In this document: piece by piece, positions 1 through 64,000 of the stretch | Layout of the letters: every line of letters begins with the position of its first letter | Position numbering within the stretch: the stretch's first letter is position 1 | From: Bacteroidales bacterium | GTDB lineage: Bacteria; Bacteroidota; Bacteroidia; Bacteroidales; WCHB1-69 | NCBI GenBank assembly: GCA_017540505.1 | Contig: JAFYAW010000017.1 | Span: 6,476-70,475, forward strand | Length of the DNA: 64,000 nucleotides | Direction of reading: 5' to 3' | The notes under the pieces: model-generated | Seen by the model: only the letters and a program-made list of their open reading frames with translations | Database searches by the model: none | What the model was told of the DNA's origin: nothing | Position numbers and translations under genes: made by a program

Positions 1-1414
1 CCAGACTAACCAACGGACGCACATTCTCTCCGTCTGCATTTTGGTACTGTTCGCGGAAGTTGGTCATCCAGGCCCCGCTCCGCTTGGTGGCTCTCGGATG
101 GAAGTCCAGATAGAGCACTGCCATGAACTGGTCGCTCCGATACACGTAGTAGGCGGTCACATCCGGATGATACACATCCACATCCAGAGCAGGTTCAAAG
201 CGCAGGTCATATAAGGTGCTCGCCAGCTCGAAGACTCCTTTGATGACACTCTCCAACGGGAAATAGGGCTTCAGTGTCTCCGTGTTCAGGTCGTAGAGCT
301 CGTTTTTCTGTTTTTCGGAATAATAGGCGAAATCCCATCGTTGCAGGTCGCCCTTCAGTCCGTTGCCGTGGGCGAAATTGGAGAGGGATTCCATCTCCCG
401 GTTGGCGACAGGCAGGGCGGCATCCCGCAGCTGGTCAAGCAGGTTATAGACCTGTTTGCTGTCTTTCGCCATCCGGTTATGGAGGGCGTATTCGGCATAG
501 TTCGGATACCCTAATAGCAAAGCTAATTTCTCCCGGCACGTCAGGATCTTCCGGATGACGGAACAGTTGTCGTAGTCGCCGCCGAAAGCCTTGTTGCAGG
601 AGTGCATGTACATCTCCTTGCGGAGCTCACGGTTGTCGGCATACGTCAGGATGGCGTTCACGCTGGGGTGCGACAGATCGAAGAGGTAGCCTGCAACTCC
701 CTTGTCCTTGGCGCGTTGCGCCGCGATGGCTAACTCGTTGTCCGGCAGCCCGGCCAATTCTTTCTTGTCCTTGATGTGCATCTGATAGCTGTTGGTGGCT
801 GCCAAGGCATTTTGTCCGAACAGCAGCGTGAGATTGCTCAAATCCATGGAAAAGTCGTTGAACAGTTTTTTTTCTTTATCATTGAGATTGGCCCCGTTGT
901 CGAGGAAGGCCTCGTATGTTTTTTTCAACAACATCTGGTCCGCGCCCTCTAATTTTTTGTATTCGTGCTCATAAACATATTTCACACGTTGAAACAGGGC
1001 GGTGTCTAAATAGATGTTGTTCGAGTACTCGGTGAGCATGGGTTGCACCTTGGTGGCGATGTCCTGCATCTCCGGCGTGGCATCACATTCCAGCAGATTG
1101 AAGAAGATACCCGAGGCGCGGGTGACCAGCTCGCCGGCACGGTCCAACGCCACAATGGTGTTCTGGAACGTCGCCACCTTGTTCTGTTTGATGGAGTTGA
1201 TATCCTCTTTGCCCTTTTGGATGGCCTCCTTGAAGGCTGGCAGATAATGCTCCGGCTTGATGCTCTTGAAGGGCGGCGTCTGGTAGGGCGTGTCCCATTT
1301 CTCCAATAACGGATTCTTGGCAACGCCGTATGGCGGCGCGGTCTGCAACTTGATCTGGGCTTGGGTCGTCATAATGGTGAGAATAAGAAAAAGGGTTGGG
1401 ATGATTTTTTTCAT
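1..1414 (-). CDS. dcp: M3-family peptidyl-dipeptidase (Dcp/oligopeptidase A-like); C-terminal part lies beyond the window edge
   Basis: Open at the window edge, so absent from the ORF track. My minus-strand translation from ATG 1414-1412 reads MKKIIPTLFLILTIMTTQAQ (signal peptide) ...LLEKWDTPYQTPPFKSIKPEHYLPAFKEAIQKG...LLGYPNYAEYALHNRMAK...RWDFAYYSEK, with no stop down to position 1. This is the N-terminal pattern of Dcp-type M3 peptidases; the HEXXH site would be off-window. The ATG overlaps the ispF stop (ATGA). Confidence 0.8.
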   Translation of the reverse strand, partial: MKKIIPTLFLILTIMTTQAQIKLQTAPPYGVAKNPLLEKWDTPYQTPPFKSIKPEHYLPAFKEAIQKGKEDINSIKQNKVATFQNTIVALDRAGELVTRASGIFFNLLECDATPEMQDIATKVQPMLTEYSNNIYLDTALFQRVKYVYEHEYKKLEGADQMLLKKTYEAFLDNGANLNDKEKKLFNDFSMDLSNLTLLFGQNALAATNSYQMHIKDKKELAGLPDNELAIAAQRAKDKGVAGYLFDLSHPSVNAILTYADNRELRKEMYMHSCNKAFGGDYDNCSVIRKILTCREKLALLLGYPNYAEYALHNRMAKDSKQVYNLLDQLRDAALPVANREMESLSNFAHGNGLKGDLQRWDFAYYSEKQKNELYDLNTETLKPYFPLESVIKGVFELASTLYDLRFEPALDVDVYHPDVTAYYVYRSDQFMAVLYLDFHPRATKRSGAWMTNFREQYQNADGENVRPLVSL

Positions 1415-1893
1415 ACGGATTGGATTATGGTGACAACGGCGGTGGCGGCAATGCCTTCCCCTCTTCCGATAAAGCCCATCTTCTCGTTGGTCTTGGCTTT
1501 GATGGACAAACGTGACGGGTCGAGGTGCAGAAGTTGGGCCAAGGTCTGCGTCATGGCGTCGATGTGGGGTTTCATTTTCGGCTGTTCCAAGATTAGCGTG
1601 CAGTCCGCGTTATTAACTCTCCAATGGTCTTGGTGTAATAGTTCTATAACCTTGGATAACAATATCTTGCTGTCAATGTTTTCGTAGTTTGGGTCGTGAT
1701 CGGGGAAATGCGTGCCAATGTCTTTCAGGGCGGCGGCCCCGAGCAGTGCGTCGCAGAGGGCGTGAATCAGCACGTCACCGTCCGAGTGGGCGGCAAGTCC
1801 TTGCTCAAAAGGAACGCGAATGCCCCCGAGGACAAGCGGCCTGTCGGGGGCAAAGCGATGGGAATCATATCCGAAACCGATGCGGAAATCCAT
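1411..1893 (-). CDS. ispF: 2-C-methyl-D-erythritol 2,4-cyclodiphosphate synthase
   Basis: 160 aa. MDFRIGFGYDSHRF...AHSDGDVLIHALCDALLGA...FIGRGEGIA is the canonical IspF motif set. It starts 4 nt after the porV stop. Confidence 0.95.
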   Translation of the reverse strand: MDFRIGFGYDSHRFAPDRPLVLGGIRVPFEQGLAAHSDGDVLIHALCDALLGAAALKDIGTHFPDHDPNYENIDSKILLSKVIELLHQDHWRVNNADCTLILEQPKMKPHIDAMTQTLAQLLHLDPSRLSIKAKTNEKMGFIGRGEGIAATAVVTIIQSV

Positions 1894-1897
1894 AGCG

Positions 1898-3175
1898 CTA
1901 TTTTAGTTTCCCTTGCGTTTTGATGGCCTCCCGGTTGAAGGAGACGAAGTCGAATGACAGGGTGAAACGCAAGGTGTTGGCCAACGGATGGTTCTGTCCG
2001 TTGGTGGTGAACAGGTAGGCCACATCGATGTTGAAGATGTTGTATTTGATGCCGGCACCCACCGTCATGAACTGGCGCGCGCCCTTGTAGCCGTTTTCGT
2101 GGAAGTAACCGAGCCGTACAAAGAAAAGGTTACGGTAGCTGTATTCCAACCCCAACGCCCAGTTGATCTCAGCCATCTCCTCGCCGAAGACGCTGTTGCG
2201 GCCTTTGGGACCGTATCCGATACCGGGCGCATCGTAGAAGGATTGGATGATGCCCTGCGGTACGGAAACGTCAGGATCCTTACCGTAGGCTATAATCGGC
2301 TTGTTGGTTTCTTGATTGTACAGGATGCGTCCGTTGGAGTCCCGGGCATACACCGGGTTGGTCGGGACCAGCAGCTTGTTGATTTCGCCGTTGATGGCAA
2401 GCTTGTTGTATTCGTCGAAGCCAAGTTCATAGCCGATACCGATTTTGAGGTTCGTTGGCAGGAAGTCACGGCGCAGGGTTCCGGAAGAGTAGGACATCTT
2501 GTTGCCGATGTTGGAAATGGCCAAGCCGGCACGCAGCGTGCTGCTGTGGAGGCGCTTGGCTTTCAGGCTCTGCTCGTAGAATAAGGCGATGTCGGCGGCA
2601 CCGGCCAAACCGGCCTTGGTCTCCTCACCCGACACAAACTGGTTGGCTGTGAGGTTGGAATATATGAACCGCGGGGTGACGGCAATGGACAACTGGTCAA
2701 TCAGCTTGCGGGAATAGGCAAAATCCAAAGAGAACTCGTTGGGGTTCTGGTCGCTCATCTTGTTACCCTGATCGTCTGTAAACTCAATGTCACCCAAAGA
2801 GAAATAACGGAGTGACATGGAGATGGCGTCCATTTCGGTGATTTTCCAGTAGGCACTCAAATAGGCTAAGTTGATGTCGTTTACCAGATTGTGGAGCCAG
2901 GGACTGTAGGAGACGCTGATACCGAAGGTGTTCGGACTGAACACGTATTTGGCAGCGTTGTAGGCTTGGGAGTTGACATCCGTGGAGGTGGCGCATCCGA
3001 TGTCGCCCATGGCACCGGCGCGGGAGTCGGGCGCGATGAGCAGGAAGGGCACGGCGGTGGTGATGGTGTTCAACTCTTTGCCACCCAGCTGTCCAGGGTT
3101 AATAGTTTGAGAATAAGCGGTTTGATAACTGAAGAATAACGCTATAAGCGCAAGGATAGTTGTGGTCTTTTTCAT
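1898..3175 (-). CDS. porV: T9SS outer-membrane beta-barrel protein PorV (LptO)
   Basis: 425 aa with a signal peptide and the AVPFLLIAPDSRAGAMGDIG motif typical of PorV. It lies directly downstream of porU, as in Flavobacterium johnsoniae and Porphyromonas. Confidence 0.88.
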   Translation of the reverse strand: MKKTTTILALIALFFSYQTAYSQTINPGQLGGKELNTITTAVPFLLIAPDSRAGAMGDIGCATSTDVNSQAYNAAKYVFSPNTFGISVSYSPWLHNLVNDINLAYLSAYWKITEMDAISMSLRYFSLGDIEFTDDQGNKMSDQNPNEFSLDFAYSRKLIDQLSIAVTPRFIYSNLTANQFVSGEETKAGLAGAADIALFYEQSLKAKRLHSSTLRAGLAISNIGNKMSYSSGTLRRDFLPTNLKIGIGYELGFDEYNKLAINGEINKLLVPTNPVYARDSNGRILYNQETNKPIIAYGKDPDVSVPQGIIQSFYDAPGIGYGPKGRNSVFGEEMAEINWALGLEYSYRNLFFVRLGYFHENGYKGARQFMTVGAGIKYNIFNIDVAYLFTTNGQNHPLANTLRFTLSFDFVSFNREAIKTQGKLK

Positions 3176-3246
3176 ATTGTTATTATGTTGTAACGTTTTA
3201 TTTTGAATAGAACAAAAGGGGATAACGCAGCTATTTCAAATTTATT

Positions 3247-6200
3247 TTACAGGATGACGATTTTTTCTATTTCTTCTGCCGTTTCCTGGTTTTGGTTGCG
3301 GACCCGCAGCCGGTAAAGATACACCCCTTTGCCGATTCTGTCCCCGTAGTCGTCGCGACCGTCCCAGACAATGCCCGCCGACCGGTTGCCTTCGATGAAC
3401 TGTGTTTCCGTGATGGTCTTCAACAACTTGCCGGAGATGGTGTAAATCTGGATTTGGATGTCGAAGGTGCCGCCGCTCTGGTTCTGCTCGAAGAAGAACT
3501 CCGTGTGGGTGGTGAACGGGTTGGGGTAGTTCAGCACGTGATTCAAGGTCAGCTTCTCATTGGAGACCACCTCAAACGTGATCTCGCTTTCCGCATGGTT
3601 GTTGTTGATGTCCCATGCGCGTACCCGCAGCGTGTGCGTGCCTACGGACAAGTCGTCAAGCGGGTAGCGCACCGTGCCGGAATTGAAACTGTCCTTCTCG
3701 GTTTCGTAATAGTCGTTGAGGATGATGGTATTGTCGTTCTGGTTGTCAAGGATAGCGGTGATGTCGTGCCCGATGCCGTTGCCCGTGGTGTTGATGCCGT
3801 AGTCGTCGCGGATCTTGGCGATAAGCATGGGCGACGGGTCCACCATGCCGCCGTTGACGAAGTTCTCATTGTTCAGATACAGGTTGATGGCCGGTCCCTT
3901 GGTGTCGTTGAGGGCGTTGGTGTCATTCCCGCCGATGATGAAGTCGGTGAAGGCTCCCGCTCCATCCAGCAGGTCGCTCTTGGCGTAATAGCTGATCTTG
4001 CCGTTGCCGAAAGTGTAGTCTATATCTTTTGGAATATAGAATGAGAAGGTGAAACGCCCGTTTCGGATAGTGCTGTTGCCCTTGAAAAGGATGTTCTTCT
4101 GCACTTCGAAGTCGAAAGGCATGCTGTTGGGATCGTTGGCCAGCGTGGTGACAATGCTCTTTTTGTCGAAGATGGTGGGGTACAACGTTCCGTTGAAATC
4201 CTGTAGAATCTGATTGTCTGCCCCGGCAACATGCCCGCTCACAGTCACTTTCGACAACGCACGCAGGGTGTCGTTGCTGCTCCCGGGGACATGATGGTTG
4301 ATGGAGTCGGTGACAATCCGGTAGGTGGGGATGGCCAGTGGCATGGAGGGATCACCCAGAAGTACGAACATGGCCAATGCGGTGCCGGCACCGCCGTAGG
4401 CGTTCTTGGCGCGGTATTCGATTTCCCCGATGGTGGGGTATCGCCCTTGCCCCTCTTGGCTGAAGAGAAGGCCCGCAATGTGCCGCCCGAAACTGTTGTT
4501 GGGCGACGACCACGCCTCACGGGTGGCGGCAATGATGGCGGCACCCCCGCCGTTGCTGTTGAACAGGACCATCTCCGCCGGTGAAAGAACCGGACGGTCA
4601 TAGTAGGCGAAGGTGCACGACAGCGAGAGCATCAGCGGCATGTTGAACTTGTTGCTCCACTTGTTGATGTCGGAGGTTTCCAGGATGCGCTCGTGCGACC
4701 AGCCGTCTTTCCCGCTGTGCCCGATGTAGGTGAAGAGTAGCGAACCACGGCTCATACGGTTGTTGATGGCCGTGCTCACCTCCGGATAACGCTGCCCGCC
4801 TGCATTTGAGATCTGCTGGTAGGCATCCAGATATATTTTGTCAAAATTGATGTTCGGATTGGCCGTCTTGAGAATGTTTGACATGTTGTCGGCACTGATG
4901 ATGAAATCGTTGAAATCCTCGTCGTCGGCCACAAAGGCAATGATATTCCGCCAATCGGCCAGGTTGCTGATCTGGTTGGAGGTGCCCGTCGCTAAATCCA
5001 TATTCTCCGTATATCGGATGCTCTTGTCCACAGCGGCGGTGGCCTGCGCCTGCGTGCTGGCCGGAAAACGACCGATGGCTATGTCGAACAGGCCGCTGCC
5101 ACAGCTTTCGTCCTCATCCAACAAACCGAAATTATCATCGTTGGAGTAGAAATCGTATTCGGAGATGTAGTCCGGATTCGCAGCATACTGGTAGTTGGGG
5201 ACGAAAATCTTCGTGTCGTTGGAACGTCCGCGGAAGTCGTAGCTGGGTCGACCGAAGAGTAGCAGGTATTTCGGATACTCTTTGTTGCTGTTGTCGTAGA
5301 TCGTCTTCATGTAGTCGCGGATGGCGATGGGATCCTGTGTGCCGCCGGAGAACTCGTTGTAAACCTGCTGGATAGGGACTACTTTCACCTTCAAGCCCTG
5401 GTTGATGCGCCGGTAGTTGGCCAAACGATGGGCCTGGCTGATGAAGTCGGGATGCGCGATGATGACCATGTCGATGTCGCTGCTGCCATGCAGGTTCTGG
5501 TTTTCCACCCGACCGCCCGGTGTGATGTGCAGGTAGTCCGTACCGCTGAGGGCGAAGAATTTGCGCAACGTCTCCGTCGGGCTGTTGAACGAGGCGGTAC
5601 CCCCGTTGAGGGTAAGCGTGTGCTGGAACGTCTGCCCCGGGTCCGTCACGTCCCATACGCAGGTGCCGGCAGATGCCCCACTGATGACGAACCGCGTGAC
5701 ATTGTCATTGCCGATAGTCGAAGGATTGGTGAAGGGGAACTGTGACGAGTGCATGGTGAGCAGGCAGGATGCCTGTATTTCTATCCAGTCCAAATAAGCG
5801 GAGGATGAAGAGGTTGGCTGGTTGTAGTCCAAGGTGATGGAGAGGTTGCTGCCGCTGGGGATGCAAGAGAAATCCTGCTGCTTGCGGGTGGCAATCCGGT
5901 TGCCGATGGGTCCGAATGACAAGGTGCCGATGCCACTTCCGTGGGTGCTTACCGCAAGTTGGGAATAGGAGACGGAGGAGGCTGCTGCCGCCACGGAAAC
6001 GCGACAGCTGCTGCCCGACTTGTATCCCGGAATGGCAAAGGAATAGGATCGGTTCAGGGTGGCCTCGAAACGGTCGCCAAACCACTCCTTGCCGGATTCC
6101 CATGGATTGAAAAGGTCATCTTCCCGGAAATCGTAATGCGTGTATTCACTGACCGTTGCAGTGGCTGTCAGGTGGCTGTTGTCCACGGTGGCAATCCGTT

Positions 6201-7083
6201 TTTTCTCGCCAACACCTGCCGAATTGGTGATGAAATAGCGCGTGGAGTCGGAGTAGATGTTGAGGGTGTGGCGGAAATAGCCGGTGAGGGTGTCGTAGGT
6301 CCACCCGTGCGGCGATTCCCCGAAAAACAGGAAATAGTCGTTCTTGTCGAAAGAACCGTCCCCGCCGTCGAACACTTGAATGGGAATCTCCCGAAGGTCC
6401 TCAATGCGGGTGGTGGCGTTGGCCTCGGGCAGCATCTTTCCCCCGTTTCCAAATAGGGCGATAGTTGAAGAGGAAACAGGCAGACTCATGCCTAAGGCGT
6501 TGAGGTCCTGCCCCGTCACCTGATAGATGCCTTCCTGTTGGAGGGTGAAGGAGTACCAGCTGCCGGCGGCCAGCACCGACTGGGAGGGATGCGTTTTGGC
6601 CGCTTTGGCCGCGGTCACGCCTGTGCCCTCAATGCGGAGGCTGATGGAGGTGATCCGGCTGTACTGGCCTTGGCCGCTTTGGATGATGGGGATGAACGTC
6701 AGCAGGACGTATGTCTTGTTGCGTTGATGGACGGTCTTCACGTGCACGTCAGGCTGCCGGACGTTGAAAGAGGCGGGTATCAGTGCCCCGTCCTGTGTCC
6801 GCAGGGGCTCGTATTGCACCTGCCCGACGGTCACATTGTAATCACGATAGGTTTGTGTTATTGGAATCAGCTCCTGATAGCAGGGTAGGGAGGCAAAGGG
6901 ATGCAGGTAGGAAGCGTCTTGGAAATGCAGATGCTCTTGCACATTTTCCTCGGAAAAGTGCTGAATCACATTGTCCGTCCACTTGATTTGAATATTTTTT
7001 TCAATTGTTTGTGCTTGAATATAAGGTAGTTGGGATATTATTGCAAAAAAAAGCAACAAGGGTACCCAAGGTTTTCTTTCCAT
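3247..7083 (-). CDS. porU: T9SS C-terminal signal peptidase/sortase PorU (C25 gingipain-like)
   Basis: 1278 aa with a signal peptide and a large gingipain-like core (...FTYIGHSGKDGWSHE...SCTFAYYD...). It has its own CTD-like tail (LNYPNPFTTHTEFFF...GVYLYRLRVRN). The porU-porV order is conserved. Confidence 0.88.
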   Translation of the reverse strand: MERKPWVPLLLFFAIISQLPYIQAQTIEKNIQIKWTDNVIQHFSEENVQEHLHFQDASYLHPFASLPCYQELIPITQTYRDYNVTVGQVQYEPLRTQDGALIPASFNVRQPDVHVKTVHQRNKTYVLLTFIPIIQSGQGQYSRITSISLRIEGTGVTAAKAAKTHPSQSVLAAGSWYSFTLQQEGIYQVTGQDLNALGMSLPVSSSTIALFGNGGKMLPEANATTRIEDLREIPIQVFDGGDGSFDKNDYFLFFGESPHGWTYDTLTGYFRHTLNIYSDSTRYFITNSAGVGEKKRIATVDNSHLTATATVSEYTHYDFREDDLFNPWESGKEWFGDRFEATLNRSYSFAIPGYKSGSSCRVSVAAAASSVSYSQLAVSTHGSGIGTLSFGPIGNRIATRKQQDFSCIPSGSNLSITLDYNQPTSSSSAYLDWIEIQASCLLTMHSSQFPFTNPSTIGNDNVTRFVISGASAGTCVWDVTDPGQTFQHTLTLNGGTASFNSPTETLRKFFALSGTDYLHITPGGRVENQNLHGSSDIDMVIIAHPDFISQAHRLANYRRINQGLKVKVVPIQQVYNEFSGGTQDPIAIRDYMKTIYDNSNKEYPKYLLLFGRPSYDFRGRSNDTKIFVPNYQYAANPDYISEYDFYSNDDNFGLLDEDESCGSGLFDIAIGRFPASTQAQATAAVDKSIRYTENMDLATGTSNQISNLADWRNIIAFVADDEDFNDFIISADNMSNILKTANPNINFDKIYLDAYQQISNAGGQRYPEVSTAINNRMSRGSLLFTYIGHSGKDGWSHERILETSDINKWSNKFNMPLMLSLSCTFAYYDRPVLSPAEMVLFNSNGGGAAIIAATREAWSSPNNSFGRHIAGLLFSQEGQGRYPTIGEIEYRAKNAYGGAGTALAMFVLLGDPSMPLAIPTYRIVTDSINHHVPGSSNDTLRALSKVTVSGHVAGADNQILQDFNGTLYPTIFDKKSIVTTLANDPNSMPFDFEVQKNILFKGNSTIRNGRFTFSFYIPKDIDYTFGNGKISYYAKSDLLDGAGAFTDFIIGGNDTNALNDTKGPAINLYLNNENFVNGGMVDPSPMLIAKIRDDYGINTTGNGIGHDITAILDNQNDNTIILNDYYETEKDSFNSGTVRYPLDDLSVGTHTLRVRAWDINNNHAESEITFEVVSNEKLTLNHVLNYPNPFTTHTEFFFEQNQSGGTFDIQIQIYTISGKLLKTITETQFIEGNRSAGIVWDGRDDYGDRIGKGVYLYRLRVRNQNQETAEEIEKIVIL

Positions 7084-7230
7084 TTGCCGTTTATTTAAAT
7101 AATCAATGACGATGCAATTTTGTTAACGAAAGCACGTTGTGATTATTGCAGATGGAGAGGAAGATGTTGTTATTATTTTAATGTTGATAATATTATAAAA
7201 TTAGGAGCAAGGCTGTGACAAATATTTTTG

Positions 7231-7238
7231 TATTTTTG
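7231..7238 (+). promoter_or_regulatory. Bacteroidota -7 box (TATTTTTG; a second copy at 7223-7230) upstream of the PorP/SprF-like gene
   Basis: Exact match to TAnnTTTG, 24 nt upstream of ATG 7262. The two copies are tandem. Confidence 0.45.
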
Positions 7239-7261
7239 CCCGCTTATAAAAGATAGTGAAT

Positions 7262-8356
7262 ATGCAGAAGAGAATAATCATACTTTTAACAGCAGTGATT
7301 TCCGTGCTCACCATGCGCGTGAATGCGCAGGACGCGATGTTTTCGCAGTTCTATGCCAATCCGCTTTACCTGAATCCGGCCTTTGCAGGCTCAAATGTTT
7401 GTCCTCGTATCTCATTGAATTTCAGGGATCAATGGCCGAGTATGCAGGGAACGTTCATCTCCAGCACCGCCTCTTTTGACGAGCATTTCGACAAGATTTC
7501 CGGCGGTGTGGGCTTGCTCCTGTTTCAGGACCGTGCCGGCGAGAACGGCGGCTCCATCAACACTTATGGCATCAGCCCCATGTATGCCTTCAAGGCGAAA
7601 GTGAGCAAGAAATTCACCCTCCGGTTGGCCGTGCAGGCGGACTTCCAGACCAAGCAGCTGAATTGGGATAACCTCGTCTTCGGCGACATGATCGACCCGC
7701 GCTATGGTGTCGTTTATCAGACCAGCGAGAACCACGGTTCTCTCAGCCGCTGGAATTTCGGCCTTTCTGCAGGCCTCATGGGTTACACACCGCATTTCTA
7801 CTTCGGCTATGCTGCCCATCATATCGTGACTGCCTCTTTGAGCGGAAATGAAGGTTTCAGTTTTCTGAATGACAATGACGGAAACAATATGTATGATATG
7901 AACCCTGTGAAACATACGGTTCACGTGGGTGCCCACTTCGACTTGAAACGCAAAAGTAAAATCGACCATACCTTCGGCGATGTCTCCATCAGTCCGAATT
8001 TCATCTGGCAGCACCAGAGACCGTTCAACTATTTCAATACGGGTCTTTACTTGAATTTCTATCCTTTCACGGTGGGTGCCTGGTACCGTTGCGCTCCGAT
8101 GTACACTTATACCTATACCACGGTGGAAGACGGGCAAGAGAAGACCCATACCGAGAAATATGGCTTGTCTGATGCCGTTATCGTGATGTTCGGTGTGGAG
8201 TACAATTGGCTTAAAGTCGCCTATTCCTACGATTTTACTGTCGGACAGCTTGCCAATGTGGCTACGGGCGGTGCTCACGAGGTCTCCTTGCAGTTCCTCC
8301 TGCCGTGTCCTGAGAAACACAAGGCTATCAAGGATTTGAACTGTCCTTCATTCTAA
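7262..8356 (+). CDS. PorP/SprF-family T9SS membrane protein
   Basis: MQKRIIILLTAVISVLTMRVNAQDAMFSQFYANPLYLNPAFAGS is the family-defining N-terminus (signal peptide followed by FSQ(F/Y)..NP...NPA(F/Y)AG). ATG 7262 is preferred over the track's GTG at 7256. Confidence 0.8.
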   Translation: MQKRIIILLTAVISVLTMRVNAQDAMFSQFYANPLYLNPAFAGSNVCPRISLNFRDQWPSMQGTFISSTASFDEHFDKISGGVGLLLFQDRAGENGGSINTYGISPMYAFKAKVSKKFTLRLAVQADFQTKQLNWDNLVFGDMIDPRYGVVYQTSENHGSLSRWNFGLSAGLMGYTPHFYFGYAAHHIVTASLSGNEGFSFLNDNDGNNMYDMNPVKHTVHVGAHFDLKRKSKIDHTFGDVSISPNFIWQHQRPFNYFNTGLYLNFYPFTVGAWYRCAPMYTYTYTTVEDGQEKTHTEKYGLSDAVIVMFGVEYNWLKVAYSYDFTVGQLANVATGGAHEVSLQFLLPCPEKHKAIKDLNCPSF

Positions 8357-8399
8357 TTTCGCATTTAACATTTTAACAAGATTATAAAACATCAAAACA

Positions 8400-9890
8400 A
8401 TGAATAAGTCAACAAAATTAACAGGTCTGTTTATCCTCTGTGCTCTCCTCGTGACGATGTCTTCCTGCAAGAAGGAGACCTCCCCGACCACAGGATGGAA
8501 TTATAACGATGCCAAAAACGGCGGGTTCGAGGTGGCTGCTTTTGAAGAACAGGCTACAGGTCCCGGCCTTGTGTTCATTGAAGGCGGTTCCTTCGTGATG
8601 GGTGCCATGGAAGAGGATGTGATGAAGGATTGGAACAACAACCCCCGCAGGGTTTCCGTCGCCTCTTTCTATATGGACGAATGCGAAATCTCCAACTTGG
8701 ACTACCGCGAATACCTCTACTGGCTGGAGCGCGTCTTCGTGCCGCAGGATTTGAAAGTGGTTTATGACAACGCTCTTCCCGATGAGAATGTTTGGCGCGA
8801 CCGCCTCGGCTATAATGAGTCGGATGTGGAATACTATTTCCGTCATCCCGCTTACGCCAAATATCCCGTTGTGGGTGTCAACTGGCTTCAGGCCACCAAT
8901 TACGCCGCCTGGCGTACCGACCGTGTGAACGAGCAGATCCTCGTTGACCGCGGCTATGTGGAGTTTGCCGAAACCCCGACGGCGGAAGGTTATTTCAACA
9001 CCGACGCCTATCTGACATACGAAACCTACGAGGCTGAAGGAGAGAAACGTCTCCGCTACATCTCTTCCGGCGAGTATCGCAACGTGAAGATGGAAGACGG
9101 CATCCTGCTGCCCAAGTACCGTCTGCCGACCGAGGCCGAATGGGAGTATGCCGCTCTTGGCTTGGTGGGCAACACCCTCAACGAGCGCGTCCTCGAACGC
9201 AAGGTCTATCCGTGGAACGGCCAACAGCTCCGTACCGAGGATAAGAAATTCTATGGCGATTTCATGGCTAACGGCCGCCGTGGTCGTGGCGACTACATGG
9301 GTGTGGCCAGCTCTCTGAATGACGCAAGCTTCAAAACGGCAGAAGTCAAATCCTTCTGGCCCAACGACTACGGCTTGTACCACATGGCCGGCAACGTCTC
9401 CGAATGGGTGATGGATGTCTATAGACAAAGCTCTCACGATGACGTGACCGAATACAACCCCTTCCGTGGTAACTACTTCGAGACAAAGAAGCTGCTGGAA
9501 GACGGTACTGTGGCCGAACGTGACAGCGTGGGTAAAATCCCGATGGTGCCCGTCTCCGACTTCAAGAACGACAGAAGACGCAACTACCGCGCCGCCGACA
9601 ACAAGAACTACTTGGATGGCGACTGGCAGTCGTTGCAGGACATCGACAGCTGGACGAATGCCACCTCGAACACGGAGGCCACCGACCAGATGTACCGCAA
9701 GCTCAACGACAACTACGCCTACTCGCTCGTCAGCGACCACGCCCGCGTCTATAAGGGCGGTTCCTGGAAGGATATCCCGTATTACTTCGCTCCCGGCTCA
9801 AGACGCTATATGGACGAGGACGAAGCTACGGACTATATCGGCTTCCGCTGCGCCATGGCTCGCGTGGGCTCCCAGGTGAAAGGAAAATAA
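8400..9890 (+). CDS. gldJ: Gliding-motility/T9SS lipoprotein GldJ (FGE-sulfatase/SUMF1 fold)
   Basis: 496 aa with a lipobox (LVTMSSC). TGWNYNDAKNGGFEV...PGLVFIEGGSFVMG...DWNNNPRRVSVASFYMDE...RHPAYAKYPVVGVNWLQA..WRTDRVNE closely follows the GldJ pattern. The porV-porU-gldJ neighbourhood matches F. johnsoniae. No porL/M/N follow, which argues against PorK. Confidence 0.75.
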   Translation: MNKSTKLTGLFILCALLVTMSSCKKETSPTTGWNYNDAKNGGFEVAAFEEQATGPGLVFIEGGSFVMGAMEEDVMKDWNNNPRRVSVASFYMDECEISNLDYREYLYWLERVFVPQDLKVVYDNALPDENVWRDRLGYNESDVEYYFRHPAYAKYPVVGVNWLQATNYAAWRTDRVNEQILVDRGYVEFAETPTAEGYFNTDAYLTYETYEAEGEKRLRYISSGEYRNVKMEDGILLPKYRLPTEAEWEYAALGLVGNTLNERVLERKVYPWNGQQLRTEDKKFYGDFMANGRRGRGDYMGVASSLNDASFKTAEVKSFWPNDYGLYHMAGNVSEWVMDVYRQSSHDDVTEYNPFRGNYFETKKLLEDGTVAERDSVGKIPMVPVSDFKNDRRRNYRAADNKNYLDGDWQSLQDIDSWTNATSNTEATDQMYRKLNDNYAYSLVSDHARVYKGGSWKDIPYYFAPGSRRYMDEDEATDYIGFRCAMARVGSQVKGK

Positions 9891-9920
9891 TCCCCATCTA
9901 TATATTATATATGGTATAAC

Positions 9921-9950
9921 AAAAAGAACCGCCGAAAAGCGGTTCTTTTT
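9921..9950. terminator. Bidirectional hairpin terminator between convergent gldJ and the META gene
   Basis: AAAAAGAACCGC-cgaaaa-GCGGTTCTTTTT: a 12-bp perfect stem whose A and T runs give a U-tail in either direction. Confidence 0.7.
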
Positions 9951-9974
9951 GTTTCAAGGGTGATGCCTGTTGGA

Positions 9975-10409
9975 TTATTTTTCAACGCCTTCGAATTTCA
10001 TAATCTCCTTTTTCCCGGAATAGAGAGTGAGATTCTTGCCGTCGATGACAAAATTGTTGATGTCTTTTCGGATAGCTCCCATTACGGCTTTCTCAATCTC
10101 CATGTTCGGACATAGGCGTTTGGTCGCGCTGCCGTATTCGATCTCGATCTTCTGTTTTTTCTGGTAATAAGTTCCGAAGAAGATGTTGCAGCCCAAGTTT
10201 CCGTTGTATTGGCCTGTCGTGTCGAAGATGATGTACGGCTTCACTTGAACGGGATATTTGTTTGTCTCCAGTTCCCGGCCTTCGATGGAGACCAAGTTCC
10301 AGCGGGTGCCTTGCAGAGGGAGATTGTCCGTGGAGGTTACCGATTTGTTTGTCTTGCATCCGCCCAAACAGAGAAGGACGAACAGAAAAATGGATAGTTG
10401 GATTTTCAT
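9975..10409 (-). CDS. META-domain (HslJ-like) lipoprotein
   Basis: The internal start MKIQLSIFLFVLLCLGGCKT gives a lipoprotein signal. LQGTRWNLVSIEG...GNLGCNIFFGTY is the META domain signature. The track's longer ORF (to 10706) overlaps engB and is rejected. Confidence 0.7.
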   Translation of the reverse strand: MKIQLSIFLFVLLCLGGCKTNKSVTSTDNLPLQGTRWNLVSIEGRELETNKYPVQVKPYIIFDTTGQYNGNLGCNIFFGTYYQKKQKIEIEYGSATKRLCPNMEIEKAVMGAIRKDINNFVIDGKNLTLYSGKKEIMKFEGVEK

Positions 10410-10410
10410 G

Positions 10411-11028
10411 TCAGATAATGGAATTGGGTTTATTATACTGTTGATTGATTTGTTCGATATATTGGAGAATCTCTTCTTTCCCTTTCTTGGTTTCGGCGGA
10501 GGAAACGAAGGTGGGGGGCAGCGTCTCCCAGGTTTCCAGCAGGCGGTTCTTAAAGCGTTGCACATGGCTCTGTATCTTGCCGGATGAGAGCTTGTCGGCT
10601 TTGGTGAAGATGATGGCGAAAGGGATACCCTGCTCGCCGAGGTTGTCAATGAAGTCAAGGTCGATGGTTTGCGGCTCGATGCGCGAGTCCACCAGCACGA
10701 AGACAACCTGCAGGTTCTCGCGGTACAGGAGGTAGCCGCTGATCATCTTCTGCCATTTGTCGCGCATGGCTTTCGAGATGCTGGCGTAGCCGTAGCCGGG
10801 GAGGTCCACCAGATACCAATTTTTGTTGATAAGGAAGTGGTTGACGGTCTGTGTTTTACCTGGTTTGGATGATGTCTTGGCCAGCTTGCTGTTATTGACC
10901 AGCATGTTGATGAGGGATGATTTCCCCACATTAGAGCGGCCGATGAAGGCGTATTCCGGCAGATGGGCCTCGGGACACTGCCGCCAGTCGGCGACGCTTT
11001 GCAGGAAGGTGGCACTTTTGATGATCAT
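10411..11028 (-). CDS. engB: Ribosome-biogenesis GTPase EngB/YihA/YsxC
   Basis: 205 aa. G1 is GRSNVGKSSLIN, and DLPGYGYA and TKADK complete the typical EngB set. Confidence 0.9.
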   Translation of the reverse strand: MIIKSATFLQSVADWRQCPEAHLPEYAFIGRSNVGKSSLINMLVNNSKLAKTSSKPGKTQTVNHFLINKNWYLVDLPGYGYASISKAMRDKWQKMISGYLLYRENLQVVFVLVDSRIEPQTIDLDFIDNLGEQGIPFAIIFTKADKLSSGKIQSHVQRFKNRLLETWETLPPTFVSSAETKKGKEEILQYIEQINQQYNKPNSII

Positions 11029-11034
11029 ATCCGG

Positions 11035-12333
11035 TTATCTTCGGGTGAGCCAGTCGTTGGGGTTGAGGTTGGAACTGTTGCGCCAGATCTCGAAATGCAG
11101 CTCGTAGGTGTTGGAGGAGACATTCTTGGCCACGGTGCCGATAGTCTGCTTGGTGGAAACCTTGGCTCCTTTGGAGACGTTGACGTTGGCCAGGTTCTGA
11201 TAGACGCTGATGTATTCGCCGTGTCGGATCATGACCACCTTGGTGCCCATGATGTCCATGATGCTGGTCACCTCGCCTTCGAAGACGGCACGCACGGGCG
11301 CGCCTGCGTCGGTGAGGATGTCGATGCCGCGGTTCTCAATGGTCACCGACGGTACGTCGGGATGCGCGTAGTTGCCGTAGTCGCCCACCTTGGCACCCTT
11401 GGCTACGGGCCAGGGCAACCGCCCCTTGTTGTTGATGAAGGAGGTGTTGAGGGTCTTCTCTTCGGGAGTCATGGTGATGGTGGCCGTGCTGCGCGAAGAG
11501 GTGGTAGTCTTGCTGGAGGTGGTGGTGGAAGTGCTGGGTTTGCTACTGCCTTTAGTGTTGGCCTTCCGCTGGTTGGCGGCGGCGATCTCCGCCTCAATGG
11601 CCCGCTTGATGGCGGCGTCCAACTCCTTGCGCTTCTTCTGCTTGGCTTTCAGGTCGGCGGCCAGCTGCTGCGACTGCTTTTTCAGCTGCTCCGCATTCCG
11701 CGTCTTCTCCCGCCGGTCACTCTCCAACTTCTTAATCTCCGTCTCCTTGCCGGACAACAGGTTCAGCTTTTCGTTCTTCAGAGCGATGATCTCCTCGTTT
11801 TTCTGCTTCAGCTCCTGCTGGGTCTGGTCGATCTTGTCGGCCTGCTCCTTCACGTTCTTGGAGAAAAGGGTGAAGAAACGGAAACGCCGGAACATCTGCG
11901 AAAAATCGTCGGAGGCCAGAATGAAGGTCACCTTGTCCATCAGCCGCCGGTTGCGATAGGCCATATAGACCACTTGGGCGTAGTCGGATTTCATGTACTC
12001 CAGCTTTTTCTGGAGCTGGGCAATCATCTGCTGGTTGAGCTCCTGCTGCTCCTCCATCTGCATGATCTCGTTGTTGAGGGCGGTGATCAGCTTCTCGCGG
12101 TTGCTGATCTGCTGGCGCAGAACGGCAATCTGCTGTAAGGAGGCCTTCTGGTTTTTCTCCGTCTTCTTGAGCAGACTTTGCGTGTTGGCAATCTCGTTTT
12201 CGATTTTCTGTTTGTCCTTTTTCAGCTGGCTGCTGCTCTTGGTCTGCGCAAACGCACCTTGAACCCATAGCAGAGGTACCATCATGAGAATCAAAAAGAT
12301 ATGTTTTAACGAAGGAGAGGAATTCTTCGGCAT
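11035..12333 (-). CDS. M23 peptidoglycan DD-metalloendopeptidase family protein with coiled-coil N-terminal half (EnvC-like)
   Basis: 432 aa: signal peptide, a long K/E/Q-rich coiled-coil, a Ser/Thr-rich linker (SSKPSTSTTTSSKTTTSSRSTATIT), then an M23 core (GIDILTDAGAPVRAVFEGEV...VMIRHGEYISVYQNL...ELHFEIW). Confidence 0.85.
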   Translation of the reverse strand: MPKNSSPSLKHIFLILMMVPLLWVQGAFAQTKSSSQLKKDKQKIENEIANTQSLLKKTEKNQKASLQQIAVLRQQISNREKLITALNNEIMQMEEQQELNQQMIAQLQKKLEYMKSDYAQVVYMAYRNRRLMDKVTFILASDDFSQMFRRFRFFTLFSKNVKEQADKIDQTQQELKQKNEEIIALKNEKLNLLSGKETEIKKLESDRREKTRNAEQLKKQSQQLAADLKAKQKKRKELDAAIKRAIEAEIAAANQRKANTKGSSKPSTSTTTSSKTTTSSRSTATITMTPEEKTLNTSFINNKGRLPWPVAKGAKVGDYGNYAHPDVPSVTIENRGIDILTDAGAPVRAVFEGEVTSIMDIMGTKVVMIRHGEYISVYQNLANVNVSKGAKVSTKQTIGTVAKNVSSNTYELHFEIWRNSSNLNPNDWLTRR

Positions 12334-12531
12334 AATTGCATTTTTTTAACTTGCAAAGATATAACGGATGTGTCGTTTTTTTAGTGTGATACTATATTAA
12401 TTATAAACCATGTAATGTTAGCCTATTATCGTTTCTAAAATCGTTTTTCTTTGGTCGTTAGGAGTTGGCGGTTATTTAATGCATGTTTAAGTAAAATATT
12501 TTCAGAAAAAAATAATAACCCCCTGACCCCT

Positions 12532-12552
12532 ATTCACTGTTCACTATTCACT
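12532..12552 (+). repeat. Three tandem heptads ATTCACT-GTTCACT-ATTCACT just upstream of the gcvP -7 box
   Basis: Read directly from the sequence. TTCACT occurs at 12533-38, 12540-45 and 12547-52. Confidence 0.6.
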
Positions 12553-12561
12553 AAAAAATTG

Positions 12562-12569
12562 TATTTTTG
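12562..12569 (+). promoter_or_regulatory. -7 box TATTTTTG for gcvP
   Basis: TAnnTTTG match 50 nt upstream of ATG 12620. Confidence 0.45.
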
Positions 12570-12619
12570 CCTTTCCTCTATTTTGGATAAAAAGTATTTA
12601 TAACTAATTTAAAATCAAT

Positions 12620-15478
12620 ATGATAATTAAAGACAACTTTGTTAGCAGACACAATGGTCCGAGCGAGGCCGAACAGCAGAAGATGCTGGAAGTGATTGGC
12701 GTTAAGACGATGGATGAACTGATCGAGAAGACGGTTCCCGCCGCTATCCGCCTGCCCAAGCCGCTGGACCTGCCGGAAGGCATGACCGAGGGCGAATACC
12801 TCAACCACATTCACGCCCTGATGGCGAAGAACAAGATTTACCGTTCCTACATCGGTATGGGTCATTACAACACCTACACCCCGGCGGTGATTCTGCGCAA
12901 TATTTTCGAGAATCCGGGCTGGTACACCTCCTACACCCCGTACCAGGCGGAGATTTCCCAAGGCCGTATCGAGGCCCTGCTGAACTACCAGACGATGATC
13001 AGCAGCCTGACCGCCATGCCGCTGGCCAACGCTTCCATGCTGGATGACGCCACCGCCGCGGGCGAGATGATGCTGATGTTCTTCCGCAGCCGCAGCCGCG
13101 AGCAGCAAAAGAACAACGTGGTGAAATATTTCGTGGCAGAAGGCGTGTTCCCGCACTCTATCGGTGTGATGAAGACCAACGCTGCCCCGCACGGCATCGA
13201 GCTCGTGATCGGCAAACCCGACCAGGTGGAACTTGACGAGACCTTCTTTGGTGCGATGATCCAGTATCCGAACTACTGGGGCAGCATCCACAATTATAGC
13301 GCGTGGGTTGAGAAAGCGCACGCCAAGAACATCTTCGTGGGCGTGGCCACCGATCTGTACGCTCTGACGCTGCTCACGCCTCCGGGCGAGTGGGGTGCTG
13401 ATTGCGTGGTCGGCTCCACCCAGCGTTTCGGTATCCCGATGGGCTACGGAAGCCCCGCCGCCGGCTTCTACGCTTGCCGCGAGAGCTTCCTGCGCCAGAT
13501 GCCCGGCCGTATCATCGGCGTCACAGTCGATGCACAGGGCAACCGCGCCGTCCGTATGGCCCTGCAGACCCGCGAGCAGCACATCAAACGCGAGCGCGCA
13601 ACCTCCAACATCTGTACCGCCAGCGCCCTCACCGCCATCATGGCCGGCTTCTACGGCATGTGGCATGGTGCCGAGGGACTGAAGAACAAAGCTGTCAAGA
13701 TCAACGTGTTGGCTGGCGTTCTCGCCGAAGAAGCAGCCAAATACGGCTTCAAACAGTATAACGAAAACTACTTCGACACCCTCTGCCTCGAGACACCCGA
13801 AGGCATCACCTGCGAGGATGTGAAGAAAGTGGCCCTGTCGAAGGAAATCAACCTCTGCTACCATTGCGAGCGTTGCTTCACCATCTCGTTGGACGAGACC
13901 GTCACCCACGACGATGTCAACGATATCCTTGAAGTGCTGGCCATTGCCGCTGGCAAACCGTTCACCCCGCACGTGTGCGACGGCAAATGCGGTATTCCTG
14001 ATCTGCATATTCCTGCCGAACTGACCCGTAAGAGTGCCTTCATGCAGCACAAGATTTTCAACCAGTATCATTCCGAAACGGAAATGATGCGTTATATGAA
14101 GATGCTGGAAGTGAAGGATTTGTCGCTCAACCGCGCCATGATTCCGCTGGGATCCTGCACCATGAAACTGAATGCCGCTGCCGAAATGCTGCCGCTGAGC
14201 TGGGCTGAGACTTGCAACATCCATCCGTACGCTCCCGCCGACCAAGCTGAAGGTTATCGCGAGATGCTGGACGAAGTGTGCAACTGGTTGGCCAAGATTA
14301 CCGGTTTCGCAGCCATCTCACTGCAACCCAACTCCGGTGCCGCTGGCGAGTATGCCGGTATGACCGTTATCCGCAACTACCACCTCAGCCGTGGCGAGGG
14401 TCACCGCAACATCTGCCTGATCCCGTCTTCCGCACACGGCACCAACCCCGCTTCTTCTGCTAAGGCCGGCAACAAGATCGTGGTGGTGAAGGCTACCGAG
14501 CACGGTGAAGTCGATATTGAGGATCTGCGCGCAAAAGCCGAGCAATACAAGGATAACCTTTCCTGCCTGATGATTACCTATCCTTCCACGCACGGCGTGT
14601 TTGAGGAAGGCATCCTCGAAATCATCAAGATTATCCACGAGAACGGCGGTCTGGTCTATATGGACGGTGCCAACATGAACGCCCAGGTGGGTCTCACCTC
14701 TCCGGGCACCATGGGCGCCGACGTCTGCCACCTCAACCTGCACAAGACCTTCGCCATGCCTCACGGCGGTGGCGGTCCTGGCGTTGGCCCGATCGGCGTA
14801 TGTGAAAAGCTCGTCCCGTTCCTGCCCAACCACGCAACCGTGAAGGTCGGTGGTGAGAACGGCAGCCAAGTGGCTACGGCTCCTTACGGCAGCGCCTATC
14901 TGATTCCGATCACCTATGGTTACCTCAAGATGCTGGGCGGCACAGGTTTGACGGAAGTCACCAAGACGGCCATCCTGAACGCCAACTACATGCGTGCCCG
15001 TTTGGAGAAGGATTACAAAATCCTCTACACAGGTAAAAACGGCATGTGCGCACACGAGATGATTCTCGACTGCAACGAATTTGACCGTCATGCGGGCGTG
15101 CAAGTGGGTGACATCGCCAAACGATTGATGGACTACGGTTTCCATGCTCCCACAGTGGCCTTCCCGGTGCACGGCACCTTGATGGTGGAACCCACCGAGA
15201 GCGAGCCGCTGAGCGAGCTCGACCGCTTCTGCGACGCGATGATCGCCATCCGTCAGGAAATCCGCGACATCGAGGAGGGCAAGTACGAGCGCGACAACAA
15301 CCTCATCAAGAATGCGCCGCACACCATGAACGTGGTCTGCGCCGACACGTGGGATCGTCCTTACACCCGTCAGCAGGCTGCCTTCCCGCTGCCGCACATC
15401 GAGAAGTACTGGCCGACCGTCGGCAAGATCGACGACGCTTACGGCGACAGAAATCTCGTTTGTGTGCTGAGCGAGTAG
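12620..15478 (+). CDS. gcvP: Glycine dehydrogenase (decarboxylating), single-chain P-protein
   Basis: 952 aa. FVSRHNGPSE...YIGMGHYNT.TP.VILRNI.ENPGWYT.YTPYQAEISQGR...NLHKTF..PHGGGGPG are canonical GcvP motifs. Confidence 0.97.
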   Translation: MIIKDNFVSRHNGPSEAEQQKMLEVIGVKTMDELIEKTVPAAIRLPKPLDLPEGMTEGEYLNHIHALMAKNKIYRSYIGMGHYNTYTPAVILRNIFENPGWYTSYTPYQAEISQGRIEALLNYQTMISSLTAMPLANASMLDDATAAGEMMLMFFRSRSREQQKNNVVKYFVAEGVFPHSIGVMKTNAAPHGIELVIGKPDQVELDETFFGAMIQYPNYWGSIHNYSAWVEKAHAKNIFVGVATDLYALTLLTPPGEWGADCVVGSTQRFGIPMGYGSPAAGFYACRESFLRQMPGRIIGVTVDAQGNRAVRMALQTREQHIKRERATSNICTASALTAIMAGFYGMWHGAEGLKNKAVKINVLAGVLAEEAAKYGFKQYNENYFDTLCLETPEGITCEDVKKVALSKEINLCYHCERCFTISLDETVTHDDVNDILEVLAIAAGKPFTPHVCDGKCGIPDLHIPAELTRKSAFMQHKIFNQYHSETEMMRYMKMLEVKDLSLNRAMIPLGSCTMKLNAAAEMLPLSWAETCNIHPYAPADQAEGYREMLDEVCNWLAKITGFAAISLQPNSGAAGEYAGMTVIRNYHLSRGEGHRNICLIPSSAHGTNPASSAKAGNKIVVVKATEHGEVDIEDLRAKAEQYKDNLSCLMITYPSTHGVFEEGILEIIKIIHENGGLVYMDGANMNAQVGLTSPGTMGADVCHLNLHKTFAMPHGGGGPGVGPIGVCEKLVPFLPNHATVKVGGENGSQVATAPYGSAYLIPITYGYLKMLGGTGLTEVTKTAILNANYMRARLEKDYKILYTGKNGMCAHEMILDCNEFDRHAGVQVGDIAKRLMDYGFHAPTVAFPVHGTLMVEPTESEPLSELDRFCDAMIAIRQEIRDIEEGKYERDNNLIKNAPHTMNVVCADTWDRPYTRQQAAFPLPHIEKYWPTVGKIDDAYGDRNLVCVLSE

Positions 15479-15503
15479 GAGATTCTTTGGATACGATAAT
15501 GAA

Positions 15504-15533
15504 CAGCGGGGAGGACGAAAGTTCTCCCCGCTG
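15504..15533 (+). terminator. Hairpin terminator after gcvP
   Basis: CAGCGGGGAG-gacgaaagtt-CTCCCCGCTG, a 10-bp GC-rich stem followed by GGTTTAT. Confidence 0.6.
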
Positions 15534-15579
15534 GGTTTATGGGCGCATCCGTCGGGAACCTGTCAGTGGAGGTTATGCT

Positions 15580-15771
15580 GGAGATTCCGCTCGACGCTTC
15601 GCGTCTCGCGGAATGACGGTGCCGCGACGGGGAAAAACGGGGAAAAAGAAGGGCGGCGGAAAAAGGTGTCTGGCAACGGGGCGTTCCTACCCGCCGCCCT
15701 TCTTTTTCCCTTTTTGCCTCCTGCGGAGGTCCGTCATTCCGCTGCGAACGCAGTGAGCGAGCGGAATCTCC
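15580..15771. repeat. ~190-bp imperfect palindromic (REP/MITE-like) intergenic element
   Basis: The termini GGAGATTCCGCTCG (15580-93) and CGAGCGGAATCTCC (15758-71) are perfect inverted repeats. Inner matching blocks are CGGAATGACGG/CCGTCATTCCG and GAAGGGCGGCGG (15648-59)/CCGCCGCCCTTC (15691-702). Each arm also holds its own small hairpin. Confidence 0.75.
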
Positions 15772-15958
15772 GGCTGTCACAAGGAATTCTGATGTTTTAT
15801 ATTACTACCCCGCCCTTCGGGCACCCCTTCTGAAACAGAAGGGGAATTTCCCCGCGCCGGCACGGTGGTGCCGTGGAGGGAAATATAGTACGAACGAGTG
15901 TCTCGCCACAATAAATTATTGAACAAAAACGTTAATTATGCACTTCAATTAGACGTTT

Positions 15959-16642
15959 ATGAGAAAGTTAAACCGAATCCCGCTGACTGTTTTCTTTTGT
16001 TTGTTTTTCAGCATGTTCATCAGTTCCTATGCCCAGAAAGATTCTATTCTCTGCGTAAAAATCGACTCTTACGGTATGTACGCACCTCGCGGAGAAAATT
16101 CGGTTCCACCTTACAAATATCCATCCACAGCCATTGCTTTTCAGTACAATGAACGGTCGTTTTATCTTCCCATCTTGGATTCAGTCTGGCCTGATTTCGG
16201 TATTGATTTTGGTGACACCGTGTTGCTCACACTCAAAACGTTCAAGAATCGCATCGGATACTTTAAAGAAAAACCATACGTTGTCATTACGAATATTCAA
16301 AGAATGCGTTCGGCAGGGGTTCACGACACCCTCTGCCGGTTAATTTCCTTTTCCGATACGATATACATCACCGATATGGATGCGCATTACACCATAGACC
16401 GTTATCGTAGCGACTGTTGGGGCAATTCCGGAAAGAAACTCGACCATCCGTTGTATATCTTGCATATCAAAGGCCCCCTTTGCGGGAAACTTTCCACCCT
16501 GGTCTGCCAATCCGCCGATTACTACGAACGCGGAAACCGACGGTGGATTCCGATGAAACGGCTGAAGACCAAAGTAAATCCTGCGGTGGATGTCACACTG
16601 GAGGAAGCAGGTTGTCAGTTGCTGTTCCAGTTTGAGGACTAA
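15959..16642 (+). CDS. Hypothetical secreted protein
   Basis: 227 aa with a signal peptide (MRKLNRIPLTVFFCLFFSMFISSYAQ). I recognise no family motif. It is AT-richer than the flanks. Confidence 0.5.
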   Translation: MRKLNRIPLTVFFCLFFSMFISSYAQKDSILCVKIDSYGMYAPRGENSVPPYKYPSTAIAFQYNERSFYLPILDSVWPDFGIDFGDTVLLTLKTFKNRIGYFKEKPYVVITNIQRMRSAGVHDTLCRLISFSDTIYITDMDAHYTIDRYRSDCWGNSGKKLDHPLYILHIKGPLCGKLSTLVCQSADYYERGNRRWIPMKRLKTKVNPAVDVTLEEAGCQLLFQFED

Positions 16643-16702
16643 AACGATAATTTTTTCCCGCAGAATTCGCAGATGTTGCGATGCAGATTGGGAGGGGATA
16701 GC

Positions 16703-18508
16703 CTAACGCACCACCACTTTTTTGGACGTCTTGCCTGCAGAGGTTGTCACATTCACGACGTAGATGCCAGCCGGCAGGTCGGATGTGGGGATAACCACGT
16801 GGCTGCCGCTATAGCGGTTGTCTATCAGCTTCTGACCTTTCATATTGTAAACCTCAACCCGAAGAATCTCCGCAAAAGTGATTTTCATGAAATCGGAGGC
16901 CGGATTCGGGAAGATTTTGACCTCAATCTCGTTGTGCTCGTTCACACCAACTTGGCTGACTAACAGATTTACAGGCAAGACCTTTGTTTTAAATCTATCC
17001 GAAAACATGTGTATTTTAGCAGAGCGTCTCTCCCCAACATTCATATTGCCAATATGCGCGGTTACTGCAGCAGTCTCGCTTCCATTTCCACCTATAGGCA
17101 TTTCTGATGGTATATCAAGCCATTGGGCTATGGGCGTTCCGTCAATTGCAATTGAAATAGGGATGGTTCGACTGTCAATTTCGGGGTCATACTGTGAATA
17201 ATGAACGTTGTTGGAATAAACCCAATCGTGACGTTGTCCATAAAGATAACGCTTGTTCATATCTATGCTGTCACCGATGACAAGCGTATAGCAGGAATCT
17301 GTACGGACCTCGAATTCAATATATACCCAAATGTGGCTGCCATCGATGACTGCTGGGGTGGTCAGGATTACCTCGTTCCAGCCTTCTACAGGCACGAAAG
17401 GTTGAGTACTTAATACATTCCAGTGAGATTTACCTGGAATCGTATCGTATAACGTTGAAATCATACTAACTCTGCCAGAAATGGCCCCTTCTCCCAGCGG
17501 GAAGCGGACTTTTTGGATGGTTTTGCCGATATGCGGTTTCAGTTCATTTGCTTCAAATGCATAATCAAACATATATTGAATTTGCATATTATCGTATGGA
17601 AGGGAATCGCACTTGACGATACTATAAATCGAGTCATTATGATTGTCAAGTTCGATTATGCCGGTTGGGGTCATGTCCGGATTTGGAATGTCGTAGGTGA
17701 TGATGTTTTTGACAGTAATATTATGGTAATCCGGATTGTTGATTTCAAGTTCAATCGTGTCGATGTCATTAGGGATCGTTGAAAACCAAAGGGTGTCGGC
17801 ATTCACGGGAAGCGTGTCTGAAAAAGCCTCAATTTCAGTCAACGTGAAGTCGTCAACATAATAATCCCCGGGGATATCACCCGGTGCGAGAGAGAAGAAA
17901 TTTATGACATCAAGCGCAAGATAATCCAGATTCTGATACTCTTGCGAATAATGCCATGGCCAGGTTTTGACCGTGACATTGTTGACCTTAATCATTGCAT
18001 AGTCATGGCTTAAATCCACATCCACAAGTATGGGGAACCAAGCGTTAGACGGATAAGAGAATTCAGTGGTGTCACCTCCCGCTATGAAATATCCGGTACC
18101 GTTGTTTCTAAAATAGGTGGCGAATGCCCAAAAGTTTCCAAAATCCTGCTGCACATTAAAGTAGGCACCAGGACCTTGCGACGGCACATAATAATTAAAA
18201 GATATGGTATAGTGGCCGTTTCTGAAGGGAGCACTATAGTTCGTGGAAGCGTCGATGGGATTCACAAAGAAAATCTGGTCGTTTGCGTTGGAAATATGCA
18301 GCGAATTGGGTGCCGAGGCGGCCAGAGTGTTAACAATCACGCCGTCCTGTTCGGGACGGTGTCCCCAAGTGGACCACCACGATGGATTGCTCGCAGATAA
18401 GGAACTGTCTGCGGTGTAACTGTCAAAGTTGTCGCTGAATACAACGGTCTGTGCCGATGCTGCCGCAAAGATTAGAAACAAGGAGATAAAGGTAAAAAAA
18501 CGGTTCAT
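16703..18508 (-). CDS. T9SS cargo: secreted protein with C-terminal sorting domain (Por_Secre_tail)
   Basis: 601 aa with a signal peptide (FLIFAAASAQ). The C-terminal ~80 aa, KIFPNPASDFMKITF...VEVYNMKGQKLID...LPAGIYVVNVTTSAGKTSKKVVVR, fit the T9SS CTD pattern. Confidence 0.8.
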   Translation of the reverse strand: MNRFFTFISLFLIFAAASAQTVVFSDNFDSYTADSSLSASNPSWWSTWGHRPEQDGVIVNTLAASAPNSLHISNANDQIFFVNPIDASTNYSAPFRNGHYTISFNYYVPSQGPGAYFNVQQDFGNFWAFATYFRNNGTGYFIAGGDTTEFSYPSNAWFPILVDVDLSHDYAMIKVNNVTVKTWPWHYSQEYQNLDYLALDVINFFSLAPGDIPGDYYVDDFTLTEIEAFSDTLPVNADTLWFSTIPNDIDTIELEINNPDYHNITVKNIITYDIPNPDMTPTGIIELDNHNDSIYSIVKCDSLPYDNMQIQYMFDYAFEANELKPHIGKTIQKVRFPLGEGAISGRVSMISTLYDTIPGKSHWNVLSTQPFVPVEGWNEVILTTPAVIDGSHIWVYIEFEVRTDSCYTLVIGDSIDMNKRYLYGQRHDWVYSNNVHYSQYDPEIDSRTIPISIAIDGTPIAQWLDIPSEMPIGGNGSETAAVTAHIGNMNVGERRSAKIHMFSDRFKTKVLPVNLLVSQVGVNEHNEIEVKIFPNPASDFMKITFAEILRVEVYNMKGQKLIDNRYSGSHVVIPTSDLPAGIYVVNVTTSAGKTSKKVVVR

Positions 18509-18633
18509 AATTTGGAATTTGATGATAATACTAGATTTGCGGCGGCAAAAGTAAAAAAAACACGCTATTTTTGCTATCGGAAAAATTTTTTAAAAAAAAT
18601 AGTACTATGTATTGCATGGTATTATAAAAAGTG

Positions 18634-18641
18634 TATCTTTG
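18634..18641 (+). promoter_or_regulatory. -7 box TATCTTTG for the padR-pspC pair
   Basis: TAnnTTTG match 22 nt upstream of ATG 18664. This disfavours the track's GTG start at 18631. Confidence 0.45.
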
Positions 18642-18663
18642 CGGCGTTGTAAAATATGCCGCC

Positions 18664-19002
18664 ATGCCAATCAATACCGACAATATCAAAGCTCAGATGC
18701 GCAAGGGTTTTCTGGAATACTGCATCCTGCACGTCATTTCCCGGAGGCCGGCGTACGTGTCAGACATCATCGATGAATTGAAGAAAGCCCGCCTGATTGT
18801 GGTGGAGGGCACGCTCTACCCGCTACTGTCACGGTTGAAAAACGTGGGTTGCCTCACCTATCAGTGGCAGGAATCGCTGCAGGGACCGCCCCGCAAGTAC
18901 TATGAGCTCACCGAAGAGGGCCACCGTTTCCTTTCGGAACTGGAGGAGGCCTGGTGCGAGCTGCAAGAGGCGGTGAATATCATTAAATCTGATAACCTTT
19001 AA
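18664..19002 (+). CDS. PadR-family transcriptional regulator
   Basis: MRKGFLEYCILHVIS...YVSDIIDEL...IVVEGTLYPLLSRLKN.G......QES..GPPRKYYELTEEG is the PadR winged-helix signature. Confidence 0.85.
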   Translation: MPINTDNIKAQMRKGFLEYCILHVISRRPAYVSDIIDELKKARLIVVEGTLYPLLSRLKNVGCLTYQWQESLQGPPRKYYELTEEGHRFLSELEEAWCELQEAVNIIKSDNL

Positions 19003-19013
19003 TTATCATAAAT

Positions 19014-20591
19014 ATGAAGAAAACATTGACAATTAACCTGAATGGATGTGTGTTCAACATTGATGAGGATGCCTATCAGGCGCTTCGCCAGTATCTGGAG
19101 GACCTGGGACGGCATTTCACCCCGGAGGAACGCGATGAGATTTTGAAGGACATCGAAGCCCGCATCGCGGAGCTGCTGACCGAAAAGATGGCCAATCGCA
19201 ACGTGGTGGAAATGAGTGATGTGCAGGATGTGATGGACACGCTGGGCCAGCCCAGCCAGTTTGGCGACGAGGAGGAATCCAACACTGCGACAACCACGGA
19301 AGAGACCGTCCCCAATGAAGTTCCCGGCGCAAGAAAGCGATACCGCAAGCTCTATCGTGACACGGAAAACAAGTGGATTGGAGGTGTATGCAGCGGATTG
19401 GCCGCCTATTTGGACTGGGATCCAACGGTTTTGCGTATTATCTTTTTGATAGTGTTTGTGTTGGGAATAGGTAGTCCGCTCTTTATTTATATTTTGTTGT
19501 GGATTTTTATGCCGGAGGCAAAATCGGTGGCTCAGCAGTTGGAAATGCGAGGTGTGGAGCCTAATGTGGATAATATACGGAATTTCTCTGCCAGGGAAGA
19601 TATCAGCCAGCCGAGGGATTCGGGCACGATGGGTCGGGTGCTTAAAGTTCTGGCCATCGTGGTGCTGAGCTTGATAGGTTTCAGCCTGTTCACGGCCATC
19701 CTTGGTGTCTTCACCGCGGCGGTGATGGTCGGTTTCCACCTGATCCCGTGGGTTACGGCGGGCGTGAACGAGGTGGCGCTGCTGTTGAGCGTGGCTTTGT
19801 TCCTGCTCTGTCCATCCATCGCCATCGTCATGTTCTGTATTTATCTGGTGAATGGCAAGAAACCAAAGAACAAGTGGATAGCTTGGATTCTGGCTATCTT
19901 GTGGCTGATCAGCATTGCGGGCATGGTCATCACGGGTGTGCGCACGTATAATAACCGCCAGAACCTGCGCGTGGAGCATTTCTGGGAGGAGGTGGCCCCC
20001 TCCGTGCGGTACACGCCTGTCGTCATGGCGGACGAATGGCGCGACGGTGACACCTTCCATGCGGTGGATGCCGAGAGCGGTGTTGAGGTGCGCTACCGTC
20101 AGGAGGACACCTGCTCCGTTCGTGTGAAAGCACCAGAGGATGGCATCCAGCGTCTGCGTACGGAGGTCCGCAACGGCATTCTCTACATACGGAACGAAAA
20201 CGGTCGTTTAAAAGACGGGTCGATGGTGGTGGAAATCACGGCTCCGTCGCTCGACATCATCAAATTGTCGGATGCCTGCAGTTTCCGTTCCGGACAAGCG
20301 TTGAATCTGCGCAAACTTGATCTTGAGATGGACGAGGCTTCGTCCATCACGCTGGCAGGCCGTATCGACACGCTGAAGGTGAAAGTGGAGGAGGACTCGC
20401 ATGCCGACTTGGAGGCGGTGACGGCCGAGGTGGCCGATGTGCGCGCCACGGAGGAGTCGCATGTGGCCATGGGCATGGTCCGTGACCTGCGCGTGCGTAC
20501 CACGGAGGCGAGCAACGTGACCTACAAGGGCCGCCCCGAACGCTTGTCGATGAGCAGCAGCGATTTCTCCGTTTCCAGATGGGTGGACTGA
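19014..20591 (+). CDS. PspC-domain membrane protein with C-terminal beta-rich (DUF2807/GIN-like) domain
   Basis: 525 aa. KLYRDTENKWIGGVCSGLAAYLDWDPTVLRIIFLI is the PspC domain. It is followed by several TM helices and a C-terminal repetitive beta region. It starts 11 nt after padR. Confidence 0.8.
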   Translation: MKKTLTINLNGCVFNIDEDAYQALRQYLEDLGRHFTPEERDEILKDIEARIAELLTEKMANRNVVEMSDVQDVMDTLGQPSQFGDEEESNTATTTEETVPNEVPGARKRYRKLYRDTENKWIGGVCSGLAAYLDWDPTVLRIIFLIVFVLGIGSPLFIYILLWIFMPEAKSVAQQLEMRGVEPNVDNIRNFSAREDISQPRDSGTMGRVLKVLAIVVLSLIGFSLFTAILGVFTAAVMVGFHLIPWVTAGVNEVALLLSVALFLLCPSIAIVMFCIYLVNGKKPKNKWIAWILAILWLISIAGMVITGVRTYNNRQNLRVEHFWEEVAPSVRYTPVVMADEWRDGDTFHAVDAESGVEVRYRQEDTCSVRVKAPEDGIQRLRTEVRNGILYIRNENGRLKDGSMVVEITAPSLDIIKLSDACSFRSGQALNLRKLDLEMDEASSITLAGRIDTLKVKVEEDSHADLEAVTAEVADVRATEESHVAMGMVRDLRVRTTEASNVTYKGRPERLSMSSSDFSVSRWVD

Positions 20592-20608
20592 TTTCACTCA
20601 AAACCTAT

Positions 20609-20635
20609 AAACATATTGTACATTTTAATATGTTT
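20609..20635. terminator. AT-rich hairpin between convergent pspC-like and chromate transporter genes
   Basis: AAACATATT-gtacatttt-AATATGTTT, a 9-bp stem. Confidence 0.4.
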
Positions 20636-20664
20636 GGATTAAATGAATAGCCGGAAATGGTAAA

Positions 20665-21246
20665 CTAAAAGATGCCGTAAACCACCAATCCGGCCAAGCC
20701 GCTGAGGAGAATAAGCAGGATAGGACTGGCTTTGAATTTGATGGAAGCCATGAACACTGCGATGAAGATGCCGATGCTGACGAAGAATTGTAACGGCGCG
20801 GTTTGGTACGACCCGAAGGTCTCGGTTGAGACCATCAGCAGGGCGGCGGCGGCAATCAGGCCCACAATGGCGACCCGCAGCAGGGATAAGGTGGTGGCTA
20901 CAATCGGGTTGTCCTTATGTTTCATCAGCAGCTTGCATACGACGAGCATCATGATGACTGGTAGCAGGATGGTGGCCAGCGAGGCGGTCAATGCACCGAG
21001 GACGCCCATCCATTCCGGATAGCCCGCGTTGACCACGGCAGTATAGCCCGTGTAGGTGGCGGTGTTGATGCCCACAGGTCCGGGCGTGATCTGCGAGGTG
21101 GCCACGATGTCGGTGAACTCCTGCGTGGTGAGCCAGCCCTTATCCTCCACCACGTCGTGCTGGATGAGGGCAATGGTAGCCAGACCTCCGCCGAAGCTGA
21201 AGACGCCGATTTTCAGGAATGTGAAAAACAGTCGCAGGAAAATCAT
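20665..21246 (-). CDS. Chromate transporter family protein (short-chain CHR, second half)
   Basis: The internal start MIFLRLFFTFLKIGVFSFGGGLATIALIQ gives the CHR signature (FGGG, TPGP). The ATG overlaps the upstream partner's stop (ATGA at 21243-46). Confidence 0.85.
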   Translation of the reverse strand: MIFLRLFFTFLKIGVFSFGGGLATIALIQHDVVEDKGWLTTQEFTDIVATSQITPGPVGINTATYTGYTAVVNAGYPEWMGVLGALTASLATILLPVIMMLVVCKLLMKHKDNPIVATTLSLLRVAIVGLIAAAALLMVSTETFGSYQTAPLQFFVSIGIFIAVFMASIKFKASPILLILLSGLAGLVVYGIF

Positions 21247-21794
21247 GAGGAAACCTCCTTTCTGTTTGTCAGATAGCCGTAGAGACTGCCGCCGAGTATG
21301 GTGGCCAGCACAATCCACACGGGCGACACGCCGAGCAGATAGATGAGCAGGCATGCCACAAGGGGAATCCAGCAGTTGCGCAGGTTGATGCGGGCGGTGC
21401 GTGCGAGGTTGAACACCGGTGCGGCAATCAGCGCTACCACGGCGGGACGTATGCCCTTGAACACGGCCTCGAACAGGGCGTTGTCACGAAGCTGCCGGAA
21501 GCCAATGGCCAGACACAGAATGATGGCGATGGGCATCAGGATGTTGCCGGCGATGGCGGTCAACGTGCCGGGAATGCCTCGCAAACGGTAGCCGATACTC
21601 GTGGCCATGTGAACGGCGAAGATGCCGGGCAACGCCTGCGATACGGCCATGAGGTCCAGAAACTCCTCCCGGTCCAACCAATGGCGATTGTCCACCAACT
21701 CCTTCTCCATCAGCGGAATCATGGCATAGCCGCCTCCGATGGTGAAGGTTCCGATTTTGAAAAATGACCAGAAAAGTTGATGCAGTCGGACCAT
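21243..21794 (-). CDS. Chromate transporter family protein (short-chain CHR, first half)
   Basis: MVRLHQLFWSFFKIGTFTIGGGYAMIPLME is the CHR motif. Start 21794 is preferred because a -7 box (TAAATTTG on the minus strand) lies between it and the track's upstream ATG 21842. Confidence 0.8.
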   Translation of the reverse strand: MVRLHQLFWSFFKIGTFTIGGGYAMIPLMEKELVDNRHWLDREEFLDLMAVSQALPGIFAVHMATSIGYRLRGIPGTLTAIAGNILMPIAIILCLAIGFRQLRDNALFEAVFKGIRPAVVALIAAPVFNLARTARINLRNCWIPLVACLLIYLLGVSPVWIVLATILGGSLYGYLTNRKEVSS

Positions 21795-21945
21795 AATTTT
21801 TAACGGCCACAAAAATACAAATTTAATGGGGTGGTGGGACACCGGATGGAAATGCTATATGCTGAACTTTTTTTTGTATATTGCGCCGCTTTTTTAGAAT
21901 GACAAGGCGGCCTTTCTTGAAAAGGCTATAATTGACTGATATATT

Positions 21946-23064
21946 ATGACTTGTAAAAAAATATTCCGAATATTGCCCATCGCTGTCATGGCGGTTTTAT
22001 GCTCCTTTTTTCCCATTTCCGGAAATGCTGCCGACGATTCCGGCGACGGTTTCCAGGCGGGACCGTTCATTATCGACCACGTGACGGACAGTTACGGCTG
22101 GCACATCTGCGGCGATGGCGACAAGAGCGTGACCATCCCGCTGCCCATCATCTTGTTTGATGGCGGTCGCCCAGTGGTATTCATGTCCGGCAAGTTCCAT
22201 CACGGCCATGCGGCCTATAAAGGCTATGCGTTGGGCTGGGGCGACCAGAAGGGCTCCATCGTGAAGCTGGCGGATGACTATACGGGCCATTTGGAGGAGG
22301 GTGGTAATTATGCGGTGGATCATGTGTGCAAGTGGAATATTTCCATCACCAAAAATGTGTGTGCCCTCTTCATCTCGTTGATTCTCATTGCCTGGATTTT
22401 CCTTTCGGTGGCCAAGCAGTACAAGCAGCGGCCCAACCAGGCTCCACGGGGGATGCAGGCGCTAGTGGAACCCGTGATCGTGTTCCTGCAGGATGAAGTC
22501 ATCCATCCTTCTTTGGGGAAAAATGCGGACAAATATGCCCCGTATCTCCTTACGCTCTTCTTCTTCATCTTGTTGAACAACCTGATGGGGCTCATCCCGA
22601 TATTCCCGGGTGGTGCCAACCTGACGGGCAATATCGCCGTCACAGGCATCTTGGCGCTGATCACCTTTTTCATTACGACGTTTTCCGCCGGCAAGGAGTA
22701 CTGGGTGGACATTTTCAACACGCCGGGCGTGCCATGGTGGCTCAAGCTGCCCGCCCCGATTATGCCGTTTGTGGAGTTGATCGGCATCTTCACGAAGCCT
22801 TTCGTGCTGATGGTCCGTCTTTTCGCCAACATCACCGCCGGCCATATCATCGTGTTGGGTTTCATATCTTTGATTTTCATCTTCGGGCAGATGGCGCCCG
22901 CCCTCGGCTATGGCGTGTCGGTGGTCTCCATCTTCTTCTATATCTTCATGGGCTGTCTGGAACTGCTGGTGGCCTTCATCCAGGCGTTTGTCTTCACCCT
23001 GCTGAGCGCCATCTATATCGGAATGGCCTGCGGCCATGAGGAGTCAACGGAATTAGTGAAATAA
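21946..23064 (+). CDS. atpB: F0F1 ATP synthase subunit a
   Basis: 372 aa with the long N-terminal extension typical of Bacteroidota and a C-terminal a-subunit core (LMVRLFANITAGHII...). Confidence 0.9.
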   Translation: MTCKKIFRILPIAVMAVLCSFFPISGNAADDSGDGFQAGPFIIDHVTDSYGWHICGDGDKSVTIPLPIILFDGGRPVVFMSGKFHHGHAAYKGYALGWGDQKGSIVKLADDYTGHLEEGGNYAVDHVCKWNISITKNVCALFISLILIAWIFLSVAKQYKQRPNQAPRGMQALVEPVIVFLQDEVIHPSLGKNADKYAPYLLTLFFFILLNNLMGLIPIFPGGANLTGNIAVTGILALITFFITTFSAGKEYWVDIFNTPGVPWWLKLPAPIMPFVELIGIFTKPFVLMVRLFANITAGHIIVLGFISLIFIFGQMAPALGYGVSVVSIFFYIFMGCLELLVAFIQAFVFTLLSAIYIGMACGHEESTELVK

Positions 23065-23095
23065 ACTTTTTTAACCAATTTTAAATTATACAATT

Positions 23096-23353
23096 ATGTC
23101 AGTATTCACAACATTACTGCAAGCAGCCACAAATTTGGGTATCGGTCAGATGGGCGCCGGAATCGGTGCCGGTCTTGCCGCCATCGGTGCCGGTCTCGGT
23201 ATTGGTAACATTGGCCGTGATGCCATGTCTGCCATCGCCCGCCAGCCGGAAGTGTCCGGTGACATCCGTACCAACATGATCTTGGCCGCCGCTCTTATCG
23301 AGGGTGTCGCCCTGTTCGCCATTGTGGTCTGTCTGCTCATCGCAATTGCGTAA
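23096..23353 (+). CDS. atpE: F0F1 ATP synthase subunit c
   Basis: 85 aa forming a two-helix hairpin, with a GxGxGxG glycine zipper (GAGIGAGLAAIGAGLGIG) and ARQPE...AALIEGVALF. Confidence 0.92.
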   Translation: MSVFTTLLQAATNLGIGQMGAGIGAGLAAIGAGLGIGNIGRDAMSAIARQPEVSGDIRTNMILAAALIEGVALFAIVVCLLIAIA

Positions 23354-23365
23354 GCATTTCAACGT

Positions 23366-23388
23366 CATCCCCGCGGTTGGCGGGGATG
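23366..23388 (+). promoter_or_regulatory. Intra-operon hairpin between atpE and atpF
   Basis: CATCCCCGC-ggttg-GCGGGGATG followed by cgTTGTTTT. It could be a partial terminator or processing site. Confidence 0.5.
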
Positions 23389-23432
23389 CGTTGTTTTAAA
23401 AATTGAATTAAAAAAACACTGTTTAATCATAT

Positions 23433-23927
23433 ATGGAACTCATAAAACCCTCATTCGGACTCATTTTCTGGATGCTTGTCGGCTTCGGCATCCTGTTTTT
23501 CATATTGGCCAAATTCGCCTGGCCGGTCATCACGGGAGGCATTGCCAGCCGCAACAAGAAGATCCAGGACCAGCTGGACGAGGCCGAGCGCGTTCACGCC
23601 GAATTGGAGAACATCAACCAGAAGCACCAGGCTATGCTGGCTGAAGCCAGATCGGAGCGCGACGCCATCCTCAACGAAGCCCGCATGGTGAGCGAGAAAA
23701 TGAAAGAGGAAGCCCTTCTCAAGGCGGAACAGCAGTCGCAGGCCATCATCGAAGATGCCAAGAAGGCCATCAACTACGAGAAACTCAAGGCCATCACGGA
23801 TGTGAAGAACGAGATCGCCAACCTCTCCATTGAGATTGCGGAGAAGGTGATCGGCGAGGAGCTGAAGGACGAGGCCAGACAGAAACAGCTTATTGAAAAG
23901 TGGGTGAAGGATTGCAACCTGAACTAA
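23433..23927 (+). CDS. atpF: F0F1 ATP synthase subunit b
   Basis: 164 aa with a single N-terminal TM helix followed by a long charged helix (typical b subunit). Confidence 0.85.
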   Translation: MELIKPSFGLIFWMLVGFGILFFILAKFAWPVITGGIASRNKKIQDQLDEAERVHAELENINQKHQAMLAEARSERDAILNEARMVSEKMKEEALLKAEQQSQAIIEDAKKAINYEKLKAITDVKNEIANLSIEIAEKVIGEELKDEARQKQLIEKWVKDCNLN

Positions 23928-23963
23928 CCTTCCCCCAACGCATACGCGCTATTCGGGAGAGTT

Positions 23964-26900
23964 ATGGACACAAGACAGACGTATCATGTGAGATTCAAAC
24001 TGGCACTTCTCGTGCTGGTTTCTCTTTTGTGCTCAGGCATCCCGCAACAGGTTCAGGCCCAATTTTATAACGGCTCGCAGCTTACCTTCGGCAAGAACCG
24101 TGTGCAGCACCAGAACTTTAACTGGCAGTACATGCGCGCCGAGCAGTATGACGTGTATTACTATCCCACCGGACGGGCATTGGCACAGTATGTCTTCTAT
24201 AAGGTGCCCGACTACATCCGCGAAATCGAGCATCTTCTGAATTATACCTCCCAGAAGAAAATACAGTTTATCGTCTATAACACGCAAGAGGATTTCCGCG
24301 AGTCCAATTTTGCCTACGATGACGATGATTTTTACAATCAGGGCGGTGTCACCAACGTGTATGGCACCAAGATATACCTTTACTTTGACGGCAACCATGC
24401 CCATCTGGAGCGCATGATCCGCAGCGGCATCATGAACGTGTATGCGCATTGGCTCGTGCAAGGCGCCAGTGTGGGCTCCAACATGACCTACGATTACCTG
24501 ATGGATGTGCCCAATTGGTATTTCAGCGGACTGGCTTCCTATTTCGGGGAGGCTTGGAACAGCGATATCGACTATCATGTCAAGGACGGGATCCTCACCC
24601 AGCGTTACGTCGACTTCGATGAGTTGTCGCCGGTGGATGCCACCTACGCCGGTCATTCGTTCTGGAAGTATGTGGTGGACCTTTATGGGAAAGAGGTGAT
24701 TCCGAAGATTCTGTATAACACCCGTTCTTCCAAGAATATGGAACGAGGTTTCCTGTATGCCACCAAGACACCCTATCGTGTGTTGTTGCTCAACTGGTAC
24801 AAGTACTATTATGTGATGTACCACCCCGACAAGAGCCGCACCATGCCTGTGGGGGACGGTCTGCTCAAGCATCCGCGGTCCGCCCGCCATTACGGGCAGT
24901 TCTGCTTCTCGCCCGATGGCGAATCCCACGCCTACGTGACCAACGAGGCGGGACAGATCCGCGTGTGGCTGAAAACCCCGGCGTGGGACCGGCCCCGCTG
25001 CATCCTGAAACGTTTCCAGAAAACCGAGGACAACCCCGACTACTCCTACCCGTTGCTTTCGTGGCATCCGCAGGGCGACGTGCTGGGTATGACATTTGAG
25101 GACAAGGGACATTGCTATTATTATCCCTATAATCTGGAAAAAAAGAAATGGGAGAAACGGTTTCTGGTGGATGTGGAGAAGATCACCTCCTGGTGCTATG
25201 CCCCCGATGGCAAGATGATGCTGTTTTCCGGCTTTAAAAACGGGCAATCCGACATTTACCTCTACAGCTTCCTGTCGCGCTCGTTCCAGAATCTGACCAA
25301 CGATTTTTACGACGACTACGGTCCTGTGTTTTTGAAAGACCAGCAGCAGATTGTCTTCGCCTCGAACCGGAATAGGGATACTATCGGGCTGAAAGATGAT
25401 TTCATGGAAGCCAACCCGAAACGCTATCCGGAGTTGTACATGTATGATTACTCGAAGAAAAATCCCGAATTGCTCCGGATTACCAATACTCCGTATGCCG
25501 AAGAGTACGGGGTGCAGTTCGTCGGGCCGCAGCAGATTCTCTATCTGAGTGACAAGGATGGTCTGGTCAACCGCTATATGGCCACGTTCGACAGTACCAT
25601 CAGCCGGGTGGATACGGCCGTGCATTACGCCTATTATGCCAAGAGCACGGCGCTGACCGACCGGGCGTACAGCATTGTGGAGCAGGCCTATAATCCAGCC
25701 ACAGGCAAGGTGGCCGACATTTCGCTGGTGGACAAAGTGAAACGCATCTATCTTTCGATAATGAACCCGCTGTTCACGCCGGATGTGTCGCCGTCGGTGT
25801 TCCATAACAAGATACAGCAGGAGGTGGCAGGTGGTGCTGCCGTCAAAAGCGATAGTGTGAAGGCCACCAATTCCAAAACGCACGGTTTTGTGCAGGTCTA
25901 TTCGGACGATACGGGGACGGGTGTTGGGAGTTCGGACAAGTCGGAACGGAAACATCCGGAGTTCTATATCCCCGTGGGTACAGGCTATCGGGTGCAATAT
26001 TCCATCAACAAGGTCATCACGCAGGCCGACTTCAGCTTCCTCAACAACACCTACCAGCAGTTTACGGGTGGCAAGTCGCCCATCTACCTCAATTCTGGCC
26101 TGAACGCCTTGTTTATGCTGGGTATCAATGATCTTTTTGAGGATTACCGGGTGACAGGCGGTTTCCGGATAGGCTTGAACCTGCATAACTACGAGTTCAT
26201 GCTGAGCTATGAGAATCTGGCGCGTCGCCTTGACCGGCAGATTATCCTATACCGGCAGACCATCTCAAGCGAGGCTGGCGAGTATTATATCAAACAGGGC
26301 AACAATACGTTGTTTTACATCTTGAAATACCCGTTCAACAAGCATCATAGTCTTCGGCTGACGCTGAAGGGCCGGTACGAGACGTGTGTGTATGCCTCCC
26401 TGGGCGATGTGTCGCTGCAGATGCCCGACAGTCGCCATGTGTGGGCGGGTGCCCGGTTGGAGTACATTTTCGACTCGTCCAAGGAGCTTTATACCAACCT
26501 GTGGCGTGGCACCAAGCTGAAGATGTTCGCCGAATACGAGCAGCGGGTGGAGCGCGAGACGATGAATCTCTTTGTGGTCGGCCTGGATGCGCGGCGGTCG
26601 TTCAAGCTTTACCGCAACATGACCTTGGCCTTACGTGCCGCTGCCTCCACCAACGTGGGTTCGGCGCGTCTGGTCTATTACATGGGCGGCGTTGACAACT
26701 GGGTGAGGGCTAAGTTCAACAGCGATATCTGGGTGGATCAGACCAAGAATTATGCCTATCAGACGTTGGCCACCAACATGCGCGGTTTCCGGCAGAATAT
26801 CCGCAACGGCACCTCTTTCGTGCTGTTCAGCGGCGAGCTGCGCATCCCCTTCGTGCAGTTGATTGCCGGACGCAAGCTGTCATTTAATTTCTTGAATTCC

Positions 26901-27176
26901 ATGCAGTTCAACTTGTTTGGCGATGTGGGCACGGCGTGGACGGGGTGGACGCCCTACTCCGAGGACAACTGTCTTTATACACGCTATATCTATTCTGGCC
27001 CGATTACCGTGATGGTGAAACGTCAGGTGGACCCGTTTGTGGGCGGGTTCGGTGTGGGACTTCGTTGCTCCCTCTTAGGCTATTTCCTGCGTTTCGATTA
27101 CGCGTGGGGCGTGGAAGATTTCAAGATTGCCAACAAGAAGGGCATGTTCATGTTCTCAATAGGAACGGATTTCTAA
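23964..27176 (+). CDS. Large outer-membrane protein: TolB/PD40-like beta-propeller region plus C-terminal Omp85 (bacterial surface antigen) barrel
   Basis: 1070 aa with a signal peptide. PD40-like blades are SPDGESHAYVTNEAGQIRVW, YAPDGKMMLFSGFKNGQSDIYLY and VFASNRNRD. C-terminal Omp85 motifs are MGGVDNWVR, NMRGF, ELRIPF, FGDVGTAW and GFGVGLR...FRFDYAWG, with a terminal Phe. Confidence 0.7.
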   Translation: MDTRQTYHVRFKLALLVLVSLLCSGIPQQVQAQFYNGSQLTFGKNRVQHQNFNWQYMRAEQYDVYYYPTGRALAQYVFYKVPDYIREIEHLLNYTSQKKIQFIVYNTQEDFRESNFAYDDDDFYNQGGVTNVYGTKIYLYFDGNHAHLERMIRSGIMNVYAHWLVQGASVGSNMTYDYLMDVPNWYFSGLASYFGEAWNSDIDYHVKDGILTQRYVDFDELSPVDATYAGHSFWKYVVDLYGKEVIPKILYNTRSSKNMERGFLYATKTPYRVLLLNWYKYYYVMYHPDKSRTMPVGDGLLKHPRSARHYGQFCFSPDGESHAYVTNEAGQIRVWLKTPAWDRPRCILKRFQKTEDNPDYSYPLLSWHPQGDVLGMTFEDKGHCYYYPYNLEKKKWEKRFLVDVEKITSWCYAPDGKMMLFSGFKNGQSDIYLYSFLSRSFQNLTNDFYDDYGPVFLKDQQQIVFASNRNRDTIGLKDDFMEANPKRYPELYMYDYSKKNPELLRITNTPYAEEYGVQFVGPQQILYLSDKDGLVNRYMATFDSTISRVDTAVHYAYYAKSTALTDRAYSIVEQAYNPATGKVADISLVDKVKRIYLSIMNPLFTPDVSPSVFHNKIQQEVAGGAAVKSDSVKATNSKTHGFVQVYSDDTGTGVGSSDKSERKHPEFYIPVGTGYRVQYSINKVITQADFSFLNNTYQQFTGGKSPIYLNSGLNALFMLGINDLFEDYRVTGGFRIGLNLHNYEFMLSYENLARRLDRQIILYRQTISSEAGEYYIKQGNNTLFYILKYPFNKHHSLRLTLKGRYETCVYASLGDVSLQMPDSRHVWAGARLEYIFDSSKELYTNLWRGTKLKMFAEYEQRVERETMNLFVVGLDARRSFKLYRNMTLALRAAASTNVGSARLVYYMGGVDNWVRAKFNSDIWVDQTKNYAYQTLATNMRGFRQNIRNGTSFVLFSGELRIPFVQLIAGRKLSFNFLNSMQFNLFGDVGTAWTGWTPYSEDNCLYTRYIYSGPITVMVKRQVDPFVGGFGVGLRCSLLGYFLRFDYAWGVEDFKIANKKGMFMFSIGTDF

Positions 27177-28366
27177 AACTCTTCAGGTAGGAATGGTCGT
27201 ACCGCGCGGTCGAAGATGCCGTTGAGGTAGGCGATCATCATGCCGTAGTTGGACACGGGGATGCCGTGTTCGATGGCGGGACGCAGGCGGTTGAGGAGCT
27301 GCCGGTGGGTGATCATGCAGCCGCCGCACTGGATGACCATGGCGTATTGGCGGATGTCGGGAATCTGGTTGAGGCCGGTCACGAAGTCGAAATGCAGTTC
27401 TTTGCCAGTGTGTTGCCGGATCCAGCGGGGCAGCTTGCCGCGTCCGATGTCCTCGCAGGAGGTGCGGTGCGTGCAGGACTCCAGCATGAGGATGCGGTCG
27501 CCGTTGTGTAGCTGGTCGATTTTGGGCGTGCCTTGCAGGTAATGCTCGAAGTCGCCCTTGTGGTGGGCCAGCACGATGCTGAAGCCCGTGAGTGGAACCG
27601 CCTCCGGCACGTCCCGTGCCACGCGGGCGAACATCTGGCTGTCGGTGACCACCAGCGCGGGAATCTCATGGTTGGCCAGCCATCCGGCCACCTTGTCTTC
27701 TTTCAGCACCACGGCAATGGCGTCGTTGTCGAGGATGTCGCGGATGAGCTGCACCTGCGGCAGGATGAGCCGGCCCTCGGGTGCTTCCGAATCGATGGGA
27801 GTGACCAGCACCACGGTGTCGCCTTCCCGGATGATGCCGCCTAACAGGGAGTGCGAGATGTAGGCCGACGGGGGCATCTTGGCCACCACGGCATCCAGCA
27901 TGGCGGCGATGCCGTCACCGGTTTTGGCGCTTACCTCGTACATATTGTCGGCGATGACGCCATCGGTCACGCGTTGCGGCTTCTCCAGGTCGGATTTGTT
28001 GTTGACGATGATGAAGGGGATCTCGTATTCGTGGAACTTGTCCATCAGCATGCGCTCCGGCTGGCCGCACACGTGATTGGTGGTGACGAGGATGGCGAAG
28101 TCGATGGTGGGCAGCACGTCCAAGGTCTTCCGGATGCGTTTCTGCCCGATGGTGCCCTCGTCGTCGATGCCGGCGGTGTCGATGAGGATGACGGGCCCGA
28201 TGCCGAAGATCTCGATGGACTTGCGCACGGGGTCGGTGGTGGTGCCGGCGTGTGGGTCCACGATGGCGATGTCCTGTCCGGTAATCGCGTTGATGAGCGA
28301 GCTTTTGCCGTTGTTGCGTCGCCCGAAGATGCCGATATGCGGTTTGTTTTCTCTACCTTTCATCAT
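27173..28366 (-). CDS. hydF: [FeFe]-hydrogenase H-cluster maturation GTPase HydF
   Basis: From MMKGRENKPHIGIFGRRNNGKSSLINAITGQ..AIV....GTTTDPV (GTPase G1-G3), with the C-terminal cluster-binding motif CTH...EDIGRGKLPRW...QCGGC. Start 28366 follows a -7 box; the track's longer ORF is rejected. Confidence 0.85.
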   Translation of the reverse strand: MMKGRENKPHIGIFGRRNNGKSSLINAITGQDIAIVDPHAGTTTDPVRKSIEIFGIGPVILIDTAGIDDEGTIGQKRIRKTLDVLPTIDFAILVTTNHVCGQPERMLMDKFHEYEIPFIIVNNKSDLEKPQRVTDGVIADNMYEVSAKTGDGIAAMLDAVVAKMPPSAYISHSLLGGIIREGDTVVLVTPIDSEAPEGRLILPQVQLIRDILDNDAIAVVLKEDKVAGWLANHEIPALVVTDSQMFARVARDVPEAVPLTGFSIVLAHHKGDFEHYLQGTPKIDQLHNGDRILMLESCTHRTSCEDIGRGKLPRWIRQHTGKELHFDFVTGLNQIPDIRQYAMVIQCGGCMITHRQLLNRLRPAIEHGIPVSNYGMMIAYLNGIFDRAVRPFLPEEF

Positions 28367-28371
28367 GGCGG

Positions 28372-28379
28372 CAAAAGTA
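28372..28379 (-). promoter_or_regulatory. -7 box (TACTTTTG on the minus strand) 5 nt upstream of the hydF ATG
   Basis: caaaagta on the plus strand is TACTTTTG on the minus strand. The spacing implies a leaderless or near-leaderless mRNA. Confidence 0.4.
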
Positions 28380-28475
28380 CAAAAAATCGGGGAAGATTGT
28401 TTCGTTACAAAATCGTTACAATTGCTGCTCGGCGTGCTGAAAGCACGCAAGCTTTTCTCCCTATCGAATAATACA

Positions 28476-28889
28476 TCACACCATCCTTCCGTAATACACA
28501 ATTTCCAACATTTCAGAGGGTGATACCACTTTGTTGACTCGTGGGAAATGTTTGAGATTTCCTGTCACAAGATATGCCTCTTCTTTGGAAAGAGCTACTT
28601 CATAAAAGACGGCATCGTCAGGATCTGAAAAAACTACATCTGAGTATGTTCTTTCCAGATTGATTCCTGTTGCCAAAGCTAAAATAACGTTATTTATTTG
28701 GTCAGATGTGAATCCGAATTTTTTTCTGCTTAATACTTCTTTATACTCATCCAATATTGCGTCGTTGAAAACAGGAATAATCACCCCATCCATCACCATG
28801 TTTAATAATATTGCTGTTGGAGAATCAGGATGTGAAGTGAGTAATGCTGACACGATGACATTAGTGTCGAAAACTGCATAATATTTCAT
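28476..28889 (-). CDS. PIN-domain toxin (type II TA system)
   Basis: 137 aa. MKYYAVFDTNVIVSALL plus later acidic residues (DPDDAVFYEVA, LVTGN..HF) match the PIN_3/TIGR00305-like pattern. Confidence 0.8.
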   Translation of the reverse strand: MKYYAVFDTNVIVSALLTSHPDSPTAILLNMVMDGVIIPVFNDAILDEYKEVLSRKKFGFTSDQINNVILALATGINLERTYSDVVFSDPDDAVFYEVALSKEEAYLVTGNLKHFPRVNKVVSPSEMLEIVYYGRMV

Positions 28890-28899
28890 CGTTGTAATC

Positions 28900-29187
28900 T
28901 TATTTTCCTTTCCTCGAGAGTCTGATTTCTTCGTTAATTTCCTCCAAACTCATATCCGAAAGGCCATTTTGCTTACTCATGGCGCGCATTTCTTCAATGG
29001 CTCTCTTGGCTTTTTCCATTACCATACCAGAGGAACTCAAATCAATACGGAATGGGATGGCTTGTTCTCGTAAAGACTTTTTTATAAATAAGTTAAACGC
29101 TGTAGATACACTTAGTCCGAGCCGTTTGCATAGGAGATCAAACTGGCTCTTGGTTTCATTGTCGATACGAATTGTATATGCTGTCAT
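28900..29187 (-). CDS. RelB/DinJ-family antitoxin (ribbon-helix-helix)
   Basis: 95 aa. TIRIDNETKSQFDLLCKRLGLSVSTAFNLFIKKSLREQAIPF is the DinJ-type RHH signature. It ends 10 nt before the PIN gene. Confidence 0.8.
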   Translation of the reverse strand: MTAYTIRIDNETKSQFDLLCKRLGLSVSTAFNLFIKKSLREQAIPFRIDLSSSGMVMEKAKRAIEEMRAMSKQNGLSDMSLEEINEEIRLSRKGK

Positions 29188-29266
29188 ATTGTGTTATTTG
29201 ACTGCAAAAATACTGTTTTTTGCCATACAAATAACATCATATTGAAAAATAGTGATTATCTTGATT

Positions 29267-30541
29267 CTATGTCAGCGTTCCGTACAAATCATACTCTGTG
29301 GCTTCCGTGATCGTCACGGGGTAGAACTCTCCAATGGTGAGAGGCTTTTCCTTGGTGACGAGGACGCTGTTGTCCACGTCAGGCGAGTCGAACTCGGTGC
29401 GTCCCACGTAATGCTCGCCCTCTTCCGAGTCGATGATGACTTTGAGGGTTTGGCCGACCTTGGCTTCGTTCAGTTCGCGGGAGATGGATTCCTGCAGCTG
29501 CATGATCTTGCCCACGCGGCGGGTTTTGATGTTACGGCGTATGGGGTCGCCCAGCGGGTAGGCGGGGGTGTCTTCTTCCTGCGAGTAGGCAAACACGCCG
29601 AGGCGTTCGAACCGGTTGCGGCGCACAAACTCCACGAGTTCCTTGTGTTGTTCCAGCGTCTCGGTGGGATAACCGGAGATGAGGGTGGTGCGCAGGGCGA
29701 TGCCGGGCACTGTCTCGCGGATGCGTGCGATGAGGTCGTAGATGTACTGCGAGCCGCCGCCACGCCGCATGTCCTTCAGGATGTCGTCGCTGATGTGCTG
29801 GAAGGGGATGTCGAGGTAGCGGCAGAACTGCGGGTAGGCGTTCATCACGTCCAGGATCTCGTAGGGGAAGTTGAGCGGGTAGGCATAGTGTAGCCGGTAC
29901 CATTCGATGCCGCGCACCTGGGCTAGGGCTTCCATCAGGTTGGCCAGCTCGCGTTTGCCGGTGAGGTCGAGGCCGTAGTAGGTGAGGTCCTGCGCGATGA
30001 GCATCACCTCCTTCACGCCCTGGTCGGCCAGCTTGCGCACCTCTTCCACCAGCAGAGGGATGGGCTTTGACACCTGTTTGCCGCGGATGAGCGGGATGGC
30101 GCAGTAGGAACATTGGTGGTCGCAACCCTCCGACACCTTGAGGTAGGCGTAGTGGGGTGGGGTGGAGAGCAGCCGTTCGCTGGTTCCTAACAGGTCGAAC
30201 TCGTTGGCATCCACCATCTTGTGCAAATCCGCGAAAGAGTAGAACCCATCCACCTCGGGCAGCTCGGCCTCCAGCTCCGCCTTGCAGCGCTGGGCTAGAC
30301 AGCCCACTACGTACAGCTTCTTGATGTGGCGGCGCATCTTGCGATCCACCTGGACGAGGATCTCATTCACCGACTCCTCGCGCGCGTCGCCGATGAAGCT
30401 GCATGTGTTGAGGATGACGATGTCGCTCTTCATGGTGCCCTCGAAAAAGACGCGGTGTCCCATCCGTTGCAGACGGGCAGCCAGCACTTCCGAATCCACG
30501 ATGTTTTTGGAACACCCTAAGGTTATGATGTTTACAGTCAT
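29267..30541 (-). CDS. rimO: Ribosomal protein S12 methylthiotransferase
   Basis: 424 aa: MTTase N-domain (LGCSKN..DSE), radical-SAM motif CDHQCSYCAIP, and a TRAM C-terminus. Confidence 0.9.
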   Translation of the reverse strand: MTVNIITLGCSKNIVDSEVLAARLQRMGHRVFFEGTMKSDIVILNTCSFIGDAREESVNEILVQVDRKMRRHIKKLYVVGCLAQRCKAELEAELPEVDGFYSFADLHKMVDANEFDLLGTSERLLSTPPHYAYLKVSEGCDHQCSYCAIPLIRGKQVSKPIPLLVEEVRKLADQGVKEVMLIAQDLTYYGLDLTGKRELANLMEALAQVRGIEWYRLHYAYPLNFPYEILDVMNAYPQFCRYLDIPFQHISDDILKDMRRGGGSQYIYDLIARIRETVPGIALRTTLISGYPTETLEQHKELVEFVRRNRFERLGVFAYSQEEDTPAYPLGDPIRRNIKTRRVGKIMQLQESISRELNEAKVGQTLKVIIDSEEGEHYVGRTEFDSPDVDNSVLVTKEKPLTIGEFYPVTITEATEYDLYGTLT

Positions 30542-30708
30542 TTTCTCTATATGATATTAAAACGGCAAACCTACATTTTTTTTCGGAATTATCAAAATGT
30601 CAGATGTGGTTATCCGTTGTGCCTTTTTTCATGAAAAGAATGGACAAATTAGTAGAATGGTGCGTTTTTTCTGTTGTATTCGGATTTTTAGGATAAAGGA
30701 AAAAAATG

Positions 30709-30716
30709 TACATTTG
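30709..30716 (+). promoter_or_regulatory. -7 box TACATTTG for the upxY-led polysaccharide locus
   Basis: TAnnTTTG match 62 nt upstream of ATG 30779. Confidence 0.45.
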
Positions 30717-30778
30717 CAACGGCTATTCTATGGAGTCTTCCATCCGAATGATGCCATAAGACACGCCGCTGCACAATA

Positions 30779-31471
30779 ATGAAAGAAGTGGTGAAACTGG
30801 CTGGCAGACAGCAAGGTGAAATAGCTGTCAGCGCAAAAGGCAACGCTCTTGTCCATCCCGAAGCGAAAAAAAACGGCATCGGGAAGTCGGTGGAGTATGC
30901 CTTGCAGCCGGAGGTGCGCTGCTGGTTTCCCATCCGCGCCACCTATCACCGCGCGCAGAAAGTGTACGACCGGCTGGTGGCGCTTGGCAACGACAGCCTT
31001 GAGCCGTACCTCCCGACACTCTGTCGCGTTGATGAAGAGGGAAATAATGGAAACCCGGTGATAAAAGAGGAGCCTTTGGACAAAGGGTTGCTGTTTATGC
31101 GTTCCACCCTCCAGGATTTCCGGGCGTTGTTGGAAAATCCATCGTTGATACCCGGAATGACACCCTACTACAATCATTTTAAGACCAATGAGTTCGGAAA
31201 AAATGAGTTGTTGACGGTGCCCGACCGGCAGATGGAGAGCTTCAGGATTATTGTCGAATCGCGCAATCAGAACATCATCGTCAGGCAATCTGAAATGCCG
31301 AAGATTATCGAGGGCGATCGCGTGGTCGTCACGGACGGCGCTTTCGCCGGCGTGGAGGGTGTGGTGATGAAATACAAGCACCAGAAGCGCGTGTTTGTGC
31401 AGCTGCACGGCGTCGGCATCTACGCCACGGCCTACGTGCCGGGCACCTTTCTAAAGAAATTGAAAAATTGA
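30779..31471 (+). CDS. UpxY-family (NusG-like) transcription antiterminator
   Basis: 230 aa. WFPIRATYHRAQKVYDRL is an NGN-like domain, and the C-terminal KOW is GDRVVVTDGAFAGVEGVVMKYKHQKRVFVQL. It is the first gene of a polysaccharide locus, as in Bacteroides. Confidence 0.85.
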   Translation: MKEVVKLAGRQQGEIAVSAKGNALVHPEAKKNGIGKSVEYALQPEVRCWFPIRATYHRAQKVYDRLVALGNDSLEPYLPTLCRVDEEGNNGNPVIKEEPLDKGLLFMRSTLQDFRALLENPSLIPGMTPYYNHFKTNEFGKNELLTVPDRQMESFRIIVESRNQNIIVRQSEMPKIIEGDRVVVTDGAFAGVEGVVMKYKHQKRVFVQLHGVGIYATAYVPGTFLKKLKN

Positions 31472-31474
31472 AAC

Positions 31475-31502
31475 GTAGAGACGCAGTGCACTGCGTCTCT
31501 AC
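31475..31502 (+). terminator. Perfect 12-bp-stem hairpin 3 nt after the upxY stop (candidate attenuator)
   Basis: GTAGAGACGCAG-tgca-CTGCGTCTCTAC, with no U-tract after it. Confidence 0.55.
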
Positions 31503-31534
31503 AAATCCCTGTAACCTGCAACCTGTAACATAGT

Positions 31535-33070
31535 ATGGGCATTATCGCAAGACAAAGCATCAAAGGGACCATCGCCACCTACATCGGGGTGGTCATCGGT
31601 TTTGTAACCACTTTTTTCATCCTCACGTCGTACCTGACGTCGGAGGAGATCGGACTCACGCGCGTGCTGGTGGATGCCGCCACGCTGTTCAGCTCGCTGG
31701 CGCTGCTGGGCACCAGCTCGTCCACCCTGCGTTTCTATCCCCATTTTAAGGATGAGAGCCACAACCAGCAGGGACTATACTTCTGGACACTGATTATCCC
31801 CTTTGTTGGTTTTCTGCTCTTTTTACTTTGCTTCTTTATTTTTAAAGGATTAATAATCAAAGCATTTGAAGAAAACTCGCCTCTTTTTGTCGATTACGTC
31901 CAATACACCCTGCCAATTGCATTCTTTATGCTGTATATGTCTGTATTCGAGGCAAATGCAACGATATTGGAGCGGGTGGCGGTGCCTCGCATGATCCGCG
32001 AGGTCTTCATCCGGGCCGGGCTGTTGGTCGGATACTTGCTGTATGGTTTGTGGCACGTGATCAGTTTGGACGGACTGGTGGTGGTGTTCTGTGCCACGTA
32101 CGGGTTAGGGGCGTTGCTGAATTTGTGCTATCTGCTTTTCTCACAGAAAATTTCGTTCAAGCCGGACTTCAAAAAGATTACGCCGGAACTGCGCCGCGAC
32201 TTCCTGCTATACACCGCTTTTCTGGTGACGGCGGCGTTGGTGGGCAGTGTGATGCCCACGTTGAGCAGCTTCTTCATCAGTGCCAAGATGGGGCTGATGT
32301 TCACAGGTATCTATGCCATTGCCAACTATATAGCCACCATGGTGGAGATTCCGTCACGGTCGTTGAACGCCATCGTGCAGCCGCGTATTGCAGTGGCGTT
32401 GCGGGCCACCCCGCCCGACCTGCAGACCGCTACGCGACTCTATCAGAAAGTCTCTTTGAACCAGCTGCTTGTGGGCATGGTTATCTTTATTCTGATATGG
32501 ATAAATATTGACCTTTTTTTCGACATCCTGCCCAATGGCGAACAGTATGCGGCGGGCAAGTGGGTGGTGTTGATTCTCTCCACCTCCAAGCTGATAAGTT
32601 CCGCTTTTTCTATCGGCGGCTCGGCCCTCAGCTACACCCGATGGTATTATACCTCTTTGATTTTCACGCTGATACTGATGATATCCTCCATCTGCCTGAA
32701 CAACTATCTGATTCCGATTTGCGGCATTGAGGGAGGCGCGTGGGCCACGTTGGGATCCAATGTTATCTATTACATCCTGCTGTTGTTGTTTGTCAAGTGG
32801 CGGGTGGGCACCTATCCGTTCTCTACGGGGCAGATTAAAGTGCTGGCGGTGGGCTTGTTGATGGTGGCCTTGAACTATCTGATGGTTTTAGCCGCCGGAA
32901 AGATTGTGCCGGAGCCTTCGTTGGCCTTCCGCATTGTGGAGGCGGTGGTGCGCACGGGCATCGTGTCGGTGGTCGGCCTGCTGGCGGTCTATTACGGGAA
33001 GGTCTCTGCGGATGTGAACCGGCTGATAAGGAAAGGGGTGAGGAAGGTGAAGAGGAAAAGGACTCAATAA
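31535..33070 (+). CDS. wzx: Polysaccharide flippase (Wzx-like, MOP superfamily)
   Basis: 511 aa with about 12-14 predicted TM helices. The N-terminus IARQSIKGTIATYIGVVIGFV is typical of Bacteroidota oligosaccharide flippases. Confidence 0.75.
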   Translation: MGIIARQSIKGTIATYIGVVIGFVTTFFILTSYLTSEEIGLTRVLVDAATLFSSLALLGTSSSTLRFYPHFKDESHNQQGLYFWTLIIPFVGFLLFLLCFFIFKGLIIKAFEENSPLFVDYVQYTLPIAFFMLYMSVFEANATILERVAVPRMIREVFIRAGLLVGYLLYGLWHVISLDGLVVVFCATYGLGALLNLCYLLFSQKISFKPDFKKITPELRRDFLLYTAFLVTAALVGSVMPTLSSFFISAKMGLMFTGIYAIANYIATMVEIPSRSLNAIVQPRIAVALRATPPDLQTATRLYQKVSLNQLLVGMVIFILIWINIDLFFDILPNGEQYAAGKWVVLILSTSKLISSAFSIGGSALSYTRWYYTSLIFTLILMISSICLNNYLIPICGIEGGAWATLGSNVIYYILLLLFVKWRVGTYPFSTGQIKVLAVGLLMVALNYLMVLAAGKIVPEPSLAFRIVEAVVRTGIVSVVGLLAVYYGKVSADVNRLIRKGVRKVKRKRTQ

Positions 33071-33128
33071 TCAGCAGTAATTATATGATATAGCTGTAGC
33101 TGTTGGTGTTTCAAACAATATAGAGAAT

Positions 33129-34928
33129 ATGCATTTATTCAAAGACCAAAATAAGATAAAAGATTTCATCAATAATTTGTTGATGGAGAGCGAGTCTGAA
33201 GACTTGGAGTTCAAGCAGGCTTCGGGAGGATTTCCAGGTAGTTTCTGGGATACCTATTCAGTTTTCGCCAATACAGAAGGAGGAACTATCATATTGGGCA
33301 TTATAGAGAAAAATGATGGACTTTATCTTGATATTCTTTCGGATGATCTTGTGGAAAAATATAAGAAGGATTTCTGGAATAATGTAAACAACAAATCCAC
33401 CATCAGTTGTAACTTGTTGAAAAATGATGACGTACAGGTTGTTCAATTCAATGGTTATAACGTCATGCTTTTTCATATTCCTTGTGCCAGTCGGGAGCAA
33501 CAGCCTGTCTATAGAACGACCAATCCTTATAGTGGCACCTTTAAGCGGAATTTTGAGGGGGATTATAAGTGTACGGAGAAAGAGGTGCAACGTATGTTTG
33601 CCGATGCAAATGATTCAACACCTGCTGACAGCAGAATACTCACAAACTATAGCCTGAATGATTTGGATAAGGAATCTTTACAGCAATATCGACAATTATT
33701 TGCAGTTGCAAGACCCAGCCATCCGTGGCTTGGCTTGGATGACATGACTTTGTTGGAGAAATTGGGAGGATATAGAAAAGACAGGGAGACGGGGAAAGTG
33801 GGTTTTACTGTAGCAGGACTACTGATGTTTGGGAAATACGACTCAATCACAGACAATGCATGTACCCCTGATTTCTTTCCCGATTATCAAGAATGGCTGG
33901 ATGACGATCCTGATGCGCGGTGGTCAACAAGAATTTATCCAGATGGGACATGGGAAGCCAATCTTTTCCAGTATTATCGGAGAGTGTTGCCCAGGCTTCA
34001 AAACTTTTTGCCTAATCCTTTCAAGCTAGAAGGTAATATACGCAAAGAGGAGACGTCGGCTCGTGTTGCTGTTCGTGAAGCATTTATCAATTTGTGCATA
34101 CATGCTGATTTTACGGTGAATGCGAATTTGCTTGTAAAGCATGTCAAGAACAAATTTGTTTTTTCCAATCCTGGAACTATGCTTATCACCAAAGCCCAGT
34201 ATTACAAGGGAGGGCAGAGTGTATGTCGGAATAAATCCTTGCAAAAGATGTTTATGATGTTGGGAGCAGCCGAAAAAGCCGGTAGTGGGGTGGACAAGAT
34301 TTTAAAAGGATGGAATGACGCTAATTGGCGAACTCCGTATATAGATACAACCTGCCGTCCCGATATTGTCAACTTATATCTGCCAATGGTATCATTGCTT
34401 GATATGGACGTCAAGAATGGTTTGACAGGTATCTTGGGAAAGGAGATTGTTCATATCGAACATAACAGATTACTCACTTTGGCTCTTGCCTACACGGAAG
34501 GATATATCACCAATGAGCGATTAAGGTACGCTTTGAATATGCACAAGGCGGATATCTATCTTTTATTAAAGGACTTGTGTAACAAAAACTATCTACGGGC
34601 TGAAGGACATGGTAGGGGAACAAAGTATTGTCTTCCGATAGAAAATGTTGGAAGTATGGGAAGTAATGTAGGAAGTATGGGAAGTAATGTAGGAAGTATG
34701 GGAAGTAATATAAAGAAGAGGATGAGTAAGGAAGAAATACGTGAGGAAATTATGATTACTTGTTCAGATTGGGTATCTCTTGATTATATTGCTGCAACTA
34801 TAAAGAGGAATTCAGGTTATCTATTGGACTATATAATCCCTTCCATGTTAGAAGACGGATTGATTGAGCGCATGTATCCAAAAGTGCCAAGACATCCTAA
34901 ACAAAAATATAGAGCCAGACAGAAGTGA
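33129..34928 (+). CDS. COG2865-type protein: AlbA_2 (Schlafen-like) N-domain, HATPase_c_4-like middle, winged-helix C-terminus
   Basis: 599 aa. ESEDLEFKQASGG......TYSVFANTEGGTIILGI is the AlbA_2/divergent-AAA signature. AVREAFINLCIHADF...FSNPG is the ATPase-like fold. It is AT-rich. Confidence 0.8.
   Translation: MHLFKDQNKIKDFINNLLMESESEDLEFKQASGGFPGSFWDTYSVFANTEGGTIILGIIEKNDGLYLDILSDDLVEKYKKDFWNNVNNKSTISCNLLKNDDVQVVQFNGYNVMLFHIPCASREQQPVYRTTNPYSGTFKRNFEGDYKCTEKEVQRMFADANDSTPADSRILTNYSLNDLDKESLQQYRQLFAVARPSHPWLGLDDMTLLEKLGGYRKDRETGKVGFTVAGLLMFGKYDSITDNACTPDFFPDYQEWLDDDPDARWSTRIYPDGTWEANLFQYYRRVLPRLQNFLPNPFKLEGNIRKEETSARVAVREAFINLCIHADFTVNANLLVKHVKNKFVFSNPGTMLITKAQYYKGGQSVCRNKSLQKMFMMLGAAEKAGSGVDKILKGWNDANWRTPYIDTTCRPDIVNLYLPMVSLLDMDVKNGLTGILGKEIVHIEHNRLLTLALAYTEGYITNERLRYALNMHKADIYLLLKDLCNKNYLRAEGHGRGTKYCLPIENVGSMGSNVGSMGSNVGSMGSNIKKRMSKEEIREEIMITCSDWVSLDYIAATIKRNSGYLLDYIIPSMLEDGLIERMYPKVPRHPKQKYRARQK
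34647..34709 (+). repeat. 3 x 21-bp in-frame tandem repeat (VGSMGSN x3) inside the COG2865 gene
   Basis: gttggaagtatgggaagtaat followed by 2 x gtaggaagtatgggaagtaat. Confidence 0.95.
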
Positions 34929-34980
34929 TTTGTGTTGAAGAGGGTTCTGCAGATAGCCGAATTTTTGAAAGCTCATAAAT

Positions 34981-35445
34981 TTGTTTGTGCCTCGGCGAGA
35001 GGTGAATTTGCCTGCTTTAGTACTTGAATTAAAGTACAATACTACAGTTGAAACTGCCATCAACCAGATAAAAGCCAAACATTACACCAACTCTCTCGTG
35101 GACTATGTGGGAGAGGTGATTATGGTGGGTGTGAATTATGACAGACGTACTAAGAAGCACCAGTGTAGCATTGAGAGGGTTACGAAAGGTTCTCAGGCTT
35201 TGGGTAGAAATGTCCCTGAAAAAGACCTAGAAAAAGACCTAGAAAAACTGACGGACAATCAGAGGAAGATTCTGGCAATCATGAAGGAAAATCCGTATGT
35301 TACTCAGAGTGAATTAAGTTCACTGATTGGCATTAATTCCAAAAACATACGCAATAATATAGCGAAACTAAAATCTACCGGCCGCCTCACCCGCGTCGGT
35401 CCCGACAAAGGCGGCTGGTGGAAGGTGGTGGAAACGGGAAATTGA
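34981..35445 (+). pseudogene. Chimeric 5'-truncated remnant: PD-(D/E)XK_9 (DUF1703-type) C-terminus fused to a COG2865-type winged-helix tail
   Basis: VLELKYNTTVETAINQIKAKHYTNSLVDYVGEVIMVGVNYDRRTKK matches the C-terminal end of Bacteroides AAA-ATPase/PDDEXK_9 proteins (normally >500 aa). A KDLEKDLEK linker follows, then LTDNQRKILAIMKENPYVTQSELSSLIGI...GRLTRVGPDKGGWWKV. There is a stop codon just upstream, and the only start is TTG. Confidence 0.55.
35218..35247 (+). repeat. 2.5 x 12-bp in-frame tandem repeat (KDLE KDLE K)
   Basis: gaaaaagaccta x2 plus gaaaaa. Confidence 0.9.
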
Positions 35446-35754
35446 AAATTGAAAGGTGAAAGATATTTTCAAATTTTAGATAATAGGCAAATATCTAAAA
35501 ATTAGATAATTTGGTTTGCGGGTTGCCGCAAAATTCATCATACGTTTTGGAGAGAAGGATACGGCAAAGACCGAATATGTGCTTGCTGGAACGCTGATGA
35601 GCATTTTTATAACTGTAATGGCAGGACTGATGGTGATGCTGGTTTGATGTTGGGGGTTGCTAAATTTGAAGAACTTATATGGCAGGCTTTGTACGGTCAG
35701 AAATTGTGCCGTGCTGCTAATTGTTTCATAAGACATTTTTAATTTAACGAGACC

Positions 35755-36039
35755 GTGATGAAATTATTTTTATCAACAATGAAAAAGCATAGTATTCCGC
35801 TCATGTTATTGTTGTTTGCAACAGTAGCATTTATGTTGAGTTTTTTTTCTGAAGGAAAGTGGCTAAATTTTTGCAAAATTGCGGCCTTTGCATTACCTAC
35901 ATTTGCAACTGTTGTAGAATTTTTTCTCTTTGAGAAAAGTGAAAAGGAGAACACACGGAAAATGAAAGATATACATGACAAGCAACTGTCACTTTATGTA
36001 AGCGATGAGACACTTGTGATTAAACAAGGGTCTGTGTAA
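35755..36039 (+). CDS. Hypothetical small membrane protein (2 TM)
   Basis: 94-aa ORF with two hydrophobic helices. No recognisable family, and the region is AT-rich and decayed-looking. Weak call. Confidence 0.25.
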   Translation: MMKLFLSTMKKHSIPLMLLLFATVAFMLSFFSEGKWLNFCKIAAFALPTFATVVEFFLFEKSEKENTRKMKDIHDKQLSLYVSDETLVIKQGSV

Positions 36040-36211
36040 TGTCTTGTGACAAATTCAGTATATATATTCTAAACCAATTAAAAATAGGAAGTGAAATGAG
36101 TACCGAATGATATGGTTTGTCGATGAATTGAAAGAAGAGGAAAACTTAATGGTTACAATTCAAAACCCCGAAAGATATTGTAGAAAAGTTAAAGCTATTT
36201 GATTTTGTCAG

Positions 36212-36283
36212 AATTCCAATATCCTCCCCCTCCCCAATTTTTTTCGTACCTTTGCACTCCCGTTTTAAACGGATATTGGAATT
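36212..36283 (+). promoter_or_regulatory. Internal promoter (TACCTTTG at 36247-36254) bracketed by a perfect 13-bp inverted repeat
   Basis: AATTCCAATATCC (36212-24) and GGATATTGGAATT (36271-83). The 46-bp spacer contains the -7 box, and ATG 36337 is 83 nt downstream. Confidence 0.55.
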
Positions 36284-36336
36284 TAAATTTTGGCAAAAGA
36301 TAGAACAAAGAACCCTCACCCTTAACATTAATCGCT

Positions 36337-36801
36337 ATGGTAATCGGTTATACGACAGGTGTTTACGACCTGTTTCACATTGGGCACTTGACCCTTCTCA
36401 AAAACGCAAAAGCACTTTGCGACAAATTGATTGTTGGTGTCACTGTGGATGAATTGGTCCTTTATAAAGGCAAACATGCGATGATTCCATACTCTGACAG
36501 GGCAGAAATAGTGCGTAGCATAAAATATGTGGACGCGGTGGTGCCCCAGTACGATATGGACAAACTCACCGCTTGTAAAAAATTGGGGGCTAGCATCCTT
36601 TTTGTAGGAGATGACTGGTATGGAACAGAAAAGTGGCAAAAATATGAGGAAGATTTCGCCAAAGAGGGCATTAGGATTGTATATTTTCCATACACGAAGG
36701 GCATTTCATCAACAAAGATTACGGAGGCATTGAAGGCTGCCAGAGGTTGGTCTGCAAATGATCCCACTTCTTTGTCCGGAGAAAATCATTTAAACGTATA
36801 A
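36337..36801 (+). CDS. Cytidylyltransferase, glycerol-3-phosphate cytidylyltransferase (TagD/TarD)-like
   Basis: 154 aa. GYTTGVYDLFHIGHLTLLKNAK has the HxGH motif, and a later ISST(K) motif is present, as in the TagD family. Confidence 0.8.
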   Translation: MVIGYTTGVYDLFHIGHLTLLKNAKALCDKLIVGVTVDELVLYKGKHAMIPYSDRAEIVRSIKYVDAVVPQYDMDKLTACKKLGASILFVGDDWYGTEKWQKYEEDFAKEGIRIVYFPYTKGISSTKITEALKAARGWSANDPTSLSGENHLNV

Positions 36802-36803
36802 AG

Positions 36804-37847
36804 ATGGTCGATAAAAGTTATTGCATGAGTTCGTATCTTTCACTGCGATATGTGGAAGATGATGACAAGCAGTTCTGCGAAGGTTTACACCATCAAGTGT
36901 ATAAACAGCAGCCTTTAGATAGAAAGGTTTTCGTTTCTGACGCTCATGACATAGACATAGCCTTGCGTAATGTTTTTAGAAGAGTGTCTCACGAAAAGTT
37001 GGGGATGCTGTTGTCAGGAGGCATGGACAGCTCGATACTTGCCTCGTATATGCCAGAAGGTGCTGACGCATACACATTCAGATTCCTTGGAGGCAAATAC
37101 CAAAGCGATGAGTTGAAACGTGCAGAATATTATGCCCAGTATTATCACCTGAATCTGCACTATGTGGACATTGACTGGAATACGGTAGAACAAAATGTGG
37201 ACAAGATAATGCGGCACAAGGGCGCGCCTGTTCATTCTATAGAGCCTCAGCTCTATGCTGCCGCCATACAAGCCAAGCAGGACGGTGTAACCATGCTTGT
37301 TATTGGTGATGCCGCTGATTATGTGTTTGGCGGCATGGACGGGCTGCTGTCCCAAAACTGGAGTTATGATCAATATGTGAAGAGAACCATATACGTGAAC
37401 CCAGCCGATGTCCTTTACGAACCGTACGATATGAATTATCTCTTTGAGCGCTATCGGATTGGCAAGAACAGCATTGATTATCTGCGTTTCTATGATGAAA
37501 TAGTAACCGATGAAAGTTATGCATCCTACGAAAATGCATTTGAGACGGCAGAAATGGATTTCATAGATCCGTACGAACTGCTGAAAATGGCCAAACCTCT
37601 CGATTTGGGCCGAATCAGGAACGGTGACACAAAATATCTGATCCGGGATCTGTTCCGGATGAAGTATCCTGAGACTGCCGTACCCCTCAAGCAGCCGATG
37701 CCCCGTCCTGTTGATGCGTATTTTGCGAACTGGGAGGGACCAAAACGCAAGGAATTCAAAACAGATATTAACATCAACAACTACAGCGGAAACCAGAAAT
37801 GGCTTCTCTACTGTCTGGAAAGATTTTTGAACATCTACGAGAAATAA
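36804..37847 (+). CDS. Asparagine-synthetase-domain (PP-loop adenylating) protein lacking the glutaminase domain, copy 1
   Basis: 347 aa. PP-loop is LLSGGMDSSILASYM, and VIGDAADYVFGGMD corresponds to the AsnB GEGADE..GGY motif. There is no N-terminal Cys/Ntn domain. Confidence 0.75.
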   Translation: MVDKSYCMSSYLSLRYVEDDDKQFCEGLHHQVYKQQPLDRKVFVSDAHDIDIALRNVFRRVSHEKLGMLLSGGMDSSILASYMPEGADAYTFRFLGGKYQSDELKRAEYYAQYYHLNLHYVDIDWNTVEQNVDKIMRHKGAPVHSIEPQLYAAAIQAKQDGVTMLVIGDAADYVFGGMDGLLSQNWSYDQYVKRTIYVNPADVLYEPYDMNYLFERYRIGKNSIDYLRFYDEIVTDESYASYENAFETAEMDFIDPYELLKMAKPLDLGRIRNGDTKYLIRDLFRMKYPETAVPLKQPMPRPVDAYFANWEGPKRKEFKTDININNYSGNQKWLLYCLERFLNIYEK

Positions 37848-37859
37848 GAAAACAGCAAT

Positions 37860-38903
37860 ATGGTAAATAAAGATTTTTGCTTGAGTTCATACATGGCCTT
37901 CCGCTATATTTGGAAGGATGGCGTTGATTTTGTTGAAGGTTTCCAGCATAAGAACTTCCGACCCGTCGCCGAAGAAGATCGCATTCCTGTAAGGACATCG
38001 GAAGATATCGACCGGGAGATTCAGAAACAGTTCGATGCTTTATATGCCAAATACAGAAACATCGGCATTCTTCTCAGCGGGGGCATGGACAGCGCGAACT
38101 TGGCTGCTTATCTGAAACCTGGCAGCCATGCCTACACATTCAACTCTACATCCGGAGTGTTTGATGCTGATGTGGAACGCGCTAAAAAGTACTGCAAGAA
38201 GTTCCAGCTGAAGCATCATTTGATTGATATTACGATGGAAGACTACCAGAAGTATGCCCCTATAGTGATGCGTCATAAGTTTGCTCCTGTTCATTCTATT
38301 GAGCCACAGATATATAAGGCTGCTGAAATGGCAAAGAAGGATGGTGTACAGTTGATGATAGTGGGCGAAAGCGCAGACTTGATTTTTGGAGGCATGGACA
38401 AACTCATCAGTCCTATCTGGACTTTTGACGCATTTGTCAAACGTTATACCTTTTTAGATCCTAAACTGGTTCTTGCAAATCCTGTTGACCAGTCAGAACT
38501 GTTTGAAAGATACCATCAAGGGGAAGAAGGTATCGATGTGCTAAAATTCATGGATGAGGTGTTCTCTATTGAAAGTAGTAGTTCCTATCTTAACGCCTTT
38601 GGAGCTGCGTGGATGCCCTATTATGATCCGTATGCCAAACTTGTCATGGCAGAACCATTAGACATGAACAAAGTGCGCAATGGAGAACCTAAATATCTGG
38701 TTCGTGGACTATATGCTATCAAATATCCTGAATTAGAAATCCCATTCAAGATACCGATGCCGCGTCCGGTGGATGCAGTGTTTAAAGACTGGTCTGGTCC
38801 TAAACGCCTGGAGTTTAGAAAAGACATTGACATGACCTCTTTGACAGGTAATCAAAAGTGGCAGCTTTGGTGTGCGGAGCAGTTTCTTAACATGATAGAT
38901 TAA
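37860..38903 (+). CDS. Asparagine-synthetase-domain (PP-loop adenylating) protein lacking the glutaminase domain, copy 2 (paralogue)
   Basis: Also exactly 347 aa and collinear with copy 1: LLSGGMDSANLAAYL, MRHK.APVHSIEPQ.Y.AA, VGESADLIFGGMD, and PMPRPVDA.F..W.GPKR.EF. Confidence 0.75.
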   Translation: MVNKDFCLSSYMAFRYIWKDGVDFVEGFQHKNFRPVAEEDRIPVRTSEDIDREIQKQFDALYAKYRNIGILLSGGMDSANLAAYLKPGSHAYTFNSTSGVFDADVERAKKYCKKFQLKHHLIDITMEDYQKYAPIVMRHKFAPVHSIEPQIYKAAEMAKKDGVQLMIVGESADLIFGGMDKLISPIWTFDAFVKRYTFLDPKLVLANPVDQSELFERYHQGEEGIDVLKFMDEVFSIESSSSYLNAFGAAWMPYYDPYAKLVMAEPLDMNKVRNGEPKYLVRGLYAIKYPELEIPFKIPMPRPVDAVFKDWSGPKRLEFRKDIDMTSLTGNQKWQLWCAEQFLNMID

Positions 38904-38912
38904 GTAATAATC

Positions 38913-39728
38913 ATGAGAGAACTAAGTACAGCGGAATTAAAAAAAGTGATGCTTGATTCATTGCTGGTCGTGGACGATTTTTGTCGCAAAAATGGTATTG
39001 AATATTTTTTAGAGGGTGGTACCAGTATCGGGGCAGTGCGTCACAAAGGATATATACCCTGGGATGATGATATTGACATCGCAATGACACGACCAAATTA
39101 TGAGCGATTTATTCACACCTTTGGGGGCTATTGTGATCATTTGAGTCTATTTGCTCCAGAGTTGGATGAAAACTTCTATGCTTCGTATGCAAATGTGTGT
39201 GATAATCGCACTGTGCTTTTTGAAAATTTATTTGAGCATCGTGGTTATGATGTTGGTGTGAAGATTGATATATTTCCAATTGATGGTTGTGAAGACGATA
39301 TGCGAGTTTGTAAGCGGTGGCATGTTTTGGTAAGAGTGTTGTCTAACATTCTTTCACGTCGGAATCGCAATATGCGATATGTCTGGCATCATAATAAGTG
39401 GAATTTTTTCACATGTGCTATCGTACGGTTGCTTACATTGCCAATAAAATATTGCACGATTATGCATTGGTTTTTGCGCATTGTTAAAAGATGTGACTAC
39501 ACTAAAGCCAATTATGCATATCATGCCTCTTTGCCGTATAAAAAAGTGACTCGATGTCCCAAACAGGTTTGGGAAGAATATATTGATATGGATTTCGAAG
39601 GATATAAGGTGCGGAATCTAAAGCATTTTGATACGCATTTACGTGCAATATTTGGAGATTACATGCAATTGCCTCCTGAACCAGAGCGTGTATGTCACCA
39701 TGGTTTTACCGCTTATTGGAAAGATTGA
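38913..39728 (+). CDS. LicD-family phosphotransferase (phosphocholine/polyol-phosphate transferase)
   Basis: 271 aa. [28 protein letters not shown] is the LicD signature. Confidence 0.8.
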
Positions 39729-39730
39729 TT

Positions 39731-40882
39731 ATGAAAAAAATACTTCTTGTTTTCGGAACGCGACCCGAGGCCATAAAGATGTGCCCATTGGTCAAAGAAC
39801 TTCAAAAATTCCCTTCTGATTTTGAAACCATTGTCTGCGTCACAGGTCAGCATCGCGAAATGCTTGACCAGGTATTGAAAATTTTTGAAGTCAAACCTGA
39901 TTATGACCTCAACATCATGAAACATGGTCAGGATTTGTACGATGTCACTTCAAAAGTCCTTCTCGGAATGAGGGATGTTTTGAAGGAGGTTCGGCCAGAT
40001 GTGGTGTTGGTTCACGGAGATACCACGACATCAACCGCCGCCGCACTTGCTGCTTTTTACCAGCAGATCCCTGTAGGACACGTTGAAGCCGGACTCCGAA
40101 CCCACAACATTTACTCGCCATGGCCGGAAGAGATGAACCGACAGATAACCAGTAGAATAGCAACTTTCAATTTTGCTCCGACACCACTTTCAAAGGATAA
40201 TCTTCTGAAAGAAAACGTTGGTGAAGATAGCATTACTGTTACAGGAAATACTGTTATTGATGCGTTGTATTGGGTTGTGAACAAAATAAAAAGCGACGAA
40301 ATCATTTCCGACGAGTTGAAATCCCTCCTTAAAGATGCCGGTTATGACACTGATAGACTTTCCGCTGGCAAGAGACTTGTGTTGATAACGGGACACCGCC
40401 GTGAAAATTTTGGAAGCGGTTTTATAAGTATGTGTACTGCGATAAAAGATCTGACCCGGAAATTTCCTGATGTGGATTTCGTTTACCCCATGCATTTGAA
40501 TCCGAATGTTAGGAAACCCATTCATGAGGTGTTTGGAGATGATTTGACAGACTTGGGCAATATGTTTTTCATCGAGCCGCTGGAGTATCTTTCGTTTGTT
40601 TATCTGATGGAAAAATCAACAATAGTCTTGACCGACAGTGGCGGCATTCAGGAAGAGGCGCCTGGATTAGGGAAGCCCGTTCTTGTCATGCGTGACACAA
40701 CGGAACGACCCGAAGCGGTTACAGCAGGCACTGTTAAACTTGTGGGGACGGATTATGACGCCATCGTAAATAATGTTTCAGAATTGCTGGAAAACAAAGC
40801 CGAATATGAAAAAATGAGCAAGGCTGTGAATCCTTATGGTGATGGGATGGCATGCGAAAGAATTGTAAAATATTTAAAATAA
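39731..40882 (+). CDS. wecB: UDP-N-acetylglucosamine 2-epimerase (non-hydrolysing)
   Basis: MKKILLVFGTRPEAIKMCPL...VCVTGQHREMLDQVL...VHGDTTTS...HVEAGLRT...TDSGGIQEEAP.LGKPVLVMR..TERPE. ATG 39731 follows 2 nt after the licD stop. The track's upstream start overlaps licD and is rejected. Confidence 0.92.
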   Translation: MKKILLVFGTRPEAIKMCPLVKELQKFPSDFETIVCVTGQHREMLDQVLKIFEVKPDYDLNIMKHGQDLYDVTSKVLLGMRDVLKEVRPDVVLVHGDTTTSTAAALAAFYQQIPVGHVEAGLRTHNIYSPWPEEMNRQITSRIATFNFAPTPLSKDNLLKENVGEDSITVTGNTVIDALYWVVNKIKSDEIISDELKSLLKDAGYDTDRLSAGKRLVLITGHRRENFGSGFISMCTAIKDLTRKFPDVDFVYPMHLNPNVRKPIHEVFGDDLTDLGNMFFIEPLEYLSFVYLMEKSTIVLTDSGGIQEEAPGLGKPVLVMRDTTERPEAVTAGTVKLVGTDYDAIVNNVSELLENKAEYEKMSKAVNPYGDGMACERIVKYLK

Positions 40883-40946
40883 ATTTTTTATATATGAATA
40901 TATTTGTTAATAAACGGGGGGAGGTAAAGGTCGCTCTAATTTGAGG

Positions 40947-41486
40947 ATGTTTTTAAAAGCTGATAAATATGCGCTTGGCAAAAATCGGATATGCCCCAAA
41001 GTAATTGGCGATGATATTTGGAAATTCGAGCGAGCACTTCGTTATCACGAGTTTTATATAAACAGAGGAAAGAGATATAGTATAAGAAAATTTTTTTGGG
41101 CATATAGGCATAGGAAATTAGGGATAAAATTGGGTTTTCAGATTCCTTGTAATGTATTTGGGAAGGGGCTTCGAATTAATCACTTTGGTTTGATAGTAGT
41201 TAGTCCTAAAGCAAAAATTGGCGATTTCTGTGATATTCATCAAGGTGTGAACATAGGAGAAAATACAGATAAGGAAGCTCCGATTATTGGAAATAATGTG
41301 TGGATAGGCCCTGGAGTAAAAGTATTTGGTAAAATACAAATTGGAAACAATGTAATGATAGGTGCGAATGCTGTTGTAACAAAGAATTTTCCAAATGATG
41401 TGGTGATAATGGGTGTCCCTGCTGAAATAAAAAAGAGGAGTGGTAATATTTATTCTAAAGATATATATTTTAAAAGCGATGCATAG
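40947..41486 (+). CDS. Hexapeptide-repeat O-acetyltransferase (serine acetyltransferase-like, LbH)
   Basis: The N-terminal helical region (ALRYHEFY) is followed by LbH repeats (IGDFCDIHQGVNIG...IGNNVWIGPGVKVFG.IQIGNNVMIGANAVV). Confidence 0.75.
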   Translation: MFLKADKYALGKNRICPKVIGDDIWKFERALRYHEFYINRGKRYSIRKFFWAYRHRKLGIKLGFQIPCNVFGKGLRINHFGLIVVSPKAKIGDFCDIHQGVNIGENTDKEAPIIGNNVWIGPGVKVFGKIQIGNNVMIGANAVVTKNFPNDVVIMGVPAEIKKRSGNIYSKDIYFKSDA

Positions 41487-41532
41487 ATACTAATGCTTTT
41501 TATTTATTAGTATATCAATTATATAAAACTAT

Positions 41533-42255
41533 ATGATACCAAAAATTATTCATTATTGTTGGTTTGGGGGCAACCCATTGCCGGAATTAGCGGTAAAATG
41601 TATTGATAGTTGGAAAAAATTCTGCCCAGACTATCAAATCATCGAGTGGAATGAATCAAACTTCAATTTGCATTATAACGACTACGTATGGGAGGCGTTT
41701 CAGGCAAAGAAGTGGGCTTTTATTACGGATGTTGCCCGATTGTATGCACTAGCCACGTATGGCGGGATATATATGGATACGGATGTGGAAGTGATTAAGC
41801 CATTAGACCCATATCTTGATCATGTAGCTTTTAGTGGTTATGAAAATGAACATGAAATACCCACAGGTATCATGGCTAGTGAAAAAGGAGGAAAATGGGC
41901 GATGGACAACCTGCATTATTATGACAACAAACATTTTTTAAATCAAGACGGATCTTTTGATATGACAACAAATGTTGTTACTCTTACGAATTATATGCTT
42001 CCTCTTGGTTTGAAACAAAATAACACGTATCAGGATTTTCCCGGATTAATAACTTTCTATCCCAAAGATTTTTTCTGCCCAAAATCATATTTGGATGGAA
42101 AGATTTATCTGACAGAAAACACGGTCACAATACATCATTTTGCTGGCAGTTGGCGCTCCACATCAAGCAAGATCAAACATAAGGTTATGAAATTATTGGG
42201 ACCAAGAATTTGTGGATGGTGGGAGAGTGTAAAACAAACTGTAAGGAGCAAATAG
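41533..42255 (+). CDS. Glycosyltransferase family 32 (DXD sugar-binding region)
   Basis: IPKIIHYCWFGG.PLP, ..KKWAFITDVARLYAL..YGGIYMDTDVEV. Confidence 0.8.
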   Translation: MIPKIIHYCWFGGNPLPELAVKCIDSWKKFCPDYQIIEWNESNFNLHYNDYVWEAFQAKKWAFITDVARLYALATYGGIYMDTDVEVIKPLDPYLDHVAFSGYENEHEIPTGIMASEKGGKWAMDNLHYYDNKHFLNQDGSFDMTTNVVTLTNYMLPLGLKQNNTYQDFPGLITFYPKDFFCPKSYLDGKIYLTENTVTIHHFAGSWRSTSSKIKHKVMKLLGPRICGWWESVKQTVRSK

Positions 42256-42257
42256 GG

Positions 42258-42430
42258 TTACTTTCCCAGCAACCCCTTCGTCACATCCCACCGGAACCGG
42301 ATCAGCTTCCAGCCGCGATTGCTTCTGTGAGGTTCCGTTTGGTGCGTCCGCCCTTGCGAGCCTTAGTCCGCTGTTGCCGTCAATAATTGCTTCGGCGATT
42401 CATCGCCTACGTTTCTGGGCCCAACGGAAG
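42258..42430 (-). pseudogene. Decayed 3'-terminal fragment of a GT2 gene homologous to 44932..45834
   Basis: 42258-42317 aligns with 44932-44991 at 53 of 60 positions (manual alignment) and encodes ...RGWKLIRFRWDVTKGLLGK*, against ...RGWKLIQFRWNVTKGLVGK* in the intact gene. Further upstream the similarity continues (AEAII.., LA.A) but with an in-frame stop, a frameshift and indels. Confidence 0.65.
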
Positions 42431-42537
42431 GATGGTGGCATTTTTGTTAGCGACAGGTGTGATGAAACACGGTTTATCGTTAATGTTTGGCGTGTTGGGA
42501 AACCGGCAACCCACACTCGCTAACCAGACGACTTTTG

Positions 42538-43074
42538 TCAGTTGATTTGCATACTCCTTATTAGACCCTCGTTGTCCGCACTATACTGCTTCTGAATCAA
42601 ATAATGTAAACTCTGACGTAAAGCCTTGATTTCAGCATGGTCACCTATAGATCTAATTAAATTCCGAATATCTGGATCATTGTTTGACGAGGTCTTTTTT
42701 GTCCGCTTAGTGAAAGCTTGCAATTCCGACGGGAGATTGAAGTTTTCTGGATTAACTCCAAGATTATTGGCGCACTCCAAAATAAACTGGTCCGTTGCGG
42801 GGTCAACAGTGATTAAGTAATGAGGTAAAGTTTTATGTTTAAAAAACTGTAAATGAGTTGTTTGTGTAATTTTTAAGCAATCTTTCAAATACCCCACTTG
42901 GTCTTTGTCGTTGTCAATAATTCCTATAGCGAACCTGTCATGAAAACTGTTTTTAATCTTTCCTACAACATTGTTGCAACCATGCTGATGATTGACGGTA
43001 CCTTGTATTAGGTACTGTATCAGATTTGTATCAACATAGCATTCAGGAATAACGTTTATATGGTCAATTCTCAT
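42538..43074 (-). CDS. Small Toprim-like protein (E...DxD), partner of the ABC-type ATPase
   Basis: 178 aa from MRIDHINVIPECYVDTNL, with E11 and D54-N-D56 (AIGIIDNDKD). The ATG lies 11 nt inside the upstream ATPase ORF. The Toprim assignment is inferred from motif order only. Confidence 0.6.
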   Translation of the reverse strand: MRIDHINVIPECYVDTNLIQYLIQGTVNHQHGCNNVVGKIKNSFHDRFAIGIIDNDKDQVGYLKDCLKITQTTHLQFFKHKTLPHYLITVDPATDQFILECANNLGVNPENFNLPSELQAFTKRTKKTSSNNDPDIRNLIRSIGDHAEIKALRQSLHYLIQKQYSADNEGLIRSMQIN

Positions 43075-44266
43075 AGGCTTCGAAATTGAAAAACAAGTCA
43101 ACACCATTGTAATATACATCCTGAATGTCCTCCTCGGTGAGTGAGGAAAGCGCATATTGGCCAGACTTTTGAATGGGATGTGTGAAAAAAATGCGAAAAT
43201 CTTTCGGCTTGTCTTTGATGAATTGGTTCAGCACATAAGGACTGTGTGTGGCCACGAACAAAAAATCTCCTTTGTCGCTGTCAGATACATTGTCCACCAA
43301 CCAGTCCACCAGCTGGCACTGGGTGGGCGGGAATAAATTGTCTTCCGGTTCTTCCAAGAATATTTCATTGTGGTTGACCAATAGGAACTGGTTCACTAAC
43401 TTGGTAAACCGCTCATACGCCAGTTGATTTTCGCAGACATACATTGTCGTTCCTAAAACCACAGACCGATTTTGTTCAGATAATGTCACTTTCCCGTTTT
43501 CAATGCGATCAGTAGTTTGAATTCCCTCATGTGCTTTTTGATGAAGTTTTGATGCCAAATTGATCGCTTCATTCTTCTTCTCAAAAGACATAGCAGTAAG
43601 AGATTGTTTTTCATGCTGTTTCCCAAAAAGATAATGTAAATGCATGAACATGGGAACCAACGACTGAATTCCACTGGAACCTTCTGATAATTGAATCGTT
43701 TTGTCATTAGGCAAGACAACGATATCCTTATTGGACAAGGAATCATAATGATAGCTCATTTTAAGATTTAGCACCTCTGATGAAGTGTCCATGGATTTCC
43801 GTGCGATGTCCCAGTCTGTCATAAAATCTAACAAATTGTCGTTTTCCAAGGTCAATTTGCTCCAAGTGGGAATGGTGGCTACCAGGTTTCTGTCAGACGG
43901 GATATAGGAGACTTTCGGGCGCTGATAATCCCACTGCTTTTCTTTCCAAAAAAATGTAAACTTCTGTTCACTGTGGTCATACGAAAATCCCATGTAATCA
44001 GACTCATATGAAATATATGTATCAGGCCAAATGAATCCTTTCATTTTATGGTAGTTCACTAAAATATCCAAAAACCGACTACCCTCTTCGAACTCGCTGG
44101 AAGATTGTGTGAGTTCGATACGTTTTTCCACCCATGAGCAGTAGCATGCGGTCTTCAGCACACAACTCTTGCCGGAACTTTGCATTCCGACTATCACATT
44201 CACCTGCCCCAAGTCAACATCGGCAGCAGAAAGTGGTCCTAAATTTCTTATTTTCAGTCTCTTCAT
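43064..44266 (-). CDS. ABC/SMC-like AAA ATPase (AAA_15/AAA_21-type)
   Basis: 400 aa from MKRLKIRNLGPL. It has Walker A GMQSSGKS, signature-like LSEGSSG, Walker B/D-loop IFLEEPEDNLFP and H-loop ATHSP. Start 44266 is preferred because a -7 box lies between it and the track's upstream ATG. Confidence 0.8.
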   Translation of the reverse strand: MKRLKIRNLGPLSAADVDLGQVNVIVGMQSSGKSCVLKTACYCSWVEKRIELTQSSSEFEEGSRFLDILVNYHKMKGFIWPDTYISYESDYMGFSYDHSEQKFTFFWKEKQWDYQRPKVSYIPSDRNLVATIPTWSKLTLENDNLLDFMTDWDIARKSMDTSSEVLNLKMSYHYDSLSNKDIVVLPNDKTIQLSEGSSGIQSLVPMFMHLHYLFGKQHEKQSLTAMSFEKKNEAINLASKLHQKAHEGIQTTDRIENGKVTLSEQNRSVVLGTTMYVCENQLAYERFTKLVNQFLLVNHNEIFLEEPEDNLFPPTQCQLVDWLVDNVSDSDKGDFLFVATHSPYVLNQFIKDKPKDFRIFFTHPIQKSGQYALSSLTEEDIQDVYYNGVDLFFNFEAYEN

Positions 44267-44286
44267 AGCACTGTGATTAACAGCAG

Positions 44287-44294
44287 CAAAGATA
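44287..44294 (-). promoter_or_regulatory. -7 box (TATCTTTG on the minus strand) for the ATPase/Toprim-like pair
   Basis: caaagata on the plus strand. It lies 20 nt upstream of ATG 44266, in the 68-nt gap after the ORF6N gene. Confidence 0.45.
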
Positions 44295-44334
44295 CATTTT
44301 TCTTCTTTAATCAAAACTGTCACACATTTGAAAT

Positions 44335-44835
44335 TTAATGCAAATTGCAGTGAATATCGAAAGGGCCAGGAACCGCGCTACGACTTCGAATTCTACCTTT
44401 GCCGTCAATAACTAAGAAAGAGTAGGCATCCATAATTCTCACGCTCGCTTCTTCTGCCACATCAGAATGAAGCACGGCACTTAACTGTGCGACACCTTGC
44501 TCTGTAAAAGCATAAGGGCATCTTCTCGCCCCCATCTTCAATGCATCAATCTCTTCCTGTGAGTAAATATTGGAGGTCACAATTTGTGACTTCCAATGCT
44601 CAAACTCTTCCTTTGTCAACTGAAACATAAATCGCTCAGGGAAGCGTCTGATGTTACGTTTCACGGCCTGATTTAACGCCTTTGTAGCCACATGATATAG
44701 AATGGCCAAATCCCTATCCAGCATCACTTGGACGCCTCGGACCATAAATATTCTGGCTTGTATCTCTGCAAGCGATACGGGTTGATTGTCGTGTAGCACA
44801 ACGACTTTTGTTCCATTTGTTCGATTCTCTTTCAT
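44335..44835 (-). CDS. ORF6N (KilA-N-related) DNA-binding domain protein
   Basis: 166 aa. IFMVRGVQVMLDRDLAILYHVATKALNQAVKRNIRRFPERFMFQLTKEE....YAFTEQGVAQLSAVL is the ORF6N signature. Confidence 0.8.
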   Translation of the reverse strand: MKENRTNGTKVVVLHDNQPVSLAEIQARIFMVRGVQVMLDRDLAILYHVATKALNQAVKRNIRRFPERFMFQLTKEEFEHWKSQIVTSNIYSQEEIDALKMGARRCPYAFTEQGVAQLSAVLHSDVAEEASVRIMDAYSFLVIDGKGRIRSRSAVPGPFDIHCNLH

Positions 44836-44839
44836 GGTG

Positions 44840-44847
44840 CAAAAGTA
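44840..44847 (-). promoter_or_regulatory. -7 box (TACTTTTG on the minus strand) 4 nt upstream of the ORF6N ATG
   Basis: caaaagta on the plus strand. The spacing implies a leaderless or near-leaderless transcript. Confidence 0.4.
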
Positions 44848-44931
44848 TAATTTTAATTTTATATAAAAAGATTTTCTATATAAAAAATTAACTTTTGCTT
44901 CAAACTAATGTAGTCAACAGCTGACAACAAA

Positions 44932-62000: not shown

Positions 62001-64000
62001 TAACCGTCACATAGTACCTGCCGGCGGCAAGGTGTTCGGCCAACGCGGCACTGGAGACGGTATTGGTGCCATCGGTCCACTTGTAGGTGTACGGGGATGT
62101 CCCGCCTGTGACGCTTGTCACCTTCACGGTGCCGTTGTTTCCAGAACAGGACTCACGGGTGGTGTCCACCACAATGACAGGATTGGGATACACCACAACC
62201 GCTTGTTCTTCGATGGCGGACCCTTGGCAGCCGGTGGCCGTTTCGGTGACCGTCAGCGTGTATTCGTGATCATCACTCGGTTGTAAGCTTTCGAAATAAA
62301 GGGACGGCTGCGTACTGCCGTTCTGCCATAAAAATGTGTAACCCGTCACTGAATTGGTAGATACATTTCCGCCATTGATTTTCAACCAAGCAGGAAGAGG
62401 TCCACTTGTTCCTTGGCATCCGCGGAGAAGGCCAATCTGCACCACTGGCTGCGGGTTTACCGTCAGCACTCTTGTCACAATGCTGTCGCAGCCGATTATT
62501 GAGCTCAGTGTATCCGAATGGGATCCTGCGGACACAAATGTCACATGATCCCAGATGTAGGGCAAGCTCACCTCGCAGATGGATTTGCGCAATGTGTCGC
62601 GCTCGGTCTCGTGCTGGATCAGCGTTTTGCTTCCCGTGCTGACACACATTCCGTGCGGTGAGGTGACCGTCACCGTGTAGGTGCCGGCTTCCGAGACGGT
62701 CAGCGTGCGCGTGGTCGCTTCCAACTCGACACCGTCTTTCTCCCAAGCGTATGTCGATCCTACTGTTGAAGAAACAACCAAGGTGGCGGTATGGCCTTCA
62801 CAAAGCGAGTCGCTGGAGATGGCGATTTCACCGCCCGTTTCCGTCACCGTGATGGTGCCCGTCAAAGTCTTGACACCACACGATGGAGTTTTGTTACTCG
62901 TGGCTGTAATGATATAATGGAACGTGCCAGCCTCCGCAGGGGTGCCGTTGATATTGGGGTCAATGGGGTCATTGTTGAAATCCACGCCAGCAGGTAAACC
63001 GGAAACACTGACGGTGGCGGCTGTATAGTCAACGTGGATAAGTCTGATAGGTTCGCCTTTGCATACAGTCTGAGTGGTGTCTGTGGCCGATAGGGTGACT
63101 TCCGGGTTCACCGTCACCACCGTGCTGGCACTGGCAAAGCAGCTACTGGCCATATCACCCACACTCACGGTGAGCGTATAGTTGCCGGCAATATCCGATG
63201 TGAATGTGTTGTCACTGAACACTCCCGTGGATGGGTTGGATGTCCAAACGGGTGTCTCATCTGTGCCGGTCACATTGGCATTTAAAGCAACAGGTGTGCC
63301 GGGACAGACAGTGGTTGGTGTCGCCTCCACAGTTATCGTCGGCTTGGCAGGAATGGTCACAACGGTCTCCTCCACATCCGTATTGCCACATGCGTCGGTG
63401 GCAGTCAACGTGACTGTGATGTATTGAGACACATCGCTTTGACTAACCTCATAACCAATGACAGGATCTTGTGTCACGATAATGTTGCCGCAGCCTTCCA
63501 CCGTATAGTCTATCGCCGGTATGCGATGGCGACAGTTTCCGATAGGGATGGATGTTGCCGTTCCATTGATGGTCAGTACAGGATCCTCCGGCTGGATAGT
63601 GTAAACATATCTCCAATATTTTGTCTCGCCCGTGCAGTCGGAATATTGGTAGGTGTAGGTCACAGTACCACTACAGTTGTGAAGACCAAGGTTCTTTGTG
63701 CGACCCGTAAACATGGGGGAAAGTGTGTTGCCGCATCCGTCTGTGACATTGGGCATCACACTGGGATTCAGCAAGTGCGGCGGAAGGGTGTCGGTCACGC
63801 AGGTGATAGTGGATTCACCGTCAGCAGGCATAGTCCACTCTTTCACCACAACGTTGATGGAGGTGGATGCGTTAACTTGGCAACGGTTTTCTGAATCTTC
63901 ATAGAACACCTCCACGGTGTAGCTGCCTTCACAGAGATCGGCGGGAATGGTCACGGTGGTCTTCGCCGTGTCCTGTTGGGCAGGCAGCATCCGATCGGTG
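53077..64000 (-). CDS. Giant modular surface/adhesin-like protein (>3,637 aa, N-terminus off-window): Ig/HYR-like and SprB-type repeats, MBG/YDG-type repeat array, C-terminal FISUMP (Fib_succ_major) domain
   Basis: Single uninterrupted ORF to the window end. ~80-100-aa Cys-containing modules repeat. SprB-type repeats are CSGNNGTVKVTSVTGGTSPYTYKW...VTVTDNNGC and VTDANGC. About 990 aa (53953-56919) are KxYDGT...NY.V....G.LT.T units (MBG-like). An HYR-like unit occupies 53710-53952. The last 210 aa (53080-53709), RDFDGNVYPAAYIG..CW...GKLYSWYSAA...CPAGWALPT.EDY...YSIRCVKR, are the Fibrobacter succinogenes major paralogous domain pattern. Confidence 0.85.
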   Translation of the reverse strand, partial: TDRMLPAQQDTAKTTVTIPADLCEGSYTVEVFYEDSENRCQVNASTSINVVVKEWTMPADGESTITCVTDTLPPHLLNPSVMPNVTDGCGNTLSPMFTGRTKNLGLHNCSGTVTYTYQYSDCTGETKYWRYVYTIQPEDPVLTINGTATSIPIGNCRHRIPAIDYTVEGCGNIIVTQDPVIGYEVSQSDVSQYITVTLTATDACGNTDVEETVVTIPAKPTITVEATPTTVCPGTPVALNANVTGTDETPVWTSNPSTGVFSDNTFTSDIAGNYTLTVSVGDMASSCFASASTVVTVNPEVTLSATDTTQTVCKGEPIRLIHVDYTAATVSVSGLPAGVDFNNDPIDPNINGTPAEAGTFHYIITATSNKTPSCGVKTLTGTITVTETGGEIAISSDSLCEGHTATLVVSSTVGSTYAWEKDGVELEATTRTLTVSEAGTYTVTVTSPHGMCVSTGSKTLIQHETERDTLRKSICEVSLPYIWDHVTFVSAGSHSDTLSSIIGCDSIVTRVLTVNPQPVVQIGLLRGCQGTSGPLPAWLKINGGNVSTNSVTGYTFLWQNGSTQPSLYFESLQPSDDHEYTLTVTETATGCQGSAIEEQAVVVYPNPVIVVDTTRESCSGNNGTVKVTSVTGGTSPYTYKWTDGTNTVSSAALAEHLAAGRYYVTVTDNNGCTVTADTIVTLYNPLAMEPITGPTVCAQYEFNIIPVNGTNGVIPNGTLYSWSAPSSTVYPNVSGLASGDHQSSISGTLTNNGTVPVTVVYTVTPSNGKCVGNDAGVSITVTPATINPLVTIAMKNDTTLCSNAPAFDLVATFNNGYSDYTVVWKKDEATVATRTKTASQQTDTINIDLDDEHCDTIYTYHISYTDESGCTANDQCVVTVNSGTWSIAAPDGAATVACLTDAVAPAYPTNVKDGCDNPISGELVEGYPVSNMSSNGCTGTVTYKYRYTACDDTYNDWTYVYTVKDTVKPVINITSTTPPAFCNPTSITPPTFSGTDNCAGDITADIVVTTNGEEGTDCEKSQTWKANYTDPCGNAAVEKTVTYTWTTPPTPIINTELTSRNLGCNPTIVAPTVDDFTVTDQCASGTPVVSLTRSDTAKNGCDRTLMWTASYTNACGTTVSKSITYSWKVMTTPSISTTLPLTGTKECNWDYNTNAPTYADFTVTDGCNRSATATVTPDTLDESADCQRSMTWTATYKNACDMDATAQVITYTWPYDVTKPVITAFDTVATPKLNCEYEMPDLSAATLRRTTDGCSTPTFVSQSINAGEIYPQSDAQQTIEVVVTVKDNCENTQTATVNVIIPAKLSVTAEANPTPICLGSSSSLTATPASATGTPTYTWTPGATLDAANVATVTATPTAAGTSSYTVTVRDENGCENTANVSVTVNDTVKLSAENLTQNVCLDNAITTINITAENATLTQTGLDGTGMTLSGNTITGTPTAVGTYPYTIIATSNKNPACDAKRITGTITVKDLSVSANANNATCANNDGSATVNVSDGFGSYTYSYAYKYPSATHNTEVNLSTKTTAVPTGLDTAVYVVTVTDANGCSKTAEFTVGLINNLNIDIPGEDQHICSGGSFVITPSVTPAGAAVTYSWDYPLQSVENGVSNTARGNDQSTIHGENLVNNTTSTVVLTYSVQPKYGICLGVTTPVTVAVDVTTHPVPTITVRDTTVCWNVGSVGLKATFANVTASVDTVSWKFVGTTTDSVAHLNAVSATDLVDEYTTPAIPTTPCNNTYPYVVYYSDEYGCKSQRSANVIVSLPTTITITGGTNNHKTIECVNDTIAPHLISPSVMPTVKDACDNDISNEWTLQRPTNAVDCEGTLEYVYTYKNCANNTATWTYTYNITRTTAPHQEGSVASTKIVECLAAATPPTTLPLVKDVCGKTLDAPSTPAPVDVITECKGTRTYTYVYEDCAGKKFTWNFVYTINPTTPPTVNATGIEASKTVDCIDKATAPATIPTATSHCEESLTGTLTSTVDAITNCAGTRTYTYTYTDCSGLTATWDYVYTITPKTFDNPTDVTKDVACIDQVVAPHTLTGVMPTVTDNCGNTLSPETPLPTTYTVGTYNGCAGTVTYTYNYRDCAGNTQDWVYTYNIATPTAPALTGTWPSDQMDVNGCYADRPAFPTKAAVKALYTASCGKTLTVDSVETVVDNDNCDWEIKCEYTITDGCTPVTHTITYKGGDKTKPVIGTGYTTTLGAEVSSCTYTYPDFTTNVKGFSTDNCTAQADLTVTQNPAAGSTITQTTSAQTLPVKVYVADACGNNDYVTVTVTVPASIALTIDTSASDCYNTADGFLNYTITGGVADYTLALTGPTAGSATQAIAGSYSFTGLADGTYSLKVTDANGCEATATTTIQQINTTLSIKANSHSWTYDGSAHSDDGFTVTFGSESHTGTSGNDVTLNNGDIITDVTVSGSITNVIESPVANALGTGIKVMRGTRDVTCFYKIDTTFGKLTITNSGELALNCVDQSKTFDGTSLSYTAEPTVTTGTTVYYSTDGGITWSTTVPSITYVSESPLTVLVKAENNNYTTATCSYKLTINPAPLTIKLDTTKVYDGTVFVSPYAAIGAGYTVTGLVSGDAVTAGTVTSSDIHKGDYVYNATATITTPFATTKGIDNYNVTYDLKQHIVCRDVVLTSATASRKYNGTNLSDNTVTVSGSGWLSGKAATYDNFASIKDKGSIKNAFIYTLASGEVATDYCVTIDTGMLTVTCREITITAASLTNIPYDGNVHSSSAFTVTGDGMVSGESVNPVIEGSIQFPSQSPVTNAITSYTFTPASTTDNYCVATENGQLTMECVSKTIVITADDGEWTYNGATHTKKSYTLTIDGGAPITVPASADGNYIFPNGDSLHVTISGEVKNVTTGVSNVVAGWTLYHGDENMLSSDNGCYTITKNDGTLKVNCRKITLTSGTASKTYNGSELKEETVTIGGDGMVSGETLNYSNFASITNVGSISNTFNYNFVSPALASNYCVNIINGNLEVTCKEVTITANSNNKTYDGTPLTDDGFTATPLETGDTHTFTVAMTSGSTITNVGTQTNVIATVDGMPVMTGVETLVGNYCVTTATGNLTVTPAALLIKLDTAKVYDATPFVSDYMATTDGYTIIGLVPNDYITAGVVTSSAADVNTYIDSVASASADVTTPFATHNGIGNYIVTYDLRQVINKKRLIITGEFTKVYDGEEFKVYYNQLTYIGLENGDAFTSGTVTTDGYRVGDYYCRDNRFLRTMDELRAYNSDFGPASVTANYTPEFHVVLHIIVRPIEFTAKSGEKAYDGTPLQITDLPAPGYDITSGSIAATDNLAHIDVSGSQLCVGSSASEVANAVIMHGTGSDAENVTDCYSIRYVDGTLRVTDVTTPLICPADLTITLWYGRCDTMLTLPEMATVTPPVDNTTIVNDLARQNPLPVGTHYITWKLLDNCGHVMKTCTQTVTVQRLPCNYVRDFDGNVYPAAYIGCDCWTLVNHVSEHYSDGTPIAQYTRYSDSDSLENIYGKLYSWYSAARVPEGDDTAMPVDSLCPTGTYVQGICPAGWALPTVEDYMNMYVASGGVAGLVKSPSTLVWLPGKQGIAPNLFNAYGAGYYDGSLDRYFNLLGETHFWAVDYSTGSSMAKNFVLNYYCDTGLFQDANKGLGYSIRCVKRNYFISE

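Follow-up and report, generated by a model that had tools for sequence, protein, structure and literature searches.

The window, a stretch of 64,000 nucleotides from a rumen Bacteroidales genome, carries two overlapping genes on its minus strand. One encodes an ATPase of 400 amino acids (43064-44266; ATG at 44266, stop at 43064) and the other a partner protein of 178 amino acids (42538-43074; ATG at 43074, stop at 42538), which belongs to an unannotated family and is a putative effector. The stop of the ATPase gene and the start of the partner gene overlap by 11 nt (43064-43074, minus strand), an arrangement that suggests translational coupling. The pair and its overlap had been placed at these positions in a first-pass annotation of the window, and our analysis agrees. 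Longer versions of the two genes, an ATPase of 419 amino acids from a GTG at 44323 and a partner of 205 amino acids from an ATG at 43155, were rejected as over-extensions, since the family alignments begin at ATG 44266 and ATG 43074, respectively. Bacteroidetes promoters have the −7 consensus TAnnTTTG, and a match to it, TATCTTTG, was again located on the minus strand at 44287-44294, 20 nt before the ATG of the ATPase gene. Because the window has 45 TAnnTTTG sites where 31 would be expected, this single box is suggestive of a promoter rather than diagnostic, and we refer to it as putative.

The association of the two genes extends to their homologues. The ATPase gene lies directly 5′ of the partner gene in 79 of 79 evaluable loci, and the junctions of 75 homologous loci most commonly show a 4-nt ATGA overlap (48 loci), a 1-nt overlap being found in 9 and gaps of 0 to 7 nt in the others. 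ATPase and partner also co-diverge (Mantel r of 0.80, reached by 0 of 500 permutations); however, linkage by itself would make neighboring genes diverge together, and the correlation is therefore no proof of contact between the two proteins. Gene order and junctions support the view that ATPase and partner form an obligate, translationally coupled two-gene unit.

The ATPase contains, in the order typical of ABC ATPases, a Walker A motif (GMQSSGKS, residues 27-34), an ABC signature (LSEGSSG, 193-199), a Walker B region of the (D/E)EPE type (IFLEEPEDNLFP, 302-313) and an H-loop (ATHSP, 339-343). These motifs had been recognized where we find them, and their key residues are invariant among 44 homologues (G27, S31, G32, K33, S34, S197, S198, G199, E305, E306, P307, E308 and H341). 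The nucleotide-binding motifs are intact, and the protein has no long coiled coil. Its C-terminal tail is conserved as well (Y385, G388, D390, F392, N394 and E396). It matches Pfam AAA_15 (2.2e-13, 51 bits against a cut-off of 32.1), and a search with PADLOC profiles gave PDC-M29A as the best match (7.9e-53), followed by AriA (4.7e-15, in the N-terminal part) and by weaker matches to HEC-01A/02A, GajA and PtuA (approximately 5e-8 for PtuA). GajA (7e-4) and TsOLD (3e-3) were retrieved in a profile search of the PDB. When a structural model of the ATPase (pLDDT of 84) was compared using Foldseek, GajA (2.8e-9) and PtuA (8.4e-9) were followed by the ATPases of retrons Eco8/IA and by Rad50 and SMC heads, with RecN heads also among the matches; the probability was 1.00 for GajA, PtuA, Rad50 and the SMC heads, and the highest TM-scores, 0.42-0.44, were obtained with PtuA. 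In addition, a jackhmmer search seeded with P2 Old pulled in ATPases that are paired with the partner family. We conclude that this 400-aa protein is an ABC ATPase of the OLD/GajA/PtuA-like type, and the earlier assignment to the OLD/Gabija/Septu type stands on the Pfam, Foldseek and PDB results.

To delimit the region that carries the pair, we rely on the alignment with a near-conspecific locus (L156), whose YfhO-like and AlbA_2 sequences are 99% and 100% identical to those of the window. Homology with this locus ends at 44424 and resumes at 42400. The 2,023 nt in between (42401-44423, minus strand) comprise 157 nt of upstream sequence, in which the putative promoter lies, the genes for ATPase and partner, and a tail of 137 nt, and stand in place of 525 nt from the 3′ region of the ORF6N gene in L156. 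What is left of that gene in the window (44335-44835, minus strand; 166 amino acids, Pfam ORF6N 2.7e-31) resembles PDC-S05 (PADLOC, 1.4e-48) and is broken by the cassette: its product shares 98% identity with the ORF6N protein of L156 (312 amino acids) over the initial ~138 residues and shows no homology thereafter. In a related species (L161) the GT2/GT32 junction is empty. Three alleles of one junction, cassette-present, ORF6N-only and empty, were thus found, and the presence/absence polymorphism that the first-pass annotation had proposed looking for at this GT32/GT2 junction exists, the cassette being missing from both L156 and L161. These alleles amount to a clean natural experiment, which shows the pair to be a mobile unit and fixes its exact boundaries.

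A 13-nt direct repeat, TTATTGACGGCAA, occurs twice on the minus strand of the window, with 0.11 occurrences expected: the left copy lies 12 nt inside the cassette (44399-44411) and the right one in the native flank (42374-42386), where L156 has it too. Next to the stop of GT32 there is also a 62-nt repeat copy of the 3′ end of GT2 (42259-42320), with 89% identity to the real GT2 3′ end (44933-44994). Terminal inverted repeats were not detected at the cassette ends (the longest match was of 5 nt), and an Rfam scan of 42000-45000 found nothing. The GC content of the cassette is 0.40, and that of the gene pair is 0.397 as compared with 0.501 for the window, which places the pair in the 5.6th percentile among equal-sized windows; the pair is thus AT-richer than the backbone, as had been noted, but not than its neighbors, because the adjoining glycan genes are equally or more AT-rich (GC of 0.375 for GT32 and 0.341 for the hexapeptide transferase). 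Judged by the alignments and the low GC content, the region 42401-44423 is a discrete cassette acquired horizontally.

The family of the partner protein comprises no fewer than 1042 clusters (50% identity), yet a scan of the protein by itself gave no match in Pfam, NCBIfam, PADLOC or PHROGs. Across 97 diverse members, D54 and D56 are the sole invariant columns, whereas E11, C12, D15, T16, H29, H80 and K126 are each conserved in at least 90%; E11, D54 and D56 are the residues that had been proposed as part of a Toprim core, and their positions are confirmed. The AF2 model of the partner (pLDDT of 92.9) has the order b1-a1-(b2)-a2-b3, hairpin, b4, helical bundle. E11 comes after the strand formed by residues 8-10 and D54/D56 close the strand 49-54, so the model presents the Glu after strand 1 and the DxD after strand 3 that are expected of a Toprim. 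Moreover, the six residues E11, D15, D54, D56, D95 (PAxD95) and K126 are collinear with the catalytic set of Class 2 OLD (E400, E404, D455, D457, E508 and K562; PMC6755086). Given this shared order, the core of the partner may be a strongly diverged Toprim in which a beta-hairpin replaces helix 3.

The motifs of the Toprim reading therefore hold, but structural and profile comparisons gave it no statistical support. The Foldseek search with the partner model yielded no match (best E-values of 0.33 in the PDB and 0.048 in BFVD, TM-scores of at most 0.29), and no Toprim chain appeared among the top 50. Since bona fide Toprims superpose on just 20-26 C-alpha pairs (PMC11464382), this null result weakens the Toprim assignment without ending it. 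The scan of the 97 members at E ≤ 10 gave noise-level matches, namely DUF4276 in two members (E ≥ 0.027), HEC-01B in three, PD-T4-4_B in one and PDC-M03B in one (4.5e-5). Subfamily consensus sequences compared with Pfam and PADLOC had no match to Toprim, DUF4435, DUF4276, RloB or any other relevant family, and partner profiles run against PDB sequences retrieved only non-collinear noise (ferredoxin, CopM and coiled coils). With hhalign, the probability was 0.7% for the C-terminal region of P2 Old, for which the homologue search had gathered only 5 fragments, and 1.2% for an RloB-like alignment (41 sequences, Neff of 3.7). In the comparison with the latter the top match paired b4 and PAxD with SNPCVEYW (rank 1, z of 4.4); in the block-wise test this post-b4 block alone ranked first, the E block being fourth and the DxD block third. 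The partner had also been called miniature and much shorter than known partners, which overstates the case, since an RloB-like partner has 184 amino acids and the catalytic C-terminal region of Class 2 OLD has ~205 (PMC6755086).

Members of the partner family are found mainly in gut and rumen Bacteroidales, and the family is almost confined to Bacteroidota. Its spread is patchy: when 185,579 species genomes were scanned with two conserved peptides of the partner as patterns, 211 matched. In plasmid and phage collections, tblastn found no match to the partner. At one locus (L003) the pair is flanked by Avs2 (3e-101) and Dsr2 (1e-255), at another (L069) a pair formed by an ATPase and the 184-aa RloB-like protein lies directly upstream, at a third (L235) a DarT fragment and an IS follow the pair, and at a fourth (L001) a PIN TA pair is found nearby. 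Within two genes on either side, a pooled survey of 30 loci showed Dsr2, Avs2, LmuA, PDC-S01, PDC-S05, PDC-M56A/B, mad3 and mad8. In the window, the cassette lies within the ORF6N/PDC-S05 gene and two genes from an inserted AlbA_2/Schlafen-like gene. The neighborhoods of homologues had been put forward earlier as a point to be surveyed: roughly one quarter of the surveyed loci have defence neighbors, and most homologous loci lie among ordinary genes (167 different Pfam families across 120 neighbors). The window copy and several near relatives are located within or at the end of polysaccharide loci; a general tie of the family to glycan loci was rejected, as at least two glycan-like genes lay no farther than 5 kb away in only 4 of 68 loci family-wide. 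Other small partners occupy the same position next to related ATPases at six loci (L105, which is a true PDC-M29, and L103, L106, L014, L084 and L017), and several of these show, by eye, a PD-(D/E)xK-like D...E-x-K motif.

The pair is a likely candidate for a phage-defence module. As for the fuller interpretation, that the cassette is a two-component conflict module made up of an ABC ATPase and an effector and dedicated to phage defence, we judge the balance of probability to be slightly in its favor. The ATPase oligomer would hold the partner inactive and sense a phage cue, and ATP binding or hydrolysis would activate or release the partner, a mode of action proposed for PARIS (AriA/AriB) and Septu (PtuA/PtuB) (PMC11464382, PMC12065111). 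The partner would be the effector, most likely a metal-dependent nuclease, with a candidate active site made up of two residues that follow strand 1 (E11 and D15), two that follow strand 3 (D54 and D56), D95, which opens the helix behind the last strand, and K126, contributed by the C-terminal helical bundle. Abortive infection or degradation of the nucleic acid of the invader would be the outcome.

Acidic pairs after strands 1 and 3 are also known in receiver domains and HAD-type enzymes. The partner of a defence system could accordingly be something other than a nuclease, namely a sensor, an adaptor or a protein of another chemistry (for example nucleotide hydrolysis, or an acidic pocket resembling that of phosphatases or receivers), with a new alpha/beta-plus-helical fold and no kinship to Toprim. 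The confident model that finds no Foldseek neighbor in the PDB or BFVD, the failure of every profile and profile–profile test against Toprim families, and the conserved H29, H80 and C12, which have no counterpart in the OLD site, are consistent with this alternative; nevertheless, we consider it unlikely in view of the six conserved residues that are collinear with the OLD catalytic set, of the b4-PAxD segment as top match to the SNPCxExW motif of RloB, and of the nuclease-like small partners with which sister ATPases are paired. A broader proposal, which we offer tentatively as possible rather than probable, is that the partner represents a new effector family, almost confined to Bacteroidota, with a non-Toprim fold that has no PDB or BFVD counterpart, and that the pair would be a new ABC-ATPase-gated defence system moving as a promoter-bearing cassette of 2 kb. 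Its targets would be accessory genes, ORF6N among them, and in rumen Bacteroidales would include sites at the margins of capsule and glycan loci.

The compactness of the cassette, with its two overlapping genes, its location in another accessory gene and its absence from relatives would also suit a selfish addiction module of the toxin–antitoxin kind, in which the partner would be a toxin curbed by the ATPase and the module would be kept since its loss kills the cell and not for protection from phages. The predominance of solo loci amid housekeeping genes points the same way, as do the PIN TA pair near the L001 homologue and the Pfam label of the related domain AAA_21, "putative AbiEii toxin, Type IV TA system". 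Against this, the ABC ATPases of the class with known roles (GajA, PtuA, AriA and OLD) are sensors or regulators of defence, and some homologues reside in clear defence islands; addiction and defence by abortive infection can, moreover, coexist. We therefore regard addiction as the sole role of the pair as rather improbable. The presence of Rad50, SMC and RecN heads among the Foldseek matches of the ATPase, and the location of the window copy and several near relatives at polysaccharide loci, could be taken to indicate a housekeeping function, either a RecF/RecN/Rad50-like one in repairing DNA or maintaining the chromosome, or one in glycan synthesis. We find this very hard to credit, considering the patchy spread of the family, the differences in presence between close relatives, the existence of an empty site, the scarcity of glycan-like neighbors in the family, and the lack of any glycan-enzyme domain in either protein in the Pfam scan. 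The earlier remark that the pair has no biosynthetic role in its glycan locus is likewise supported, the pair forming a discrete insert of 2,023 nt that close relatives do without.

Modules that combine an ABC ATPase with an effector (OLD, Gabija, PARIS, Septu and Menshen) are a major theme of immunity in bacteria, and it is the effectors that make them diverse. The partner family is large and tightly conserved, is missing from all profile libraries searched and has no structural neighbor. If the partner is an effector, it would give this class of ATPases a new catalytic module, and if it is a diverged Toprim, it would extend the known limits of that fold. Few defence systems of gut and rumen Bacteroidales have been tested, and phage–host dynamics matter to the ecology of the microbiome.

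The pair had been described as an undescribed module, and this holds insofar as the profile scans assigned it to no named, validated system; however, its ATPase distantly matches the candidate PDC-M29A. PDC-M29 is reportedly a phage-defence candidate of PADLOC that stems from a 2024 preprint by Payne et al. ("guilt-by-embedding"), and our literature search found no paper naming it. Both pairs occur in Bacteroidota and consist of an ABC ATPase of ~400 amino acids followed by an overlapping or abutting partner of ~165-180. Residues 1-348 of the window ATPase align with profile positions 1-320 of the 410 of PDC-M29A (178 bits), leaving the last ~90 positions unmatched, whereas the ATPase of the true member L105 covers positions 1-408 (488 bits, 5.7e-147). 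Similarly, the L105 partner matches PDC-M29B (5.7e-48), but the window partner has no PADLOC match at E ≤ 1, and this profile is absent from the 16 families matched by the 97 partner members at E ≤ 10. PDC-M29B carries a CDxLL...FVELK motif, PD-(D/E)xK-like by eye, and is a different family from the window partner. By these profile matches, the ATPase of the window is only distantly related to PDC-M29A and is not a core member.

With PARIS (AriA plus AriB, a DUF4435/Toprim protein; class 4 OLD-like) the pair shares the tandem of an ABC ATPase and a separate small effector, the weak N-terminal match to the AriA profile, and the proposed logic of an ATPase complex that sequesters and then frees its effector (PMC11464382). 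Unlike AriB, which is of ~35 kDa, the partner is of ~20 kDa and has no DUF4435 match, and AriA is absent from the top 50 Foldseek matches of the ATPase. OLD and GajA provide the closest solved ATPase folds and sequences and have the (E/D)EPE form of the Walker B region. The partner resembles the catalytic C-terminal region of OLD in size, in its alpha/beta core with a helical bundle, and in the collinear E-x3-D, DxD, acidic-helix and Lys positions. In contrast to OLD and Gabija, the window system consists of two polypeptides, with an ATPase that ends at residue 400 and has no Toprim domain; no UvrD/GajB helicase adjoins it as in Gabija and Class 2 OLD, the neighbors being ORF6N and GT32, and the partner has no match to the Toprim_OLD profile or fold.

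Gene order and partner size are shared with AbiL, RloA–RloB and HEC-01, which combine an AAA_15/21 ATPase with a small partner of the Toprim superfamily (the RloB-like protein of L069 being similar in length). Locally, the partner profile matches best at the post-b4 SNPCxExW motif of RloB, next to the weak matches of two to three of the 97 members to HEC-01B and DUF4276. This group differs in the spacing from E to DxD (55 residues, as compared with 43 in the partner) and in having helix 3 where the partner has a beta-hairpin; for RloB, the hhalign probability was low and the partner consensus sequences had no match. HEC-01 (an ABC ATPase with a Toprim partner), the nearest tested analogue, protected against none of the phages tried. 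Septu (PtuA plus the HNH protein PtuB) is set apart by the absence of an HNH match in the partner and by the weakness of the PtuA profile matches, but it has in common with the pair the design of an ATPase and a small nuclease, and PtuA is the protein whose structure gives the highest TM-scores with the ATPase model.

The 400-aa ABC ATPase is encoded on the minus strand from an ATG at 44266 to a stop at 43064, and its 178-aa partner from an ATG at 43074 to a stop at 42538, the two ORFs sharing 11 nt. These coordinates and lengths bear out the two overlapping minus-strand ORFs proposed in the first-pass annotation. Longer calls for the ATPase (419 aa, from a GTG at 44323) and for the partner (205 aa, from an ATG at 43155) were rejected as over-extensions, since the ATGs of the shorter ORFs are where both family alignments start. 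The −7 box that had also been proposed, TATCTTTG, is present at 44287-44294, 20 nt 5′ of the ATPase ATG; however, the window contains 45 TAnnTTTG matches vs. 31 expected, a mild enrichment, so that the box is a plausible promoter candidate, short of proof. The pair was likewise described as AT-richer than the backbone, which holds against the window (GC 0.397 vs. 0.501) but not against the adjoining glycan genes, which are equally AT-rich.

The two genes are obligately linked. An ATPase homologue was found directly upstream of the partner relative in all 79 loci with the upstream region present (seven others, cut by contig ends, were left out of this count), and the stop and start overlap by 4 nt in 48 of 75 loci and by 1 nt in nine. 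The pairwise divergences of both proteins correlate (Mantel r 0.80, a value reached by none of 500 permutations), although linkage alone would be enough to produce such a correlation. A word-indexed search recovered 26 relatives of the partner, while an exhaustive profile search yielded 1042 representatives at 50% identity with E ≤ 1e-3 (566 with E ≤ 1e-10), mostly full-length proteins of about 165-200 aa. Relatives are encoded in 211 species-representative genomes, overwhelmingly of Bacteroidales, with a few Chitinophagaceae and Sphingobacteriia; a tblastn search with the partner gave no match in the plasmid and phage collections searched.

All the ATPase motifs read in the first-pass annotation are there, and the core residues (G27, S31-G32-K33-S34, S197-S198-G199, E305-E306-P307-E308 and H341) do not vary across 44 homologues. 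In Pfam, the protein matched AAA_15 (2.2e-13), with AAA_21 slightly under threshold. Its top PADLOC match was the phage-defence candidate PDC-M29A (7.9e-53; residues 1-348 on profile positions 1-320 of 410), followed by weak matches to AriA, HEC-01A/02A, NsnB, GajA and PtuA. A profile of the 44 homologues matched GajA and Thermus OLD among solved structures, and the AF2 model (pLDDT 84, pTM 0.86) retrieved GajA (2.8e-9), PtuA (8.4e-9), the retron Eco8/IA ATPases, Rad50 and SMC heads, with TM-scores of 0.44 at most. Therefore, the protein is an ABC ATPase head of the OLD type that lacks a long coiled coil and is close to no single solved protein. Its last 15 residues, beyond the PDC-M29A match, are strikingly conserved (Y385, G388, D390, F392, N394, E396) and, by analogy with the C-termini of PtuA and NsnB, may dock the partner. 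A 412-aa homologue (24% identity over residues 1-347) is encoded by Microcystis phage Mic1 (L104, 4001-5239) between RNA ligase and DNA adenine methylase genes, with no small partner downstream.

The partner matched no Pfam, NCBIfam, PADLOC or PHROG model. Among 97 diverse members only D54 and D56 are free of any variation, and at least 90% of the members keep E11, C12, D15, T16, H29, H80 and K126. Its AF2 model is confident (pLDDT 92.9, pTM 0.88) and comprises a strand (8-10), a helix (13-23), a one-residue bridge at about 27, a second helix (33-43) and a strand (49-54), followed by a short helix, a hairpin (66-71 and 75-80), a strand (85-90) and a helical bundle (94-175). Foldseek retrieved nothing significant with this model (best E 0.33 in PDB and 0.048 in BFVD). 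As far as the libraries and the searchable literature show, the family and its lack of a sequence or structural neighbour are new.

In favour of the proposal that this protein is Toprim-like, its order of elements (strand-E, helix, strand, helix, strand-DxD) agrees with the Toprim core (PMC12065111). In addition, six conserved residues are collinear with the catalytic set of Class 2 OLD (PMC6755086), pairing E11 with E400, D15 with E404, D54 with D455, D56 with D457, D95 with E508 and K126 with K562; D95 starts the first helix past the last strand, and K126 comes from the C-terminal helical domain. The OLD catalytic region, like the partner, consists of an alpha/beta core (~115 aa in OLD) and a helical domain (~90 aa). 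This region (~205 aa) and RloB-like partners (184 aa) are of comparable size to the 178-aa protein, so that the term miniature does not hold. A further point in favour comes from 41 collected relatives of an RloB-like protein (from L069, an Alistipes timonensis MAG), against which the top hhalign and block-wise match placed HYLITVDPATDQFIL on the RloB hallmark LLLSNPCVEYWFLL (rank 1, z 4.4). Profile and Foldseek comparisons, on the other hand, gave the Toprim assignment no statistical support. In the block test, the E block ranked only 4th and the DxD block only 3rd, and the hhalign probability of the RloB match was 1.2% (0.7% against the C-terminal region of P2 Old). Partner consensus sequences matched no Toprim-type model, the few DUF4276 and HEC-01B matches among the 97 members were at noise level, and Foldseek retrieved no Toprim among its top 50 matches. 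This last silence is not decisive, because in published work even true Toprims superpose over only 20-26 C-alpha pairs (PMC11464382). We give a diverged Toprim about an even chance, and a metal-dependent nuclease of some alpha/beta type a somewhat better one.

In more distant relatives of the ATPase, the partner position is taken by other small proteins. A true PDC-M29 lies on a Persicobacter plasmid (A, 5.7e-147; B, 5.7e-48), between a DNA methyltransferase-like ORF and a 686-aa protein that by eye resembles DUF262, and variants were seen in B. finegoldii, in a Muribaculaceae plasmid and at three further loci (L014, L084, L017); the D...E-x-K motif of several of them reads as PD-(D/E)xK-like. 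That effectors are swapped in this way while the ATPase chassis is shared is the strongest indirect argument for an effector role of the 178-aa partner. The PDC-M29A-like ATPases (~1e-50) of B. finegoldii 'plasmid 67' (L103, 3998-5702) and of the Muribaculaceae MOBV plasmid (L106, 3001-4700) are accompanied by small partners with a CDxLIL...FVELKG motif, which PDC-M29B models miss.

The pair travels on a mobile cassette. The window derives from an uncultured rumen Bacteroidales, and its GT2, YfhO-like and AlbA_2 genes share 95-100% identity with those of rumen MAGs. As the first-pass annotation had proposed to check, the GT32/GT2 junction is polymorphic. Among GT2 orthologue loci, L161 is an empty site, lacking the AlbA_2 gene, ORF6N and the pair, with 2 nt separating GT2 from the convergent GT32 and with the YfhO-like gene abutting GT2. 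In L156 (YfhO-like 99% and AlbA_2 100% identical to the window), the junction holds two full-length ORF6N genes (307 and 312 aa; 8002-8925 and 9165-10103) and no pair. Homology with L156 ends at 44424, around ORF6N codon 137, and returns at 42400, the 2,023-nt segment 42401-44423 standing in place of the last 525 nt of ORF6N; these exact boundaries are new as far as the libraries and searchable literature show. The cassette brings 157 nt of its own upstream sequence, including the TATCTTTG box, and is present in all ~15 metagenomic contigs that span the site (those with identical GT2 or GT32 proteins). It is bracketed by a 13-nt exact direct repeat, TTATTGACGGCAA (44399-44411 and 42374-42386), found twice in the whole window vs. 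0.11 expected, with one copy within the left end of the cassette and the other in native flank shared with L156. This repeat may be a recombination core; the left junction also entails the 525-nt deletion of ORF6N. No terminal inverted repeats were found at the cassette ends.

A second direct repeat, of 62 nt and 89% identity, comprises the GT2 3′ end (44933-44994) and a copy adjoining the GT32 stop (42259-42320), and brackets ORF6N, the ATPase and partner genes and the tail. In the strain variant L095, a further ORF6N gene (10674-11597) lies between copies of the intergenic segment, and therefore the GT2/GT32 junction is a recombination hotspot. Close relatives carry one to two antirepressor-like ORF6N genes there, and upstream of each the spacer and the GT2 3′ end are found in copy, a layout suggestive of tandem duplication or cassette insertion; the ATPase cassette cuts the window gene (44335-44835) near residue 137. 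The 137-nt tail (42401-42537) is unusually GC-rich for intergenic DNA (0.54 for the whole 42256-42537 spacer) and had no Rfam match. A plus-strand ORF (42387-42545, 52 aa) looks like part of a hydrophobic protein, and may be left over from the donor locus. A minus-strand gene (45839-47329) located between the YfhO-like gene and GT2 encodes a 496-aa SLFN_AlbA_2, HATPase_c_4 and Fic-like_C protein; it is a second independent insertion, because the YfhO-like gene directly abuts GT2 in most related species.

The window copy is found inside or at the end of a polysaccharide locus, and so are four of the six contexts of its nearest relatives (L001, L003, L235, L237), some of them sharing the strand of the transferase genes; the PDC-M29A-like pair of B. 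finegoldii is in such a locus too. Family-wide, only 4 of 68 loci have at least two glycan-like genes within 5 kb. The glycan link is thus local to the clade of the window, and probably reflects recombination-prone loci rather than a function in glycan synthesis. The B. finegoldii genes share the strand of the surrounding glycosyltransferases and O-antigen ligase gene. The plus-strand glycan operon converging on the cassette (36337-42255) varies among strains (L095, L100, L096) with identical GT2, ORF6N, ATPase and partner genes, with Asn-synthase paralogues and a hexapeptide transferase in one version and Fe-ADH and TPP-enzyme genes in another, which indicates recombination inside the glycan locus.

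The clearest defence context is L003, where the pair lies between Avs2 (3e-101) and Dsr2 (1e-255). In L069 (3159-4870), an ATPase (384 aa) and the RloB-like protein (184 aa; FCEGKTE, FDLD, SNPCVEYW) are immediately upstream of the homologous pair, forming two ABC-ATPase modules in tandem, and in L235 a DarT fragment, an IS and an AlbA_2 fragment come after the pair. The ORF6N gene disrupted in the window matches the PADLOC candidate PDC-S05 (1.4e-48), and the AlbA_2/Schlafen-like gene partially matches Argonaute-associated models (1.6e-18) and PDC-S50. When two genes on each side of 30 non-redundant loci were pooled, strong PADLOC matches included Dsr2, Avs2, LmuA, PDC-S01, PDC-S05, PDC-M56A/B, mad3 (three proteins) and mad8 (two proteins); in Pfam, however, the same neighbours show 167 mostly unrelated families. 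We estimate that about a quarter of the loci have a defence-like neighbour, over expectation; most copies are solo, the same pattern that Payne et al. described for their embedded candidates.

In a possible mechanism, an ATPase oligomer would bind the partner and keep it restrained; activation or release of the partner would follow a phage-derived cue that is coupled to the binding or hydrolysis of ATP, a logic proposed for PARIS, Septu and Menshen (PMC11464382, PMC12065111). The partner would then cut nucleic acid, possibly DNA or tRNA, through the acidic cluster E11/D15/D54/D56/D95 and K126. The closest tested architecture, HEC-01 (ABC ATPase and Toprim partner), was inactive against the phages tried, so the function of the pair should not be assumed. 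The ATPase is a distant relative of the untested candidate PDC-M29A, and the kind of system, an ABC ATPase with a small effector, is already known.
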